Shown here piece after piece: positions 1 to 64,000 of a DNA stretch of 64,000 nucleotides. This DNA is from Ophelia neglecta. Taxonomy: Eukaryota. Within the stretch, counting starts at the first letter, position 1. Each line of letters starts with the position of its first letter. The stretch covers positions 73,718,001 to 73,782,000 of the forward strand of contig OZ260663.1 of NCBI GenBank assembly GCA_965285935.1, in the 5' to 3' direction. Under the pieces are notes generated by a model. The model had not been told where the DNA came from. It made no database searches and worked only from the letters and a program-made list of their open reading frames with translations. A program made the position numbers and the translations under genes.

Positions 1-1399
1 AACCTGCACCGGCCGCCCCTGTTCAAGAGCAAGAAATTTTGGGTGTCATATACGTTTTTTATTTTCTTCAATTTTAGTGCACTGCATCAATCTTTATTTC
101 TGCAGATGGCTTAGCTGTTTGAGGCTGGAGACTGTGGGTATTCAGCAGAGAGGAAGCAGAGCGTCATGAAACATGCCTACCATCATTTGCCCACTGATAG
201 ATGGCCTTATAAGTGTCCACTCCAGGACTGTCGCTGGTTTGGTAGGTTTCCCATGGAATACGAGACTTGCAAGAAGTCAAAGGGACACAGAAAACACTCT
301 TGAGGACTCCAATGTTCTTCCAAACCCTAGATACAAGCCAATGAAGGAAGCTGACTTGGTGACCAGTACAATCGAAAGTAGGCCACCAACCACTATCACC
401 ACCCGAACTGGTGTTATCAACAGGAAAAAGTTTGCTACAGACTCAATCCACAGAACGGCCAGAATACCAAAACTGGCTTTAAAACTACCAATATCTATTG
501 ACACATCAGCTGAAAGGAAAGAGAACGATTATTCAGATGACCACACTCAACCCTGAAATCTCTAACAATCTGGCTTCAGCCTGGGGTCTGCCTGCAAAGA
601 GGACAGACGATGAGGTGAAATTGGATAACATGCTGAAGGATTTGCCTGGTTTTGCAGCGTTGGGCAATTTTACACATCCACCAGTAAATTCAATTTCTGA
701 AGATCAAAGTTGGTGCCAAGAATTTCATACTATGAGAAAGGACTTATCACATAGGGGTTGCCACCAAACATCTCAGTCGGAGAGGGCGGCCCCACCCCTT
801 CCTGGAGACTACCACGTGTTCACATGCCGGAGCGAGGTCATGATCCAAGTCCAGCCCCGTTCACGACACCCCGAGGGCTCTGACATTGCTGCCACAATGA
901 GGCCAAGGGCCCTGGGGTGGCCACACCACCACTGGCCCTGGACAGCCCTGCCATGACTGCCCTTATCCAGGTCACCGCCAGGTCAGCCACAAGGGAGGCC
1001 ATGGACAGAGCCAATCAATGACCAGGCCATGGAGACCCAACAGGCACTGTCCCAGATGGCTGACACTATGAACAAACTGGTCAAGGTAAATTCGGGAATC
1101 CCGACGGAAGTGAAGAAAGTTACGACCCTCCGTGCAGCAGCAAACGCCGACCAGCACCAGCTACAGGACCGAGGGTGATACCTGCCACTCGGGCACCTCT
1201 GACTGTCATCAGGGAAGCATCCAAGGAAGCACCGGAACCCACGACACCACCGCAGGCGTCCTAAAACCTGAAGGCCACGTTGTTGCTAGGGCCTGCAGAG
1301 ACCCACAAGAGGGTGGCTTTAGGGAAGCCACCTGTCCGTTTGCCCGCAAGGTTATGCCTGCACTAGCTTACCTGTTACTCACCCTTATGTATATAGGGG

Positions 1400-1735
1400 A
1401 ATGTGGGGCAAAACGTGCAGGGTACTGCAGAGACACACAGGCCATTCAGGTACTGTTCGCCACCCTGGTAAACTGTGCCTAGGAAGATATGAGCCTTCCC
1501 TGGCCAAAGAACTCGAGAAAACAATAGAGGATCACATCATTGGATTCAATAACATGTATTATGGTTTAATGGGGAAAGAAGTCAGAACTGGCTTATGAAT
1601 TGGCCAAGTCCAGAGGACTGGACATGTTCAATTTTGAGAACGGAAAAGCTGGCCCTGATTGGATGCATGGCTTTCTTGTATGTCACCCGAATCTGTCGCT
1701 GAGGATCCCTGATTCTACAAGTCTCAAAGGGTAGA
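1400..1735 (+). mobile_element. Degenerate pogo/Tigger-like transposase fragment (CENP-B-type HTH)
   Basis: Translates with frameshifts to ...ELEKTIEDHI...YYGL...LAYELAK...AGPDWMHGFLVCHPNLSLRIPDSTS, matching the AG.DW..GF..RHP.LS.R.P pattern of pogo HTH domains. Confidence 0.7.
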
Positions 1736-1843
1736 AGCATTTTCCGAAGACACATTGCACCACTTTTTCCAGCTTTTGTAGGAACAGTTTGGGTTTGTGT
1801 CCATGGAATCAGGTATATCCACATGCACGACATCTGGAAACAA

Positions 1844-2020
1844 CTGTTTACTCACTGTGTTGAAATACACATCAGCAATCATACTGACCAAGAGGACCCG
1901 CCGATATTTCATTTTCGATTCTCATGCCAAAAATGAGTAGGGCCTTCCTGCAGAAATTGGTAAATGTGTCTTGATACATTTAGAAAATCTCGACACACTC
2001 TGCAGTTACATAAGGTATCT
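1844..2020 (+). pseudogene. Fragment of a herpesvirus-tegument-like (peptidase C76-like) cysteine protease domain
   Basis: Single frame CLLTVLKYTSAIILTKRTRRYFIFDSHAKNE*GLPAEIGKCVLIHLENLDTLCSYIRYL; the YT.AI...Y.IFDSH...G...G..VL pattern was recognised by eye only. Confidence 0.55.
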
Positions 2021-2218
2021 AGACAAGTACCTGAGGCCAGATGGGCATTGAGGAGGTGGAATTCGAAGTGCAGGAGGTACTAATTAGACCCGCGTTTACT
2101 TCAGTGGAAAACGAGGCTCATGTGCAGGTTCACCATCTGATGTACAAGTTCCATGTAACCAGCCCCCCGATACTTCATTGGATGGTGGTAGGTCAGGAAA
2201 TGTTGAACCTCAAGAAAA

Positions 2219-3701
2219 CAGGGTTCCCGCACATCATTAAAAAGCCTTTAAAAGTTTTAAATTGATTTTTGAAAATTTAAGGCCTTAAATTGGTATTAAA
2301 TATCACAAAAATATCATAAGTGGTATAAAAAAGTCTTAAATTTGATTGCTCAGTCTAAAACTACCATACTGTGAACGGTAGTGTTTCACAATGTTTAACG
2401 GACCTTTTTTGCAATGTCGGCCGCTGTGTAAGGTTGACCATTAATTATTCTGACCTTGAACTTTCACTCAGTGTTAACTATCTTTTGGAACTCTTCAATA
2501 TTTTCTGCCCTTCCAATGACTACCGAATGCGTCATCAATTGCAAAGGAGGTTTACACGTGTGATGGTTAGAAATCGCGACCATTGTTGTTGAGCACTAAC
2601 AAGCGTTATCAGCTATGTATGTAAACACAATCATCCAATGGGATTTGGATTTTTGGGGCTTAAAGACACATAGACACCATGTGGGTCATTTAGTGTCTTA
2701 AGTTGGGTATAGTTAATCGTTTATTTTACTGTCTATTTTTATTTACATGTGGATAATAGTAAGAAGTAAGCATTTATTGTGCTTTATTTTATAAAAACTC
2801 TTCTAGGTGGATGGGTCAGATGTTTTTCTGACTAAAATGTGTTAGTAAAGGAAGGTAAAAGGTTACCGGTAGATGTTCAATAAATAGTTAAAAGAAAGTT
2901 CCATAAATTTTCGCACAATAAATTTGGTTTCCACTTTTATTAAGATCCACTACATTTTGTAGTAGAGATCTATGGACCTCAAGAAACCAAGGATCTGCTG
3001 GGGGCAGACCTTGTCGAATAATGTTTTGAGGCTGTTAACGTTATAAAAACGGTATCTAGCCTCGGCCAAATCGCTACATTCCAACAGAATGTGTTGGATG
3101 GTAATCTGGCATTGGCAGCCCTCACAAAAAGGTGGGTCCTCTCTTCTCAGAAGGTGAGTGTGTGTAAAATGTGAGTGGCCGATGCGCATCCAATGGGGAA
3201 TTGTGTGTTTAACGCCAAGTGGCTCAAGAGAGAAAAGTATGCCAGGTGGGTTAAACATGAGGACAAAAGCATTTATAATGCTGCTTGCACAGTTTGTGTC
3301 AAGACATTTATGCTAGGTACAATGGGAATCAAGCACTCAGGAAATAGAAAACATTTGTATAGTTGTTTGTCATTATGATCATTAATTTGGTGCTTCCCCA
3401 ATGCAGTAAACTGATGTGCAGTTGATATTTAGGATTAGTGTATGGCAGATGTATGATTGGTGCTACAATGAACTTATGATTATGAAGATATTAGTTTTTA
3501 ACATTTGTCATAATGATACATGTTAACAATATTCTGCTTGCTATCATGATTGAAAATACAAGCTTGTATTCCAGAAGCTATGGAATTTTGTTATTCATGT
3601 CCAAATTTTCATATATTTTGCTTTTGCTAGGTATTAAATGAGATTACATTATGTCTGAAAAAGGTCTTAAATTTTGTGAACCTAGAGCTGCAGGAACCCT
3701 G
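2219..3701 (+). mobile_element. Internally deleted hAT-like DNA transposon (TIR CAGGGTTCC / GGAACCCTG) retaining the transposase N-terminal zinc finger
   Basis: Inverted termini at 2219 and 3701; subterminal GG(T/C)(A/C)TTAAA repeats at both ends; MGNCVFNAKWL...W...AACTVCVKTFMLGTMG...H...KH from 3193; flanks GAAAA/GAAGA may be a degenerate 5-bp TSD. Confidence 0.75.
2641..3186 (-). mobile_element. 5'-truncated I-group (I/Nimb/Loa-like) LINE 3' end nested in the hAT-like element
   Basis: ORF 2950-3186 RIGHSHFTHTHLLRREDPPFCEGCQCQITIQHILLEC is the C-terminal CCHC region of I-group LINEs; the 3' UTR ends in ...CCCCAAAAATCCAAATCC; TSD CATCCAATG(GG) at 2632 and 3187. Confidence 0.85.
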
Positions 3702-3899
3702 GAAGAGGAAAAAAGTGACCAGTACACAGTCGGTCAGCAAGTAGAAAAGGTCACTCCAAAACAGGGGAGAACCAGTCTCCCTCAGTTCCTGTTGTGGATT
3801 TACCATCTCCACGCAACAAGAAAAAGCGCCGCATGGCAGTCAGCAAAAAAGTTAGACTCAATTCAAAAGTGTACAGGTGTTTTGTATGTGACAAATTAC

Positions 3900-4420
3900 A
3901 CGATACTTTTGGCAGTTGGCACAGAAGGTTTAAAGCAATTCAATTCATGGAATTTAAGCTAGGATGACCGAAAGAATCCAGTGACCCTATGGGCCAAGTT
4001 TAAAGAACAATTAGATCCAACAAGCAATTACAGAGTGCCAAGACTGCGACTCAGCCGCTTCAAACAAACACAAGAAGAATCATTGGATACATTCATAAAC
4101 AGATGTTAACTGCTATCACTTTAATGTGAATTAACCGAGGAAGAATGCAATGAAACATTGATCGAGGAAATCATATCAGAGCACACCAATACCTGACTTT
4201 CAAAAAGAACTTTTTAAAAAGGGTCAAGGGTTTACAGTACACAAAGCATTAAAGTTAGGCAGAACATATGAAGCCTCTGCAGTACACATGCAAACCATCA
4301 AAGACATACATAAGAGAACTAATTAGCTCAGATGACAGTGATAGCCAAGGATAGCAAGCGCCCTTGTCTAAACTGTGGTAGACATTATCCACGCTGGCCT
4401 AAGGACAAATGCCCTGCATT
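3900..4420 (+). mobile_element. Degenerate Ty3/Gypsy gag fragment
   Basis: LLAVGTEGLKQFNSW...LWAKFKEQLDPTSNYRVPRLRLSRFKQTQEESLDTFINRC...FQKELF...ALKLGRTYEAS...CLNCGRH...CPA, with stops and frameshifts. Confidence 0.75.
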
Positions 4421-4589
4421 ACTGTCCAAAAGAGTTTCTTCTAACTCAGGCCTATTTGTTTCAAAACTAGTGATGTTCCATTGTAATATTAATTTAATTG
4501 CCATTTTCTTTTGGGGGAGGCCCCAGTACAAGGTTATTTTGTTTCAGAAACCTGGCTTGTACATTAATCCGACCAGCCACTGTCCTGAT

Positions 4590-5078
4590 TCCTAGAGGAG
4601 GATGTGTTCACCATTTGGTGCGATGGAACCAACCTAGTCCGTACTCATGAATTCCTCAACGCAGTTCTTCTATTCTATGCAACTTGCATGTTTAATATAT
4701 CATACAATGCAGAAGTAAGACGCACTTATGTATTTATCCAAAATTTCTTTCTGGGGGATTCCCATGTGACAAAATATATGAGACGTGTCTATGCATCCAT
4801 GTTACGTGACAGTTATAAGTAATCCTACTTATTTACACCTATTATGTCACCTACAAGACAGCAGTTATGCAAAATAAATAAGATTAAACAGATAATTGTT
4901 TTGTTATTCCGTCGTGTAATTTTGCTTAGTCATTTTATTTTACTTAGATTAGTAATTAGTAATTTAGTAACTCATGACTAACCTGGCTAACATTGGTTCA
5001 GACATTTTCACTAAGCCACAAAAAACTAACGGAAATTAGTCATCTTGACTAAGAAAATTGGTCATAAAATCATCAGTG
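4590..5078 (+). mobile_element. Right arm of a CMC/EnSpm-like DNA transposon (accessory ORF C-terminus plus CAGTG terminus)
   Basis: Peptide FLNAVLLFYATCMFNISYNAEVRRTYVFIQNFFLG resembles the FN..Y......FIQ motif of EnSpm-associated ORFs; subterminal TTAGT/ACTAA repeats; ends ...CATCAGTG (reverse complement CACTG). Confidence 0.5.
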
Positions 5079-6149
5079 CACCCTGCCAGTGGGGCAATCA
5101 CCCTTGAGGAGGCCATCATTTCTGTTGCTAACTCGGTGCCAGTCACCACTGCAGATGCGACAACTGCTATCATAAAGCAAGGAATGCTGATATACTTATT
5201 CCATTCACACCCTCACAGTAAGAAAGGTCTCCCAGTTGAAGGAGGAAAGTGTTCTCTACTCACATTTGGCTCACTTCAAAACATAGTGAAATATCTCCGT
5301 CAAGTTGCAGTGTCTTTGATGGAAGAGTACTCATATAGCCACCAGGGGGCAAGCCAGCATACCCTTAAGAGGTCCCTGATGTCGATGTTAGAGACCCCTT
5401 ACCCTCAAACAACAGGAAACGTGTTTAGCCACATTACTGAGCATTTTACTCGATTCTACATATGCCGCACTATATTTATTCAATTTATTAAGTATCTCTC
5501 TTAAACCCTATATGTGTCATTGTTTGATATTCGTTTATCATGAACATGTAAAAAGTGAAATGAAGGAATGCATAAATTCAACAAACCTGCCTATTATTTA
5601 AACAAATCTGCGCAGTAGCCCCATTCACAGGGCGTGAATCAGTCGCTTTGTAAACAACATGGCGGTTGCCGGTGGGAGACCAGAGTGTGATGTCCCCATT
5701 GTATTCATGAATGGTATGGTTCTGTACCATCTCCCATTGAGTCTATGGATAGTTCAGTCCTATTTCAGTTGAATGTAATATGTCAATGCCATTAACATTA
5801 AGAACTTGAAATTGGCTAAGTATTTTAAATGGACCCAAAAAGAACCATATTGGGGGGTCCTTCTGTCCCAGTTCACAGAAAATAGAAAAGCATTATCACA
5901 GGTCACGTAAAATAAGAGGTGTTAATAAAGGGTCACGGGAAATAAAATATGGTCTGTCAGGTGTCATGAGTAACTATCTCATCATAGATCAGGGTAAATA
6001 AAGTTTGTGGATCACACATCACAAGACATTGCCCTTCAGAAACCACTCAAAATGAAATGAACCTAAGCATCATGAGAGGGTTGGATTCGAAAATTGACCA
6101 TTCGTCCACCAAAGGAGGTAGGCACAAAAGTCGAGCTCAAGAGCAAGAG

Positions 6150-6400
6150 GCCAAGAAATATCATTGTGCCACTCAAGGCTGCTCGTATAGATGCCGTTAT
6201 GAGAATGCATTGGAGCGCCATGTGGAAACCCTCATGAGGAAAGAAGATACAAGTGTTGCCAGTGCGCCAAAGTATTCAAAACTCAACAAGGGCTGAACAA
6301 CCATATGCTTGGACATGTATATGTCAGTATTGTGCCAAAGGTTTTACTTATATGCCAGAGTTGGAAGCTCACGTAGCCAAGCATAAAGGTACAAACTACA
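6150..6400 (+). pseudogene. Degenerate C2H2 zinc-finger array fragment
   Basis: YHCATQGCSYRCRYENALERH, YKCCQCAKVFKTQQGLN, CQYCAKGFTYMPELEAHVAKH spread over shifted frames. Confidence 0.6.
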
Positions 6401-7499
6401 AAAGTGTATTAGTGCCATCATACTATATTGCAGAAACCAAGTACCTATAGTGTTATCATCCAAGGAGGACGAATCAAGAACAAGGAGACAATTTGAGTGA
6501 ACCTTGTTTGAATAATTCTTCATTCATTGTGGGATTTGATGCCATGACATCAATTAAAAAAGAGCCAAATGTTCATTTGAGTACAGGGATCCATGGACAT
6601 ACTGCTGCCATGAATGATGAGGCATGTGTTCTGTTTATAGGAGGCAGCACCCCTTCTATTTTTGCATACACGGGCAAACCTTTTACACCATGCAGCTGTG
6701 ACACTTTATGTAACATTGTAGAGTCACCAGAGGTTTCTCCCCATCAGTTGCCTTCAATGCCAGGGCAACTGCTCTAGGTGGATACACCAATTCTGTGCCA
6801 AAGTTGATAAAATACCAAGAGGAAAGTGGGTATGCAGTGACTGCAAGGTACTTCCTGCTCGGAAAATCAGGTCCAAGCAAAAGAGATAACAAAGAAACTA
6901 TCTGGTTTTCCCTTCAACTTTGCCCTGTCAACTTGCTGAACATTGTTGCCAAAAATAATCAGCCTGTGATATGTTAAAGTTTATTTATTTAAAAGTGTAA
7001 AGTATTCAATGTTCATGCAATTAACACAGCTGCCAAACTATATAAATTATACTCAATAAACTTAATAACTGAAAACTCATTTGTTGGACACATTTCTACA
7101 TTTAAATTTATTTGCTGTGCTCTAATTTGGAAAAAAAATCTAATAAAGTTTTCTCAAATTAAATATGTGTGCAACAACTAAAAGAAAAAGTTAGCATAAA
7201 AGTCACATTGATCACATAGATTATTTTAATTATACACAAAATTGACCTCCCATTAATATAATCATAATAATAATAGCATGTCAATAATAACGATGTAACT
7301 CTTCTATCATTTCTTATTGCCATGACCTTCCAAGAGGTGATGAGGATACTGGAAGTTCTTTGAAGTCAAGTGACAACATCAAGAACCCTTTGCCTTCATT
7401 TGAAGCTCCACATGCTCAAGAAAATTTTTCCAGTGGCAAAGGTGCCGAAACTTCCAGCAAGACAATATCAATATCCGTGTCAATACCAGGTTATGTTAT

Positions 7500-8320
7500 C
7501 AGTGAAGCCACCGCATAAGCAGAGATTCTTTGGGCACAGAAAACAGTGATATCTCCCCCAACAACCAGTACCACTGTTGATGCACAAATTGGACTGGAAA
7601 ATGCAGTGATTTAAGCAGAAATTGTATGGGCTTTTAAGTTGGTATCTTCAAATTTCTCTTACAACTCATGCTCTGAGATACTAACCACCTTCAAAAGGAT
7701 GTTGGAAGAATGCCCAACAGCACAATCATTTTCCATTGCAGACAGGAAAGCCTCCTTTGTTATACAATATGGATTGGCTCCATACTTTGAAAATCTACTC
7801 ACAGAATAAGTAAGGAATGTGGGTGAATTTGTTCAATGAATCCCTGAACAAGATAACACACACCAAGCAAATGGCTGTACATCTAAGATACTGGCAACAG
7901 GAAAACAATCAAATTTAGATGCGATTTATGAAGAGTGCCTTCATGGGTCATGAAACTGCAGATGACATGATTAAACATTTTGATAAAGGAATTTCATTTT
8001 GATAAAGGAATTTCAAATATAAAGGGTCTGTTGCACAATTAATAAAAAAATGGACCCAATGTTAAATGGAAGTTTTTTCTGTTAAGCTCAGGACTGTAAT
8101 TATTTTTAAATATTAAAATGATTGAATTATGTATATATTTTTTCATTATTACATAATTTGTTTTCTTTCAATCTTTGCAAATATCACAATATTATCACAA
8201 ATAACACACTTTTTTGTATGATATTTGATCTGCAATCCTCAATATAGGAATAGTTTTTACACCTGGAAAATTTAAAATAAACCTGGAAAAACCTGGAATA
8301 TTGGTGAACCTTATGAGTAC
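7500..8320 (+). mobile_element. Degenerate hAT-like DDE transposase core plus subterminal repeats
   Basis: AEIVWAFKLVSSNFSYNSC...KASFVIQYGLAPYF, FNESLNKITHTKQMAVHLRYW, KSAFMGHETADD, GPNVKWKF; ACCTGGAAAA repeats at ~8260-8300. Confidence 0.72.
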
Positions 8321-8631
8321 TGACATAGTTATAAGCAAGGGCAGACCTAGGCACTGCACTGTCTTCACAGTAACACCCCCGTGTCATCAAGTCATTTAGA
8401 GTTCTATCAACAGTAAAAGTGGCTACTTCTTCTGACTCAGAGCATTGAAGCATAATGGAATTTGACAAATCAGAATGGCGGGTGCTGCCTCTGGCACAGA
8501 AGTCGCTAAACATGAGCAAGAATACACGCAAAAAAGCAGAAATAAACATCAAAGTTTGAGATTTTTTCCTTGGAGAGGGGCCCACTAACATAGTGCTTAG
8601 GCATGGGGAAAAACTTTGTGGAAGTACTTAA

Positions 8632-9512
8632 TTTTGGTGGAGTGCACAAGGATGAGGAGGCATCACGGAAATTAGCAGGAGGCCTTACAGTAGTAAGTTT
8701 TTTGGTGGAGTGCACAAGGATGAGGAGGCATCGTGGAAATTAGCAGGAGGCCTTACAGTAGTAAGTTTTTTGGTGGAGTGCACAAGGATGAGGAGGCATC
8801 GTGGAAATTAGCAGGAGGCCTTACAGTAGTAAGTTTTTTGGTGGAGTGCACAAGGATGAGGAGGCATCGTGGAAATTAGCAGGAGGCCTTACAGTAGTAA
8901 GTTTTTTGGTGGAGTGCACAAGGATGAGGAGGCATCGTGGAAATTAGCAGGAGGCCTTACAGTAGTAAGTTTTTTGGTGGAGTGCACAAGGATGAGGAGG
9001 CATCATGGAAATTAGCAGGAGGCCTTACAGTAGTAAGTTTTTTGGTGGAGTGCACAAGGATGAGGAGGCATCGTGGAAATTAGCAGGAGGCCTTACAGTA
9101 GTAAGTTTTTTGGTGGAGTGCACAAGGATGAGGAGGCATCATGGAAATTAGCAGGAGGCCTTAAAGTAGTAAGTTTTTTGGTGGAGTGCACAAGGATGAG
9201 GAGGCATCGTGGAAATTAGCAGGAGGCCTTACAGTAGTAAGTTTTTTGGTGGAGTGCACAAGGATGAGGAGGCATCATGGAAATTAGCAGGAGGCCTTAC
9301 AGTAGTAAGTTTTTTGGTGGAGTGCACAAGGATGAGGAGGCATCGTGGAAATTAGCAGGAGGCCTTACAGTAGTAAGTTTTTTGGTGGAGTGCACAAGGA
9401 TGAGGAGGCATCATGGAAATTAGCAGGAGGCCTTACAGTAGTAAGTTTTTTGGTGGAGTGCACAAGGATGAGGAGGCATCATGGAAATTAGCAGGAGGCC
9501 TTACTTTAGTAA
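8632..9512. repeat. Minisatellite, 13 tandem copies of a 68-bp unit
   Basis: Unit TTTTTTGGTGGAGTGCACAAGGATGAGGAGGCATC(G/A)TGGAAATTAGCAGGAGGCCTTACAGTAGTAAG; GGTGGAG recurs at 8636, 8704, 8772 ... 9452. Confidence 0.97.
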
Positions 9513-10122
9513 GGGATGGCTTTGACGAGGATGATGTCAGCAATTTAAACATTTCATCACTAGTGTTGAAAGTTATCAAACAGTATTAAAAGTGAATTAA
9601 GTTATTTGTGTTGATTAGCCTGAAAATTTATTTGCCATTGAACCTGAATTGGTATTGAATTTCTATATGGCCTTTTGTCCTGTAAATATTACCTCCATCA
9701 CATTATAAACACCATTTTTCAACATCCATAGGTGTTAAGTTGTTTTTAAAATAATCTTGGATTTATATTCAAAGTTTGTTTCTGATCTGATGTGCCATGA
9801 TGGGATGATTAAGTTAGTGATAAACCCTTTCAGGCAAGCCATTCTCAGTGGTCACTCTCTCTAGTGGTGCACTTCTCAGCCATGTGAATGGAATGCCTGC
9901 TTTGTAAAGGCCATCACAGCTACCACCATCTCAGAGGTGAACTTTTACAAAGAGGCTTCAAGAGCTCATGCTGTGCTACATGCCAGCACAACCACACCTC
10001 CACCATCGCTAGTAAAACAAATATGTAGTGGCAGCATTGCCATCTTGAACACACCAGCAGTGAAATAGGGACGGGATCATGAGGCAGATACAATACGAGA
10101 CTGCATACGAGACTGCAATGAA

Positions 10123-10915
10123 GTGCATCATGGGAATGTGAAGGTAGCCAAGTGTGGAAAAGTAGGGACGGGGGTAGGAGCCGGCAGCGTTAGATTCAAC
10201 CAGTTGCCTACAGGAATTATGGCCCAAGTTTTACAGACCGCAGAGGGTTCCAGGTTTGTGATAGTGAACCCAAACCAAGTTAATCAACAACAGCAACCGC
10301 CTTGGGCATTAGCTCTGGAACAGGAGTTCAGAAATGTGAGAGCCCTTTTCCAGAAAAACGTGAATGCTTTGCAGAACCTCGCCGACTCGGTGGACACCGA
10401 CTCAGAAATTGAGTGGAAGAAAAAGGGTAAGCGAAAACAGTATGAGGCCAACCTAAAAGTAGTGAAGGATATGCGTCGTTGCCAGCCGGCTTTCAACGAA
10501 AGAGACCCCATTGCAGCCAGTAGACACCTTGAATCAGGTATGGAAAATATGCACCATAGGCAGAAAATGATAAGGTTTGCTGATTTATCTGATGAAGGTT
10601 GGAGAACTGTCGATGCCTATGAGAGGCTGCCCATTGCCAAAAATGAGGACATGGACAAAAAGCTCAGGAAGGCTCGTAAGGAAGCTCTTCAGGAACTGGA
10701 TGCCTAGAAGGAAAATGCCAAGAACAAACGCATATTCTCTGGATATAGTTACGGGGGACCCTACGGGCGCCAGTTCAGAAATGTTGAAAACTTCAAAAAT
10801 CAAGGCTATCTGCAAAATTATGTTCCTATTCCTACCATGTACAACCACCATACCCAGGGATGGTATCAGTGTGGTGAAATGTCACACATAAAGAGGAATT
10901 GTCCCCAGCTGGTGG
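10123..10915 (+). mobile_element. Degenerate DIRS/PAT-like gag (ORF1) remnant
   Basis: KKKGKRKQYEAN...RQKMIRFADLSDEGWRTVDAYERLPIAKNEDMDKKLRKA; in-frame TAG at 10705; then a decayed CCHC knuckle (W)YQCGEMSHIKRNCP in the same frame. Confidence 0.7.
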
Positions 10916-11257
10916 GACAACGTAAGCAATGTATGTGTTCCGAAAATTCTGTTTTTTGTACGAATTGTGTAGTGTTGCCTCCATGTGCCAGTACAGACAC
11001 ATTGGGAGACATAGTCGCCGAGTTAGATTCGGAAGATGATGAGTATATAACTAATTATCCTTCAAATGGATTTTTCTGTAAGTATTCTGAGCTTGACAAT
11101 GCTACAAATGTACTGGGTGCTGTCGATGATTATCTGTTTGATGTTATACCATGTGAAAATCCTCCCTTGACTTTCTCAAACATAATATTTCCTATGTTTT
11201 AGGTTCAGTGTTATGATAAATAGCTGGAGACTAACTTGAAAATGTGACATGCCTACT

Positions 11258-13739
11258 CAGGGATCTCAGGTTTGGGGCATGGGACGCCCCAAACCCGGTT
11301 TAAACCTGCCCCAAACCTGTCCCGCCCCAAATAGGTTTGGGGCGTCCCAAACTGTTAATTTTTAGTTTTGGGTTATTTGTATAGAATCAATACCACTTTT
11401 TGTAATTACAACCCTTTAATAATGTATTTATAAGATATATACATACATTTACATACAGAGACCATTTGTTCACTAATTTAAAAGTACATTCATTGATCAA
11501 TAGACATAAGCTGCATTCACAACTTCGGTATACCACCGCTCTACTCCAGGCTAAATTTATTTTATTTTATACACATGGTATAGACTTCCAACACAACAAC
11601 ATGATCAAATATAGGTTTTTTTACAAGGATTGTACTATACTGTTAGTTGTATGGGGCACTGCAAGACAGTATTAGATGCCAAGATAGTAATGGATCACCA
11701 ATCAGCATTGACAAGTAATTTCTTGGTATTGTTCTCTGGTATGCACAAGCAAACACTTGGCCATCATATAGAATTTGTTCAATAGTCTATTTCCGTAACC
11801 CCTCTTAGCATTCGGTAGCAAAACACAAGTTTCTGGGCTTTGTCATTTCCAAGACGATTACTAAGTTATGATTGCACAAGGCCAAAGGAGCTGAACACTC
11901 GCTCAATAGAACACTCGCTCTAACCCTAACCCTAACCCGTCCACCTTTGAACATATTAGGTAGCACTTGTACCTAAACTTGTAAGTAACTTGTAAGGCCT
12001 AACAAAATTGATTATGTGTTTCCGGTAACCCGACCAACCCTCCAAAATGGCTAAAATGAAAATTTTATTTTCTCGTATTGAATTTCATGCTAGTTTCTAC
12101 ATGTCTACCTGTAACTTTGCTTACGGGTGATAACTGTGGCATAATATAAGGCTCAAGTGCACTGGTCCTTGGTGAAACTCGCTGTGCTGCTGCTCTCAGT
12201 GACTTCAACCAAGCGAAGGACCTGGGACCAGCGAAAGGCTTCTGCCAAGGTTCCGATGCAAGTCGATCGTTTATTGGATAAAATGCAGCAACCGGCAACC
12301 AATGATATTGCGGTACACAGGCATAGCCAGCGTGGAGGGAAAATGGCGTCTGTGACTTCGCAGGATGCGGCTCTTGCCGTGGTCATGGCGCAATTTGAGA
12401 AATGTGGGCATATGCCAGCTCGTTCGAAAATCATCAAGGTTCCCAAAATGACCACACTGGACACGCTTTTTTTCCGGGAGCATCCAGGGCCAAGCAAGGG
12501 CCAAGAGTTCCATGTATCTTATCGCAATGCAGCCATTGAAAGTGCGGCCAGCTTCTCGGTAGGTGACATACTCCAACTTGGCGGGCAGACTCAATCGCCT
12601 ATTGTGTTTACTTGTATATCGTGAAGTGTTGGCTCTGTCAACATCGGAGAAATTGAGAGGAAGGCCATGTCTGCTTTTGAAGTCTGCATTACCTATGTGT
12701 CTTGTTTTAGTGGGAAAAGAGTGAAACAAATTAATAGATATGCTTGGACTTTGTATTTAATGTCGGTTACCTAATATCGGTAACCTTGTCTTCTGCACAG
12801 CAAATTGTCATAACATTAAAAAATAAACAAATTGTCTTGTCATTGTGTATTTGTTCTCTAAATCCTGTTACATGTTCAGGGTCTGAAATTTCCACTGTTA
12901 AAATTTTGAAAAACAATTCTTATAAAACTTACCAAAAGTGAAATTGATTTGATAAGCAAAGTACCTATTAGTAACAAGCTAAGCCTGACAACCTCATCAA
13001 GGTTGGTGCTGTTTGTCAGGTATCTTCAATGTTTGCCCAGTGAAGACCTCTGACTCTGCATGTTGCATTTAAATGAAGCACGAAAAAGTTACCGCGAAAA
13101 AAATTAAAAAAAAATAAAATAGTTTTCCTACCTACCTACCCTATATTTTTAAAGCCTGTTACCGGAAACACATAATCAATTTTGTTCGGCCTAAGTAACT
13201 GATGTACAATAATGGGCACTGGGAAAAGTAATATTCTGGTCTGATAGGTAAATACTTCTGCATGATGGCTGTGAAACTGAGACTGAATGACTTTGAGGGA
13301 TTTCCTCATATCTAAGAGCACAACCCAATTCACAGCTTTTCTCCACAGCCAGTCTACACTCAATCAAATGCAGTTAAATACATCAGAAACTTCTTTAATT
13401 AGCTACAGGAGGTCATAAGGTGTGACCATAATTAACAAATGCCTTCGTCGAAATGAATGTGAAGCAACACCTAGTATGTGTGAAGCTACATTTTGTTGTG
13501 TTTTCAACCTGTTAAGGTTTTCAAAGGACAAAGCAACACTGAATTGATGTTTACCATCAAGCCTGAAAAGCAATTAAAAAATCATATTAACTGATATATT
13601 TTCAGTTATACCAAACTAGGTTTGGGGCAGGTTTGGGACAGTTTGGGGCGCCCCAAACCTGCCCCAAATACCTTTAAGGCAGGTTTGGGGCACCTGTCCC
13701 GCCCCAAATACCTTTGGGGCGCCCCAAATGCGATCCCTG
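11258..13739. mobile_element. Non-autonomous TIR element (CAGGGATC...GATCCCTG) with CCCCAAA/TTTGGGG subterminal repeats
   Basis: Inverted termini and mirrored clusters of TTTGGGGC/GCCCCAAA at 11270-11350 and 13620-13730; no clear TSD. Confidence 0.7.
11996..13191. mobile_element. Zator-like non-autonomous DNA transposon nested in the previous element
   Basis: 34-bp TIRs (11996-12029 and 13158-13191, 33/34 match) starting GGCC, flanked by TAA on both sides; GG termini with a TWA TSD are the described Zator hallmark. Confidence 0.8.
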
Positions 13740-14786
13740 TGACAGCAGCCTAATGCCTCACATCAGTGTTAACAAGAGGGAGGCTCTGTCTCTCCTACTG
13801 TCTTGCTAGAAAGGAGCATATGGTGTACATTGATTCCTGCATAAGTGTTAATAGGAGAATGTCTTGTTCAGCCTATTATTATCCTTAAAAATCAGATCTT
13901 AATGTTGTCTGTATAATAACAACAAAGGTAAGGATGAGCATGAATATAAACAAGAGAGACATCCAGGTGTGAGTCAGGGAGAGGTCACTTGGCCTTTGGC
14001 TATTTCACCAATCCCTAACAGATATGTTTAAATCAAGTATGGACAGATGGTATCAATAAATTAGCAATGGTGCAATACTCATGAAAGATAAAATGTCTTG
14101 AAACATCTCATTAGAGTAATTTATGTAGGCAAGGAAGCAGCTCTAATAGGAGATTCAAGACAGGACATTTTGAGTACTTACCAAGAAAATGACTGACAAA
14201 GTTGTCACATACAGTATCCAAATTGTCACATATATACTTGTAATCAGAAAATGAAAGTACTGTACTACATGAAATTATCACATGCATGTTTTGTGAGGAC
14301 AAATATCCTCAAATGTTGCTTGTAATGATCCTGAAAAATATAGGTTAGGTAAATTCATTTCTTTTTTTTTTTACTAGAAGCAAATTTTCATATCTCGAAC
14401 AAAACTACCAATGATAATATAACAGGGACTATATGGATTCCGAGCATGATAAAATCGGTCTTTCAGAGCATGTGGTTATCCACATCAATCAAATAAACCA
14501 TGTCTACATGACATGACCCACCATGCATTACCTGGTAATCATCTAACATTAATGTGAGCATCAGCTCAAAAATGGAAAATACCCTTTTTTTAGTGAAATA
14601 ACATAAATTGGGCAGGTAAGGTTTATATGTTATGGGAAACAATGTTTATTACCCCGGTATTCATTTTGCCTTAATAACATTGAAAACAGCAGTCCTTATG
14701 AGACCTTGAAGCAGTGAAATTTTTGTTAACCATTATGTTTACAGTCATGTTTTTAGCATTTCAAACTTCAACTGATAGGTACTTAC

Positions 14787-17700
14787 TGCTTGTTGATATG
14801 CTCCAGTGCACTGCTTGAGTATCTTGGGACTTTGATTAGCCGCAAAGAACAGCGATAGGTAGGCATTGCCCAGAATAACTAAAAACCAGGAAAAAAAATA
14901 TCAGTGACTGTATATAACTTACTAAATCTATCGTTCACAGGATTTACTTAATCATACAATTTCACTTTCACCTACTTCAATAAATGCAACTAAGCCATAC
15001 AAAATTAATACAGTGTTTCATAGATACTTTTAATCTACAATGGATAATGTGTGCAAGGGGGCTGGGGTATTCTTTTCCTTCTTTTTTTTTGGGGGGGGGG
15101 GGGGGTTGTCTCAGGCCTTTTGTTTAAATATGGGGTGGATGTGGATATTTTTAATTATTATCCAGACTTAGATCCTATAATGGGAGTGTGGGATAAAAAG
15201 ATATTGTGTAGCTTGTGTGGAGTAGGAGAGGCAGGTTGTGAGATATACTTTATTGATCTTGTATGGCCTAAGTAATAATAAGGTTGCAGAGAGTCCTTAC
15301 ACCAGGATGTTCCATCTGCTATGTCCAGTTGGACAGCTTCTTTAGCTTTTTCCACGCTATCTTCTATGTTTTTCATTCTTTCTGCTTGGTCTTTACCAAG
15401 TTGTCTCAACACCATTGACAAATTGCGGAGAGCTTTTTTATCTTTTGCCTGAAAAGACAAAAGCCAGGGATGAGTTTCAAATCTGGATGCAACTTTATTC
15501 AGCATGATTTTTAAAAAATCACGTTACTTTGACACAACTGAAGGGAATATGATCAAACCTATGCTTACATGGTTAAGTGCACCAAGAAAACAGTCATGGG
15601 CAGCACTGACATCATTCTTCTTCCATGAGCATTCCCCAAGGTTCACCCATGCATCCACCAACTGTGGTTTTAATTTAACAGCTTTGGCCAAACATTCTTC
15701 AGCAGCCTTGTCATGCTTTGGCATCACATTTAAAGCTATGCCTTTGAGCATCATCAGTGCTGCCCTGTCATCTGGAAGAACTGTTCAGAAAAAGAAGGCA
15801 TTATTGACATAAATTTTAGGAATACCAGCTTCATAATAATAGCAAAAAAAAAAAAATAGAAATATTAATGACTACGGCATTACATTATGATATGGCTATA
15901 CATGTATATCATTTTACCTTTGTCCTGGACTGTTTGTTTGCTAAATGATATGACTACTGACACATCCAAGGAACACAATTTTCCTAGTATGATCTATTTA
16001 AATTTAACTTGCTATAAAAATATCTTGGTTTGGCATATCAACCATCACTGTGTATATATATATCATCTTACATAGTGTTTTAAGCTTTGAAAGAGAAGAG
16101 TTGTCTTGGGAACTATGATTCCTTTTATCATTGAAATAATAAGGCAAAATACCTGTACCTTCAATTGAGTCAATTACATTAATTGCTTTGTCCAGTTCTT
16201 TCTGTAAGTCCTCTGTCTTATGGATTGCTCTGTCGATTGAGTGTTCTTCAAAATAGTGGTCTCTGAAGTGGTATAGCTTTTCCACGGCTTCCTAAAAACA
16301 AAAGAGAATAGGTTAGATTTATTGGAAAAAAGGGTGGGTGGGAGGGAAGGATGGGGGGCACATAGTTCTGTTGAGACTTATTAGGTCTGGGCCGTTAGAG
16401 AACATACTGGCCAGCAATTTTGTGTCTACTAAAATAAATACCCCAGGCATAAGGCAGTCATTATATGATTCTTTGATTTTACAAACCTGGTGATACATCA
16501 TAACATGTATGTAGCATATTGGCCAAATCAAAAAATAGATTGGTGTTTTTCTAATTCATTTTATTTTCACTGCCGACATGTAATGTTGCCCTGCCAACGT
16601 TTTTTGCCAGTGTCGGACAACAATAGTCCATGCCATCCAGTTTTTGAGTTACACACTTTTGTTGATGGATGTTTGCAACATAAAACATCAACGGTTCTGT
16701 TGATATTTATCAACAAAGAGCTATTTTTGTTAGTCAACTTTGTAGCACATGAAGCAAAAAATGAATGGAGGAAACAGCAACAAAAAGGTACATTTTAAGA
16801 TTTTAGAGCATGTTACATGCAGTAGAATGAACAAGAATGAATATTCAAGGAACATGAAAGAACGTACTTTACATGCAAACTAATTGGTGTCTTTGTTACA
16901 CGCATAATATTTATGGTGCAGATATGATTATGTGATGTGAAATTTCGTGAATACGCTAATCTTAAGCATGGTTAGGTTTATTTCCAAGTTTTGATATCTG
17001 AATTATGAGTTTGGGCAGGTATTGAAATATATGTATAATTTGACATTTTTCAATTACCAGTAATGAATGGAACAAAAGACACCAAAAATGTAACAAAAAA
17101 ACACCAAAAAATAAACGATCAATAACAAATTTATATTGCAGTAAATTTATAAAAAATGATGTTAAAAACTTGTATGTGTATTAAGGTTTCGAAAATTAAA
17201 CATTGTTTTGCATTTTAATCTGATGATGATGGAATAATTGATAACAAAAATGGCATACTGGTGCATCCGAAACTAATATATTTTATATTACTTTCTTAAT
17301 CAACCACATTTGTTGACTTAGATAAAAGGATTTTATGCCTTGAGTAGTTTAAATGAAAAAAGTATCAAAACAAGTATTTTGTTCCAAAAAATAATTTGAA
17401 AAAAATATAGGAAAATATTCCTATTCTTGTATCATGCCGTAACTAATTTAAGCATTTTTTTTTTTTATATATATATATATTACTTTCTCTTAAATAAAAA
17501 TAAATAGTTAATAAATAGGTGCAGCAAGATTTGCAAAAAGATTTTTTCTGAAATCAGTTTGAAATTTCAGAAAAAACATTACTGCATGTCACAGAAACTT
17601 CATGACATTAAATTGTTGCTCATCTATGAAAGTACATTTTGCTGGCTGAAACAAACATATATTAAACATGATAAAGTTGACAATAAACAGGGCCTCACAT

Positions 17701-19621
17701 AATTTTTATTTTTTGTCTGCCCCAGTAGGGCAGGTGTCCAAATTTTCTACCTGCCCCAAGAAAATTCTACTTGCCCATACTTTTTTCTATAATTTCAAAA
17801 CACAGTATTATATTGGTAAAAACTCATTTTATTTCGTGCAAAGTCATTGAAAATACAGTTACCATAATGACTATAATAAACAGTGGATTTGGCTTGGTGA
17901 TTATACAGTATATGACTACTGTAAGACCATGTAAAATATAGGCCAATGTGTTTGCGGACCAAAACAAAAGACTCCCTCGTACGCACATACTATTTTTTAA
18001 AAGCAATGAATAAAAAAAATACAGGAATTTGGTCACTTGCCCCGTCGGGCAGGAAAACTGAAATATCAACATTCCAGACAGCCAATACTGCCTGCCGCGG
18101 GCAGTCGGTTATGTCAGGCCCTGCAATAAATAAATTTATTATCAAGAACTGTAATTATTTTTGATAGAGAAATTCAGTACTTTCAGAATAATAAAAATAT
18201 TGTGATATCTAAAATGACCAAGGCAAGTAAATAAAAGAACGTACAATTACTGAGGTATGTGTTCTGAATCAATATTATCAGAAGAAGTAGATATTATTTC
18301 CTGTGCATATCAACAGCAAAAAAGCAAATAGGCTCAAAAAAAGAAAAGAAATTTCATTGAATGCTAAAATGACTTGCAAATACATAATTTGTCATCATTC
18401 TAGGCAGTCAGAAATGCTTTGAGTCAGAAGTATTTTGATGGATCGGCTTGGTAACTGTAGTTATTATTCTTGTAGCTATGATGACTTATATTTGCAAATC
18501 CAACATATTTGGTAGAATTTCAAAAAACCTTTATGCTGAAATCAATTTTGTAATTAATAATCCTGTTCTGTATGGTCTCAGACTCATAACTGCTTAAACT
18601 CCCACCCCCACCACAAGGATTTACAGCCGGTGTAACCCTCATGAGAAGGCTCTAAATAAGTGGTCTAATAAGAGGGGGTAGAAACACACAGCAGAAACAC
18701 ACGGCAGGTATAGCTATGGGCTAACTTGTTGTAAAAAGGGCTGTTTTGGGTGGTCTTTCACCAGGTGTTTCACTGTATTCCAAACTCAAGCATTAGAACA
18801 GCACTGGTTTGTCTACCAAGATAATTTTAAATTTATACTGTGCCCCGGCAGAGCAGTGGTCAGAAAGTCACTGAAAACATCATAATTTAGAGCAGAAATT
18901 TGTGAAATTCTTACTTAAGGCCAGGTCAAAAGACAAACATTTTCACACAGGTACACCAAAAGCCTGTCCGCAAATTCCTATAAGGTTTACTAGTTATACA
19001 TATCTATAATTAGTTATATACTACCTATGTATAACCAGAGAAATATAGAACAAGCACTATAAGTCTCTGGTATAACTAGATATACTAGAAATTTTAGAAA
19101 CTTTGGCCAATACAGGTTTTAGTGGTAAAAACATCTCATGTACCGGTGCATTTTCCAAAAATGACCAATTTCGAGGTATCAGTAGGTATAAATGGTACAG
19201 ATGTCTTGCCCATATCATTTTAAAGTGTTCATCTAAGGTAAATTACAAGGCTGACAAGTAACAACAAAAGCGCAATCTGTGGTTTGCGAGATCGGGAAGA
19301 ATAGCTCGGCAGGAAAATATACATGCTTATTGGGAGCTCTAAGGGTGCCCATCCATATCATACACCCATTTGAGATCCATGCTGGAGCTAAGGCTACACA
19401 CACACGTGCCCGCTAATATTCGATTTATAGACTAGACCAACTAACATCATAAGAATGACATGTCAAGCTAGGTATATATTTGCAACAATGCCCCTGATGG
19501 ATTCTTTGAAAGAAAGACATGTTTGGAATCATGCAACAGTGCGTCGTTGCTCTAAATGAGCTAGCAAAAAATGCTTAAATATTACCTTGGCAGCCCCCAA
19601 ACCAACTTCAACTTCCGCCAT
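14787..19621 (-). CDS. TTC5: Tetratricopeptide repeat protein 5, first five coding exons (3' part not found in window)
   Basis: GT-AG exons in phase: 19586-19621 ([12 protein letters not shown]), 16159(or 16153)-16291 ([18 protein letters not shown]...), 15569-15780 ([48 protein letters not shown]), 15301-15448 ([13 protein letters not shown]...[12 protein letters not shown]), 14787-14878 ([31 protein letters not shown]). Peptides and exon boundaries match my recollection of vertebrate TTC5 ([44 protein letters not shown]). Confidence 0.93.
17688..18123. mobile_element. 436-bp MITE in TTC5 intron 1 with 7-bp TSD
   Basis: TIR CAGGGCCTCACATAA / TTATGTCAGGCCCTG; CAATAAA immediately on both sides (17681-17687, 18124-18130). 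Confidence 0.85.
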
Positions 19622-20513
19622 TTTGCCTCCTAAAAAGAGTGAAACATGCGGGCGAGGCCAGCGAAATTTTGTTAACCAGCCTTCCAGAGTCTGTAGGACT
19701 TTCTGTGGCAAATAAACTATTCTGATTTACTCTTTTACTAATATTATCTACCTCAGTGTTACTTGTGAAATTGCCTGAGTTAGAATTTAATACCGTATTC
19801 TGTACTGCATGCCTGTACCAGTTACAACGTGCACGGGCATATCACTTTGGTATACACGAACATCCGGATAAAGCCGGCGATTTAAGGTAACAGGACGTTT
19901 TGTTGCCGGACATTTGGTCGCGGGCATTTTTTTTCCGAACATTTTAATAAGGCCCAAGTTAAAAGGCGGACATTTTGGTCCTGTGTGTTTTATTGTTTCT
20001 TTAATTATAAAATAAATAATAGACACATATAAATGGAAAAACAAGTATAATATTCTCGCTGGTATTGAACTAATTTAACAGCCTAATATATGTCACTTGA
20101 CTTTAAAATAGTATAACATTGCTTGCGCCTCCCCCTTTAAAACAAAAAAATGCAAAAACAGAATCCATGACCCCCTTCTCCCTCCCTCTAATTTTTTGAA
20201 CAAAAATGTATTAACTCTCCTATTTGAAGAAACAATTCCACATTGTACTTTACCATTCATATCCCGAAGTATTTTTTTTCATTATTAAGACTATTTTTTT
20301 TTCGAAAATTTACACCGTAGCCAAATATGAAACAATTTTTGTGATATTTTTACGTTGATTTAATGATTTAAGGCGAATTAAAAAAAAAAGTAAAAGTACA
20401 AACGAACATACATGTTGGACGGATTAAACCGGGTTTGGCCGTTCATAGAAAGCCCCTTACAGACATCAACTTCCGTCGTACTTTCCAGCGAAATCAGTCG
20501 CTATTCATTGAAC
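19622..20513. promoter_or_regulatory. Shared bidirectional promoter / 5' region between TTC5 and CIAO2B
   Basis: Divergent ATGs at 19621 (-) and 20514 (+) with 892 bp between them; CG dinucleotides are visibly more frequent near both starts than in the flanking introns. TSSs not determined. Confidence 0.6.
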
Positions 20514-23035
20514 ATGGGTGATCTCGAGAATGTTAATCCCACTCTTTATCAGAGACTTGATGAACGACAGATAACTCCAGCAGATGAAGATGATGATATC
20601 GTCGACGAAATAGACGACCGGGAAGTCTTTGATATCCTTTCATTAATAGCCCGGGGAGAGTACGCACTAATGACTAAACTATAGAGGTACTAGTAGTTGA
20701 AGAGGTTGCAGTATGTAATGCATGATGTTCCTAGTTCGGCTAGTCCTTGTCCACTTATCTATTTAATTTTTTTTATGGTTGAACAATAATTAACAGTTGT
20801 GCAGCAGCATGGAAGTTTGACAAATTAATTAAAAATAGAAAATAAAATATTGGTTACCAGATCGAGATCATTGGAATATCCCCAAATACTTAAAACACAT
20901 TTGGCAGTTTTTAAGTATTATCACTGATTTTGCAAATATCAATGACTTTCTTAATATCCCTGCTCAGGTACAGGCTTTGAATTTGTTTCCTTTTATTTTG
21001 TTAGATAAAAAAACTGCCGGTCATTGTCTAGATGGGGTATTTTATTGATCAGGCCTCCTGTACTACTTCTTTTGTATGTTTGGGAACATTTGTCAATATC
21101 AATTTTCAAAAGAAAAAGAACTTAATTTTACGAAATATCTTTTTACACAAAGCACATTTATAAATGGATAGGTGGACGAGGACTAGCTGAACTAGGAACC
21201 TCTACAGCATTTGATTAACCACCTCTGCAGATGCTCCCATGCACTATATATACCTCTGTAGGTACCTCTGCAGTTTAGTGCGCACCTCCGTGGAGGGAAG
21301 AACCGCAAAATCTCCGGGATTTCTCCATGTGCTCCCAAAGCAGTCCTTTTATATTGACCATCTGGGATTTGACCTGTTAATGGGAAATCTCCCCACAGAA
21401 GTTTTTACCCCTGCCGGTAGTCACATAACATTGGTTTTGTATCATTATTTTGATGATACCAAAATACTGCGCAGATTTTTTATTTCACGATATTTTTTAT
21501 TGCGCGATTTGTTCACAGAAGAGTCAGGAGTTTTATTTTTTTGTTTCATACTGGAAATGCAAAAATAAATCTGTACTCATCTTCTTGCATATATTTCACA
21601 GTTTCACGCTCTCAAACAAATCTTTCAACTTATATGCACTGTGATTATATTCTTTTATGCACCCCTACCTAATAGTTAGCCCGGTCCCTTCCCTCCCAAG
21701 GCCAGATACTGATGGGTGGGAGACCCTTTAAAATTGATATTTATGAAATGAGTCCCTATTCCAGCTGTCCACTTCTGCTTCAGCTCATACCTTTAAATCT
21801 CATTCATGACATTTTGAAACTTGATTCCTTGATGAGAAGTTACATCTTATTAGACACATCAATGACCCAGAGCATCCTCTCTCGCTTGAAGAATTAAATG
21901 TGGTGGAGAACTCAAAAGTCAAGGTAAGTGTAAATGTGATGGCATCTACAACAACAACAAAAACCTTCAAGGCTCCATATGGTATCCATACTTCTCGGCC
22001 TTCCAGTTTGTTAGGAGTGGCCAGGTATAACTATATAATGAGCGTTCATTTATAAACTAGCTCTACATATCATCTGGAATTGTGATAGGGCAGAATGGTG
22101 GTCAGCAGGTCATGAATAAAATGTTCAATAAATAATGTTTTGAAATGTGGTATCAACTAGTCAAGTATATTTGTGAAGTCTCAACAGGTATTCATTTCAT
22201 GTCTTTAAAAAAATTGCTGAAGTAGCAGATGCATACACTTTTAAATACTCGAATAGGTTGACAACAAGACCAGTGCAGTTTTTGTAGAGTTTACACCAAC
22301 CATCCCCCATTGCAGTATGGCTACCCTCATTGGTCTGTCTATACGAGTGAAGCTACTGAGGTCGCTGCCCAGCCGATATAAGGTAAGATTAAATGATATT
22401 ACACGTTGACTGGAGAAGGCATGTTTTTTCAAAGTTTAAAGCTAAAGAAAATTTTACTTAGTTTATGTGGCCTTACATACTTTTAGCTAAAAGACTTTCT
22501 GTTTCCATTGTATATGTCAGCTGCCAATGCAATATCTGCTTCATCACTCAATTAGTTTTTATTTGGCAATATGTATAATATAGATCATTTTCCCCCATCA
22601 AATGAGGTGTACTCATGTATGTTGTCGGTATGTTTCGGTATGTTATAATTGAGCATTGACAGGTGTTTATATATTTGTAGGTGGATGTGTGTATTGCACC
22701 TGGAACACATGCTTCAGAACATGCTAGTGAGTATTGTTTTGTAGCATTTCAGGAAATATTTATTTCTAGTTATCAATAGGTCTCAATTTTTATGGGACCA
22801 TGTATGCTGTTTTATTTTTAGTAATTCTGTATAATATCATATATATACATATATATTCTATTGAGAGAGGGAGGGAGAGAGGGGGAGGGAGAGAGAGGGG
22901 CCTTATTTAATAATTTGTACTTCTTTCATTTCAGTAAATAAGCAGTTAGCAGATAAGGAAAGAGTGTGCGCAGCTTTGGAAAATGTCAGTCTTCTAGAAG
23001 TGGTAAACCAGTGTTTGACTAGCAGGAGACCATGA
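20514..23035 (+). CDS. CIAO2B: Cytosolic iron-sulfur assembly component 2B (FAM96B/MIP18), complete, 156 aa
   Basis: Exons 20514-20631, 21844-21923, 22257-22382, 22681-22726, 22935-23035 (471 nt). Protein: [13 protein letters not shown]...[29 protein letters not shown]...[65 protein letters not shown]...VVNQCL. These are the DUF59/FAM96 signature motifs. Confidence 0.95.
20632..21843 (+). other. U12-dependent (minor spliceosome) AT-AC intron 1 of CIAO2B
   Basis: 5' end ATATCCTTT at 20632-20640; branch point TTCCTTGAT at 21825-21833; terminal AC at 21842-21843. Splicing restores the conserved [15 protein letters not shown] junction. Confidence 0.93.
20727..21199. mobile_element. Fold-back/MITE-like element inside the U12 intron
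   Basis: ~39-bp imperfect inverted repeat GTTCCTAGTTCGGCTAGTCCTTGTCCACTTATCTATTTA (20727) versus TAAATGGATAGGTGGACGAGGACTAGCTGAACTAGGAAC (21161-21199); weaker symmetry extends to ~20655 and ~21290. Confidence 0.7.
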
Positions 23036-24089
23036 TTAACATTGACTATGTGGAGTGAGAAACATTGTCGTAAATGTCAAGCATACTGGTATATACAAAC
23101 TGTGTTTGGGAGTTGGACTTGTTCCATTAAGATTTGTGCTCCTAGTGTAATAATGAATATGTTATAGATTATTCATCTTACACAGGGTTATTCAGCTTTT
23201 TGCATCTTGAAACCACACATTTGAAGGAGAATCCAGAAGAGGCATATAGGGTACATAGCAAAGGCTGCATATCAAGTAATCAGTTCTAAACATTTTAAAG
23301 TTTTTACTTGACTAGAATAATTAATACTTGAAATTATAAAATCATATTATAAAATCAAGGCATATTGATATGCAGAGACATTTTAATTCAGAGGATTTTG
23401 AAACATTTGTGAGAGCAAAAGTAATCAATCAATAAATAAGTTGTTGAAACATAAATATTTTTTGTTGTCAATCTAACTGGATTTACTACTCAAGGCAAAC
23501 ATTGATATAAAGCACCACACACACTTGAAGTTAAATTCATATTGACAAATGAAACTGGCTTGTACATTAGAAATTTTACAATATAATAGTTTAAAATTAA
23601 AATACATTTATAATGGGTAGTTTGTAGATGCAACAGCATATGGCGGACAATCAATGCTTTTTCCCAGATATATCGCTTCAATCCAAACTATAATATTATA
23701 TAATGTATATAATTTTTCAAAAAATTCCAGGATTCCGAAAAATATTCATTTAGATTTACTAGGTTCTATTAAAATAAACAGACCAATTGACTATCAGAAT
23801 GCAAATAGACACCCTGAGCATGGTGTATCATCTATCTATAAGTAACAAAGGTATATCTATTGCATAAAGCAAGAGACTGTGTCTCGAAATAATCCACTAT
23901 CCCATAGGGTTTATAGGCTTTAACTTTTGGTTTTCTTTCCTCTATTTGGCAATTTGAATATATCTACATGGCGAGGACGAATATAATCTCGTCCAGCACA
24001 TACATATGAGTATTATTTCCACCAACTGTATAAAGCACTGAAGAATACCTAATGTATAGTCATAAGGTTTAAGATGTCAGATATGCTGT

Positions 24090-27000
24090 TCAATTGTCCA
24101 CCACCACTTCTTGTGGGAGGCCATTGGACAAGATGGAACTCCGTCGAGAGTTGCTGAGATCGAGGCGAGATCCCTGCCTACTGCCGTTTACTGATAGGTT
24201 GGCTTGTCTAGGAGTCAAACTATGAATGGTCCCTCGAGAGGAGCGGGAGGAGCGACTAGTCAGATTTGACTTCTCTTCATCCTGCATAGCCATACTTTGC
24301 ATATTTGTTGAGGGGCTTTGTACATTTGTTCCGTTGCCAGCAGTCTCGTCCAGACTGGTTATTGTCAGTGGACGACCCAGTTTATCATTGTACTGTACAT
24401 TCTTCTTTCCTACGAGACAGGTTCGTCCTTCCCTGTGCAAAAACAAAACATAGGCTGGCTACAAATAGGTTTATAGTTGTCTAATCATAACTACAATTGT
24501 AGACTATGTTTACTTTTAAAAACTCTTTTCATTGTGGATAGATGAACCTGACTAGCCTACTATAAAAATTTATGTTAATAATTTAAGTATTTAGAATTGC
24601 TCTGAACCATATAAGAACTATTAAGTTAACTTACTCTATCTGTGGAAGTCCTATTTGTCTGTAGTGTTTCCAGCCTTCATGGAACTCGTTGGAGAGCTTA
24701 CCCTTGGCTGTGTAGTAGGTGAGAATCTTCATCAAATATGGGTCAACCCTACATCTAAAAAATATATGCAAGTATAGTACATGTATCAGAATAAATGGTA
24801 GTAATGTTATAAATTGCTAATTGTAACAGCAAATACTGATAACCTTTGATGCATGAAGTCCAAAACTTCTGGTCAAAAACACATCTTTACTCTTAGGCAT
24901 TAATGTGTTAAGAATGTAGAGGGAATAAGTTGCACTTTCAGTAACTTATTTATAAGATAGTCCAACTACTCCACATATAGGTGACTTTTCATTAGGCATG
25001 AAATGGACTGAGTTAGGCATTAGTCCCCCATTTGCCGGGGAATCCAGGTATTTTGGCCGTGTGCTCCCAAGAAAAACCTTTCATTTTGACCATCCAAGAC
25101 CTCAAAAAATGGCAAATCTGCCACAATGCCATCTCCAGGACATGGCAACCCTCCTAAGTATTTAATAGTAATACATATAAAATGCGTGTGCTTTACAACT
25201 CCATAAAAAACTTATCACAGATATCACAGTTACCCCACGACCACTCATGATCCACAAACCACAGTCCATCTCAAAAGAAAACAGCTATATTACTCCTGCT
25301 AGTATATCCCATTAACTTGGAAGTTTCATTTCATTGCTTCTCTAGTACAACAAAAAGTTGTGTGTGCCATTTGTAAATAAAGGCCTACAGTTAAGTGTGA
25401 CAGTGCCAGTCTAGACCAGCACCTGCCCGTTTGTGGGCAATATACTGGGGTGTTGTGTTTACATTGTTGCCCACACCAGGACATACCCTTCATACTAAGG
25501 ACAGAGAGGCTCAACAGAGTCTAGTGCCAGTCTCAGTAGTATGTACTCAATTCCAAATCTGTTAAGGGTAAGGTTCGGTTCCAAACTATTGGAATCTGGT
25601 TTCGTCAGCCTTCTGCCACTGTACTTCTGAACATTTTTAAAGTTTTCTCATCAAAATTGGTCACTGGTTGGAAAGTGGGGCAGGGAGGTGTTAAAAGCCA
25701 CTGGCCTCGGCACTGGCCATGTGTGGGGGAGGAAGGAGTCAATTATGTCTATATTAAGTCTGAACACTGGCGGATCTGGCCACGAGTTTCTGGAGCAGGC
25801 TTTAAGTTTCATAATTTGCACACAATTGAGCCACCGCCAATCTCTAACTTAGCACAATGATGACACAAAACCCTGAGAAGTCTTTAACATTTTAATAAGG
25901 TGCTAATTTAAAATTGCCAGGAAACCCATGTTTAACCCATGCCACCTCCATCCAAATCCCCCTGTCCCTCTGTTCTTCCAACTTGATTGCCCATCTTCCT
26001 AGTGTCCAAACGTATCTACCGCTTCATACCAGATACAGTTACTATACAAGTCTCAGATGGATCAACAAGATTTCTCGCTTTTGTAAACCCCACAACCCCC
26101 CCCCCCCCCCCTCCACCCGGACTCATCCCCCTGGATCCGAGCCCCCTTGTTTAAGCCATAAACCTCCCGATAGGCTTATGCCATTAAGACCTAGCTTATA
26201 ATGGATGACAGTGATACAGCCACAGGATTCCCCCTTGCAACGTTCCTGTCACCTATCCCCTCCCTTACCCGTCCCTCCCCACAGTGACACCTCCCTCCTG
26301 CTGTGCTTGACCGGGGCAATGCCCACCTTGTGTCCTTCTCCCTTCCTCATAGAATTATCTGTTATTATTAATGTTTCAGTACAAGCCTATCTACAAATGA
26401 ACATGGTGATTGGGGTGTGTGGGCCGGTAGATGACGGCTCCTAATGATTTTTGGACCAATTAAATGGACTACTATAGATTTTGCTTTGTTTTTCGGGTAT
26501 ACACTCCCTTTTTTGAAAATGCCCCCACGATATTTAGCTCTGTACATCTTGACGCTGCCGTACACTTTCAGCTGCTGGGTTCACTTGTTTTCTTTAGTTA
26601 AGAGTAGGTTTTCATACTTAATCGTTATAGTTGTGAATGACTTTTGGACCCAAGTTACTGGTACGTTTCTCCTTTGACCTACTGCTGGAGATACGCACCA
26701 CGGTGAACTTGTTAGTAAATGCGTATATCTGACAAGTTTGCATGGCCATTTCGCTTGCATTTTGCATGGTTCAACCATGCTTGATGCCTTAGTATTCAAA
26801 CTTGATGGTCTTCAAACAAAAGTTGTTTTATCTTTTTTTTTAATCAATACTAGAATACGTGCCAGTTTTATGTACCGTTTCCCGATATCTTTAAGCGTTT
26901 TTCATTTGACAACGGGGGAGGTGGCTTGGTTCTTAAATGAAAACTATGCAGGTCTATAGGAACTCCCACAACCAATGGTTTAGTGAAGTAGTCCGGATAA

Positions 27001-30000
27001 GGCTTTACTTACCTACTGAGCAGTTGTCTGAGGGCATGCTGGTTGAAGGATAGGTAGCCCAGAGCTATGGCCGCACATCCCCGGACCTGCTCGGCAGGAG
27101 ACAGCAACAAGTCACACAGGTAGTTCACAGTGTCAATGGACACGAACGCAGCAGGAACACCTGACAAATCACAATGGGCGGGATGAACGTGTTAACTCAC
27201 ATGTTTACAAGCTTTGTGAAGATTATCAGTAATCAATATCTAGTTATTAATTAAACCTTGGAAAATTTCCCTTGTAATCCACTGCTTTAGTAGTAAAGAG
27301 CCACTAAATCATTCGGTTAATCAATTTCCAGCTGACAACAACGGTGAAAAACAAATAGTTCTTTTTATTAAAGGATCACATTGTTTACTTAAAGGTGGCT
27401 TTCTTAAGCCTTCTCAGAGAAAGTCCACTTGAGATAATATTTAAGGACTTTTAAAGACACATTACATCTAGAGTCGCTCAAAACCTACCAGCTCTCGTGT
27501 GACCCAGTCTTGCTATGCAGTCCGCTGTCAGAGACTTAATGAGGTCCGACTTGCTGTCCTGTAAAAGGTCGGCCAGCAGTTTGATACCAGCGGCGGAAGA
27601 AATCGCCTGCTCCTCGTCAGGGATGATTCTAGCCAGCACTACAACCTAGTGTATAACAAAACGAAAACCACCCAGTAAGAGGGAGTGGGAAGCGATGAGA
27701 TTTGGCAAAAAGTAAAGGTTATGTCTTATCAGTGCATTATGTAAACATTAATGAAATATATATAAAAGCTGTTAGTTAAAAGATACACCCTATCAGACAA
27801 ATATAATAAAAATAATGTTATGAGCGCAGCTCAAAGAGTATGAAAACTCTTTCGTCTTTACACTTTGGCTATTTACAGCTACATGTTGTTGGTTTAGCAA
27901 CTTAAACATGAACCGGATTTTTTAATATTTCACGCATATTTGTGAAAATTTTACTGTTTAATTGCCTACTATAACTGACATATTATTGTGTAATTAAGTC
28001 AGGAATAGCATGGTTCCATCTCCTTTACCGATCATATTCACATCGCGATGTCCAATTAGCCAGAGACCCACTGAAGGCTATAGGTTTTCAAGACAAGCGT
28101 TGCCTACGTCTATACGCATATGCACATGATATTAAAGGCAGCAATACTCGGTTTAATAATAAAATTTAACCGACACGTATGAAATTGTCGGTATATAGCT
28201 GGTAAATGTACACTGCTAGCACGGGCGCATATAGGATTAACCTCTTATATTGCTAAGTCGATATTGCTATATTGGCTTAAGGTTTTATCCGATTTAATCC
28301 TCCTCAGGTTATGGTGACTGATTAGCAACCGATACCATTACAATATGAATGTATAGACCCAGTTCTATATCGTCACTATATCATGACAAGTCTGACTTAT
28401 CTATGAAGGGCCTTCAATTCGTAACTAGAGGCTATGTTGATAAGACACCGAGCTATAAATTTGTAATTTGATTTGAAGTAATAAAAAATGCTAGAAGGCT
28501 TGACATCCTTGTATGCCTAAGGTATAAGTTAGTTAAATTAATATTAAATAACTCTTAGTTTGATTACACAGCTGGCAATCATGCTTGTAATTTATAAATT
28601 TCATTTTCTTCTTTATTTCCTTGGGGGGGGGGGGAGAATTTGGCCGTAGGCACATACATTGGGCCTGAAAATAAGGAAAGTAGGCGCCGTTGCTTCAATA
28701 CGTCATTAATCAATTCATCGAACTGTTAAATGAGTCAAACGTCATCTATTACCTGGAAGGCAGCATTGCAGCGGAAAAACTCATCATCAGATTTTAAAAA
28801 GGACAAAAAACAGCTGAAGCGAACTCCCCCTTGCTCTGCTACTTCTTTCTGATTTTGTAGATTGTTATAGGAAAAGGCAGCCAAAGCCGATCCCGCGATC
28901 AGTCGTACCAGAGGGTCCTTGGCATACATCATCTTTAGTATCCGTACATAACTAAAATCTAAGTTCTGTTGAATTTCTTCTAGATTATCAGCATTACCTG
29001 TAAAAAAGAATGGTAAAATTAAATGTTGATCAAATTTCTTAGCCAGAAACAAAACCACAACGCAATTTTTATACAATTTGTAACTAAACTCTTATAGTTA
29101 TATCATATACACTGTTACATTTCGACAGCAGGACCTCACAAATCAACACCCATTTTTAAATTCACATCATTGGAATTTAGTGTTTACATCAATTCATAGT
29201 GGTTTTTTCTCTCAAGAATTTTAACTTGTGTTTAAAATCATGCAGCATGTTATTCAACTCCACTACCCTTAAACTCCATTAAAAGTATACATGATCGTGG
29301 AGCTAGATAAATCACAATTAAGCATATACTAGGACCACTGACGTTTTCGAAAACCTTGATTACGGACATATTATTGCTATCATCTAGGTTTTTTAGTGTT
29401 CTTTCTGGACTTAAATAACTTTGATTACACAGCTGGCAATCATGCTGGTCATTTATAATGTTTCATTTTATTCTTGACTTTCTTTCAATTTAACGTTGCT
29501 ATCCATTGCACAGGTATTGGCCTACTGAATTATTTGCACCACAACATATTTGTACCATAACATATTTGAATAGGAATGTTGTCGTTTTAAATGCCTGTCT
29601 GCGATAGAAACACTCCCTACGTTTCCAAAACTTACAATGTAATATTTTCATTGTTGGAAGCACAACAGTTCATGCTTACAAAATGCTAGGCTGCTTACCA
29701 ACTCTTCATTTTTTGTTTAACACTGCTAACCCTTAATAAACTTTATTGAGCTTATGTTTTAGTGCCATGTTGAATTCGTGCCAACAAACGTATTTGCTTT
29801 TACAGAATGTGCCTCGTCTATGACATTTATCTTTAGCTCAAAATAATTTTTCCTGTGTTTACTCACATAAAGGGCTTTAAAATTTTGTATATCACTTTAT
29901 AATATTATAAGTGATATATGATTTATTTACTATGAAGTGACAGTTAAGTGCCCATTATTAAAGAAGGCAACTCCACCATTACTGATATAGAACTTGATGC

Positions 30001-33000
30001 CTATCCGTAATAGCCGAAATGTGATATTATTTGTATTACTTTGTATACATGACTAAGCTATTCAGTAAAGGCGCCTTTTTATACGGGAACATTTCCTTTT
30101 ACAAAAAAAAGTGAAGCAATATTTGTTTATCTGTCCAGTGAACAACGCTAAATATGAAGTAAATGAGATTGTATTAAGCAGTTGTGATATTAAACTGTCA
30201 CTCTTATGGGGGTTGATCCGTGCGAGTCAACTGTGATTAAGAGACTTGAGCGATAAAATATATTTTTGTTTTCATGCTACATAATTCGTTTGTTTGGATA
30301 CTCTATTAGGTCAACTGGTTTAAATGGCCATATATATAGAACCAAAATTTGAACTGCAGTAAAATTAATGAACCACGAGAGACTTACATAAAAATTCATT
30401 TAGTTTGTAACATGTATCACTTCATTTAACACAAGTTCCAATTTCTGCAGGTGATTGAAAATACGTGTATCGCATACCTTACATTGTCAATTTTTGAACA
30501 ATGTTTTTGCTTTGACGATGGTAATGATGAGTACATCTAATTTCTACATGCTCGATTAGAAATCGAATGTTTTATAGAAAGCAGCCCATATAAGCAGATA
30601 GCTTTGCATGTTAGATTTTTATTTTATTTCAAATCAGCATTTGTAGTTTTGGAAAAATGCAAAGCAGTCTTACAAAAAGGACGGCTGCAGCGAGAGGGAA
30701 CAAGTAGGGTATATACTATTTTATCCATTTCATCTGACAATTAATGTTTTTTGCAGTCAATTTGTAGACATATTTGAATTTTTTATTTAATATTTTATAA
30801 AGAAAAATATTTTTTTGTGCAAAAAAGCCTGGGGTTGGGAAGTAGAAGAGTGGGTAACTGGTGGGTCCTATAGCTAACATATTCTACTTTCCAATTTCGA
30901 TCTTTGAAAAATGCACTTGGCAGTTCTATTAATCACAAAAAGTTATAACCCATGTTGGTTATATTCGGCAACAGAGAAGTTGATTGAATGTTTTAAATAA
31001 TTTTTTTTCCCACAAAAGATGGCATTAACTTTTACTGGGTTTTAAGTCCTAGAATCACAAATTTGCGTTGGCATGTCAAAGGAGCATGCATGTGATAAAA
31101 TGTTACAACTGTGTAGCCGAAACTGTTTCAAAATAGAAACGCATTGGAAAATTTTATGTGCTGTTTAACGTTTAATGAACTTCTGATCTTCTGCTAACAT
31201 GCTCATGGATGTTGTTTGATAGTCACTTTCTCGTAATATCAAACATTTATAGCCACAGTGATTACATAGACATTCAACAAAGACAGAGTATCTCCTTGAG
31301 CATCATGCGACACCTGCCTCTAAGAAAAGCCGTGGATTCTATATTCAATTTGTAAAAAATACAGTAACTATTATCACATAGACACCCTTCTTCTCGCAAC
31401 ACAGAACACTGTTATGGCTATTTCTAATTGCAAGAGTTGTAATTTTAAATTTGTTTTATTTATTTATTTACAAGCTTATTAACAGTTTTAAGGGAACCAA
31501 AAATTGGTGTTTACGTTCTTGCAGTTGAGGGATACCGATGATTTCCGACCGAATTGATGGAATTTTACAAATTAATGATTTTGCTTTTCCTGCCGGCTAT
31601 CCACTTCCAGGTTTGTCAATTAAGGAATCCGCGTGGTGAAACAGCTGAACACTTTATAGTGAAGCCCAAATGGCAATAATAGACCATATCATTTGTTCTA
31701 TATTAAGAACAATAATAAGCACAAACTGCCATGTTGCATGATAAAATGTTTGTACTACAAACTACAATTATACTGACAAACATTAGACAACCAAGCTATC
31801 TATATATATAACTATATACCTCCAAATAATTTTGTCCACAAGCTAGCATTTTTTTGCACACAAAGAAAGAGAGGAGCATGTGTGTACAATGATGAGGCAA
31901 TAACTGTGAGATCACACATGACAATGTGTTTTCTTTGATGTTTACGGGTCCTTACATTAGATGCAAAAGACCTTATGATGACTATGAAATTTAACTATAC
32001 TATGTAGTGCCCGGTTTCCTGGATTATATGGGACGGCCTAGGTGTCATTAATGTGTTCTATCAACCTTTCCAAAATTTTCAAGTGATATTATGATAATAT
32101 TAAAGACGATATGCAAAGAAGATACAATGTTTTCCATGCAAATTTACATGTATCTGGGTATCACGGGTATAAGGGGTAACGCTTGCTTAGGTACTTCAGC
32201 TGGTTGGCTCCACATTCAGCATCAATGTAAAAAAGGATAAGCTTAATTATATATTTTTTAAAGCTAAAATAAAAATATAGGACGTTCTAATGTGTTTTGA
32301 ATGTAGGATTAATAAATATAATGCCATATATTTGTGCAAAACACATGACCACCATGGCCAAGAATGTGGTATTTAAGTCGCCCATGTGTATTATATAAAA
32401 TACACTCCGTAACATAGTACTCGTCTTCGCGTCTGTGATTTGATCGTCTCGTGCAATATGTGAAAGCAGAGCACAAAGTGGGTCGTTCGAATGCCAAATT
32501 TCAAGGACACAGGGAAAAAAAGTCCACACGCCAGCTATGTGTTTTTGGGCAATATCTAGGAGGTCAATGTCACAAACTCCACAAAATGATTGGTGTATGA
32601 TATATTTTCTGAAGGCTAACCCATAATGTAATCCATCCCAACAGGTTTATGTTTATAAACAACATTGCTACAACATATACGAGAAGCTACTACTTACCTA
32701 GTGCTGCACATCCTAGCGTGTGAGCGGCTTCCACCTGTATGATTTCGTTCCTAGAATGGACCATGAGTGCCACGAGGAACTTGAGGCCCCGAGACTGTGC
32801 CAATGCGGCTTGATTACGAGCGTGCGGTACGTATCCCACGCCCACACTTAAACACCGCAGGGTCCTTATCACACTGAGAACGATGTATTCCTTGTCAGAC
32901 CTAAGCAGCCGTACAAGCGGGTGGACGCCGTTAGCCTGGGCAATCTGGTCTTGTTTGTTGAGGGGCCCCTGTGACAGTACACTCACAGCCTCCGAGCCGA

Positions 33001-36000
33001 TGAAATGCAGTTCTTCCGACATGGAGCTTAGGAATTCTATGAGAAGCTGAACTCCCATCATGCCTGCCATGGTTCTCCGTTCTTCCACGTCGTCGCCTGC
33101 AAGTGCCCACAAAGCCCCGGCTGTCTTCCGTTGAATTTCTGGCTGGCGAGAGCGCTTTAAAAGTTGCATTAGTGGCATCACTACGCCGTCTTCCAAGATA
33201 GCTTTCTGGCTATTTGGGTTGTTCTCTGCCAGTCGGTGTATGGCTTCCACGGCATTCATCTGCAGATCCTGGTTCTTCACTCTGATAAGTGTGATAACGT
33301 TGGCAGCAGCACCGTCCTGGATAAAGGCATTTTGGTTGGCCTCGTGCATGGAAGCCAGGCTGGACACTGCCCCCGTTAGGGCCATCAGCAACGGTCGGCT
33401 TGTACAATCCTCGAAATGCTGGACAATACTCTGTATGGCGCCCTGCTCTCGTCCGATCGCTGACTGATGGGTCTCATTTCCCCGGGAGATGTTGGCGAGT
33501 GCGTCCACGGCCTCCACCAGGACATCGGGCTCTCTCACTGCCTCAACCACCTTTACTAAGGCCGGGATGGCGCCATTCTGGGCACATACGTCCGCATATG
33601 TAGACATTGTCGCCATCTCCTTGATGGTCTTAGCAGCCAGCTGCACAAGGAAATTATTGTTAGATTTAAGCAAGCGAATAACAGCTGGAATTCCACCTGC
33701 AGATGAGAATTGTTCTCTCACTTCCTCCTTTGACACAATGTTGTGCAGACACTCGAATGTCGGTATTTTGGCCTGGTCAGCAGTCGATGTACTTTTGACC
33801 ACTTTAGCAATGGTCGGCACTATTCCATTGTCGTACGCTGGTTTCCAGTTAGGATTAACCCCTTCAGAACTGTCTTGTGTGAGTGTCCTTAGACATTTGG
33901 CCGCAGCCTCGGCCTCCTCGTCCGACTCGGACGCCAGAAATTTGATGAGATTTTTCCACACGGGTAAACGATCGTGATTTAACTCGATAAAGTATTCCAG
34001 TAACGATATGAATTGTTTGAAGGCACATAACTCGACAGCGCCATGGTTTTGGGTGTTTGTGGCCCACACTTTGGCACCTAGGTTGACAATACATTGGACG
34101 GTTTCGAGATTGCCACTCATGACTGATAATAGGAGAGGCGTGGAATGAAGATCGTCGCCCGTCTCCAATTCCAATTGATCCTCGCTCGCCTTAGCGAAAC
34201 GTTCCACCGATTTGACGAAACTGAAATAGCCCAAAAATTATTTTCATTTCACTAAGATTTATTCAACACAGCGGGATGAAAAACTGAAAGAACGTCGATG
34301 CTGTTCTTAACTCTCTATGGTTGAAGCAGGTGATAAGCTACCTGGTTATTTATGCAAGCATTTAATTACCTTTTTGCAAGGAGATTTGGAACTCCCATCT
34401 ATAGAGGGTATGCAGTTAAAGCCGAATACTGATACTACTTACCCCCTGAAGGCAGCATGGTGTATATGCGCCCAGCCGTTATCGTCCAGCTCATTCATGT
34501 CTTCGTCTGTGTAATCGTATTGGTCGGGGTCGAACTCCTTGACAGGTTTGTCTCGTCCCTGTCGACTTCCCCCAGGACCCTGCCGGATAACCTGCTGGTA
34601 TCTCTCCTGCCCGCGCCGCACCAACACAGCATCCGAAACTCTGAATAGGGAAAAGAAAAAAATAGAAGACTATAGCATCATTAGCATTTTGTGTAAGGAG
34701 TACTCTTGGTATTCTATTTCCGCTATATTCTAAAGGAAGGAAAATATCCGATGACAGGATATAGACGAAGTCTCCTACTCAACGCTGAGAGCTACAATGG
34801 AAACTCGGGAAAAACAGCACCCGCGTCTCGCAAATCATCTATTTCTATGATTTAGTACCAACAGCCAATATTCAGATGCCACCCAAGGGTGAAACGTAGA
34901 ATTTGAGAAACGATGATCACAAGCCTGCATCAATATGTTTAGCTCATGCATTTTGATCATCCGTGGCGTTGTAAATCCATAACGCAATTGCAAGAGAATA
35001 ACAGTACGTCGTGGCAAAAATGCAAGGCTGTTAATCGAATGTTTGCAACTTGGCACCTAAGAACAGCAACAAGCTGGCAAAAGTGCACTCTTAATAATGT
35101 TTCCAATGTGATCTTTGCGCTGATTTCCTTGTTTAATATTTGCTCTCTTGTGAAATCGTTGTTAAGGAGAGAGCTAGACAGCCAGACAAGTGGCTCAAAA
35201 TGGCAAAGTAACACCTGAAGAGGCACAAGACTCTCTTTTGTTATGGAGTTGTTATCAGTCATTAGCAATTCAGGTGAAGAGGCCTTCAAGCGTAAAGTAA
35301 AGATATACATGTATAGGGCGTCACAATATATTTGTGCAGCTCCTCTATCGTGAAAAGTTCAAGTGGACGGTTTAAAGTGTAAAAAAAACGTCCAATTTGC
35401 TATTATAAATTCGTCTGATAAATTATGATTAGGTTGGAAAAGGTAGAAACCAATGTAAGCTTGGTGTTTCGCATAAGAATAGCGACAATCGTTACTTGGT
35501 CGAGAATTAGAACCATGCACTGGACATATAATAGTCATTTTGCCATAGCGTTATTGAGGTTCTGTATATTATGATTTGCATAACAAATAGCAAAAAGTGG
35601 CTAACACTGATAGTGGTCAAGAATGTATATGGTAAATGTATTTCCCCGCGCATGTAAGACGTTGATTCGGTCCATTTATAATCAGGCTGATTTATTATTT
35701 GCTAATTTACTTGTACATTAATTGGTAGTCATCTATTCACCAGCACCATATAGGCCTAGGCATAATTCTTTAAACCTTGGGGCAATTAGATCTCGTATGC
35801 TACAGCTTTCGGCATTTATTATTTCACGTGAAACTTATGTCTTAGGACAAAATACCGGTCGATGCCAACACCCGATGTTTGTTTATCACAAAGGTATGGT
35901 ATCCGATAACAGTGCCCTAGTTTGCCTACATAAGTACATTTTCGTATTACTATCGCTACACTAATGGTATGCCTGACCTGGTTAATATGAATGCTTCAAA

Positions 36001-37437
36001 TAAATATGTTTATTCAACACCAATAACACACTAGTAGTCCTACATGTTTGAGATATTATAGTAACACGATAAATTTTAATAATAGTAATATTTTGTCAGA
36101 GCTCAACAAAAAGCATTAAGGACTCACTATATTCGAATAATAACAAGAATTTTCATCTAATTTTCGTATAGAGGTAACATTGTTCATTCCCTGTCAATAA
36201 AGATACTGCTGTAAAACTCAAGCAGACCTGATTATTGTGGATTAAACGGATACATAGAGATAAGGCACATGCCATCCATGTGATCCCCACACTATTATTG
36301 TGTTCCTATATTGAAGTCCTATTAATATACACTTGTGTCAAACTCCTATTTAGAAACGTGTCATCGTATCATTGGATGTAACTGTGAGCAAGCCTTTTTA
36401 TGGTTTATCATTATATATGTAATTTAAAATGAAGTATATTGTAAATAAAAATTGTTTCAAGTAAATTAAATATATCACAATTACAGCATATGGCGCATAT
36501 ATATGCAGAGTAGTTCTGCAAATGGTACATTCGCTATACATTATGCTCTACATATAGGCATATCGGTCTACGCTCTTAACATAATATATGTACAGTGAAT
36601 CCTGTGAATTAAGACCACCCAAGGAACTGGGAAATACTGGTCTGATTATGGAAATGGTATATTTGGATAGTTTCATGTTACATTGAAAGTATAAAGTATG
36701 GTACTCATTTGAGTTTTGGGAATATAGAGTTGCTGTGATTACAGAGGTTGTTATTGAGACAGGTTTCACTGTAGAATATCTTTTTTCATTGTTTAATTCA
36801 TTAAGTAGAAAACCGATAAAAAAGCAACAGAAGCCAGGAATTCAACTTCATATGTTTAAATTTATGAAGCAAATGTCCGTTGAGCTGCGCACAGAGAACA
36901 TGGCATGGTTTGAGCCGGGAACTAAATAGCCTATTCATGTATTTATTATTTTTGCCAAATATATATTTTCCTCGCTCTTGAATACTTTAATTCAATTAAA
37001 AACATAAAAACTTCTATGCTTGTCATGAGCTTCTATACAAGACTTATGGTAGCTTTTAGCACATAATTCAATAATTGAAATCACATAAGAATAATAAAAA
37101 AAAAGAAAATTTCGAAGTTTCTAAAACAAGCGAATCATAATAGGCCTGTTTGAAGTTACCTTTGCTCACTGTACATACAAAGCATTCTAATTAATTCTAT
37201 ATCAGAGAATCACATGCAGAGTTGCCTGTATCATTTTAGCGACCCTTGCGGTACAGCCCCTCCGCTGTCCCTTAGTATATAATCACCAACGTATTACACA
37301 CATACATGTTTATATATCTCTCCTGCCCGATGTACTTACTCGTCCAGTGGTCCTTCCACGTCCGAGAGGTCAGTGGACGCTCCGGTCTCGGACAGCGGTG
37401 AGGGCGAGCGCACCTCGAAATCTGGTAGGATCGACAT
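24090..37437 (-). CDS. ANKAR: Ankyrin and armadillo repeat-containing protein (ANKAR-like), 943 aa
   Basis: Eight phase-consistent GT-AG exons: 37340-37437, 34443-34640, 32698-34220, 28753-28997, 27489-27645, 27013-27160, 24635-24754, 24090-24432 (2832 nt). Ankyrin motifs (GWAHIHHAAFRG, TPLLLSVMSGNLETVQCIVNLGA) are followed by many armadillo repeats (GGIPAVIRLL, GAIPALVKVV, GVHPLVRLL) and an ANKAR-type C-terminus (ADCIARLGHTRAGVPAAF, AIALGYLSFN). Confidence 0.88.
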
Positions 37438-39037
37438 GGTTACGTAAATATCCAAAACTCAATAAGGCTGATAATGATCAGGCTATAATACGTACTCCTA
37501 CAAAGTTTGACACGCATTCCATAATCTGGCTATTGTGGTCAAAATGTTAGCGAGCTTATAGACTTGACCCGTTTGGGGAACACGCCTACCACGATCTGCC
37601 TCTGGTGTGGCTAAATGTGATGCCAACTCCAAAGCGACTTTATTTTCCCCAGTTTACTGTTGCTGAGGAATCTCTGTGATTCAATTAACCTCAAATTAGT
37701 TCCGCTGAATCATTTATGAGGTGTTCAGGGTCGAGATGGATGAGGCGGGACGGAATCTCCTTGTTTGACAGAGATCGTCTGAACAACGCTCGTTGTTAGT
37801 GCTCCCATAAGAATATGAAACTTTTGACAGTCATTGATCATTTCATGCTTTATATTCCTAATGTTCGGCTCAACACAATGGCGGGTTGCCATGAGGCGGC
37901 CTATCGGTGGTTTACATACCGTCCCCCACATAGTTAAACGATGTTTGCTCAACGTGATCGATGGTACCAAAGCTGTATAGCTACTCGGAGCTAGCTGAGA
38001 GGAAAACAGCCGCGTTGTCCCACACCATGTCCAGATCAATTGTTTATAGAGCTCCATACCTACGTCTGCTTTGAGAATTTCAAGTGTGATTTTTTATGTA
38101 AAATGCCAAGAAATGGCAGACGGGTTTTAAACCATATAGAAGGTAGCTTTTAATCGGCAATTGCATTCCGCAGCGGCACGGAGAACAACCATTTCATTTT
38201 GTTGATTATAGATAAAGAGCCCAACTTTTTCTGATAAAGGTATATGTCTATATATGTGAATACTTTAATCAGTAAAACTAGGTAAAATGTTTGTAACCAC
38301 GCCTAGTTGCTAAAACCCATCAAATAAGATTATGCCATCGTGCCAAAGATTTTCTGACAACTTCCCAACTTAGGAAATTGGAATGTCAATAAGGGCGCAA
38401 CTTATTTACAGTTAAATTGCTAGCGTATAGGCTCTATCTAATTTCATGTGCACTTTTGTATCCACCAGACTCAATCCGTACTGCTGCTATAGGTTGGATA
38501 TTCTATTTTTCAGCTCGTGAGGTGCGCAGAAAATTGCTGGCCGCACGCAATGAAGCCGTGGATCAATGAAATAGGGATTATTCCATTCTCATTACCTCTC
38601 AAAAAATCAATGATGGGCTATTATTGAAAGTCTACAGAGTCCGAGTTGATTATAAATAGCAGATAGCATGCATGCCTTTAGAGTAGACTTTCAATGACCG
38701 CTGCAGCAAGTGCAGTGGGCGAGATACTAAGACGAACTGTTCTAGAGACCCATAATTTATATTTGCATGTGAAACTGTCTTGTGCGTGGTCAGTGGTCAC
38801 CACATGCACTACTAGGTAAGCAACATTAATTTCCATGGATCAGGTTTTGATTCGCTCAACACAAATATACATAGGGTAGCCTAGTTGGAAAAGTTACCTA
38901 GACCACTGTGAGGATTAATAATTACAAAGATATACAGGGTACGTGGTAACATTTCTACAGTAACAGGGAGAGGGTTCTTCTACCACTATCAGGATAACTA
39001 ACTACAGAGATACATAGAGTAGGGGGTAACGTTACTA

Positions 39038-39215
39038 CAGTGGTACCTGCCATGTAGGGCCACCCCTATATCCGAGGAAAAGTGGCCCTACATTGCAGGT
39101 GGCCCTCCATCGGAGGTACTTTATCATGGAAAAGATAGGTCATGGAAATTCAAAAACTGTCCTGCCATCGCAGGTGGCCCTTCATCGGAGGGACCCTACA
39201 TCGCAGGGACCACTG
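39038..39215. mobile_element. 178-bp Tc1/mariner(pogo)-type MITE
   Basis: TA|CAGTGGTACCTGCCATGTAGGG ... CCCTACATCGCAGGGACCACTG|TA; TA TSD; internal GCAGGTGGCCCT repeats. Confidence 0.85.
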
Positions 39216-42200
39216 TATATACAGTGCGTGGTAACGGTACTGACACAACATCCCAAGATGTACCAACTACCGAGATACGTACAGTACGTAGTAACCCCGG
39301 TGGGTACTCACTACTTGTATCTCAGCAGATAATCGGCATAGAGCTAATGCACCGACCGTCCGCGCAGTTTTGTCAAAGTTTGTCATACAACGGCTTTTGG
39401 GAATAAAAAAAGACCATGTAATATCGGCTGCGCCTCGGTCCCTACCTCTTCAGATTGCACAAAAACCGCGCAATGAAATACAGGTTACTTTTTTTGCTGT
39501 CAGCCTGGACGCAACAGCGGCACAATTGCACATGGGGTGTCTACATCATTCGAGCAAGACACTTCTGTTCTTTATGAAATATATTTTACTATTCAAATTC
39601 ATTATATACGTTGCTTCTGATTTGAGGGTTGATTCGTTCGATTCGAATTCGTAAATTGCTATTCAACAAATTTCATGGAAAAGACAATAATTATTACTTC
39701 CTAATCAGTGTTTCAAGCAAAATAATTTACAGATTCTAAAGAAACAATACTTCAAATTATTACCCTGTAAAAATCTAACTGGCTAAAACTACAAGCAAAT
39801 GCACGAGTGAATAGCTGTAAGTCGTAAATAACTTGTTAAAAAAAAGAATAAAAAAAAAGTAAGTGTGAATGTCAACGAGTACAGACCGCGACCCATTAGA
39901 TACAAAAAATGAAACTTGTTCGACAACCTGCAGCGCATGCGTTCTAGTTCTTAATATTAGTAATCTGTCATTATCCAGGCATAGGCAGATAACTTATAAA
40001 CAAATATAAACAAGCTGATATCGATTTAGTGATCTCTGCCTTCGTATAGCAACAGTGTTTGACCATTTATCGCCGTTCAAGGGTGAAATAGGGGCAACAA
40101 TCGGAGCAGTGGATAATTAGTTGGCCTTCTACAGGTAGTCATAAAACATGAGGACTTTGATTAGGAATACTATTTTGAAGCTTTTTTGTGAAATGTGAAA
40201 GAGAAGATGACAAAAAACTGGTAAAAATAGGGTTTCTGCTCATTTACTGCATTATCCACAGCTTGTAAATGCAAATATCAGTCTAGGCCGGAGACATTAA
40301 TCATAGAACCAAAATATTCGCAAAACCAAACTCTATATACAGTAGACGCTTTGATTTTTGTATATAAACCTTGACCACCTGTGCTAAGGTGTATAGAGTT
40401 ACCAGGCATAATGTGCCCACAAAAATATCAAAAAATATACTTTATAGGCTAATGTTAGCCATAAGCATCTGAGTTTGCTTGGCGGCACTTTGTTGAATCC
40501 GTTGACTTTTATTATTTGTAAACGATTTCAATATGCTGACATCCTAGCCTCGATCGTGTTTAGTGGCTAAATAGGTGAAAAAGCATGAAAGGAATGGTAT
40601 AAGAAGTCCATTTAAATACCATTTATACATGATACGTGCATACACGTTCCTCGTGTAAGCGGTTAATAGAAAATCGCCAGCCTTTTTCGTTCATCTTAAC
40701 ATAACGACAAGAAATCAGTAAATCCACGTGGAGCTCTGTTTGTGTGAGGTCATCTTATTGCAGGAACTACAAGGTGAAGCACTGTGATATTTATTCTGGA
40801 ATCTAAAACCTTATTTTTATATGTTTAATAATGACATAATATAGATATACTAGATATATATATCATCTTAAATGACTAATCACTTTATCTTGTTACACAA
40901 GTACACTTGTCTCGTACATTTGGTTGTAAAATTGTCTGGGTAATGTATCATCGGAGATGTTTTATGGTATTCGTTTGACGTTCTTTGGTTTACGGCTGTT
41001 CCCTAACCACTTATTATATAAAAAAAACCACCGGAATTTAACACACTGCATTTAATATAATTTAAATAATTACTTGTTATCATTTCCATTGATGTCGGCC
41101 TATATGAGTATTTTACCTAGTTAGTAGTAAAATACTTTAAATACTTTTTTTATCATTGATTTCTGGAGAGAATTGAAGTCTTGAAAATACCTCCCCATCA
41201 ACTTATTCTATACCAGTAACTTATAAGGCGAGTTACCGAGAGTATTTTGTGGCTTATATTTAAAGCTTTAACACTCGTTTGACTCGTAGTTTACCTTAAA
41301 TCAAGTAAATGCCTGACCGACCCTCTAGTATTCCCGTGTGTTATTAAGCCATAAAGGGTTCAATGCGAATACATTATAAACTATTTTCCTTTGAATATCG
41401 ATCAAAAACCAATTTCTTGAAGGTTCAGAAAACATCGAGTTTATTAACAGGACCACAAAAGAGCCTTGCAATCGCAAACTGTTTGATGTTCAGCATATAG
41501 ACAGTGCTTGCTCATGTGTGACCAGGGTTGAACTGTGTTATGCTGGGTAATCAATTGGTTTAGCAGATCGCGACCTATAAGCCCAGACTCTGTGGAATCT
41601 ATCGGGGCAGTTTTATTTTATTGATAATATAGTGTGTGTAGCGAGTGTTTCGAGTCTGGCCACACTAAAATGAACACATCTGATTTCCAACTGTTCCGCT
41701 ACTAGGAAGAGGTTTGCAGCTGAAACCGTCAGTTATGTTCTCAATTTCCTGTTCAGTGGGCGCTCAAATTAACTTTAAAAGACTCGTATTGAATTGGTTT
41801 GGTAATATGGTAAAACTAAGCCCGTTGGCCTTGCTTATAAAGGAACGACTGAGCAATCAGGTGATTGTCTGGGTCCGTTTGTCTGGCTTAGCACCGTACT
41901 AAATCCATCTTGACTGATTATGTTCAAATGTGATTTTGGCAATCATTTTGCAAATAATTATCATTCAACTTTAAGTTGCTCGCCCTTAATGCGAAAAGCA
42001 CAAATAAGACGCGGATATAAAAACTTTGTAATAATAATATATAACAGGGCTATATATTGTCGTTATATTAATATATAGTATGGCCACTTTTTGTCCAAGT
42101 ACGTAATTCAACAAGGCTGTATTTCATAAAAATAGGCAAAAATACAGAAATGAATTACAGAAAAAAGAGGCTCCCGTGTATCGTTCTAAACAACGAATCC

Positions 42201-44569
42201 TTTCATTTGTTAGAATATCAATTTTAATTCATCAACAGCGATATTGTCCAATAAATTATCCTTAATGAAAGTTAAAAAAGAGACGAGTGTTATTAGTGCC
42301 TTGCTTGCCACGGGAGCTAAAATGCAATTGCTCAATTCACGCATGCTAATTAATGAAGTTGAAAAAAGCTTTTTTGTATCAAGCCCAAAAGAGGGAAAAA
42401 TAGTATAGGAACAATTGACCGAGTCCTTTGATTATACTCATCCCTTCGGGTTCGAATTCACATTATTAAATGAAACATTCCACAACGCACTAATTTGACA
42501 ATTTACCTTTTGTGGACAAGACAGCAATGTTATACTTAGTTTCAGTGCATGCCTGCGTCGAACCTAATTCCTTGGAGGAAAGCGATGAAAACATTAGTAA
42601 ATGTAAGTAAACACTTACAGTTTTCGAAACATTGGTAAGTCCAGTGCAGTGTCAATTGAAATGATCTACGAGAAAATGAAGGCATTCGGGGACACATCTT
42701 GAATAGGACTCATGTACCAACATGTCAACGTAAGTATCATCATGCAGAGTACAGCATCTGACTCTAGTGGTAACAACGACAGCCGAGAGGTTGTCTGCTA
42801 CCATCATAACAACTCCCGGGAGTTTATTGCTTTCTTTGGTTTATTAGTAACGTAATTGTGGTTTACAAGTTCCAATTTGCCTATTAAATGTAGGCTAAAT
42901 GAGCGGGCAAGTTTTACTCATTGTTATTAGTCAAGCAAACCGCGTGCCTTATCACGCGATCGACGCTATTAGAAATCCGGAGTGCCCTTGTGTATTGGAA
43001 ATCATTAGCAACTGAAACGCCAGTATAATCAAAGCAGAGTTTTTATTGAGTTTGAAAATGCCGATAGAAAGTTGTGGAATACGGAGGCTGGGACTTACCA
43101 AGTCAAAACGTTGACGACAGCTAGCGAGAATCGATGAAGTAAGCGCCGAGAATCAATATGTCTCTTCCTTAGTAACGACACCCAACTTATGACTGACTGG
43201 CTGTGCACATTATGTATACGACTGTCAAGCTAGACTAACGCAATTCATATGTAAATAAAACCTCTAGCACAGTATTTGACTCGGCTAGAGTGATTGTAAA
43301 AAGCCACTTGCCGGGGAGCATTGGACTGTAATATGGGCGCTTAAGCCTTAAGCTTACGTGTCAATGGAGATTAGGACACACACATGTGGCTATAGTTGAT
43401 ATAGGATAGCATCGGCTACTTTCATAATACCAAATCCAAGTTACCTGTATGCTACCGTTCAACTGGCTAGTCTAAATAGCTGATAGAGATTTTCTTTAGC
43501 GAATTTAATGGAATTCGATATCAGAGATACTGAGGCATGGCGAGCCGGGGTTAGTTGAGATTATAATTTGTATTACAGGATCTTCTATTCAATACCCTTT
43601 CATAGAAGTAGAAATATGTTATAAGATAGACTTATTATGTCGGCTTGCACAATTTACTGGAGTTGGGATTTGTAATCAATGTCTGAGTAGAAACGTATAT
43701 GGTAGTCAATTCTGGATTAATTTTATTTGTATTGAAAGAGTACTTGCAAGTATATATATACATAAATTGAAGAGTTCAACCGGGGTCAAACCGGTAACGT
43801 TCTGTGTATAACATATTGGCTATCCAGTTACTGTCTGTGTAAATCATATTGGTTGGCTAGTAGACCTTTCTGCAGTGATTGGGCGGATCATATTGCCCCC
43901 AATTTTAACGCGCGGCAAAGGGACAAACGACAGAGTCAAAGGTAAACATATGCTGGACTAATATACATGTTCCCAAGACTTATGACCCACATACTGAAAT
44001 CGTGTCCGTCCCAAGGATGTCCGTAAGCATTTTTTACAATATAAACACATTAAAGTTGTATGCTTGTACACGGGTCCCTTACAAAACACATAAAATCATC
44101 CTTTCCACCTTTCACTTTTAACATGTTTCCAACATCTGGCTGTGACTTTGACAATTTTAATTTAGCATATCACTGAACCTGACATTAAATTTAACTGTCA
44201 CCCGGGTTTAATCCCATCTTCCTGTCAGCTATCGGCCACTTGTTTAGGCTTTTAACAGGTCCTTTGTCAGACTGAACCTTAATTTCACAATAGCCACCCA
44301 TACATATGTTGGGATCAATGTTAATCAGTGTAAAATGATCAGTCTTATTTTTCAAAAGTTCGATCCGTAGCTCTTCATCTTTATGCAACTACATGTACCA
44401 GCAGAAGTGTATGTGCTTTCTTCACAGAACGAAGTTGCTACTAACTCTTGGAAGTATTGGTGAGTTTTTAGACTCGATGCACCGATCGTCTGAACCAAAT
44501 AACGAAGAGTATTTTTGAATAAATCTGTATTTTCTTATCTTCTTATCTGAGCATTTGAGATTCAAATTG

Positions 44570-44690
44570 TGCGGTGGCGTGGGTAGTTACCAGAGTTAGC
44601 TGAACTTCGGTACCGCTGTAGTTTCGCATGTAGTCGTTTCGCCGTTCAAAAAATGCCCAATGCGTCGTTAAGCCCCAAAAATCCAAATCC
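44570..44690 (+). mobile_element. Candidate SINE or very short LINE fragment ending in an I-group LINE tail
   Basis: 44661-44690 matches the reverse complement of 2641-2670 at 28/30; the upstream sequence is unrelated to that LINE UTR; 5' boundary uncertain. Confidence 0.45.
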
Positions 44691-45021
44691 CACTGCAGAT
44701 CTAGGTCTAAGTTTTACCAACTATTTCTTCTTTATTTTCTTTAGCTAGTTAATTTCTAAAATATGTAATTAAGTACTTCCCTACCTACTCTTGCCCTTTG
44801 CACAATATACATAGAAAAAACTGAAAGATTTAGGGGAGATGTAGGTAAGCTGTTAAATGTAAAATAGCAGTAACACAATAGATGCAGTAAATTTAACTTT
44901 GTATCATTACATTAAGGGTTTATTTAGCGATTCTTATCATTCACTATAGAAGGAAAACAAAATATACGCTATATATTTTGTACAATACCCTCGACCAACA
45001 GTCTTGACATTAATTGTGCGT

Positions 45022-48000
45022 TTATTTTCCAGTTTCGTCTGCTGCAATGGCGTTCACCTTGATTTTAGCAATGTCAACGAAATCTGCGTCTTTCTGGCCA
45101 GGGCTCACCCAGAAAAACAATTGCAAATATGCCGTTATATATTCTGGAAAGAAAGGGTTAGAAGTTATTCATTTGGGGTGCGATAGGGGCGGGGGGGGGG
45201 GAGGTGTTTGTGTGTAGTGTACGTATCTTCCTGAGGATTTTAGATCGATTAAATGTTATATTATTATTAAATGATTTGGCTTTTTCTGCCGGAAATTATT
45301 TTCAGAATAAATTAATTCAAATGTTATTATTTTCTGGCTAATTAAACGGACTATTGGTGTATGTATAATATGTACCCAAAAGCTGTGTTCAGTGCATTTG
45401 AAGACTTTGGGAACTGACTTAAATTGCTTCTTAGGAACAGAAATATATAACTCGTGGATGTGGGATCGAATAAGCATCCAGTCCATAAGACGCAGATGTA
45501 TGAATCTTACAACCGATCACCGCCTTATGATCTGCTCGTTTTTTAATCTGCATTTTGAGCGGTGATTAATTCCGTTCCTTCTAAGGCTTCGGGGTTTGTG
45601 AACTTGCTTCATATTAATACATCCGCTGCAGATCCCCGATGTGTGTCCTTATCAAGTGTGATTTGTTCTCTTTACAAACTTAATTTGATTTATTTTTCAC
45701 TTCCACGCTGTTGAGGAGAGATTAGATTTCGTTCCCGCGTTTATGTTCTGTGGTTTTATATATGATCATATGTTGTCAGTACCTCCCTAAATTGTTGTCA
45801 GGATTATAATATACCGTTGGGCCTATCTGTCCGAGCAGTCTCCTTCTCACCAGACAATCAGTGCTTGTAACTTAAAGCTAAAGCATACTTACTCATGAAT
45901 GGTGGTTGGACTTTGAAATGTACAAATGGTATGTAGAAAATGAACCCGCCGACGATGAAGAGAGCTGCGTAAAGGTATTGCATCCTCGGGTTTCCGATTA
46001 AAGGAGCAAGCACCATGAAGCAGGAGATAATTAGCATCAGAAAAGGTAACACTATGGGGAGCTAGATGTAAAGGAAAAAGAACATCATAATTACGTAAAT
46101 GTCGTGTTGTGATGTCCTTATTTGAATAATCATTATAATCATTTATTCTCTATTCATACGGGTCATTTCATATGCATGTACATCATGATTCAATTTACCT
46201 TAATCGGTCTTTTTATGTTCGGTTTGGTAAACCTCATAACAATGATAGAGACAAAGACTAATCCCTTAAATATCCATCCGGAAAAACTAAGAAAGCGTAT
46301 AAGGCCCAATACGTCGCCAGCTAGTACAAAAATGGAACTTAGGAGTGCCTGAAACACTGTCACAACTGAATATATATCATAAAGCATCGACGTTATAAAA
46401 TAAACTTTTGTCAACATTCTTGCACCCCATTGTGAAATATTGATATTGAAATGGTTATAATGTTTTTATTGCATTTTGTCATTTAAATCTAACCATCTTG
46501 TATAACATTTTCATAAAGTTGAAAACTTGGAAATTGACACCTTAGTTTCAATCAGCTTAACGTATAATTTTATATGGATATGTTAATTGGCATATGTATT
46601 TTCTTTTTTTTTGTTTATGTTAACTAATAAAGGTAAAAGTTTACGTTGATAACTATCGGTGGAACCGGAGTATAAAGCTTGATGTGTATCATGGAGAGTA
46701 TACTAATGGTATGACCATGCACACCGGCAGCCTGAGTCGACCTGCAATACAAAACAGCTCGAGTTGTACGATTGTTACCATAACACGTAGTAATGGGAAC
46801 TCGGACCGTATCTCTCAACTCGTTAACGTTGATATTTTATATATTATGGTGTATCAGTCAGTATTTCCTCGATCTTTAAGAACCAATATAATTCTGCTCA
46901 ATGATCGTATGATCGCCTTAAATAATACATACTGTATCGTACCTGCCAATTGTAAACATGGAACCATTTAAAGTTCCAAATGTTGAAAGAGCTACTGAGA
47001 GTGGTATTAACCATGCCGCTGGTTTAATAACAGTTTCAGCCCATGTCTGCAATGGAAGTATAAGCCTCGCTGGTCTTTTTGGAAGCATTAGTTTGTTTGA
47101 AGTAAGTTTACCGAAGGTATATTCCCATTGGAGAACCTTTTACGAACTTACCACGGCAACGGCGGGCGAGGCTAGTAGTTGACTTACATTCATCACCGTG
47201 AAGTAAGAAACATTAGCCAGTATGTAAAGAAATATGACCAATGGCAAGCCTAACACAATCGAAAGCGGTAGATTTCTGCATAAGAGAAAGAAAAAAGTAA
47301 ATTTATCTGCTTACAATTAGCTGTTTTTAATTATCACACTGAAAGCCCAACATATTTGCTGGGTAAACATGTCGATTATCCATATTAAATACCGAAGAAG
47401 AACAAAAAGAAGATTGCAAGTACCTCTCAACATTGATGACTTCTTCTGTCATAGAGTTTAGGGCATTCCTATAAAGGTGAAAACAGAACATACTACCGGA
47501 GTGCATTTCCGACGAACAAACCAACAATTTGGAATATCGTGAAATGCCGAATAAAACGGCTTAAATCCACCAGGATGCCTCAACCGAAGGCCAACATGAC
47601 ATTTATTACAAGCACAAAACTACAGTTATGTTTGAATATATAACCCTTAAGGATTTTATAACTTGGATGAAAAATCTGAGCTTAAACTATAGGCGAATGA
47701 CACAAATCCTTTTGTGGAAACTCCTTGCTCACATGTAAGATGTCGAAGGATTTTCTTTATAATTTCGTTACATAGTCGGTTTTAATCCGTTCAGTGCATT
47801 GTTGTAACATGTATCACTCTACGCGATTTGGTCATAAAACTAAATTCTGGGACAAATGTTTTGCCGAGAACTTAAAGCGATTCCTTAAACTTGGCTTTGC
47901 AGTAATTTCTTATGTTTGTAAAATGCTAAGAAAATTAACTTGTTTCCAATTTAAACAATGAGTAAAAAAAAACAATCTGACGTACGCGAATACTGATATA

Positions 48001-49560
48001 TTTCCTCTTAACTCTTTTCTAGCTATAAACAAATTTTAGTTTAATGAAAGATATGTAGCCTTTAGGTTTTTTTAAGCCCATATAGTAGTATCGGTTGCCA
48101 GTATCTTAAAACCGTCGAAGCATTTAAGACTGCAATAATTTTGATTATCGCCAATCATTCTAGGGCTAGGGAGATGTCCGCATGCTTCATACGTTTTATC
48201 ATCCTATACTATAAATGGACGCTTTTCTAGGGAAAATTAAAATGTGTCTAATTGTTATTCCGAGGGTTCTGTTACAAGAGCCATCAGTTGAATGTCTAAA
48301 ATTGCGTAGATTTAATGGAAGAGTCTTTACATTCGTTACAAACTCATCCGATCGATTTTGCTCCAAGTCTTCGATCTCAAGCATTTTACATAACACCTTT
48401 ATGTAGATAATACGGAAAACCTACCAGGGAGTATACGACCACAAGCAATTATATAAAGCGACTCCTATTTTCCCAGGATTAGTTGTGGTACCAGCAAATG
48501 AGTCTCGGAAATTTTCTGTGTGTCCTGTAATCAATATTGACACATCTCGTGTTCATATTTTCGATTTGACAATGACAAGCATCAACAACATTTTTTAAAC
48601 GAAAATGACAAGACTAGTTGATAATAATAGAAAAACAATCATTGCATCCGATGTGTATGTTTAAAAGTAAAATGGCGATAATTTACCTTGTGAAATCCGA
48701 ACTATCCCGCCAATAATTATGATCACGAGTGCTATTACTTTGGCCACTGTGAATATGATTTGGATCCGTGTAGCAGCTAAAGAACTGATGCAATTTATAA
48801 ATGCTACTAAACCTTAAAAGAACAAGAAATGGCTTTTATTTATCTACATTTATCGTTCATATAACGTTCAAATAAAATTGATGTCAAATGCTAAGAGAAC
48901 TATGCAACAGTTTTCTATGATGCGTGACCAAGCAAAACCACCATTTTTCCACGTAGGACAGAGATTAAATGTTGCCCTAAAAGAGTTTATTGTGGTCCAA
49001 AAGTTTAGAATAAATGTAGACCAAAGAGGACGCAAAGGATCCTGCACGAGGAAAAGGGCATTATATAACTTGAATACTAATACTTAACATGATCATTTCA
49101 TTTGTTTAAAATCAATCAAACTTTCTATATGATACCACGCACAGTGAAAGATGAATAGACATCAAAAGATGAATAGACATCTTCGTTCAAAGTTTTAAAT
49201 CTGCTATTATGAAGCCTAGTTAAAATGAGTGAGTGTGATCATGTGCTAAGGGCGCGCTAGGTATTAACGCTCAATATAAAATATAATTTGTCAAACACAA
49301 CATATACTAACATATGACCAAAATTGCCAAACACTTTAGATAAGCATCCGGTACGCTGCCACAACCATCCTCGAAGAAAGGAGATAGAATATACTGCACA
49401 CATGTCAGTGAGACGACTGCTGCTGCGGCTGGTCTGGAGGCAATAATCATCTGCCATGACAAGATATAAGCTACAGGGCCTCCCAAACCGACACGTAGGT
49501 AGGTATAATCCCCACCCGACTCACGTATCATGGTACCTAACTCAGTATAACATACACCAG
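45022..49560 (-). CDS. SLC7 light-chain (LAT / b(0,+)AT-like) amino acid transporter, 3' ten exons; N-terminal exons not found in window
   Basis: Phase-consistent exons 49312-49560 ([19 protein letters not shown]), 48687-48812 ([16 protein letters not shown]), 48425-48524, 47424-47468 (45 nt, [14 protein letters not shown]), 47152-47275 ([12 protein letters not shown]), 46943-47046 ([11 protein letters not shown]), 46645-46741 ([11 protein letters not shown]), 46199-46348 (RPIK), 45893-46061, 45022-45143 ([10 protein letters not shown]...ETGK*). These are typical LAT-family motifs. Confidence 0.92.
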
Positions 49561-49599
49561 CTGTAAAAAAGAGGACATTTTTCCATATATTAATATTTA

Positions 49600-52500
49600 A
49601 TAATCAAGTTGTTACAGTTATTTACATATGATACCATTGTTCGTGCTACGGAGGTGCACCTCTCCAAGTCCTTTACGGTCACGAGGAAAGGCCAATAACA
49701 TTAGAACCATAAACCCCCTCACCTAGCATGGCGACGACGCCTCCTGCTAGCCACACGACTAGACTACCCCCAACAGTCCCCATCTCCAAGGCAACGCCTT
49801 TCGGTGAAATAAAAATACCGGATCCTTAGACAAAGAGAAAATGAAAAAAATTATAGTAAATATGTCTCCGATGTTATGTCTCCTGGTTTTTGGCCCAAGG
49901 GAGTCCGTTGTCGTGAGTGGACGTTCCGATCATAATCCGATTGCATTAAAAAAGAATAAAATGGAAGTATCATTACGGTTGTCATCCTATAACTGCCGGG
50001 GGGCGATGGCCTCCGCTGCTTATCTATTTCAACTCCTCGACACCTGCGACATACTTTGTCTGCAGGAGCATCACCTCAGTGTCAGTAACGCTCACTTTTT
50101 GAGTTCTCTTCATAGCGACTACAAGTCATACGTCCAGGTTGATTCAAGAATGATGACATTGAAACATGGCAGAGCAGGAGGTCTTGCAATACTTTGGCGC
50201 CGATCTCTGAACTATGCAGTATCTAAAATTGAAGGATTGTGCGACGATAGGATCATCGGTATTAGAATTCATCAACCGGAATCTGAGAGACAATTGTACA
50301 TTATTAACGCTTATCTGCCCAGTAGCAATCACGAAGAGAGCGAGTATAAAGAATACCTGTGTAAATTACAGAGTATAAATAGTTACTTTACGCAGGATGG
50401 AATCGTTGTCATAGCAGGGGATCTTAATGCCCAAATGGGCGAAGGAGCCGGACCTAGGGGTCAAGAGCCCACCACCAAAAGGGGGCAGTTATTACTTGAG
50501 TGTCTTCTTGATATGCAAATGACATCACTCGTTTGCCAGTCGCAATGTAGTGGCCCTTTACATACTTTCGTGCTGCACGGAGACAGCGGTGGGACTCAAA
50601 TAGACCATATCTGCGTCCCCACGGAACTGATAAATTGTACAACGGATTGCTCTGTGTCACAGCCCGTGGCAATCAACACTTCAGATCACCTCTCAGTATC
50701 CTGTCAGTTGGACTTAAATATACCGAGACATGACATCTTATCCAGAAATGTTTTAAACTGGAAAAAATGTGACAAAAGGCGATACTCTGATTTGCTCGCC
50801 GTGGAGTTGGCATCCTTTCCTATATCCGACACCAATACCGGTAACAAACAGTACATAGACTCCCTTGTGAGTTGGCTCACTAACTCTCTCACTAGGGCGG
50901 CAGACATGTCGGTTCCATCATCGAGTAAAACTCATTTCCAGAAACCATACTGGGACGACGAACTTGATCGGCTGCATAAAGATCAAGTATATAAGCGAGT
51001 TGTTTGGATTGCCCAAGACAAACCGAGGAGCAAGGAACACCTGTCGTACGCACAATATAAAAAGGCAAAAACAAAATTTCGTATTGCCCAGTATATGAAA
51101 GTCAAACAACGCTTGGAAAAAAGAACAGACAAATTTGCTATTGAAAACAATTTGGATGCTTTTTGGAGATACGTACGCAGTAAGAGGATAACTCAAGAGA
51201 GCTTTCACTTAATCAAGACTGACGATCAAACGTATGCTACTCCAGATGAGCTTAGAAACATGTGGGCCTCACACTTCAAAACTCTCTTGAATGAAGATCC
51301 TGCAGAAAGTGTGTTCTATGACAACGCTTTTGCGAAATCTGTCTATGACGAAGTGGATACCATAGCCGAAAATGACGCCGCATTATTCGACTCGGGAATA
51401 TTGGATTCGCCCATTACATGTCTTGAGGTGGATGAGGTGACAAGAAAACTGCCAAACGGAAAAACCGGTGGTTGGGATGGGATAACTTATGAACATTTAA
51501 AATACGGTGGTTCGCCCCTAAACAACTTTTTATCTCATTTGTATAATGAGCTCATAGCGAAAATATACATCCCGCGTTCTCTCAAACGGGGAGTGATAAT
51601 CCCCTTGTATAAAGGGAAGAAAAAGAGCAAATCTGACAGGGATTCCTATCGAGGTGTCACTTTGATGCCAGTAGTAAATAAAGTGTTTGAGAAGATAGTA
51701 GCTCGGCGCTTGGATCCTTGGCTGGAGGAGCACTGCTTCCCAGGTATACTCCAGCATTGCAAAAAACAGTCGAACAATGTCCTTCTGTCGTTTAGTGTAC
51801 AGGAGTGTATTAGACACTTCGTAGAAAGGTAAAGTAAAGTGTTCTCTGCTTTCCTGGATATAGAAAAAGCGTTCGACCGTGTATGGTGGGGCGCTCTTCT
51901 CCTTAAGCTACACAGGATGGGAATCCAGGGGCGTCTCTGGCACCTAATTCGGGAGTGGCTCAACGACTCATTTATGTGTGTTTTGATTAATGGATCATCA
52001 TCTGACAATTTTCAAATAAGTCGCAGCATTAAGCAGGGTGGCGTTCTGTCGACCCTGTACATGGCAATTGCATACCACGATTTCCATGAGTGTATGTCTG
52101 AGACAGGGGATGGGTTGCGTGTTAGGGGCGTCGACCTCAGCAGCCCCACTCTGGCAGACGACAGCGTGCTTCTCTCTCCGACCCAGTCCGGCCTACAAAG
52201 AATGCTGTCAGCTGCCGCAGATTATGCTCGGCGATGGAGGTTTAAGTTCTCAACTTCGAAAAGTAAGGTCGTTGTCTTCGGGGAATCGGGACGACAACAC
52301 ACGCAAAATTCGACTCGGAGAAAATGGTGCTTAAATAACTCACCTTTAGAAGAAGTTCCACGTATTACGCACGTTGGTGTTGAACTTGCGGCGGACCTAT
52401 CTTCTTCTCACAGGACGGGCAACATGTGTTCTAAAGGGCGACAACTCTTCGCTGGTCTCTCTGGTGTCGGAGTTATCGACTGCAGTCTAAACCCCATCAC

Positions 52501-53545
52501 ATCGGCCCGTCTGTGGACACAGGTATGTCTGCCGTCTATGCTGCATGCTGCCGAGTTGTGGAGTAATTTGACTATCACCGAATGTAAACAGCTCGAAGTC
52601 GTTCAAAGATACGCCGCAAAATGTTTGCAGGGATTTCCGATCAGAACTAGTACTGAAATCGCACTGTCATCGATTGGCTGGTCGTCAATGGAGGGTGTAA
52701 TAGACGCGAAGAAACTGGCGTTTCTACATAAGCTCTGTTCACTTGGTGATAACCATCTAGCCAGCATCATATTTCAGATGCGTGTTGACGATTTCTCTGT
52801 GAACAAGACTATTCAGACAGGATTTATACCAGATATAATGAAAATTCTTGATAAGTATGACTTGACTGATTATTGGACTATGTGTCAAGAAGAAATAGAT
52901 CCATTTCCTTCAAAGAGGGCGTGGAAAAATATAGTTAAAGACTGTGTTCAAGCGAAAGAATCGGAAATACGGACACAAACTGCTTTCGATAAACCAGGGT
53001 GCCAATATTTCTTTAGTATACATCCTGCTAACTCGGACAAGCCTCTGAACTTGTATGATGTGGCCAAGAGAAACTTCAGAATCAAAAATAATGTGATGAA
53101 TATAGTCTCATTGTTATCTCTCTATAATGAAAGCATAGTTGTATTTTGTGTTATGTGTCAAGATGAAGTCTCCGACCCTTTTGCTCATTTATTCTGTGAC
53201 GATGGTTGTAGTGTGCTTCGTGATGTTCGTATTGAGCTATGGGATGAACTGGCGAACATTCTGCATCCTACTGACTTTGTCAAAGTATACCAACTAGCCG
53301 ATGACATTAAATTAGTACCAGTGTTCCTGGGCAATGATCTCTTAGATTTGGGAGAACAGTCATACAACGCACTTGTCGTATCAGTGATCAATACCTTTGG
53401 ACAGCTAGCAAAGGGAATGTTTACCTACACATATTTATAATTGATTGATCATGTATATAGCTTATTTTATAACATGTTAATTTGTCCGAATTATTAACTT
53501 ATACCATGTAAGCTCTCATTAAGTTGGGGAAAATAAACCTATAAT
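49600..53545 (+). mobile_element. Non-LTR retrotransposon (LINE), 5'-truncated, near-complete ORF2; clade unresolved
   Basis: ORF2 region followed by a ~100-bp 3' UTR with AATAAA (53532) and a short (TAA)n-like tail. The 5' boundary is approximate; a possible TSD TAATATTT lies at 49591-49598 and 53545-53552. Confidence 0.9.
49961..53440 (+). pseudogene. LINE ORF2: APE endonuclease + reverse transcriptase + C-terminal CCHC knuckle, single premature TAA at 51830-51832
   Basis: APE motifs SYNCRG, LCLQEH, YLPS, IAGDLNA, QIDHI, SDHL. RT motifs YRGVTL, FLDIEKAFDRV, IKQGGVLS, LADD, THVGV. Knuckle CVMC...H...C. ORFs 49841-51832 and 51839-53440 share one frame. Confidence 0.92.
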
Positions 53546-54996
53546 AATATTTGTTTATATTCTACAAACAATAATGATGTGGATCGCACATTACTATTAA
53601 TTTTGCTATCGCACAAAATGTACGGTATATGTATAGCGAGGACATATTTCCAGCGTAATCAGACTTATCTATAAATGAACTGCACAAGTCGAGATTGCAT
53701 TGCATTCATCATTTATATATCTTTACAAACTTATTTGGACAGGACCAGCTATGATGATAATTTATTTTTAAAGTATATTCGTATATTGTATTATATGATT
53801 TTAATTTCCAGAAATGGAGGAAATAAAGAAATCAATCTATCCTGTATCACAGCATTGTACAATGGCAAATTCTTATCTTCACCTCTAAGACTTATGACTA
53901 CAAGTTTTGATATGATGACATTCTTTGGCGTTGTTCTTTTGGCTTGTCGGTGTATTTCTCACGATGTTGTTGTTCCTTTCAAATCGTCAAGGATTCAGAT
54001 TTAAATTGCGTAGTTTACCCATGTTTCTTTTGCGCAGCTGTGGGCATCTTATTGTTGGACACAATTATTTCTTTTTTTTTTATTCCAATCATATTTTAAT
54101 TTATCTAAAAAAAAAAGCACAATTAAAGCATTTTATTCTGTACCGATATGATGATGTAATCCATTAAATAAATTTATAATCTTAATATTACAGCATCGAA
54201 TGGCATATTCTAGTCTAGTAAAAGCGTTTATATCCACTTAACCTTAATAAAACGCTTATCATAGAATGTTCTAAAGGACACTTCATTTCATGTGGCGCAG
54301 AAAGGATTGAGTGGAGTCCGCCCGTGGTTATCTTTGTGCAGCTGTAATAACATTGAGATACTGGCATCCCTTCACATGCATGATATTCGTCTTTCCATAG
54401 TCATTAGAACCCTCGGCAAGAGCCTGTGATATCGTCATATCGTATTCTCACTCAGGTAAGTGATATAACTTACACGAGGAGGTCACACGCACATCGCGTT
54501 TTAATTATCATAAACACATATAGTAATGCGAGATATCACTATCTTTATGTTTCAAATAACAAAGTTTCGAGAGGAAAGATCTGACCTACCTCACATTCCA
54601 AAATGCAGTGGAACAAACGCAATGGCTCATGGGGAATAAAATTTGTCTTTCAAATGACAGTACTATGAGCTTAATTTTCTTAATAAAGAAATACTGAAGC
54701 AAAAAACTGCGCATTTCTTTTTATGTCATCCCATAGGTCACAGTTTATTTTATTTATTGTTAACGAACTAGGGATAGATACTTTTGGGCTGCGGCGGTTG
54801 ATTCTTTATAAATAGGGACCATTCAATGCAGAGGTCTGATTCACGATTTTTTTTTGCCTGTTGGGTATGCACTCCTGCTTTTGCAAATTTCTTTCCATTT
54901 TGGGTGATGAGATTGGTACAATATTTGCTGGGTACCCTGTCTATTTCGTCATTAAATGTGAAGATGAGGTAGTATAATAGTACATCGAAAATGGTT

Positions 54997-55859
54997 ATTT
55001 TTCTGAGGTGAATGAACAAGATAACACCCGAACTGGGTTAAATATTTTATTAAATGAGATTATAATGATCATAATGTAATATGTACAATATTGGGTCTAT
55101 ACAAGGTTCAGAAACTATATCACTTACAATACAATGGTTAAAATGTCATGAACAAATGTTGACTAGCACATATTCTAAATTATAATAAACATATTTACAA
55201 TACCAAATATTAAAATACCACACATTACGTGTTACATGCTTAAAGTATGATTACCTTTAAAAGACATTATTTGGGGATGCCCCGTAGGGGACGCCGGGAT
55301 GGGTGGGTGGGAAAACTTGGAAACTCGTGTAGGCTTTAGCGAATATTTTAAAATGCGAGACACGTCCGATTGGTTTGGCTGGCGATTTAAAAAGGATGCT
55401 ACAGAGTGATTTGAACAATGCTGTGATTGGCCAATCTTTCCTTATCAGACATCCGGTGCGAGAGTATAAACATACTCTCGAACCGAAGGCAATTTAGCCG
55501 CTGGTGGCAGCACCATTCACCCACCCCAGAAAAAACCGGCTGCATGAATGCAACCGTCACATTTTTCTGAGGTGAATGAACAAGATAACACCCGAACTGG
55601 GTTAAATATTTTATTAAATGAGATTATAATGATCATAATGTAATATGTACAATATTGGGTCTATACAAGGTTCAGAAACTATATCACTTACAATACAATG
55701 GTTAAAATGTCATGAACAAATGTTGACTAGCACATATTCTAAATTATAATAAACATATTTACAATACCAAATATTAAAATACCACACATTACGTGTTACA
55801 TGCTTAAAGTATGATTACCTTTAAAAGACATTATTTGGGGATGCCCCGTAGGGGACGCC
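54997..55859. repeat. Ngaro B repeats, 299 bp x2 (54997-55295 and 55561-55859), flanking A2
   Basis: Direct repeat from ATTTTTCTGAGGTGAATGAAC to GTAGGGGACGCC; no differences noticed by eye. Confidence 0.95.
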
Positions 55860-56120
55860 AAGAAACGATTGTGACCTTGGTCACAAGTAGTTACATCCCA
55901 AAATAATAATGGACAGAGACGCTGGGTTCGGTAACAGTGTGCACTGATTACCGAGAGTGAGAGGGGGGGCAACAGCATGCGCTGATTGCCAAGGAAAAAA
56001 TGGTGGGGTGGGGGGGGGGGGGGTAACAGCGTGCGCTGATTACCGAAGGGTGAGCAACAGCATGCGCTGACTGCCAGGACAAGGTGGGCTGGGTGTGGAC
56101 AGTGTGCTAGCGGACGGGAG

Positions 56121-57015
56121 TCATTGTGGAAGTGTGAAATGTGATGGTCGTATGTATTTATGAAATGCAGAGCTCTTCCACCTGCCGGTGGCTTTAATGG
56201 TTGATTCGGAGGCCTGTTCAGAAGCAAGCTGTGTGGCCCTGCCGATACGAAAGGAATGGGTATTGTATTGGTGTGGGGATAGACCTGACATTGAGAGGGT
56301 AGTCTTCAGGAAGGCTGAAAAAGCCTCTCTTGTTAATGGTGAATGGCAAGACTTGATAAACAAAGGCCCTGGGGATTGACCACGCTTTGCGATATAAGTT
56401 GTCAACGCGTTGACCGGGCAGTAAAGAGGGCTTTTTTCGGTAATAGTTGGATGACAGGCCTATGTTATTACTGTGTTTGAATGAATTGAATGAGAGCAGG
56501 TAACCTCTCCCTTGCCTAGAAACCTGTGCCAGGGTTAATGTGTGCTGGGGGGTCGCAGAGAGGACGGCCTCGCCAGCCCGCAGGCAGGCATAGAAGGAAA
56601 GTAAAAACAAAGCCTTATACATAGTCCGATCATATGGGGATAAAGTACAGAATGGTATGGCATCTATAATTTTGAAGAGGACAGGCTTGTTTATTGGCAA
56701 CAGTTGTTTGTTGTCCTTGTCGGCCTGGGTCATACGTACTCCTTGAATGGCTTTGGTTATTATAAGGCTGTTCGTGTGATCAGGGAGGTGTTTAATTTTA
56801 TGCACAAAGGAGATGGCAGACATATATGTTTTGATGGACGTATGTTTCAAGCCTAGTTTTGATAAGTGTGCAATGAAGAGGGATAGGATGGTGGGGAGGA
56901 CAGGCAGGGTAGGCTTGCTTTTAAGGTTGTGGGAGATGAAGGACAGAAGCGTATTCCAATGTCGAACATACATTGCTCTTGTGCTAGGCGCAAGGGAGGC
57001 GGTGAGGAGTTTCAC
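56121..57015 (-). pseudogene. Ngaro tyrosine recombinase (frameshifted at ~56430-56465; no ATG at its 5' end)
   Basis: Catalytic residues R (LRAGE), K (SFKHS), H-x-x-R (HSFRIG), W (GRWKS) and Y (FHKYIR); CPV motif just after the frameshift. Confidence 0.92.
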
Positions 57016-58841
57016 AAGCTGAATTTGAAGTTCTGAGGTAGCAGGTGGTCCGGAACTGGAGTTGGGCAGGGCATCATCCCATAATGTCTCAAGAGGGCGG
57101 GCACCACCTGTTGACGGGAAATTTTATCACATAGGATATTACGTTCACCAGGTATGTGTACAGCAAACAGTGATATGTTGTGACTGAGAAGGGTCAGAAC
57201 AAGCGGGCGGAGAACAGCCATGATGGTTGGGCACCTAGAACTTTGTTTATTCAGGATATCAACGACTGCTTGATTGTCACAGTGGAATGTGACATGGGAG
57301 TGGGCAATTCTGTTTGCGAACATTGTGATTATGACAAAGATGGGGTAAAGCTCGAGGACTGCGATGTTAAGCTACTGCCAGTCACATGGCCAGGCGGCCT
57401 GGATCCAGGACGCCCCAAAGGTGGCGGCAAAGGCAGATTTTGATGCGTCTGAGCATAGGTGGAGGCGCTGGGAGCTGAGAAGTGGGGGCTGAGTGATGAG
57501 CGAAGTCCCGTTGTAAGCACTAAGAAAAGATAGCCACAAGTTCAAGTCAGCTTTAGCACCAACACTCAGTCGTTTAAAATAGAAAGGTTTTTGAAGGCCT
57601 ATTGTGAGGTCGTAAAGACGACGGAGGAAAGGTCGACCAGAAGGTACCACCACAGTAGCAAACTGGAGTTTGCCAATGAGTGACTGGAGCTCACGAAGGG
57701 TGAGTTTTTTATACTGGAGGGCAGACCTAATTTCCTCCGTGTAAGCTTCGAGTTTTGCTTTTGGGAGTTTGGCTGTCATCTCTACCGAGTCTAAGGCAAC
57801 TCCAAGAAACACAAGACAGGTGGTTGGCCCAACTGTTTTGTGCACTGCTAGCGGGACACCCAGTTGCTTGCATAAAGTTTTAAAATGTGCCAGAGCCAGT
57901 GCGCAGGACTGGCTGGTGGGGGCAACAAACAGGAAGTCGTCTAGAATCTTTACCACTCCCTGAATGCCATATTTATGTGTCAAAATCCATTTAAGTGCCG
58001 ATGAAAAAGATTCAAAAATTTTACAACTAGAGGCACAGCCCATGGGCAGGCACTTGTCAAAATAATACTTGTTGTCAAAAGTGAACCCTAGAAGGTGGTA
58101 CTGACTAGGTTTTACTGGGATGAGGCGGAAGGCATCCGCAATGTCGCTTTTGGCCAGGTATGCAGGGGGAGGGGAGGACTGGATAAGCTTGATGGCATGG
58201 TGAAGGGTTTCATATTGGACAGATGAGGATTCTTTTGGTATGTTGGAGTTTACTGCAGTGTCGTCATATGGGTATGACAAGTTGTGAAGGAGCCTAAATT
58301 TGCCTTGTTCTATTTTTTCACGCAATGCCAGGGGCGAAGATTTAAAATTATCGAAAGGGGGCGAATCAAAAGGCCCTGCTATGCGTCCTAAACTAATTTC
58401 TGCTTGTATTTTTTCCCTGGCTATCTGTGGTCGGAGGAGAATTGAGGTGGAGTTTTTTGATTGGAGAGGGGCGTCTAAACCAGAAAATTGGATGTCAAAA
58501 CCATTCATGAAGCCGTCAATGAGGAAACCGTCATGTTCATACCCTTTTAGGTGGTGGGCCAGAGCTTCGACCCTTATTGGTGTTGGGAGGGATTGCCGGG
58601 AGCTGCGCTGGGGGGTTTTGTTGGGGATTTTGGCTTGCCCTCTGTTGGTAACAGGGGGCATACATGGGGTGGCGTCTTCCACACCGCGGACAGGTATGTT
58701 TATACTGGCACGAGTCGCCAGATGAGCAGCGTGTTCCTCGTTGGTGAAAGCTAAAGCAGAAGCCTGGGGGTGGTTTGTTGGAGGGGGCATGTGAAAAGGG
58801 CTGACGGTTTGCCTCTGAGGCCTGTCCTGTGCGAAAGGCAC
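57012..58841 (-). pseudogene. Ngaro reverse transcriptase / RNase H (one in-frame TAG at 57372-57374)
   Basis: RT motifs KFRLLHNLSYP, LAKSDIADAFRLIP, LPMGCASS, KILDDFLF, FLGVALDS. RNase H motifs CSDAS, NIAVLELYPI, FHCDNQAVV, HIPGERNILCDKISR. The two ORFs are in the same frame. Confidence 0.93.
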
Positions 58842-59843
58842 GTAGCTCTAGATCCTGGTGCACCAGGAGCCAGGAGCACTTAGTGGTCTCCCGGTCACGT
58901 CTGAACTGTGTGTCATAGTAGCGCCAGTTAACGTTATGGCGCATGAGGTCTTTTATTTGGTGGCAATATGAAAGAAGGTCATTAATCTCCTGAGGATATT
59001 TATCAACATACACTGCCAGGAATATGTCCATGGCTGAGGCCCATTCTTGTTCGTTAAGGATTTTTTGCTTTTTGGGACTAACGCTAAAGTGGGGGTTGCT
59101 TTCGGGTTCAGCGAAACGAAGGGCATAAGCGGAGGACTGGTGGGGGTAGAGGAGATCGGCCAATTCAATATATTTGTGTTCCCATATTTTTTGCTTATTG
59201 ACAGGTCTATGTCTGCCCCGATGGGCATGCCGGCAGACCTGGTGGGTTGATGGCCTTCCACCAGTCTTGGAGTGGCTATAAACTCACCGGTACTGTTTAT
59301 GTCCAGTGGTGTGGGGCGGTCTAGTTCAGTAGGGGCATAGTGTTGGGCCTCAGGGGCCAAATCCTCCGAGTCTTTGGGTGGTGTGGTGAGACTGGGAACA
59401 GCGTGCGCTGATTCCCTGAAAACACCGCCATCATCCCCTGCCCTTTGGAGTTGGTTAGTAGCCTGAGGTCTTTGTGTGAATGCTGTCATTGCCCCCACGA
59501 GATTCTGCATTTGAAGAGTGAATGCCGTTTGCTGCGAAGCCATCTCCTGCTGTAGGGACAGCATTGCCTGCATGGTAGTGTTCAATGCTGCTGATTGTGA
59601 GTCGGCATGCACCGCTGTTGACCGTTTTGTGGCTGTTTGGGCGGCCCGAGGCTGTCTTGACCTGGCTGGCCTAGGTGCTGCCTGATTTTTTTGCCCAAGG
59701 CCCAGTCTTGTTGGAGGGTTCCGGGGCCTGCCTGGCTGTTTACGGGTTGGGATCCTGCTAAGGGCAGGTGCTGTGGTCGTAGCAGTTGGCCTGGTCTGAC
59801 GGGAAACCGGCACCGGGATGCGGCTTTGTCTTTCCTACGGCAT
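58537..59843 (-). pseudogene. Ngaro gag/ORF1 (disrupted: TAG at codon 3 and a 1-nt frameshift near 59190)
   Basis: ATG at 59843 is in frame with ORF 58953-59813. A shift in the A-run at ~59187-59197 restores KIWEHKYIELADLL and joins ORF 58537-59163 (WRYYDTQFRR, C-terminal Cys/His finger CFSFH...C...C..KHTCPRCGRRH), motifs typical of DIRS/Ngaro gag. Confidence 0.85.
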
Positions 59844-60430
59844 GTTTGTGGAGCTGTAACAGAGAGGGAAGAGCAGCAGCAGATATGTAGTAGTTGTGAA
59901 TACATTGTCAAAACAGGGCGGTTGTAACCGCCAAGCAAGTGTAACAGTAGTAGAATGTACTTTAAAGCTGGATGCCCAGTATGTGGGACTAGCAAATGTA
60001 TGCTGCGATAAGATGTTAAGCATGACAAGGAGAATTAAAAAATGTATATATATATATAATCAAGTATAGCTGTAAGAAGACGATATCGTCTTGGCATTAC
60101 AATTGAGGTTCAACAAGATGTTATAATGTTATCACGGTGGTTGGAGAGGCCGCACCTGTGCAATAGCCCACAGGGTGGGGGGTGGGGGGGTAATAGTGAA
60201 GATGTGAATGCAATGTTGGTCGAATGGACCGTAGTTTAAGAGCAAAGACAGCCGAATGGACTGATGGTCAGTTTTTATATGGGATGTTAACAAGCATAAT
60301 AATAAAGTTTAATTTAAGGAAGAAATATGTAAAAAAAAAAAATCAATTACTTTGTATTTGACTGGGTAAGCAGGGGAAAAGAAATGGGGGGGGGGGGGTC
60401 TTCCGTGCAGGACGCGTTGTCACTGCACAC

Positions 60431-61060
60431 CTAGCTGCGGGCCCCTTTCTTGGTCGCTTCCAGTGCCTTGAATACTGCTTTGCGCATGGAATTCTTGTAT
60501 AATTTCCGCCCGAGCGGTGAATTCGGATGAATTCCATCGCGTGACCATTCCTGCACTTGTGGAGTCCAGAAGCCTTTATGAACCCAATAAGTAATGCGGG
60601 GTTCTACATCGCACAAGTTGATCAAGAGGCGGTTGCACTCGTGGGCTGCCACCCCAAAAGCCTCGGGTGTAAGTAGACCTATGCCAGAGGTCCTAGGGAG
60701 CACCGAGCACACAAAAACTGTTTTAACATGGTATTCGTTGATGAGGAGCGTAGCCATATCAACAATTTTTTCCGCCACTTGCAGCGGGTGCGAGCCGGCC
60801 GCCAGGTCATTAGTGCCGATGTCGAGAATGACCAAATCAGGCCGGTATTTTTCAAGATGGCGGCTCGGAAGTTTGTATTTAGGATCTAGTATAGCTGCTC
60901 CACGGGCACCGACCAGATACAGGTCTTTAAGGAGGCAGCTGAGGCGAAGGTGTCGTGCAAAGGACTGGTCCTGGAGGCCTGTGGCGGCCGAAGAGCTGGC
61001 GAGGTGATGCTGAAGGCCGGACACAAAGCTGTGACCTATAAACATGGCCACCGGCGCCAT
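60431..61060 (-). CDS. SGNH/GDSL-type hydrolase (esterase) of the Ngaro element, intact 209 aa
   Basis: All four SGNH blocks present: I FIGHSFV (nucleophile Ser), II GARG, III LDIGTNDL, V RDGIHP (Asp-x-x-His). ATG to TAG uninterrupted. Confidence 0.88.
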   Translation of the reverse strand: MAPVAMFIGHSFVSGLQHHLASSSAATGLQDQSFARHLRLSCLLKDLYLVGARGAAILDPKYKLPSRHLEKYRPDLVILDIGTNDLAAGSHPLQVAEKIVDMATLLINEYHVKTVFVCSVLPRTSGIGLLTPEAFGVAAHECNRLLINLCDVEPRITYWVHKGFWTPQVQEWSRDGIHPNSPLGRKLYKNSMRKAVFKALEATKKGARS

Positions 61061-61190
61061 AATTTAAATGCACGTACCTGCTTCGTAAATAGCGAAGATG
61101 TCCAATTACTTTGTCCGTGCGGGAGTTTCCGTCCAGTGGTCTGGGAATGAAGCTGTGATGAGCGATCTTTGCTGCAAACTAGCAGGGAGA

Positions 61191-61439
61191 AAAACTTGGA
61201 ATATCGTGTAGGCTTTAGCGAATATTTTAAAATGCGAGACACGTCCGATTGGTTTGGCTGGCGATTTAAAAAGGATGCTACAGAGTGATTTGAACAATGC
61301 TGTGATTGGCCAATCTTCCCTTATCAGACATCCGGTGCGAGAGTATAAACATACTCTCGAACCGAAGGCAATTTAGCCGCTGGTGGCAGCACCATTCACC
61401 CACCCCAGAAAAAACCGGCTGCATGAATGCAACCGTCAC
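61191..61439. repeat. Ngaro A1 repeat, 249 bp (second copy A2 at 55312-55560)
   Basis: Direct repeat at constant offset 5879 with three mismatches seen; contains CCAAT/ATTGG boxes and a 9-bp-stem palindrome. Confidence 0.95.
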
Positions 61440-62435
61440 ATATGTACAGACCTGTCGCTATATACTTTTTTATATTTGTAAGAATACTGTTTCTAGGTCT
61501 GACTAACATTATGCACAACTTTGTACTTCATCGCCAGTGGCGGAATTTGTAATATTTCGTTCTTGATTAGCAGATATTGAAGGTCTTTTAATATATAAAA
61601 TGACCATTGTGTTCCCCGTTTATGGTCCCTGGAGAATTTACATAGTTTTACATGCTAACTATAGATGCATTGGCGGACAGAATCTGCTTAGGACATATAT
61701 CTACTGCAGGAAACCCAATTGATATGACATATTCAAGCTGATATTTGCTAATTACCTATAATAGTTCCAACAATAAAAGACACACCACCGAAAAGACCGA
61801 TTTGCCTTTTGTACCGCAGTCTATCTACCTCTCCTTGCCCTATTGGTGTTTGCGGTTCCTCCTGTGATGAGATCGACTGCCGATTGCGTACTTCACCTAG
61901 TCAAAGATTGAAGCAAGATAACTAGGACTATATTGCCATCCACGAGAACAATTCTGCCTCTTGGATGTACACTTGTCTAAGAGGGAAGTACAATTTATAT
62001 GATATGCATTGTTATTTTTCTTTTCAATGTGCCTGTAAATATTAACACTTAAATGAAGAATGATAACAACTCACCATTCGAAGTCATTTTAGAAATCAAT
62101 TTCGTGTCTTTCCTATAGGCAAACCGATAACCCTGATGTACAGGGAATGGAGAACAAGTATCGCAATACAATTAAATATGTATATTCTGACAAAAAACCT
62201 ACGCAATATACAGACGAGCCAACAGTCATTTATAATGGGATACTTTGAATCCAACTGTTAGTAATCAGTTTATAAAAGAACCATGCATCGTATCTTCAGG
62301 TAAGATAGCTTAATCCTATAAAATCTGCCTTATCACTGATTGTGGACACAACTGTCTCCTTTTCTGATTTTAAAGGGACGTTAAGTATGAACATATATAT
62401 GTCAAATATAATACCAATTCTTCAGGACCAATTAT

Positions 62436-62655
62436 AATATAACGACAATTGTGTTATGTGACTATAAATGTAAATAAACACCAGTTGTTCAAAATATTAA
62501 CACTTTCTTTTAATGCATTGGCATGTGTTTGTTTCTTCACGACCAATCATAATAAAACGAAATTGCGTTATGTTACTATAAATGAAAATAAACACCATTT
62601 GTTCGAAATATTAACACTTTCTTTAAAATTTAATGCATTTGCACGTGTTTGTTTA
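62436..62655. repeat. Imperfect tandem duplication, two copies of ~114 bp
   Basis: AATTG(T/C)GTTATGT(G/T)ACTATAAATG(T/A)AAATAAACACCA(G/T)TTGTTC(A/G)AAATATTAACACTTTCTTT occurs twice. Confidence 0.85.
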
Positions 62656-63539
62656 AGTTGTAAATCCAATTTCATCACTTTACCTACAGTGCCTCAATAA
62701 ATAAATTTTGTTTCGTCAGACGGTCTAAAGCAGTAAATATGAAATTGGTAGCCATTCAGGTTTTCAGTTTAAAACCAACGCTCTTTACTGTCATATAAAA
62801 GTTATCTAACATCAATGATAATATATATAGTGTATAATGAGTGTTGTTGAAGACGATAGCTTGACAAACGAGCATTGTCTTGAGCTCGCTAGTACATATG
62901 GACGCGTGTTTCTGTTTAATAATTCGCCCTCCCCTCTTAATTAAAAAAGCGGCCTAATTGCATATTATATATCAATATTAAGATTACAATTCATATTAGA
63001 GCCTGTCAACAGTTTAAATAGCAAAACAATAGTGAGATAATTTAACGTTAGTTTTCTGTTTAAACAAGACGTTTTTCAATATACACTTTTAAAAATGCAG
63101 ATTGTTATTAGACACTAGATTACTAGTCACTATTTAGGTAAGTACGGATATAAATGAAAATTTGTGCATGAAAGAAAATCTTGAAAAACCAATATGGAGA
63201 TCTTGTTTATATTCATTGGAATGATAAAGAGAATATGTGAAGACATAAGGTGTAAAATTTATGATACTAGTTTTCACCAGTTTCTCACGAAATGTTTATC
63301 AATTTCTGACAGACTTGTCGAGCGACACGAGATCATAGAATATAAAGCCTTTTGTAGCATGAAAGATATGACTATCTAATTTACTATAGTTTATCAACGA
63401 CATTTGCGGAATGTCAAATTCTACAGGTTTGATTTATGTTTAAAATATGAATGTTCTGATATGTACATTTGTTTAAATGGGCTCGTTAAATGGAGCTTTC
63501 TGGTAACTCTAAATTATTGCTTAAACAATGTATAAAAAA

Positions 63540-63990
63540 CTGTGACCTTGGAAATTTCAAACGCCTGTATGTCGGCTGTTTATGAAATGATTTCCGTTAA
63601 ATTTTGCATGAATGAAGCCAGACAGAAGCTCTTTTGATCAATTATAATCTGTTTCACCTACTTTGAAAATTAGACATTGAAAATTTCAAATGGCTATATC
63701 TCAGCCGATTACTGACCGATTTCCGCAAAATTTTGCACGAATGTAGCCAATCAGAAAGTCTTATCTTATTGTCCTCCTTTCAAAATCAAGGTCACACCGT
63801 GAGCTTGAACATTTTAAATGCCTGTATCTCAGCCATTTATTGAACGATAAAATTTGAATGTAGCCAGTTAAAAGGTCTCGGGACTAATCTAATCTGGTTG
63901 ATGTACTTTGAAAAACAAGGCCAGTTAGAAGCTCTTGATCAAAATGCTTCAGTCATCTAGATTTTTTGTTTATTCTTGCTCATCTATATT
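63540..63990. repeat. Degenerate ~128-bp tandem repeat (three copies plus a partial)
   Basis: Units start near 63544, 63673 and 63801 and share AAATTTCAAA...GCCTGTATCTCAGCC...ATTTTGCA(T/C)GAATG(T/A)AGCCA...AGAAGCTCT. Confidence 0.7.
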
Positions 63991-64000
63991 TTGCAGAACT

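Follow-up and report, generated by a model that had tools for sequence, protein, structure and literature searches.

A predicted intron that would join the Gag N-terminus to the tyrosine recombinase in Ngaro-type retrotransposons

Introduction

Ngaro elements belong to the DIRS order (Goodwin & Poulter 2004, cited via PMC9210276 and PMC7192593), and little is understood of how the recombinase is expressed in the tyrosine recombinase (YR) retrotransposons, DIRS and Ngaro. A methyltransferase domain is a trait of DIRS1 and PAT, and an SGNH hydrolase is found in some Ngaro members; in the Ngaro elements of PMC9210276 the hydrolase is placed after YR. The open-access literature that we searched, in which the founding Ngaro papers were not covered, contains no account of native splicing in Ngaro or DIRS elements.

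Other retroelements offer precedents for the expression of downstream genes. Retroviruses and env-carrying LTR retrotransposons, such as gypsy and ZAM of Drosophila, make spliced subgenomic mRNAs, using a donor in gag or close to the 5' end together with an acceptor just upstream of the 3' gene. In the Gag-Pol proteins of retroviruses, the shared Gag part carries the enzyme into the particle. It is also known that intron-less retro-copies of spliced retroelement RNAs occur.

Here, we analysed a Ngaro-type element in a stretch of 64,000 nucleotides from Ophelia neglecta (contig OZ260663.1, positions 73,718,001 to 73,782,000), which is referred to as the window and on which all coordinates are given. 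We consider it likely that the YR of this element, which lacks a start codon, is made by splicing out an intron of ~2.2 kb, whereby 185 gag codons are joined to YR. This view is derived from comparison between elements, without RNA of the species.

Results

The element is a whole Ngaro-type retrotransposon copy on the minus strand (54997..61441), recognised by split direct repeats, Pfam matches and the ORF map, and its order on that strand is A1, esterase, gag, RT/RNase H, YR and B1-A2-B2. The terminal repeat A1 (61191..61441, minus strand; family D2 in the repeat search) is 99% identical to A2 (55312-55562), and B1 (55561-55859) is 100% identical to B2 (54997-55295); B1, A2 and B2 form the 3' repeat block (54997..55859, minus strand; families D1 and D2). 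The only Pfam matches in the element are GDSL lipase, RVT_1 (57372-58841) and Phage_integrase (56121-56405). The element thus meets three criteria for Ngaro: split repeats in the arrangement A1 ... B1 A2 B2, the order gag, RT/RNase H, tyrosine recombinase, and the absence of a methyltransferase domain from its Pfam matches. In the window copy, gag, RNase H and YR are disrupted by stops and frameshifts, and this copy is therefore itself unable to make a protein in which the gag N-terminus (GagN) is fused to YR.

The exon that carries the gag ATG and GagN (59288..59853, minus strand; sequence and ORF map) has its ATG at 59843-59841, where GagN starts, and 185 codons plus 1 nt separate this ATG from the donor, which is therefore in phase 1. 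GagN is laid out as a basic N-terminus, a helix-like stretch rich in Q, L and M, and a Pro/acidic linker; the third gag codon is a stop in the window copy. The donor CCG/GTGAGT (59282..59290, minus strand; slashes mark splice sites) is located in the Gly-Glu codons GGT GAG, in the context AAC AGT ACC G/GT GAG TTT, with the final exon base at 59288 and the GT at 59287-59286, and its GGT is retained in every copy of the subfamily. The proposed intron 2 (57108..59287, minus strand; 2180 nt) contains the gag core (59163-58537, minus strand) and RT/RNase H (58841-57012, minus strand; ORF map and Pfam). Its acceptor, AATTTCCCGTCAACAG/GT (57105..57123, minus strand), is embedded in the K-I-S-R-Q-Q codons of RNase H. 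Written with its longer exon side as TTTCCCGTCAACAG/GTGGTG, it has its AG at 57109-57108 and its exon starting at 57107, and the first 2 nt of this exon belong to a Gly codon, so that 1 nt is needed from the upstream exon (phase 1). The predicted joined reading is ...DINST-G-GARPLETLWDD...

The YR exon (56121..57107, minus strand; ORF map, Pfam and motifs) encodes the core-binding motifs TLWDDA.P and SLAPST and the catalytic motifs LRAGE, HSFRIGR and KYIR; in the window copy its frame is interrupted twice, near 56461 and 56438. The frame opens at 57123, directly after the TAA at 57126-57124 and 15 nt 5' of the acceptor AG, and the first ATG in it comes 50 codons later, past SLAPST. The original prediction, which was made from sequence alone, therefore held in its structural claims: a donor ACC G/GTGAGT at 59287 that is phase 1 in gag, an acceptor at 57108 in the RNase H ISRQQ codons that is phase 1 in the YR frame, a YR frame that opens a few codons before this AG without an ATG before SLAPST, and an in-frame ...DINST-G- join upon removal of 2180 nt.

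The scoring of splice sites, which had been put forward as a check, was indecisive by itself. When an approximate weight matrix was applied, the donor ranked first among the 295 sense GTs of the window element and the acceptor third among its 303 AGs, yet the best scores on the antisense strand were similar, and the rank was accordingly rejected as proof of splicing. The signal that rises above chance is that six other, diverged elements have the sites at the same positions and in the same phase. The conservation set thus comprises seven elements: the window family, four complete foreign elements (L063-L066), L069 of Branchiostoma belcheri and L070 of Nematostella. The original prediction had named conservation of donor, acceptor and phase in related Ngaro elements as a test, and this test was passed. 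In all seven, a phase-1 donor (G/GT) splits a Gly codon where the variable N-terminal part of gag meets the gag core, and the acceptor CAG/ falls on the 'SRxQ' motif of RNase H, again in phase 1 relative to the YR frame; a GT donor and an AG acceptor in compatible phase, as required for a spliced mRNA, are hence present in the window family and the six others. The YR of L063 and L064 is 42-44% identical to that of the window family, and their gag N-termini could not be aligned with it by tblastn. In L063-L066, the donor, which precedes the gag core by 116-137 nt, is G/GTGAG followed by T or G in Gly-Glu codons, is in phase 1, and ranks 1, 1, 2 and 1 of 375-489 sense GTs; the acceptor, ...TCTCGnnnnCAG/GT at RNase H 'ISRxQ', is in phase 1 throughout and ranks 2, 25, 2 and 2 (weight matrix for both). 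The equivalent donor is also G/GTGAG in Nematostella, and G/GTACGG in amphioxus. The homologous introns of the six other elements measure 2148-2223 nt, and in uninterrupted copies the length varies over this range yet remains a multiple of 3.

For the sister families in the same genome, the acceptor and YR side was compared and the gag donor region was not included. The acceptor CAG/G is retained in F1-F6 and F8 of this genome, as it is in L063-L066 and L069, with CAG/CT in L070, and homology in the YR frame begins 5-7 codons past CAG/G in F2-F6 and F8. Long open frames that contain YR also occur in this genome, at C5:14462399 (504 aa), C2:21560471 (655 aa) and C1:113986768 (467 aa). Codon usage at the sites is narrow: GGT in 7/7 elements, GAG in 6/7, CAG in all uninterrupted copies, and, in the acceptor motif, always TCY for Ser and CGN for Arg. 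The acceptor AG has been lost from two copies, L026 (CAA) and L053 (CCG), both of which appear decayed. It is possible that part of this conservation is attributable to constraint on the proteins, namely on the RNase H motif and the Gly-Glu pair.

Joined forms exist in relatives. The B. belcheri genomic copy L068 matches L069 minus positions 3332-5554 of the latter, which is exactly one GT..AG intron (2223 nt), bounded in the L069 sequence by CTAG/GTACGG ... CTGCAG/GTAGAC; the edges of the gap are the homologous Gly codon and the 'LSRLQ' motif. L068 has a continuous GagN-YR frame of 437 aa (P0143), keeps the element repeats, and has a 3' flank unlike that of L069. In Nematostella (locus LOC116617925), the NCBI gene model XP_048584136.1 (P0226), when placed on L070, contains one intron of 2178 nt, TCAG/GTGAGA ... 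CTCCAG/CT, in phase 1 and at the equivalent motifs, with an RVT_1 gene call inside this intron; the evidence underlying the annotation was not seen by us. Proteins of 390-503 aa in which YR follows a basic, gag-like N-terminus are annotated in B. floridae (three loci, LOC118426678, LOC118418657 and LOC118413483), the scallop Argopecten, the crinoid Antedon and the crayfish Procambarus, so that, together with L068 and XP_048584136.1, the criterion of a joined form in relatives is met. The GagN-YR fusions surfaced only in the protein search of the representative library; a separate search for homologous proteins returned only ORF-style calls of at most 373 aa and no fusion. The Logan contig L067 also encodes a GagN-YR frame, of which the RNA or DNA origin is undetermined. 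Evidence for the junction is thus indirect only, consisting of L068 and the Nematostella model, and the predicted GagN-YR fusion from a subgenomic mRNA is supported by comparison and not by RNA.

These data bear on the possibility that both sites match the consensus by chance and have no function. In its favour, the 6.4-kb sequence has other sites that score similarly, including antisense ones, and RNA data for the species are lacking. Against it, the same two positions and phase are found in seven elements despite unalignable flanking gag sequences, and two independent records, the copy from amphioxus and the gene model from Nematostella, use exactly these sites. Chance is, in our view, all but excluded.

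A second rival accepts that the intron is removed, and holds that YR starts at its own codon or that the fusion is an inactive by-product. The candidates for such a start are the ATG at the RNase H Leu-Cys codons of some families, a non-AUG codon, or an internal Met past SLAPST. The original prediction had stated that an in-frame ATG heading YR in intact copies would refute it, and the outcome is mixed. No ATG near the start of the YR frame was found in the window family, F2, F6, F8 and L063-L066 (the frame of the last four being ATG-free for 32-85 codons), whereas a YR-frame ATG is present ~10 codons 5' of the AG in F3-F5 and several foreign ORFs, of which P0015, P0017, P0044, P0048 and P0050 begin at an ATG ~10-14 codons before the TIWD motif. 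A similar spacing before TIWD applies to F3-F5. With such an ATG, YR without GagN is possible in these cases. However, this ATG falls within the intron of the spliced form and is located >4 kb into the genomic RNA, beyond the reach of scanning; the corresponding ATG is directly followed by two stops in F1 and F2, and F6 and F8 have CTG and then TGA. Moreover, the phase-1 compatibility kept in seven elements is relevant only if the frames are joined. We therefore regard an own start as very unlikely.

The C-terminus of RNase H and the N-terminus of YR overlap (57012..57123, minus strand) in two frames, with YR in the -1 frame, and homology spans the overlap in both. YR might hence be reached by a -1 frameshift or similar recoding within the RH/YR overlap of 97-163 nt, resulting in an RT-RH-YR polyprotein, and the GT and AG would then merely reflect the conservation of the Gly-Glu and Ser-Arg-x-Gln codons. 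This rival is supported by the -1 position of YR relative to RNase H, with overlapping frames, in every family examined, by a layout as at retroviral frameshift sites, and by the location of both splice sites within conserved residues. Against it stand the absence of an XXXYYYZ -1 slippery heptamer in the RNase H frame from all five overlaps scanned (F1 and L063-L066), the YR frame of L064, which opens just 4 nt 5' of the AG, and the codons at the sites (GGT, GAG, CAG, TCY, CGN), which are more constant than the protein would require. It also leaves the intron-less amphioxus copy and the Nematostella model unexplained. Recoding is therefore a very improbable alternative.

As for direct evidence, the joint 59288^57107 was absent from the contigs of three runs, which come from one sample and are DNA-like, so that no RNA of the species was available. 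The sole large joint in the mapped contigs, 55859 to 61191, is the B-A repeat junction. Separately, the C8 fragments L031 and L032 were considered as a processed exon and dropped; the 5' end of their match (element position 1787, compared with position 1599 for the gag ATG) is not an exon boundary. Their DNA similarity to gagN stops 2 nt from the donor, and weak protein similarity runs on beyond it.

A further intron may be present upstream. Candidate intron 1 (59854..61077, minus strand), identified by splice-site scoring, contains the GDSL esterase ORF (60431-61060, minus strand). Its donor AAGCAG/GTACGT and its acceptor CTCTGTTACAG/CTCC, the latter 10 nt 5' of the gag ATG, are each the second-best sense site of their kind in the element by the weight matrix, and an acceptor is located 2-11 nt 5' of the gag ATG in L063-L066 too. 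Intron 1 remains a candidate only, inferred from these scores and from the acceptor placement in L063-L066.

Discussion

Splice sites and phase are conserved over seven elements, and the window family lacks a YR start codon; the actual use of the splice in O. neglecta is inferred, in the absence of RNA. We propose that the full-length transcript of the element would be alternatively spliced. Unspliced RNA would encode gag and RT/RNase H and would also be the reverse-transcription template, while removal of intron 2 (59287-57108, minus strand) would link gag codons 1-185 to YR via a split Gly codon. Having no ATG of its own, YR would therefore rely on the gag ATG of a subgenomic mRNA, and the product would be a GagN-YR fusion of ~514 aa, to which the gag-derived part would contribute the initiator ATG, the basic N-terminus, the helix-like segment and the linker. 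The spliced RNA would retain both repeat ends and might thus itself be reverse-transcribed into DNA, and such copying back would explain gagN-YR copies without RT, such as L068. That GagN targets YR to the particle, a possibility raised in the original prediction, remains an inference, as does the broader notion that the shared GagN brings the recombinase to Gag, cDNA or the nucleus.

A bolder reading, towards which we lean only slightly, is that GagN-YR splicing is ancestral in animal Ngaro elements, at least from cnidarians to chordates, and that, together with the esterase intron, it forms a multiply spliced programme like that of complex retroviruses, in which GagN acts as a tether or import module for the recombinase and spliced RNAs are regularly retro-copied into RT-less gagN-YR derivatives.

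If true, a conserved GagN-YR splice would be a concrete and testable mechanism of recombinase expression. It would account for a YR frame without a start codon, for the gag N-terminus and YR sharing one genomic frame throughout, and for where the enzyme-less gagN-YR copies come from, as well as the puzzling gene models of GagN-YR proteins that are labelled "uncharacterized" in annotations of animal genomes. It would also provide an annotation rule by which the true YR protein could be predicted, and suggest that the recombinase is recruited to Gag, cDNA or the nucleus via a shared N-terminal module.

The element resembles described Ngaro elements in its order of gag, RT/RNase H and YR, its split repeats A1 ... 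B1 A2 B2, its overlapping ORFs, the absence of a methyltransferase and the presence of an SGNH/GDSL hydrolase ORF. It differs in that the hydrolase is located upstream of gag, instead of after YR as in PMC9210276, and in that YR is apparently reached by splicing, whereas the literature covered describes overlapping ORFs only, without introns or GagN-YR; to this extent, the question in the original prediction of whether such a fusion had been reported for other Ngaro elements is answered in the negative for the open-access literature searched, the founding papers being outside it. L068, which lacks exactly a GT..AG intron and keeps its repeats, is what is expected from reverse-transcribed spliced RNA and in this respect resembles known intron-less retro-copies, although L068-type copies have not been shown to be a propagating family. 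As in retroviral Gag-Pol, which is made by -1 frameshift or readthrough, the enzyme would share an N-terminal part with Gag; however, splicing of the RNA would create the fusion, which would comprise only the N-terminal third of Gag, and no slippery site was found in the RH/YR overlaps scanned. A further parallel is with retroviruses, gypsy and ZAM, where splicing likewise makes a downstream ORF translatable and the unspliced RNA is the genome. In contrast to these, the downstream gene is a recombinase and not env, ~185 gag codons instead of a few would be fused in frame, and the element belongs to another retroelement order.

Results

The element lies on the minus strand of the window at positions 54997-61441 and is an Ngaro-type tyrosine-recombinase retrotransposon. 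It has the split direct repeats A1 (61191-61441), B1 (55561-55859), A2 (55312-55562) and B2 (54997-55295), and ORFs matching GDSL lipase (60431-61060), RVT_1 (57372-58841) and Phage_integrase (56121-56405), all on that strand. The split repeats are 99-100% identical, and the copy is therefore young. Despite its young age it is broken by a stop at gag codon 3 (59837-59835), a gag frameshift within an A-run near 59194, an RNase H stop at 57374-57372, and two frameshifts in the tyrosine recombinase (YR), near 56461 and 56438; at these sites the frames are uninterrupted in other copies from the same genome. Three G-rich direct repeats of ~52 nt (family D3; 55962-56098) are located between the YR stop and B1, just past the stop.

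The original prediction was that an intron at 59287-57108 (-), here intron 2, joins the gag N-terminus (GagN) in frame to a YR lacking its own ATG, and its structural claims all held: the donor in gag is ACC G|GTGAGT (last exon base 59288), the acceptor is TTTCCCGTCAACAG|GT (first exon base 57107), the intron is 2180 nt long, a TAA precedes the start of the YR frame at 57123, 15 nt 5' of the AG, and no ATG precedes SLAPST, the frame being ATG-free for 50 codons, past that motif. From the gag ATG at 59843 to the donor there are 185 codons plus 1 nt (phase 1), and the two phases are compatible because the acceptor requires one upstream nucleotide. YR is read in frame -1 with respect to RNase H, and 112 nt (57123-57012) are common to the two frames. 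When scored with an approximate vertebrate weight matrix, used for ranking only, the donor ranked first among 295 sense-strand GTs and the acceptor third among 303 AGs. The best antisense scores equal those of the sense strand, and the score alone is therefore no proof.

The remaining top-scoring sense sites are the ends of a candidate intron 1 (59854-61077, minus strand) that spans the GDSL esterase ORF. The donor of this intron, AAGCAG|GTACGT, is 17 nt 5' of the esterase ATG, and its acceptor, TGTTACAG|CTCC, 10 nt 5' of the gag ATG. An acceptor likewise lies 2-11 nt 5' of the gag ATG in the four complete foreign elements studied (L063-L066), and the comparative and score data agree with an upstream esterase intron. 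Relative to gag, the RT/RNase H frame is shifted by +1 in all elements checked (window 58537-58841 (-), and the four foreign elements), and it overlaps or abuts the gag end. A good acceptor, 58827|58826, is present at the RT frame start, but it is in phase 0, mismatched to the phase-1 gag donor.

Within the genome, all copies and subfamilies of the window family (72-99% identical) keep the donor Gly codon GGT; the bases that follow vary (GTGAGT, GTAAGT, GTGCGT, GTGAAT). At least seven sister families are present, their YRs being 50-59% identical; they were compared on the RNase H/YR side only, excluding the gag regions. In all of them YR is in the -1 frame, with an overlap of 109-163 nt, the acceptor motif GAY AAA ATY TCY CGN NNC CAG|G is present, and homology in the YR frame begins 5-7 codons past the AG. 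Only two copies, L026 and L053, have lost the AG, and both look decayed.

Three open frames with YR matches are 467-655 aa long, against the usual ~335-345 aa (C5:14462399-14462989, 504 aa; C2:21560471-21561016, 655 aa; C1:113986768-113987157, 467 aa); they might represent GagN-YR copies without the intron, or in-frame fusions. At 12.51 Mb and 12.53 Mb of C8, two duplicated fragments 20 kb apart (L031 2709-3073 and L032 2596-2960) match gagN with 84-85% identity over element positions 1787-2152. At the DNA level the resemblance ends 2 nt from the donor and gives way to an unrelated open frame; the origin of the fragments is unexplained.

Families F3-F5 and some foreign ORFs could start YR separately, since the RNase H Leu-Cys codons (xTA TGY) there supply an open in-frame ATG ~10 codons 5' of the AG. 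In the window family and F2 the ATG at this position is immediately followed by two stops. An ATG heads YR (MRQNFS.., MRCYLS.., MWCYLP..) at the own-genome loci L041, L044 and L048 and in the retrieved proteins P0015, P0017, P0044, P0048 and P0050, ~10-14 codons 5' of the conserved TIWD motif; this ATG may provide such families with an additional YR start.

Conservation of donor, acceptor and phase in related Ngaro elements held in the four foreign elements, B. belcheri and Nematostella. The YRs of L063 and L064 are 42-44% identical to that of the window family, and their gag N-termini cannot be aligned to it by tblastn. Each of the four has one outstanding donor (AAG|GTGAGG, AGG|GTGAGT, GCG|GTGAGT and AAG|GTGAGT; ranks 1, 1, 2 and 1 among 375-489 GTs), located 116-137 nt 5' of the conserved gag core and within Gly-Glu codons GGT GAG in phase 1. 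At RNase H 'ISRxQ' all four also carry CAG|GT (ranks 2, 25, 2 and 2), in phase 1 of a YR frame that is ATG-free for 32-85 codons; in L064 just 4 nt separate the opening of this frame from the AG. The intron lengths differ (2196, 2157, 2187 and 2148 nt) but are all divisible by three, which places the gag N-terminus and YR in a common genomic frame, with RT shifted by +1 from gag and YR by -1 from RNase H. Conservation of the sites could owe something to selection on the encoded Gly-Glu and Ser-Arg-x-Gln residues, but codon use is fixed beyond protein need: GGT in 7/7, Ser always TCY, Arg always CGN, and CAG in every uninterrupted copy.

Searching the YR exon against 1.8 billion representative proteins returned matches of 390-503 aa, each with a basic gag-like N-terminus ahead of YR, from B. 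belcheri (KAI8494572.1), B. floridae (XP_035692093.1 and the products of two further loci), Argopecten irradians (XP_069129437.1), Nematostella vectensis (XP_048584136.1), Antedon mediterranea (XP_071965033.1), Procambarus clarkii (XP_045621649.1) and one Logan contig. Two cases were examined at the DNA level. The B. belcheri copy L068 is collinear at 96-99% with the full element L069 except that it lacks L069 3332-5554 (2223 nt), a segment bounded as a canonical intron (CCTAG|GTACGG and CTGCAG|GTAGAC) whose start falls within a Gly codon in phase 1 and whose end is at 'ADTLSRLQ'. L068 reads through without interruption as a 437-aa GagN-YR protein. The 3' flanks of the two copies differ, and they are therefore separate insertions; reverse transcription of spliced RNA is the simplest origin of L068. 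The annotated Nematostella protein (locus L070) has two exons and a 2178-nt intron (TCAG|GTGAGA ... CTCCAG|CT), again G|GT GAG in phase 1, with the acceptor motif 'ADSLSRLQ' and a separately called RVT_1 gene inside the intron. This junction is an NCBI annotated model, the evidence for which is not visible.

A -1 ribosomal frameshift from RNase H into YR would be compatible with the frame layout. However, the XXXYYYZ heptamer is absent from all five RNase H/YR overlaps scanned, and frameshifting accounts for neither L068 nor the Nematostella model; we consider it very unlikely.

The repeats of L068 (847-6598) and L069 (1-7827) appear to be arranged as B ... A B - ORFs - A, with split repeats 5' and a 1.3-kb segment separating the first B and A, a layout unlike the canonical one, A1 - ORFs - B1 A2 B2. 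A tandem-repeat array is present in their leader ahead of gag.

Discussion

Strong comparative evidence supports the predicted GagN-YR fusion via a spliced subgenomic mRNA, which we regard as likely, although the index searched contains no RNA run of this species. In the proposed mechanism, unspliced RNA would serve as genome and as messenger for gag and RT/RNase H, and RNA lacking intron 2 would be translated from the gag ATG into a GagN-YR protein of ~514 aa. All GagN parts start strongly basic (MPKERQSR.., MAPKRRKEKP.., MPRKRRPPP.., MPPKRKAAL..), followed by a helix-like segment and a linker, and we infer that this module may import or tether the recombinase.

The Ngaro/DIRS literature searched gives the ORFs only as overlapping and places the hydrolase after YR. 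Native introns or a GagN-YR product are not mentioned in the full texts searched, which did not include the founding papers, and hence a prior description is not excluded. On comparative evidence, and without RNA of this species, GagN-YR splicing is probably a conserved, undescribed expression strategy, and it belongs to a known kind, the spliced subgenomic messengers of retroelements.

Follow-up and report, generated by a model that had tools for sequence, protein, structure and literature searches.

A Ngaro-type retrotransposon with an SGNH hydrolase as its first gene and a predicted leader intron that ends before gag

An intact SGNH hydrolase gene was found to be the first gene of a Ngaro element, a tyrosine recombinase (YR) retrotransposon of the order DIRS, in a 64,000-nucleotide stretch of DNA from Ophelia neglecta (contig OZ260663.1, hereafter the window). 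Comparison with the sequences of related elements indicates that this hydrolase-first layout is not peculiar to the window copy, and the conservation across the group of a predicted splice acceptor immediately upstream of gag is well supported. A splice switch between the hydrolase and Gag is plausible. In the model that we favor, with a donor in the leader, spliced RNA would provide Gag, RT, and YR, while unspliced RNA would provide the hydrolase; we give this model an even chance of being correct. As far as the accessible literature shows, the location of the hydrolase 5′ of the other genes in a wide group of elements, the conserved predicted acceptor directly before gag, and the nesting of an accessory gene in a predicted leader intron are new, while Ngaro elements, the SGNH ORF carried by some of them, and retroelements that use splicing were already known.

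The assignment to Ngaro is based on the split direct repeats, which bound the element (Table 1) and are arranged A1-(ORFs)-B1-A2-B2, the order expected of Ngaro. The complete order is A1, SGNH hydrolase, spacer, gag, RT/RNase H, YR, B1-A2-B2, and a methyltransferase domain, which is a feature of DIRS1-like elements, was absent from the Pfam scan of the element's ORFs. Because the hydrolase is bounded by the split repeats, it belongs inside the Ngaro element, and its place as the first gene, proposed in the preliminary description of this DNA, was confirmed. Self-BLAST revealed no second copy of the element within the window, and no Rfam family matched there. An exact look-up of the hydrolase returned no record. 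The family of the window element is absent from the collections searched, in which the nearest match to the hydrolase was 48% identical and the nearest RT 60% identical.

Table 1. Features of the Ngaro-type element and of its predicted leader intron (window positions)
Feature	Position	Strand	Basis or remark
Whole Ngaro-type YR retrotransposon	61441..54997	-	6445 bp; bounded by the split direct repeats
Repeat A1, 5′ end, 251 nt	61441..61191	-	99% identical to A2
Leader between A1 and predicted donor, ATG-free	61190..61078	-	with part of A1, predicted exon 1
Predicted 5′ splice site, CAG/GTACGT	61080..61072	-	G of GT at 61077
Predicted leader intron, 1224 nt, enclosing hydrolase ORF and spacer	61077..59854	-	consensus GT...AG borders, conserved acceptor
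Intact SGNH/GDSL hydrolase ORF, 209 aa, start context AnnATGG	61060..60431	-	uninterrupted ORF
Spacer from hydrolase to acceptor, 576 nt, 4 ATGs	60430..59855	-	homopolymer runs, TA run, ATTAAA
Predicted 3′ splice site, pyrimidine tract (80% Y) ending TTACAG	59881..59854	-	last G at 59854
gag-like gene, broken (1 in-frame stop, 1 frameshift)	59843..58537	-	ORF table, tblastn
RT/RNase H gene, broken (1 in-frame stop)	58841..57012	-	Pfam RVT_1, 1.2e-9
Tyrosine recombinase gene, broken (1 frameshift)	57015..56121	-	Pfam Phage_integrase, 4e-7
Repeat B1, 299 nt, AATAAA inside	55859..55561	-	100% identical to B2
Repeat A2	55562..55312	-	split-repeat comparison
Repeat B2, 3′ end, AATAAA inside	55295..54997	-	split-repeat comparison

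The near-identity of the repeats (99-100%) indicates a recent insertion, and the state of the genes points to a copy that is already defective. The hydrolase is the sole intact gene. When compared with intact relatives by tblastn, RT/RNase H was recovered in a single frame with one stop at approximately 52% identity, the YR match was split over two frames, and the identities of these two genes to the relatives ranged from 47 to 52%. The gag-like ORF matched no Pfam family; its C-terminal half was found by tblastn to be 37-40% identical to the gag of three relatives (L005, L008, and L010; loci are numbered L001 onwards). Assembly errors may be responsible for some of the breaks.

That the hydrolase is intact, as the preliminary description had it, was substantiated by its 209 uninterrupted codons, by profile matches, by its catalytic residues, and by an AlphaFold model with a pLDDT of 88.7. 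The protein matched Pfam Lipase_GDSL_2 with E=2.4e-9 (PF13472, 38.4 bits against a cut-off of 32.9) and Lipase_GDSL (PF00657, 29.6 against 23.6). It carries the motifs G-H-S-F, G-x-N-D, and D-G-x-H, and thereby the catalytic Ser of block I, the Gly of block II, the Asn of block III, and the Asp-x-x-His of block V. In an alignment of 19 homologues with 27-47% identity, the G-x-N-D block and a K-G-F motif specific to this hydrolase family were invariant, as was the Asp-Gly of the D-G-x-H block, with the His present in at least 90%. The Ser block was missing from two N-terminally short homologues and was kept wherever the N-terminus was included. Overall, only one or two of the 19 homologues deviate at the catalytic residues.

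The model confidently predicts a three-layer α/β/α fold. The best structural matches in Foldseek included the catalytic subunits of PAF acetylhydrolase Ib (TM 0.71, probability 1.0), the others being Bacteroides acylhydrolases or sialate O-acetylesterases, and a profile search of PDB sequences matched the esterase of the ZfL2-1 LINE ORF1 (4c1b, E=9e-6). At E<=1e-30, a search of 1.84 billion representative proteins with the hydrolase profile returned 169 clusters, and at E<=1e-10 it returned 1985; almost all of them are stand-alone proteins of approximately 200 aa. By sequence and model, the window protein is predicted to be a competent esterase of the PAF-AH or LINE-ORF1-esterase type, and its substrate is probably a lipid or an O-acetyl ester, hydrolyzed in the service of the element.

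The documented position of the hydrolase in Ngaro elements is after YR, according to a source in the accessible literature that summarizes Goodwin and Poulter 2004 (PMC9210276), and the departure from that position noted in the preliminary description stands with respect to this source. In all homologues with readable context, the hydrolase precedes gag or RT. The order A1-hydrolase was found in five elements that were resolved with split repeats (the window element, L001, L006, L007, and L014); L001 reads A1, hydrolase, arrays, gag, RT, YR, B1-A2-B2, and L007 and L014 are alike. In the partial contigs L002, L005, L008, and L015, the last of which lies on contig JAHXPS010000247.1 of assembly GCA_022478865.1 from the annelid Lamellibrachia satsuma, the hydrolase likewise lies ahead of gag. 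Three further hydrolase-bearing loci, L016-L018, form a family of marine-metagenome contigs that close on themselves; the hydrolase precedes gag there too, but because they are circular, a linear order cannot be read from them. Since the layout is common to diverged relatives, the hydrolase is not a secondary insertion confined to the window copy, an objection that had been raised in advance and that the relatives contradict.

The hydrolase is not universal in the neighborhood of the window element, and its closest RT relatives (L009 and L010-L013) were found to be without it. In L006, which runs A1, hydrolase, RT, YR, most of gag is missing and the hydrolase takes its place, whereas L009 has the reverse composition, although 3975 nt of RT, YR, and repeats are 97.5% identical between the two. 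The possibility that L009 arose from an element of the L006 type as a processed, spliced copy was rejected, because the borders of the hydrolase block are not GT...AG and because L006 is also without most of gag. No acceptor was found before gag in this family.

The variable presence of the hydrolase, both within the L006/L009 family and among close RT relatives, would fit a gene that is carried along and does nothing for the element, and the broken gag, RT/RNase H, and YR genes of the window copy would fit splice motifs that are relics or products of chance in dead DNA. Such a reading is highly improbable, however, given the near-complete retention of the catalytic residues among the homologues, the breadth of the family (the 169 clusters at the stricter threshold), the recent insertion indicated by the repeats, and a layout and acceptor that are conserved across elements without alignable DNA.

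The acceptor was found to be the most consistent of the predicted splicing signals. Its last G lies 10 nt before the gag ATG (59843, context ACAAAC-ATG) with no intervening ATG, and the predicted donor (61077) lies 17 nt before the hydrolase ATG (61060); reading of the minus strand confirmed these sites, both distances, and the intron length given in the preliminary description. Scored with our own approximate metazoan weight matrices, which are crude and are no trained predictor, the acceptor ranks within the top 1% of the element's AGs. It is preceded by an AG-free zone of 106 nt, which places it in the top 0.3% of inter-AG gaps (P=0.003). A pyrimidine-rich tract ending in a CAG that precedes the gag ATG by 0-10 nt was present in all ten elements compared (the window element, L001, L002, L005, L007, L008, L010, L014, L015, and L016), the DNA of which is mutually unalignable. 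The reference for each site was the full set of ATGs in the locus concerned, among which the background share with a nearby CAG is 0.11-0.20, and the combined Fisher P was 5e-8; for the hydrolase ATGs, which served as a control, P was 0.9. The AG-free zones upstream of the acceptors were also significant overall (P=0.002).

In L015, the second exon of the NCBI gene model KAI0242052.1 begins at the equivalent acceptor site. L010, which has no hydrolase, has a leader of approximately 1 kb with tandem repeats, a TTG/GTAAGT donor, and its best acceptor 3 nt before gag. A predicted leader intron is thus retained even where the hydrolase is absent, and it appears to characterize the group rather than to be a device built around the hydrolase.

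The sequence that precedes the acceptor is poorly suited to translation of gag from unspliced RNA. The spacers of the elements examined contain 4-34 ATGs, which would block ribosome scanning to gag on unspliced RNA. In contrast to most relatives, the window spacer has no tandem array; arrays of short hairpin-forming units were found in the spacers of 7 of 10 relatives. The window spacer has a modest RNA fold z-score of -2.58, a TA run that precedes gag by approximately 200 nt, and an ATTAAA located 118 nt past the hydrolase stop. Upstream of the hydrolase, the window element has 270 nt without an ATG, where shuffled sequences lead one to expect 3.9 (P=0.011), and ATG-free leaders of 190-326 nt were present in five of the six elements tested.

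Several of these spacer features could instead be accommodated without any splicing. The gag RNA might arise from an internal promoter in the spacer, to which the TA run could belong, with the ATTAAA ending a short hydrolase mRNA and the tandem arrays of the relatives serving as promoter or enhancer elements; alternatively, gag might be translated by internal ribosome entry, for which the modest fold signal of the spacer and a pyrimidine tract of the Yn-Xm-AUG type could be invoked. An entry motif of this kind needs no invariant CAG, however, whereas all ten tracts end in CAG and have AG-free zones upstream, and an independent gene predictor chose the equivalent site in L015 as an acceptor. 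Expression of gag without splicing is therefore considered to be quite unlikely.

The evidence for the donor is less uniform. By the same approximate matrices, the window donor scores higher than any other GT between A1 and the acceptor and is in the top 0.6% of the element, and the matrix scan found no good donor within the hydrolase ORF. Among the relatives, a donor lies 24 nt before the hydrolase ATG in L008, 33 nt in L002, 57 nt in L005, 135 nt in L014, and 186 nt in L016. The donor of L015 overlaps the hydrolase ATG, and no other GT scores above 0.9 from the start of that locus to its acceptor. No good donor was detected ahead of the hydrolase in L001 and L007. The short leader holds the best donor in four of nine elements (P=0.04), and the best donor lies elsewhere in L002, L005, L007, and L016, with that of L001 and L002 in the spacer. 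The other of the two tests for conservation of the donor position in relatives also gave a P of about 0.04, so that donor conservation is marginal. Of the flanking splice sites whose conservation the preliminary description had proposed to survey, the acceptor is conserved in position and the donor marginally so. The same division applies to the proposal that a leader intron encloses the hydrolase: its 3′ border is conserved, but the preference for a donor before rather than after the hydrolase is marginal, and weaker alternatives exist in the window at the hydrolase stop (60430, TAG/GTGTGC) and in the spacer (60155, CAG/GTGCGG).

Use of one of these two downstream donors with the conserved acceptor would give a shorter intron. 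The hydrolase would then stay in exon 1, splicing would remove the ATG-rich spacer alone, and gag would be translated by reinitiation from a bicistronic hydrolase-gag RNA. Comparable donors are present in L001 (TAG/GTAATT, 40 nt past the stop) and in L006 (TCA/GTGAGT, 4 nt past the stop), and the position of the best donor in L001 and L002 agrees with this arrangement, but across the elements there is no enrichment of donors in the 60 nt that follow the hydrolase stop (P=0.27), and L015 and L005 are without a usable spacer donor. In eukaryotic translation, reinitiation is inefficient after an ORF of 630 nt. The shorter intron is thus an unlikely explanation.

A second intron, which would end before YR and on which the three-tier programme of the preliminary description depends, was also considered. 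An acceptor-like CAG/GT near the end of RNase H was found to coincide with a conserved RNase H coding motif, and because of this overlap it is no proof of a second intron. A search for transcript contigs with the L005 gag as query returned only the L005 gag itself.

In the leader-donor model, transcription would start in A1, the presumed promoter. The hydrolase AUG would be the first AUG on the unspliced RNA, which would consequently serve as the hydrolase mRNA; because the unspliced RNA alone carries the whole element, it would also be the likely template for copying. Splicing from 61077 to 59854 would remove the hydrolase together with the ATG-laden spacer, and the gag AUG would become the first AUG of an mRNA for Gag and for the downstream RT and YR frames. 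The start in A1, the choice of donor, and the use of the splice sites are the steps that we infer. The earlier suggestion that intron removal puts Gag first is upheld for the position of its AUG, but a whole Gag could not be made from the window copy, the gag frame of which is broken. Gag, RT, and YR would act in trans on the unspliced RNA, which may be marked out by a feature of the intron.

A broader proposal can be made for the animal Ngaro group, although it is offered tentatively and is more doubtful than the model for the element itself. The leader intron would be a conserved switch, with unspliced RNA serving as template and esterase mRNA and spliced RNA as the mRNA for Gag, RT, and YR, and the hairpin-repeat arrays in the introns of most members would mark the unspliced RNA for export or for template selection.

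The closest described elements are the hydrolase-bearing Ngaro elements DIRS-53_XT and DIRS-54_XT of Xenopus (PMC9210276). They resemble the window element in having split repeats, a gag-like ORF, RT/RH, YR, and a stand-alone SGNH ORF of unproven function, but their SGNH ORF lies between YR and B1, whereas that of the window element and its relatives lies between A1 and gag. The window element and its relatives also differ by the addition of a long spacer, usually with arrays, and of the acceptor motif before gag. For the elements with the hydrolase after YR, the accessible literature describes no intron. An esterase domain is also found in the ORF1p of CR1/L2-group LINEs, the structure of which is represented by ZfL2-1 (PDB 4c1b; PMC3905857). 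Both enzymes are PAF-AH Ib-like SGNH esterases encoded upstream of RT; the ZfL2-1 esterase, however, is a domain of a multi-domain ORF1 in a non-LTR element, whereas that of the window is a 209-aa protein of its own, encoded by a YR element that also has gag.

The predicted arrangement of splice sites has parallels in other classes of elements. Retroviruses and pararetroviruses have a donor in the leader and an acceptor a few nucleotides before the ATG of the downstream gene, and their unspliced RNA is the full-length template. The model for the window element shares with retroviral splicing the single primary transcript, the leader donor, and the acceptor near an ATG, but its polarity is reversed, in that the accessory enzyme would be made from unspliced RNA and Gag and RT from spliced RNA. 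Penelope-like elements and the plant Ogre elements are intron-bearing retroelements; they belong to other element orders and are similar to the model in that a functional intron is kept through replication. Spliced ORF3 messages have been described for LTR elements (PMC5408684). The bdelloid elements Vesta and Athena have also captured GDSL-type ORFs, but their GDSL ORF3 is located downstream of pol. We know of no report of a Penelope-like, Ogre, or bdelloid element in which a leader intron harbors an accessory ORF.

A possible precedent for an acceptor that travels with gag is provided by the LAP2alpha exons of TMPO and ZNF451, to which, as their authors reason, a colonizing DIRS-derived gag brought its own acceptor and poly(A) signal (PMC4495291). 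This case is consistent with a splice acceptor immediately ahead of gag in YR elements; it concerns a domesticated, DIRS1-like mammalian gag without a hydrolase, and was deduced from the structure of the host genes. The splice model would also explain the false host genes that arise from gene predictors, such as KAI0242052.1, which fuses the hydrolase with downstream pieces of the element.

Esterases are carried by several types of transposable elements, including Ngaro elements, CR1/L2 LINEs, bdelloid LTR elements, and the texim genes linked to fish Helitrons. The splice model would tie such an esterase to one defined RNA species, and under this model Gag, RT, and YR are expected to act in trans on the unspliced RNA. 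To our knowledge, YR retrotransposons are the least understood order of retroelements, and we know of no account of the expression of their several ORFs; the conserved acceptor before gag offers a concrete hypothesis for gene expression in these elements. If the proposal for the group is true, a retrovirus-like division of labor between spliced and unspliced RNA would have originated independently in YR elements, with the roles of the accessory gene and Gag reversed.

The spacer or predicted intron is occupied in seven of ten related elements by tandem arrays of short, hairpin-forming units, with periods of 30-220 nt. Unlike these relatives, the Ngaro element of the window carries no tandem array in this region. 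The ATTAAA hexamer found there could mark the end of a short hydrolase mRNA, terminating within the predicted intron.

The preliminary description had also proposed a second intron, whose removal would yield a GagN-YR product. An acceptor-like site, ...CAACAG/GT (the slash marks the putative junction), was found 30-114 nt upstream of the start of the tyrosine recombinase (YR) in four elements, namely that of the window and those at the related loci L001, L006, and L010. The site coincides with the conserved RNase H motif I-S-R-Q/K-Q-V, and its presence is thus explained by coding constraint. It neither supports nor excludes the second intron.

Table. Coordinates of features in the window and at related loci (L001-L016)
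Feature	Sequence	Positions	Strand	Remarks
Armadillo-repeat ORF	window	32690-34234	-	514 aa; without introns; Pfam Arm 3.4e-26
LINE-type element	window	49841-53440	+	two adjoining long ORFs (AP-endonuclease domain, RT domain)
Repeat family D3	window	55962-56098		~52-nt unit with G runs, three copies; inside Ngaro element, YR to B1
Acceptor-like site	window	~57108	-	93 nt ahead of YR start
ATTAAA	window	60308-60313	-	inside predicted intron, 118 nt 3′ of hydrolase stop
Element	L006	8542-13665		variant of one family, same assembly as L009
Element	L009	5199-10465		variant of one family, same assembly as L006
KAI0242052.1	L015	273-4457		annotated protein, 432 aa; Lamellibrachia satsuma, GCA_022478865.1
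Tandem array	L001	9934-10814
Tandem array	L002	2662-3074
Tandem array	L007	9670-10254
Tandem array	L010	5535-5888
Tandem array	L014	10049-10422
Tandem array	L015	1261-1729
Tandem array	L016	244-859

Outside the Ngaro element, the window contains a LINE-type element, located ~1.5 kb from the Ngaro 3′ end, and an uninterrupted armadillo-repeat ORF that probably represents either a host gene or a retrogene. In Lamellibrachia satsuma, the annotated protein KAI0242052.1 is a host-gene model built on a retrotransposon, in which the hydrolase of the L015 element is fused to segments from further downstream in that element, read in different frames. The predicted protein P0145 (2341 aa, from a 7.9-kb contig) contains six stretches that match the hydrolase profile, and may be a read-through model across tandem copies.

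Three contigs of a hydrolase-bearing Ngaro element from marine metagenomes were found to close on themselves through terminal overlaps (L016, with a unit of 7243 nt, and L017 and L018, each with a unit of 6215 nt). These contigs could reflect the collapse of repeats in assembly, copies arranged in tandem, or a circular form of the DNA. The L006 and L009 variants share 97.5% identity across 3975 nt; one carries the hydrolase and is missing most of gag, whereas the other carries gag and lacks the hydrolase, and the two may constitute a complementing pair.
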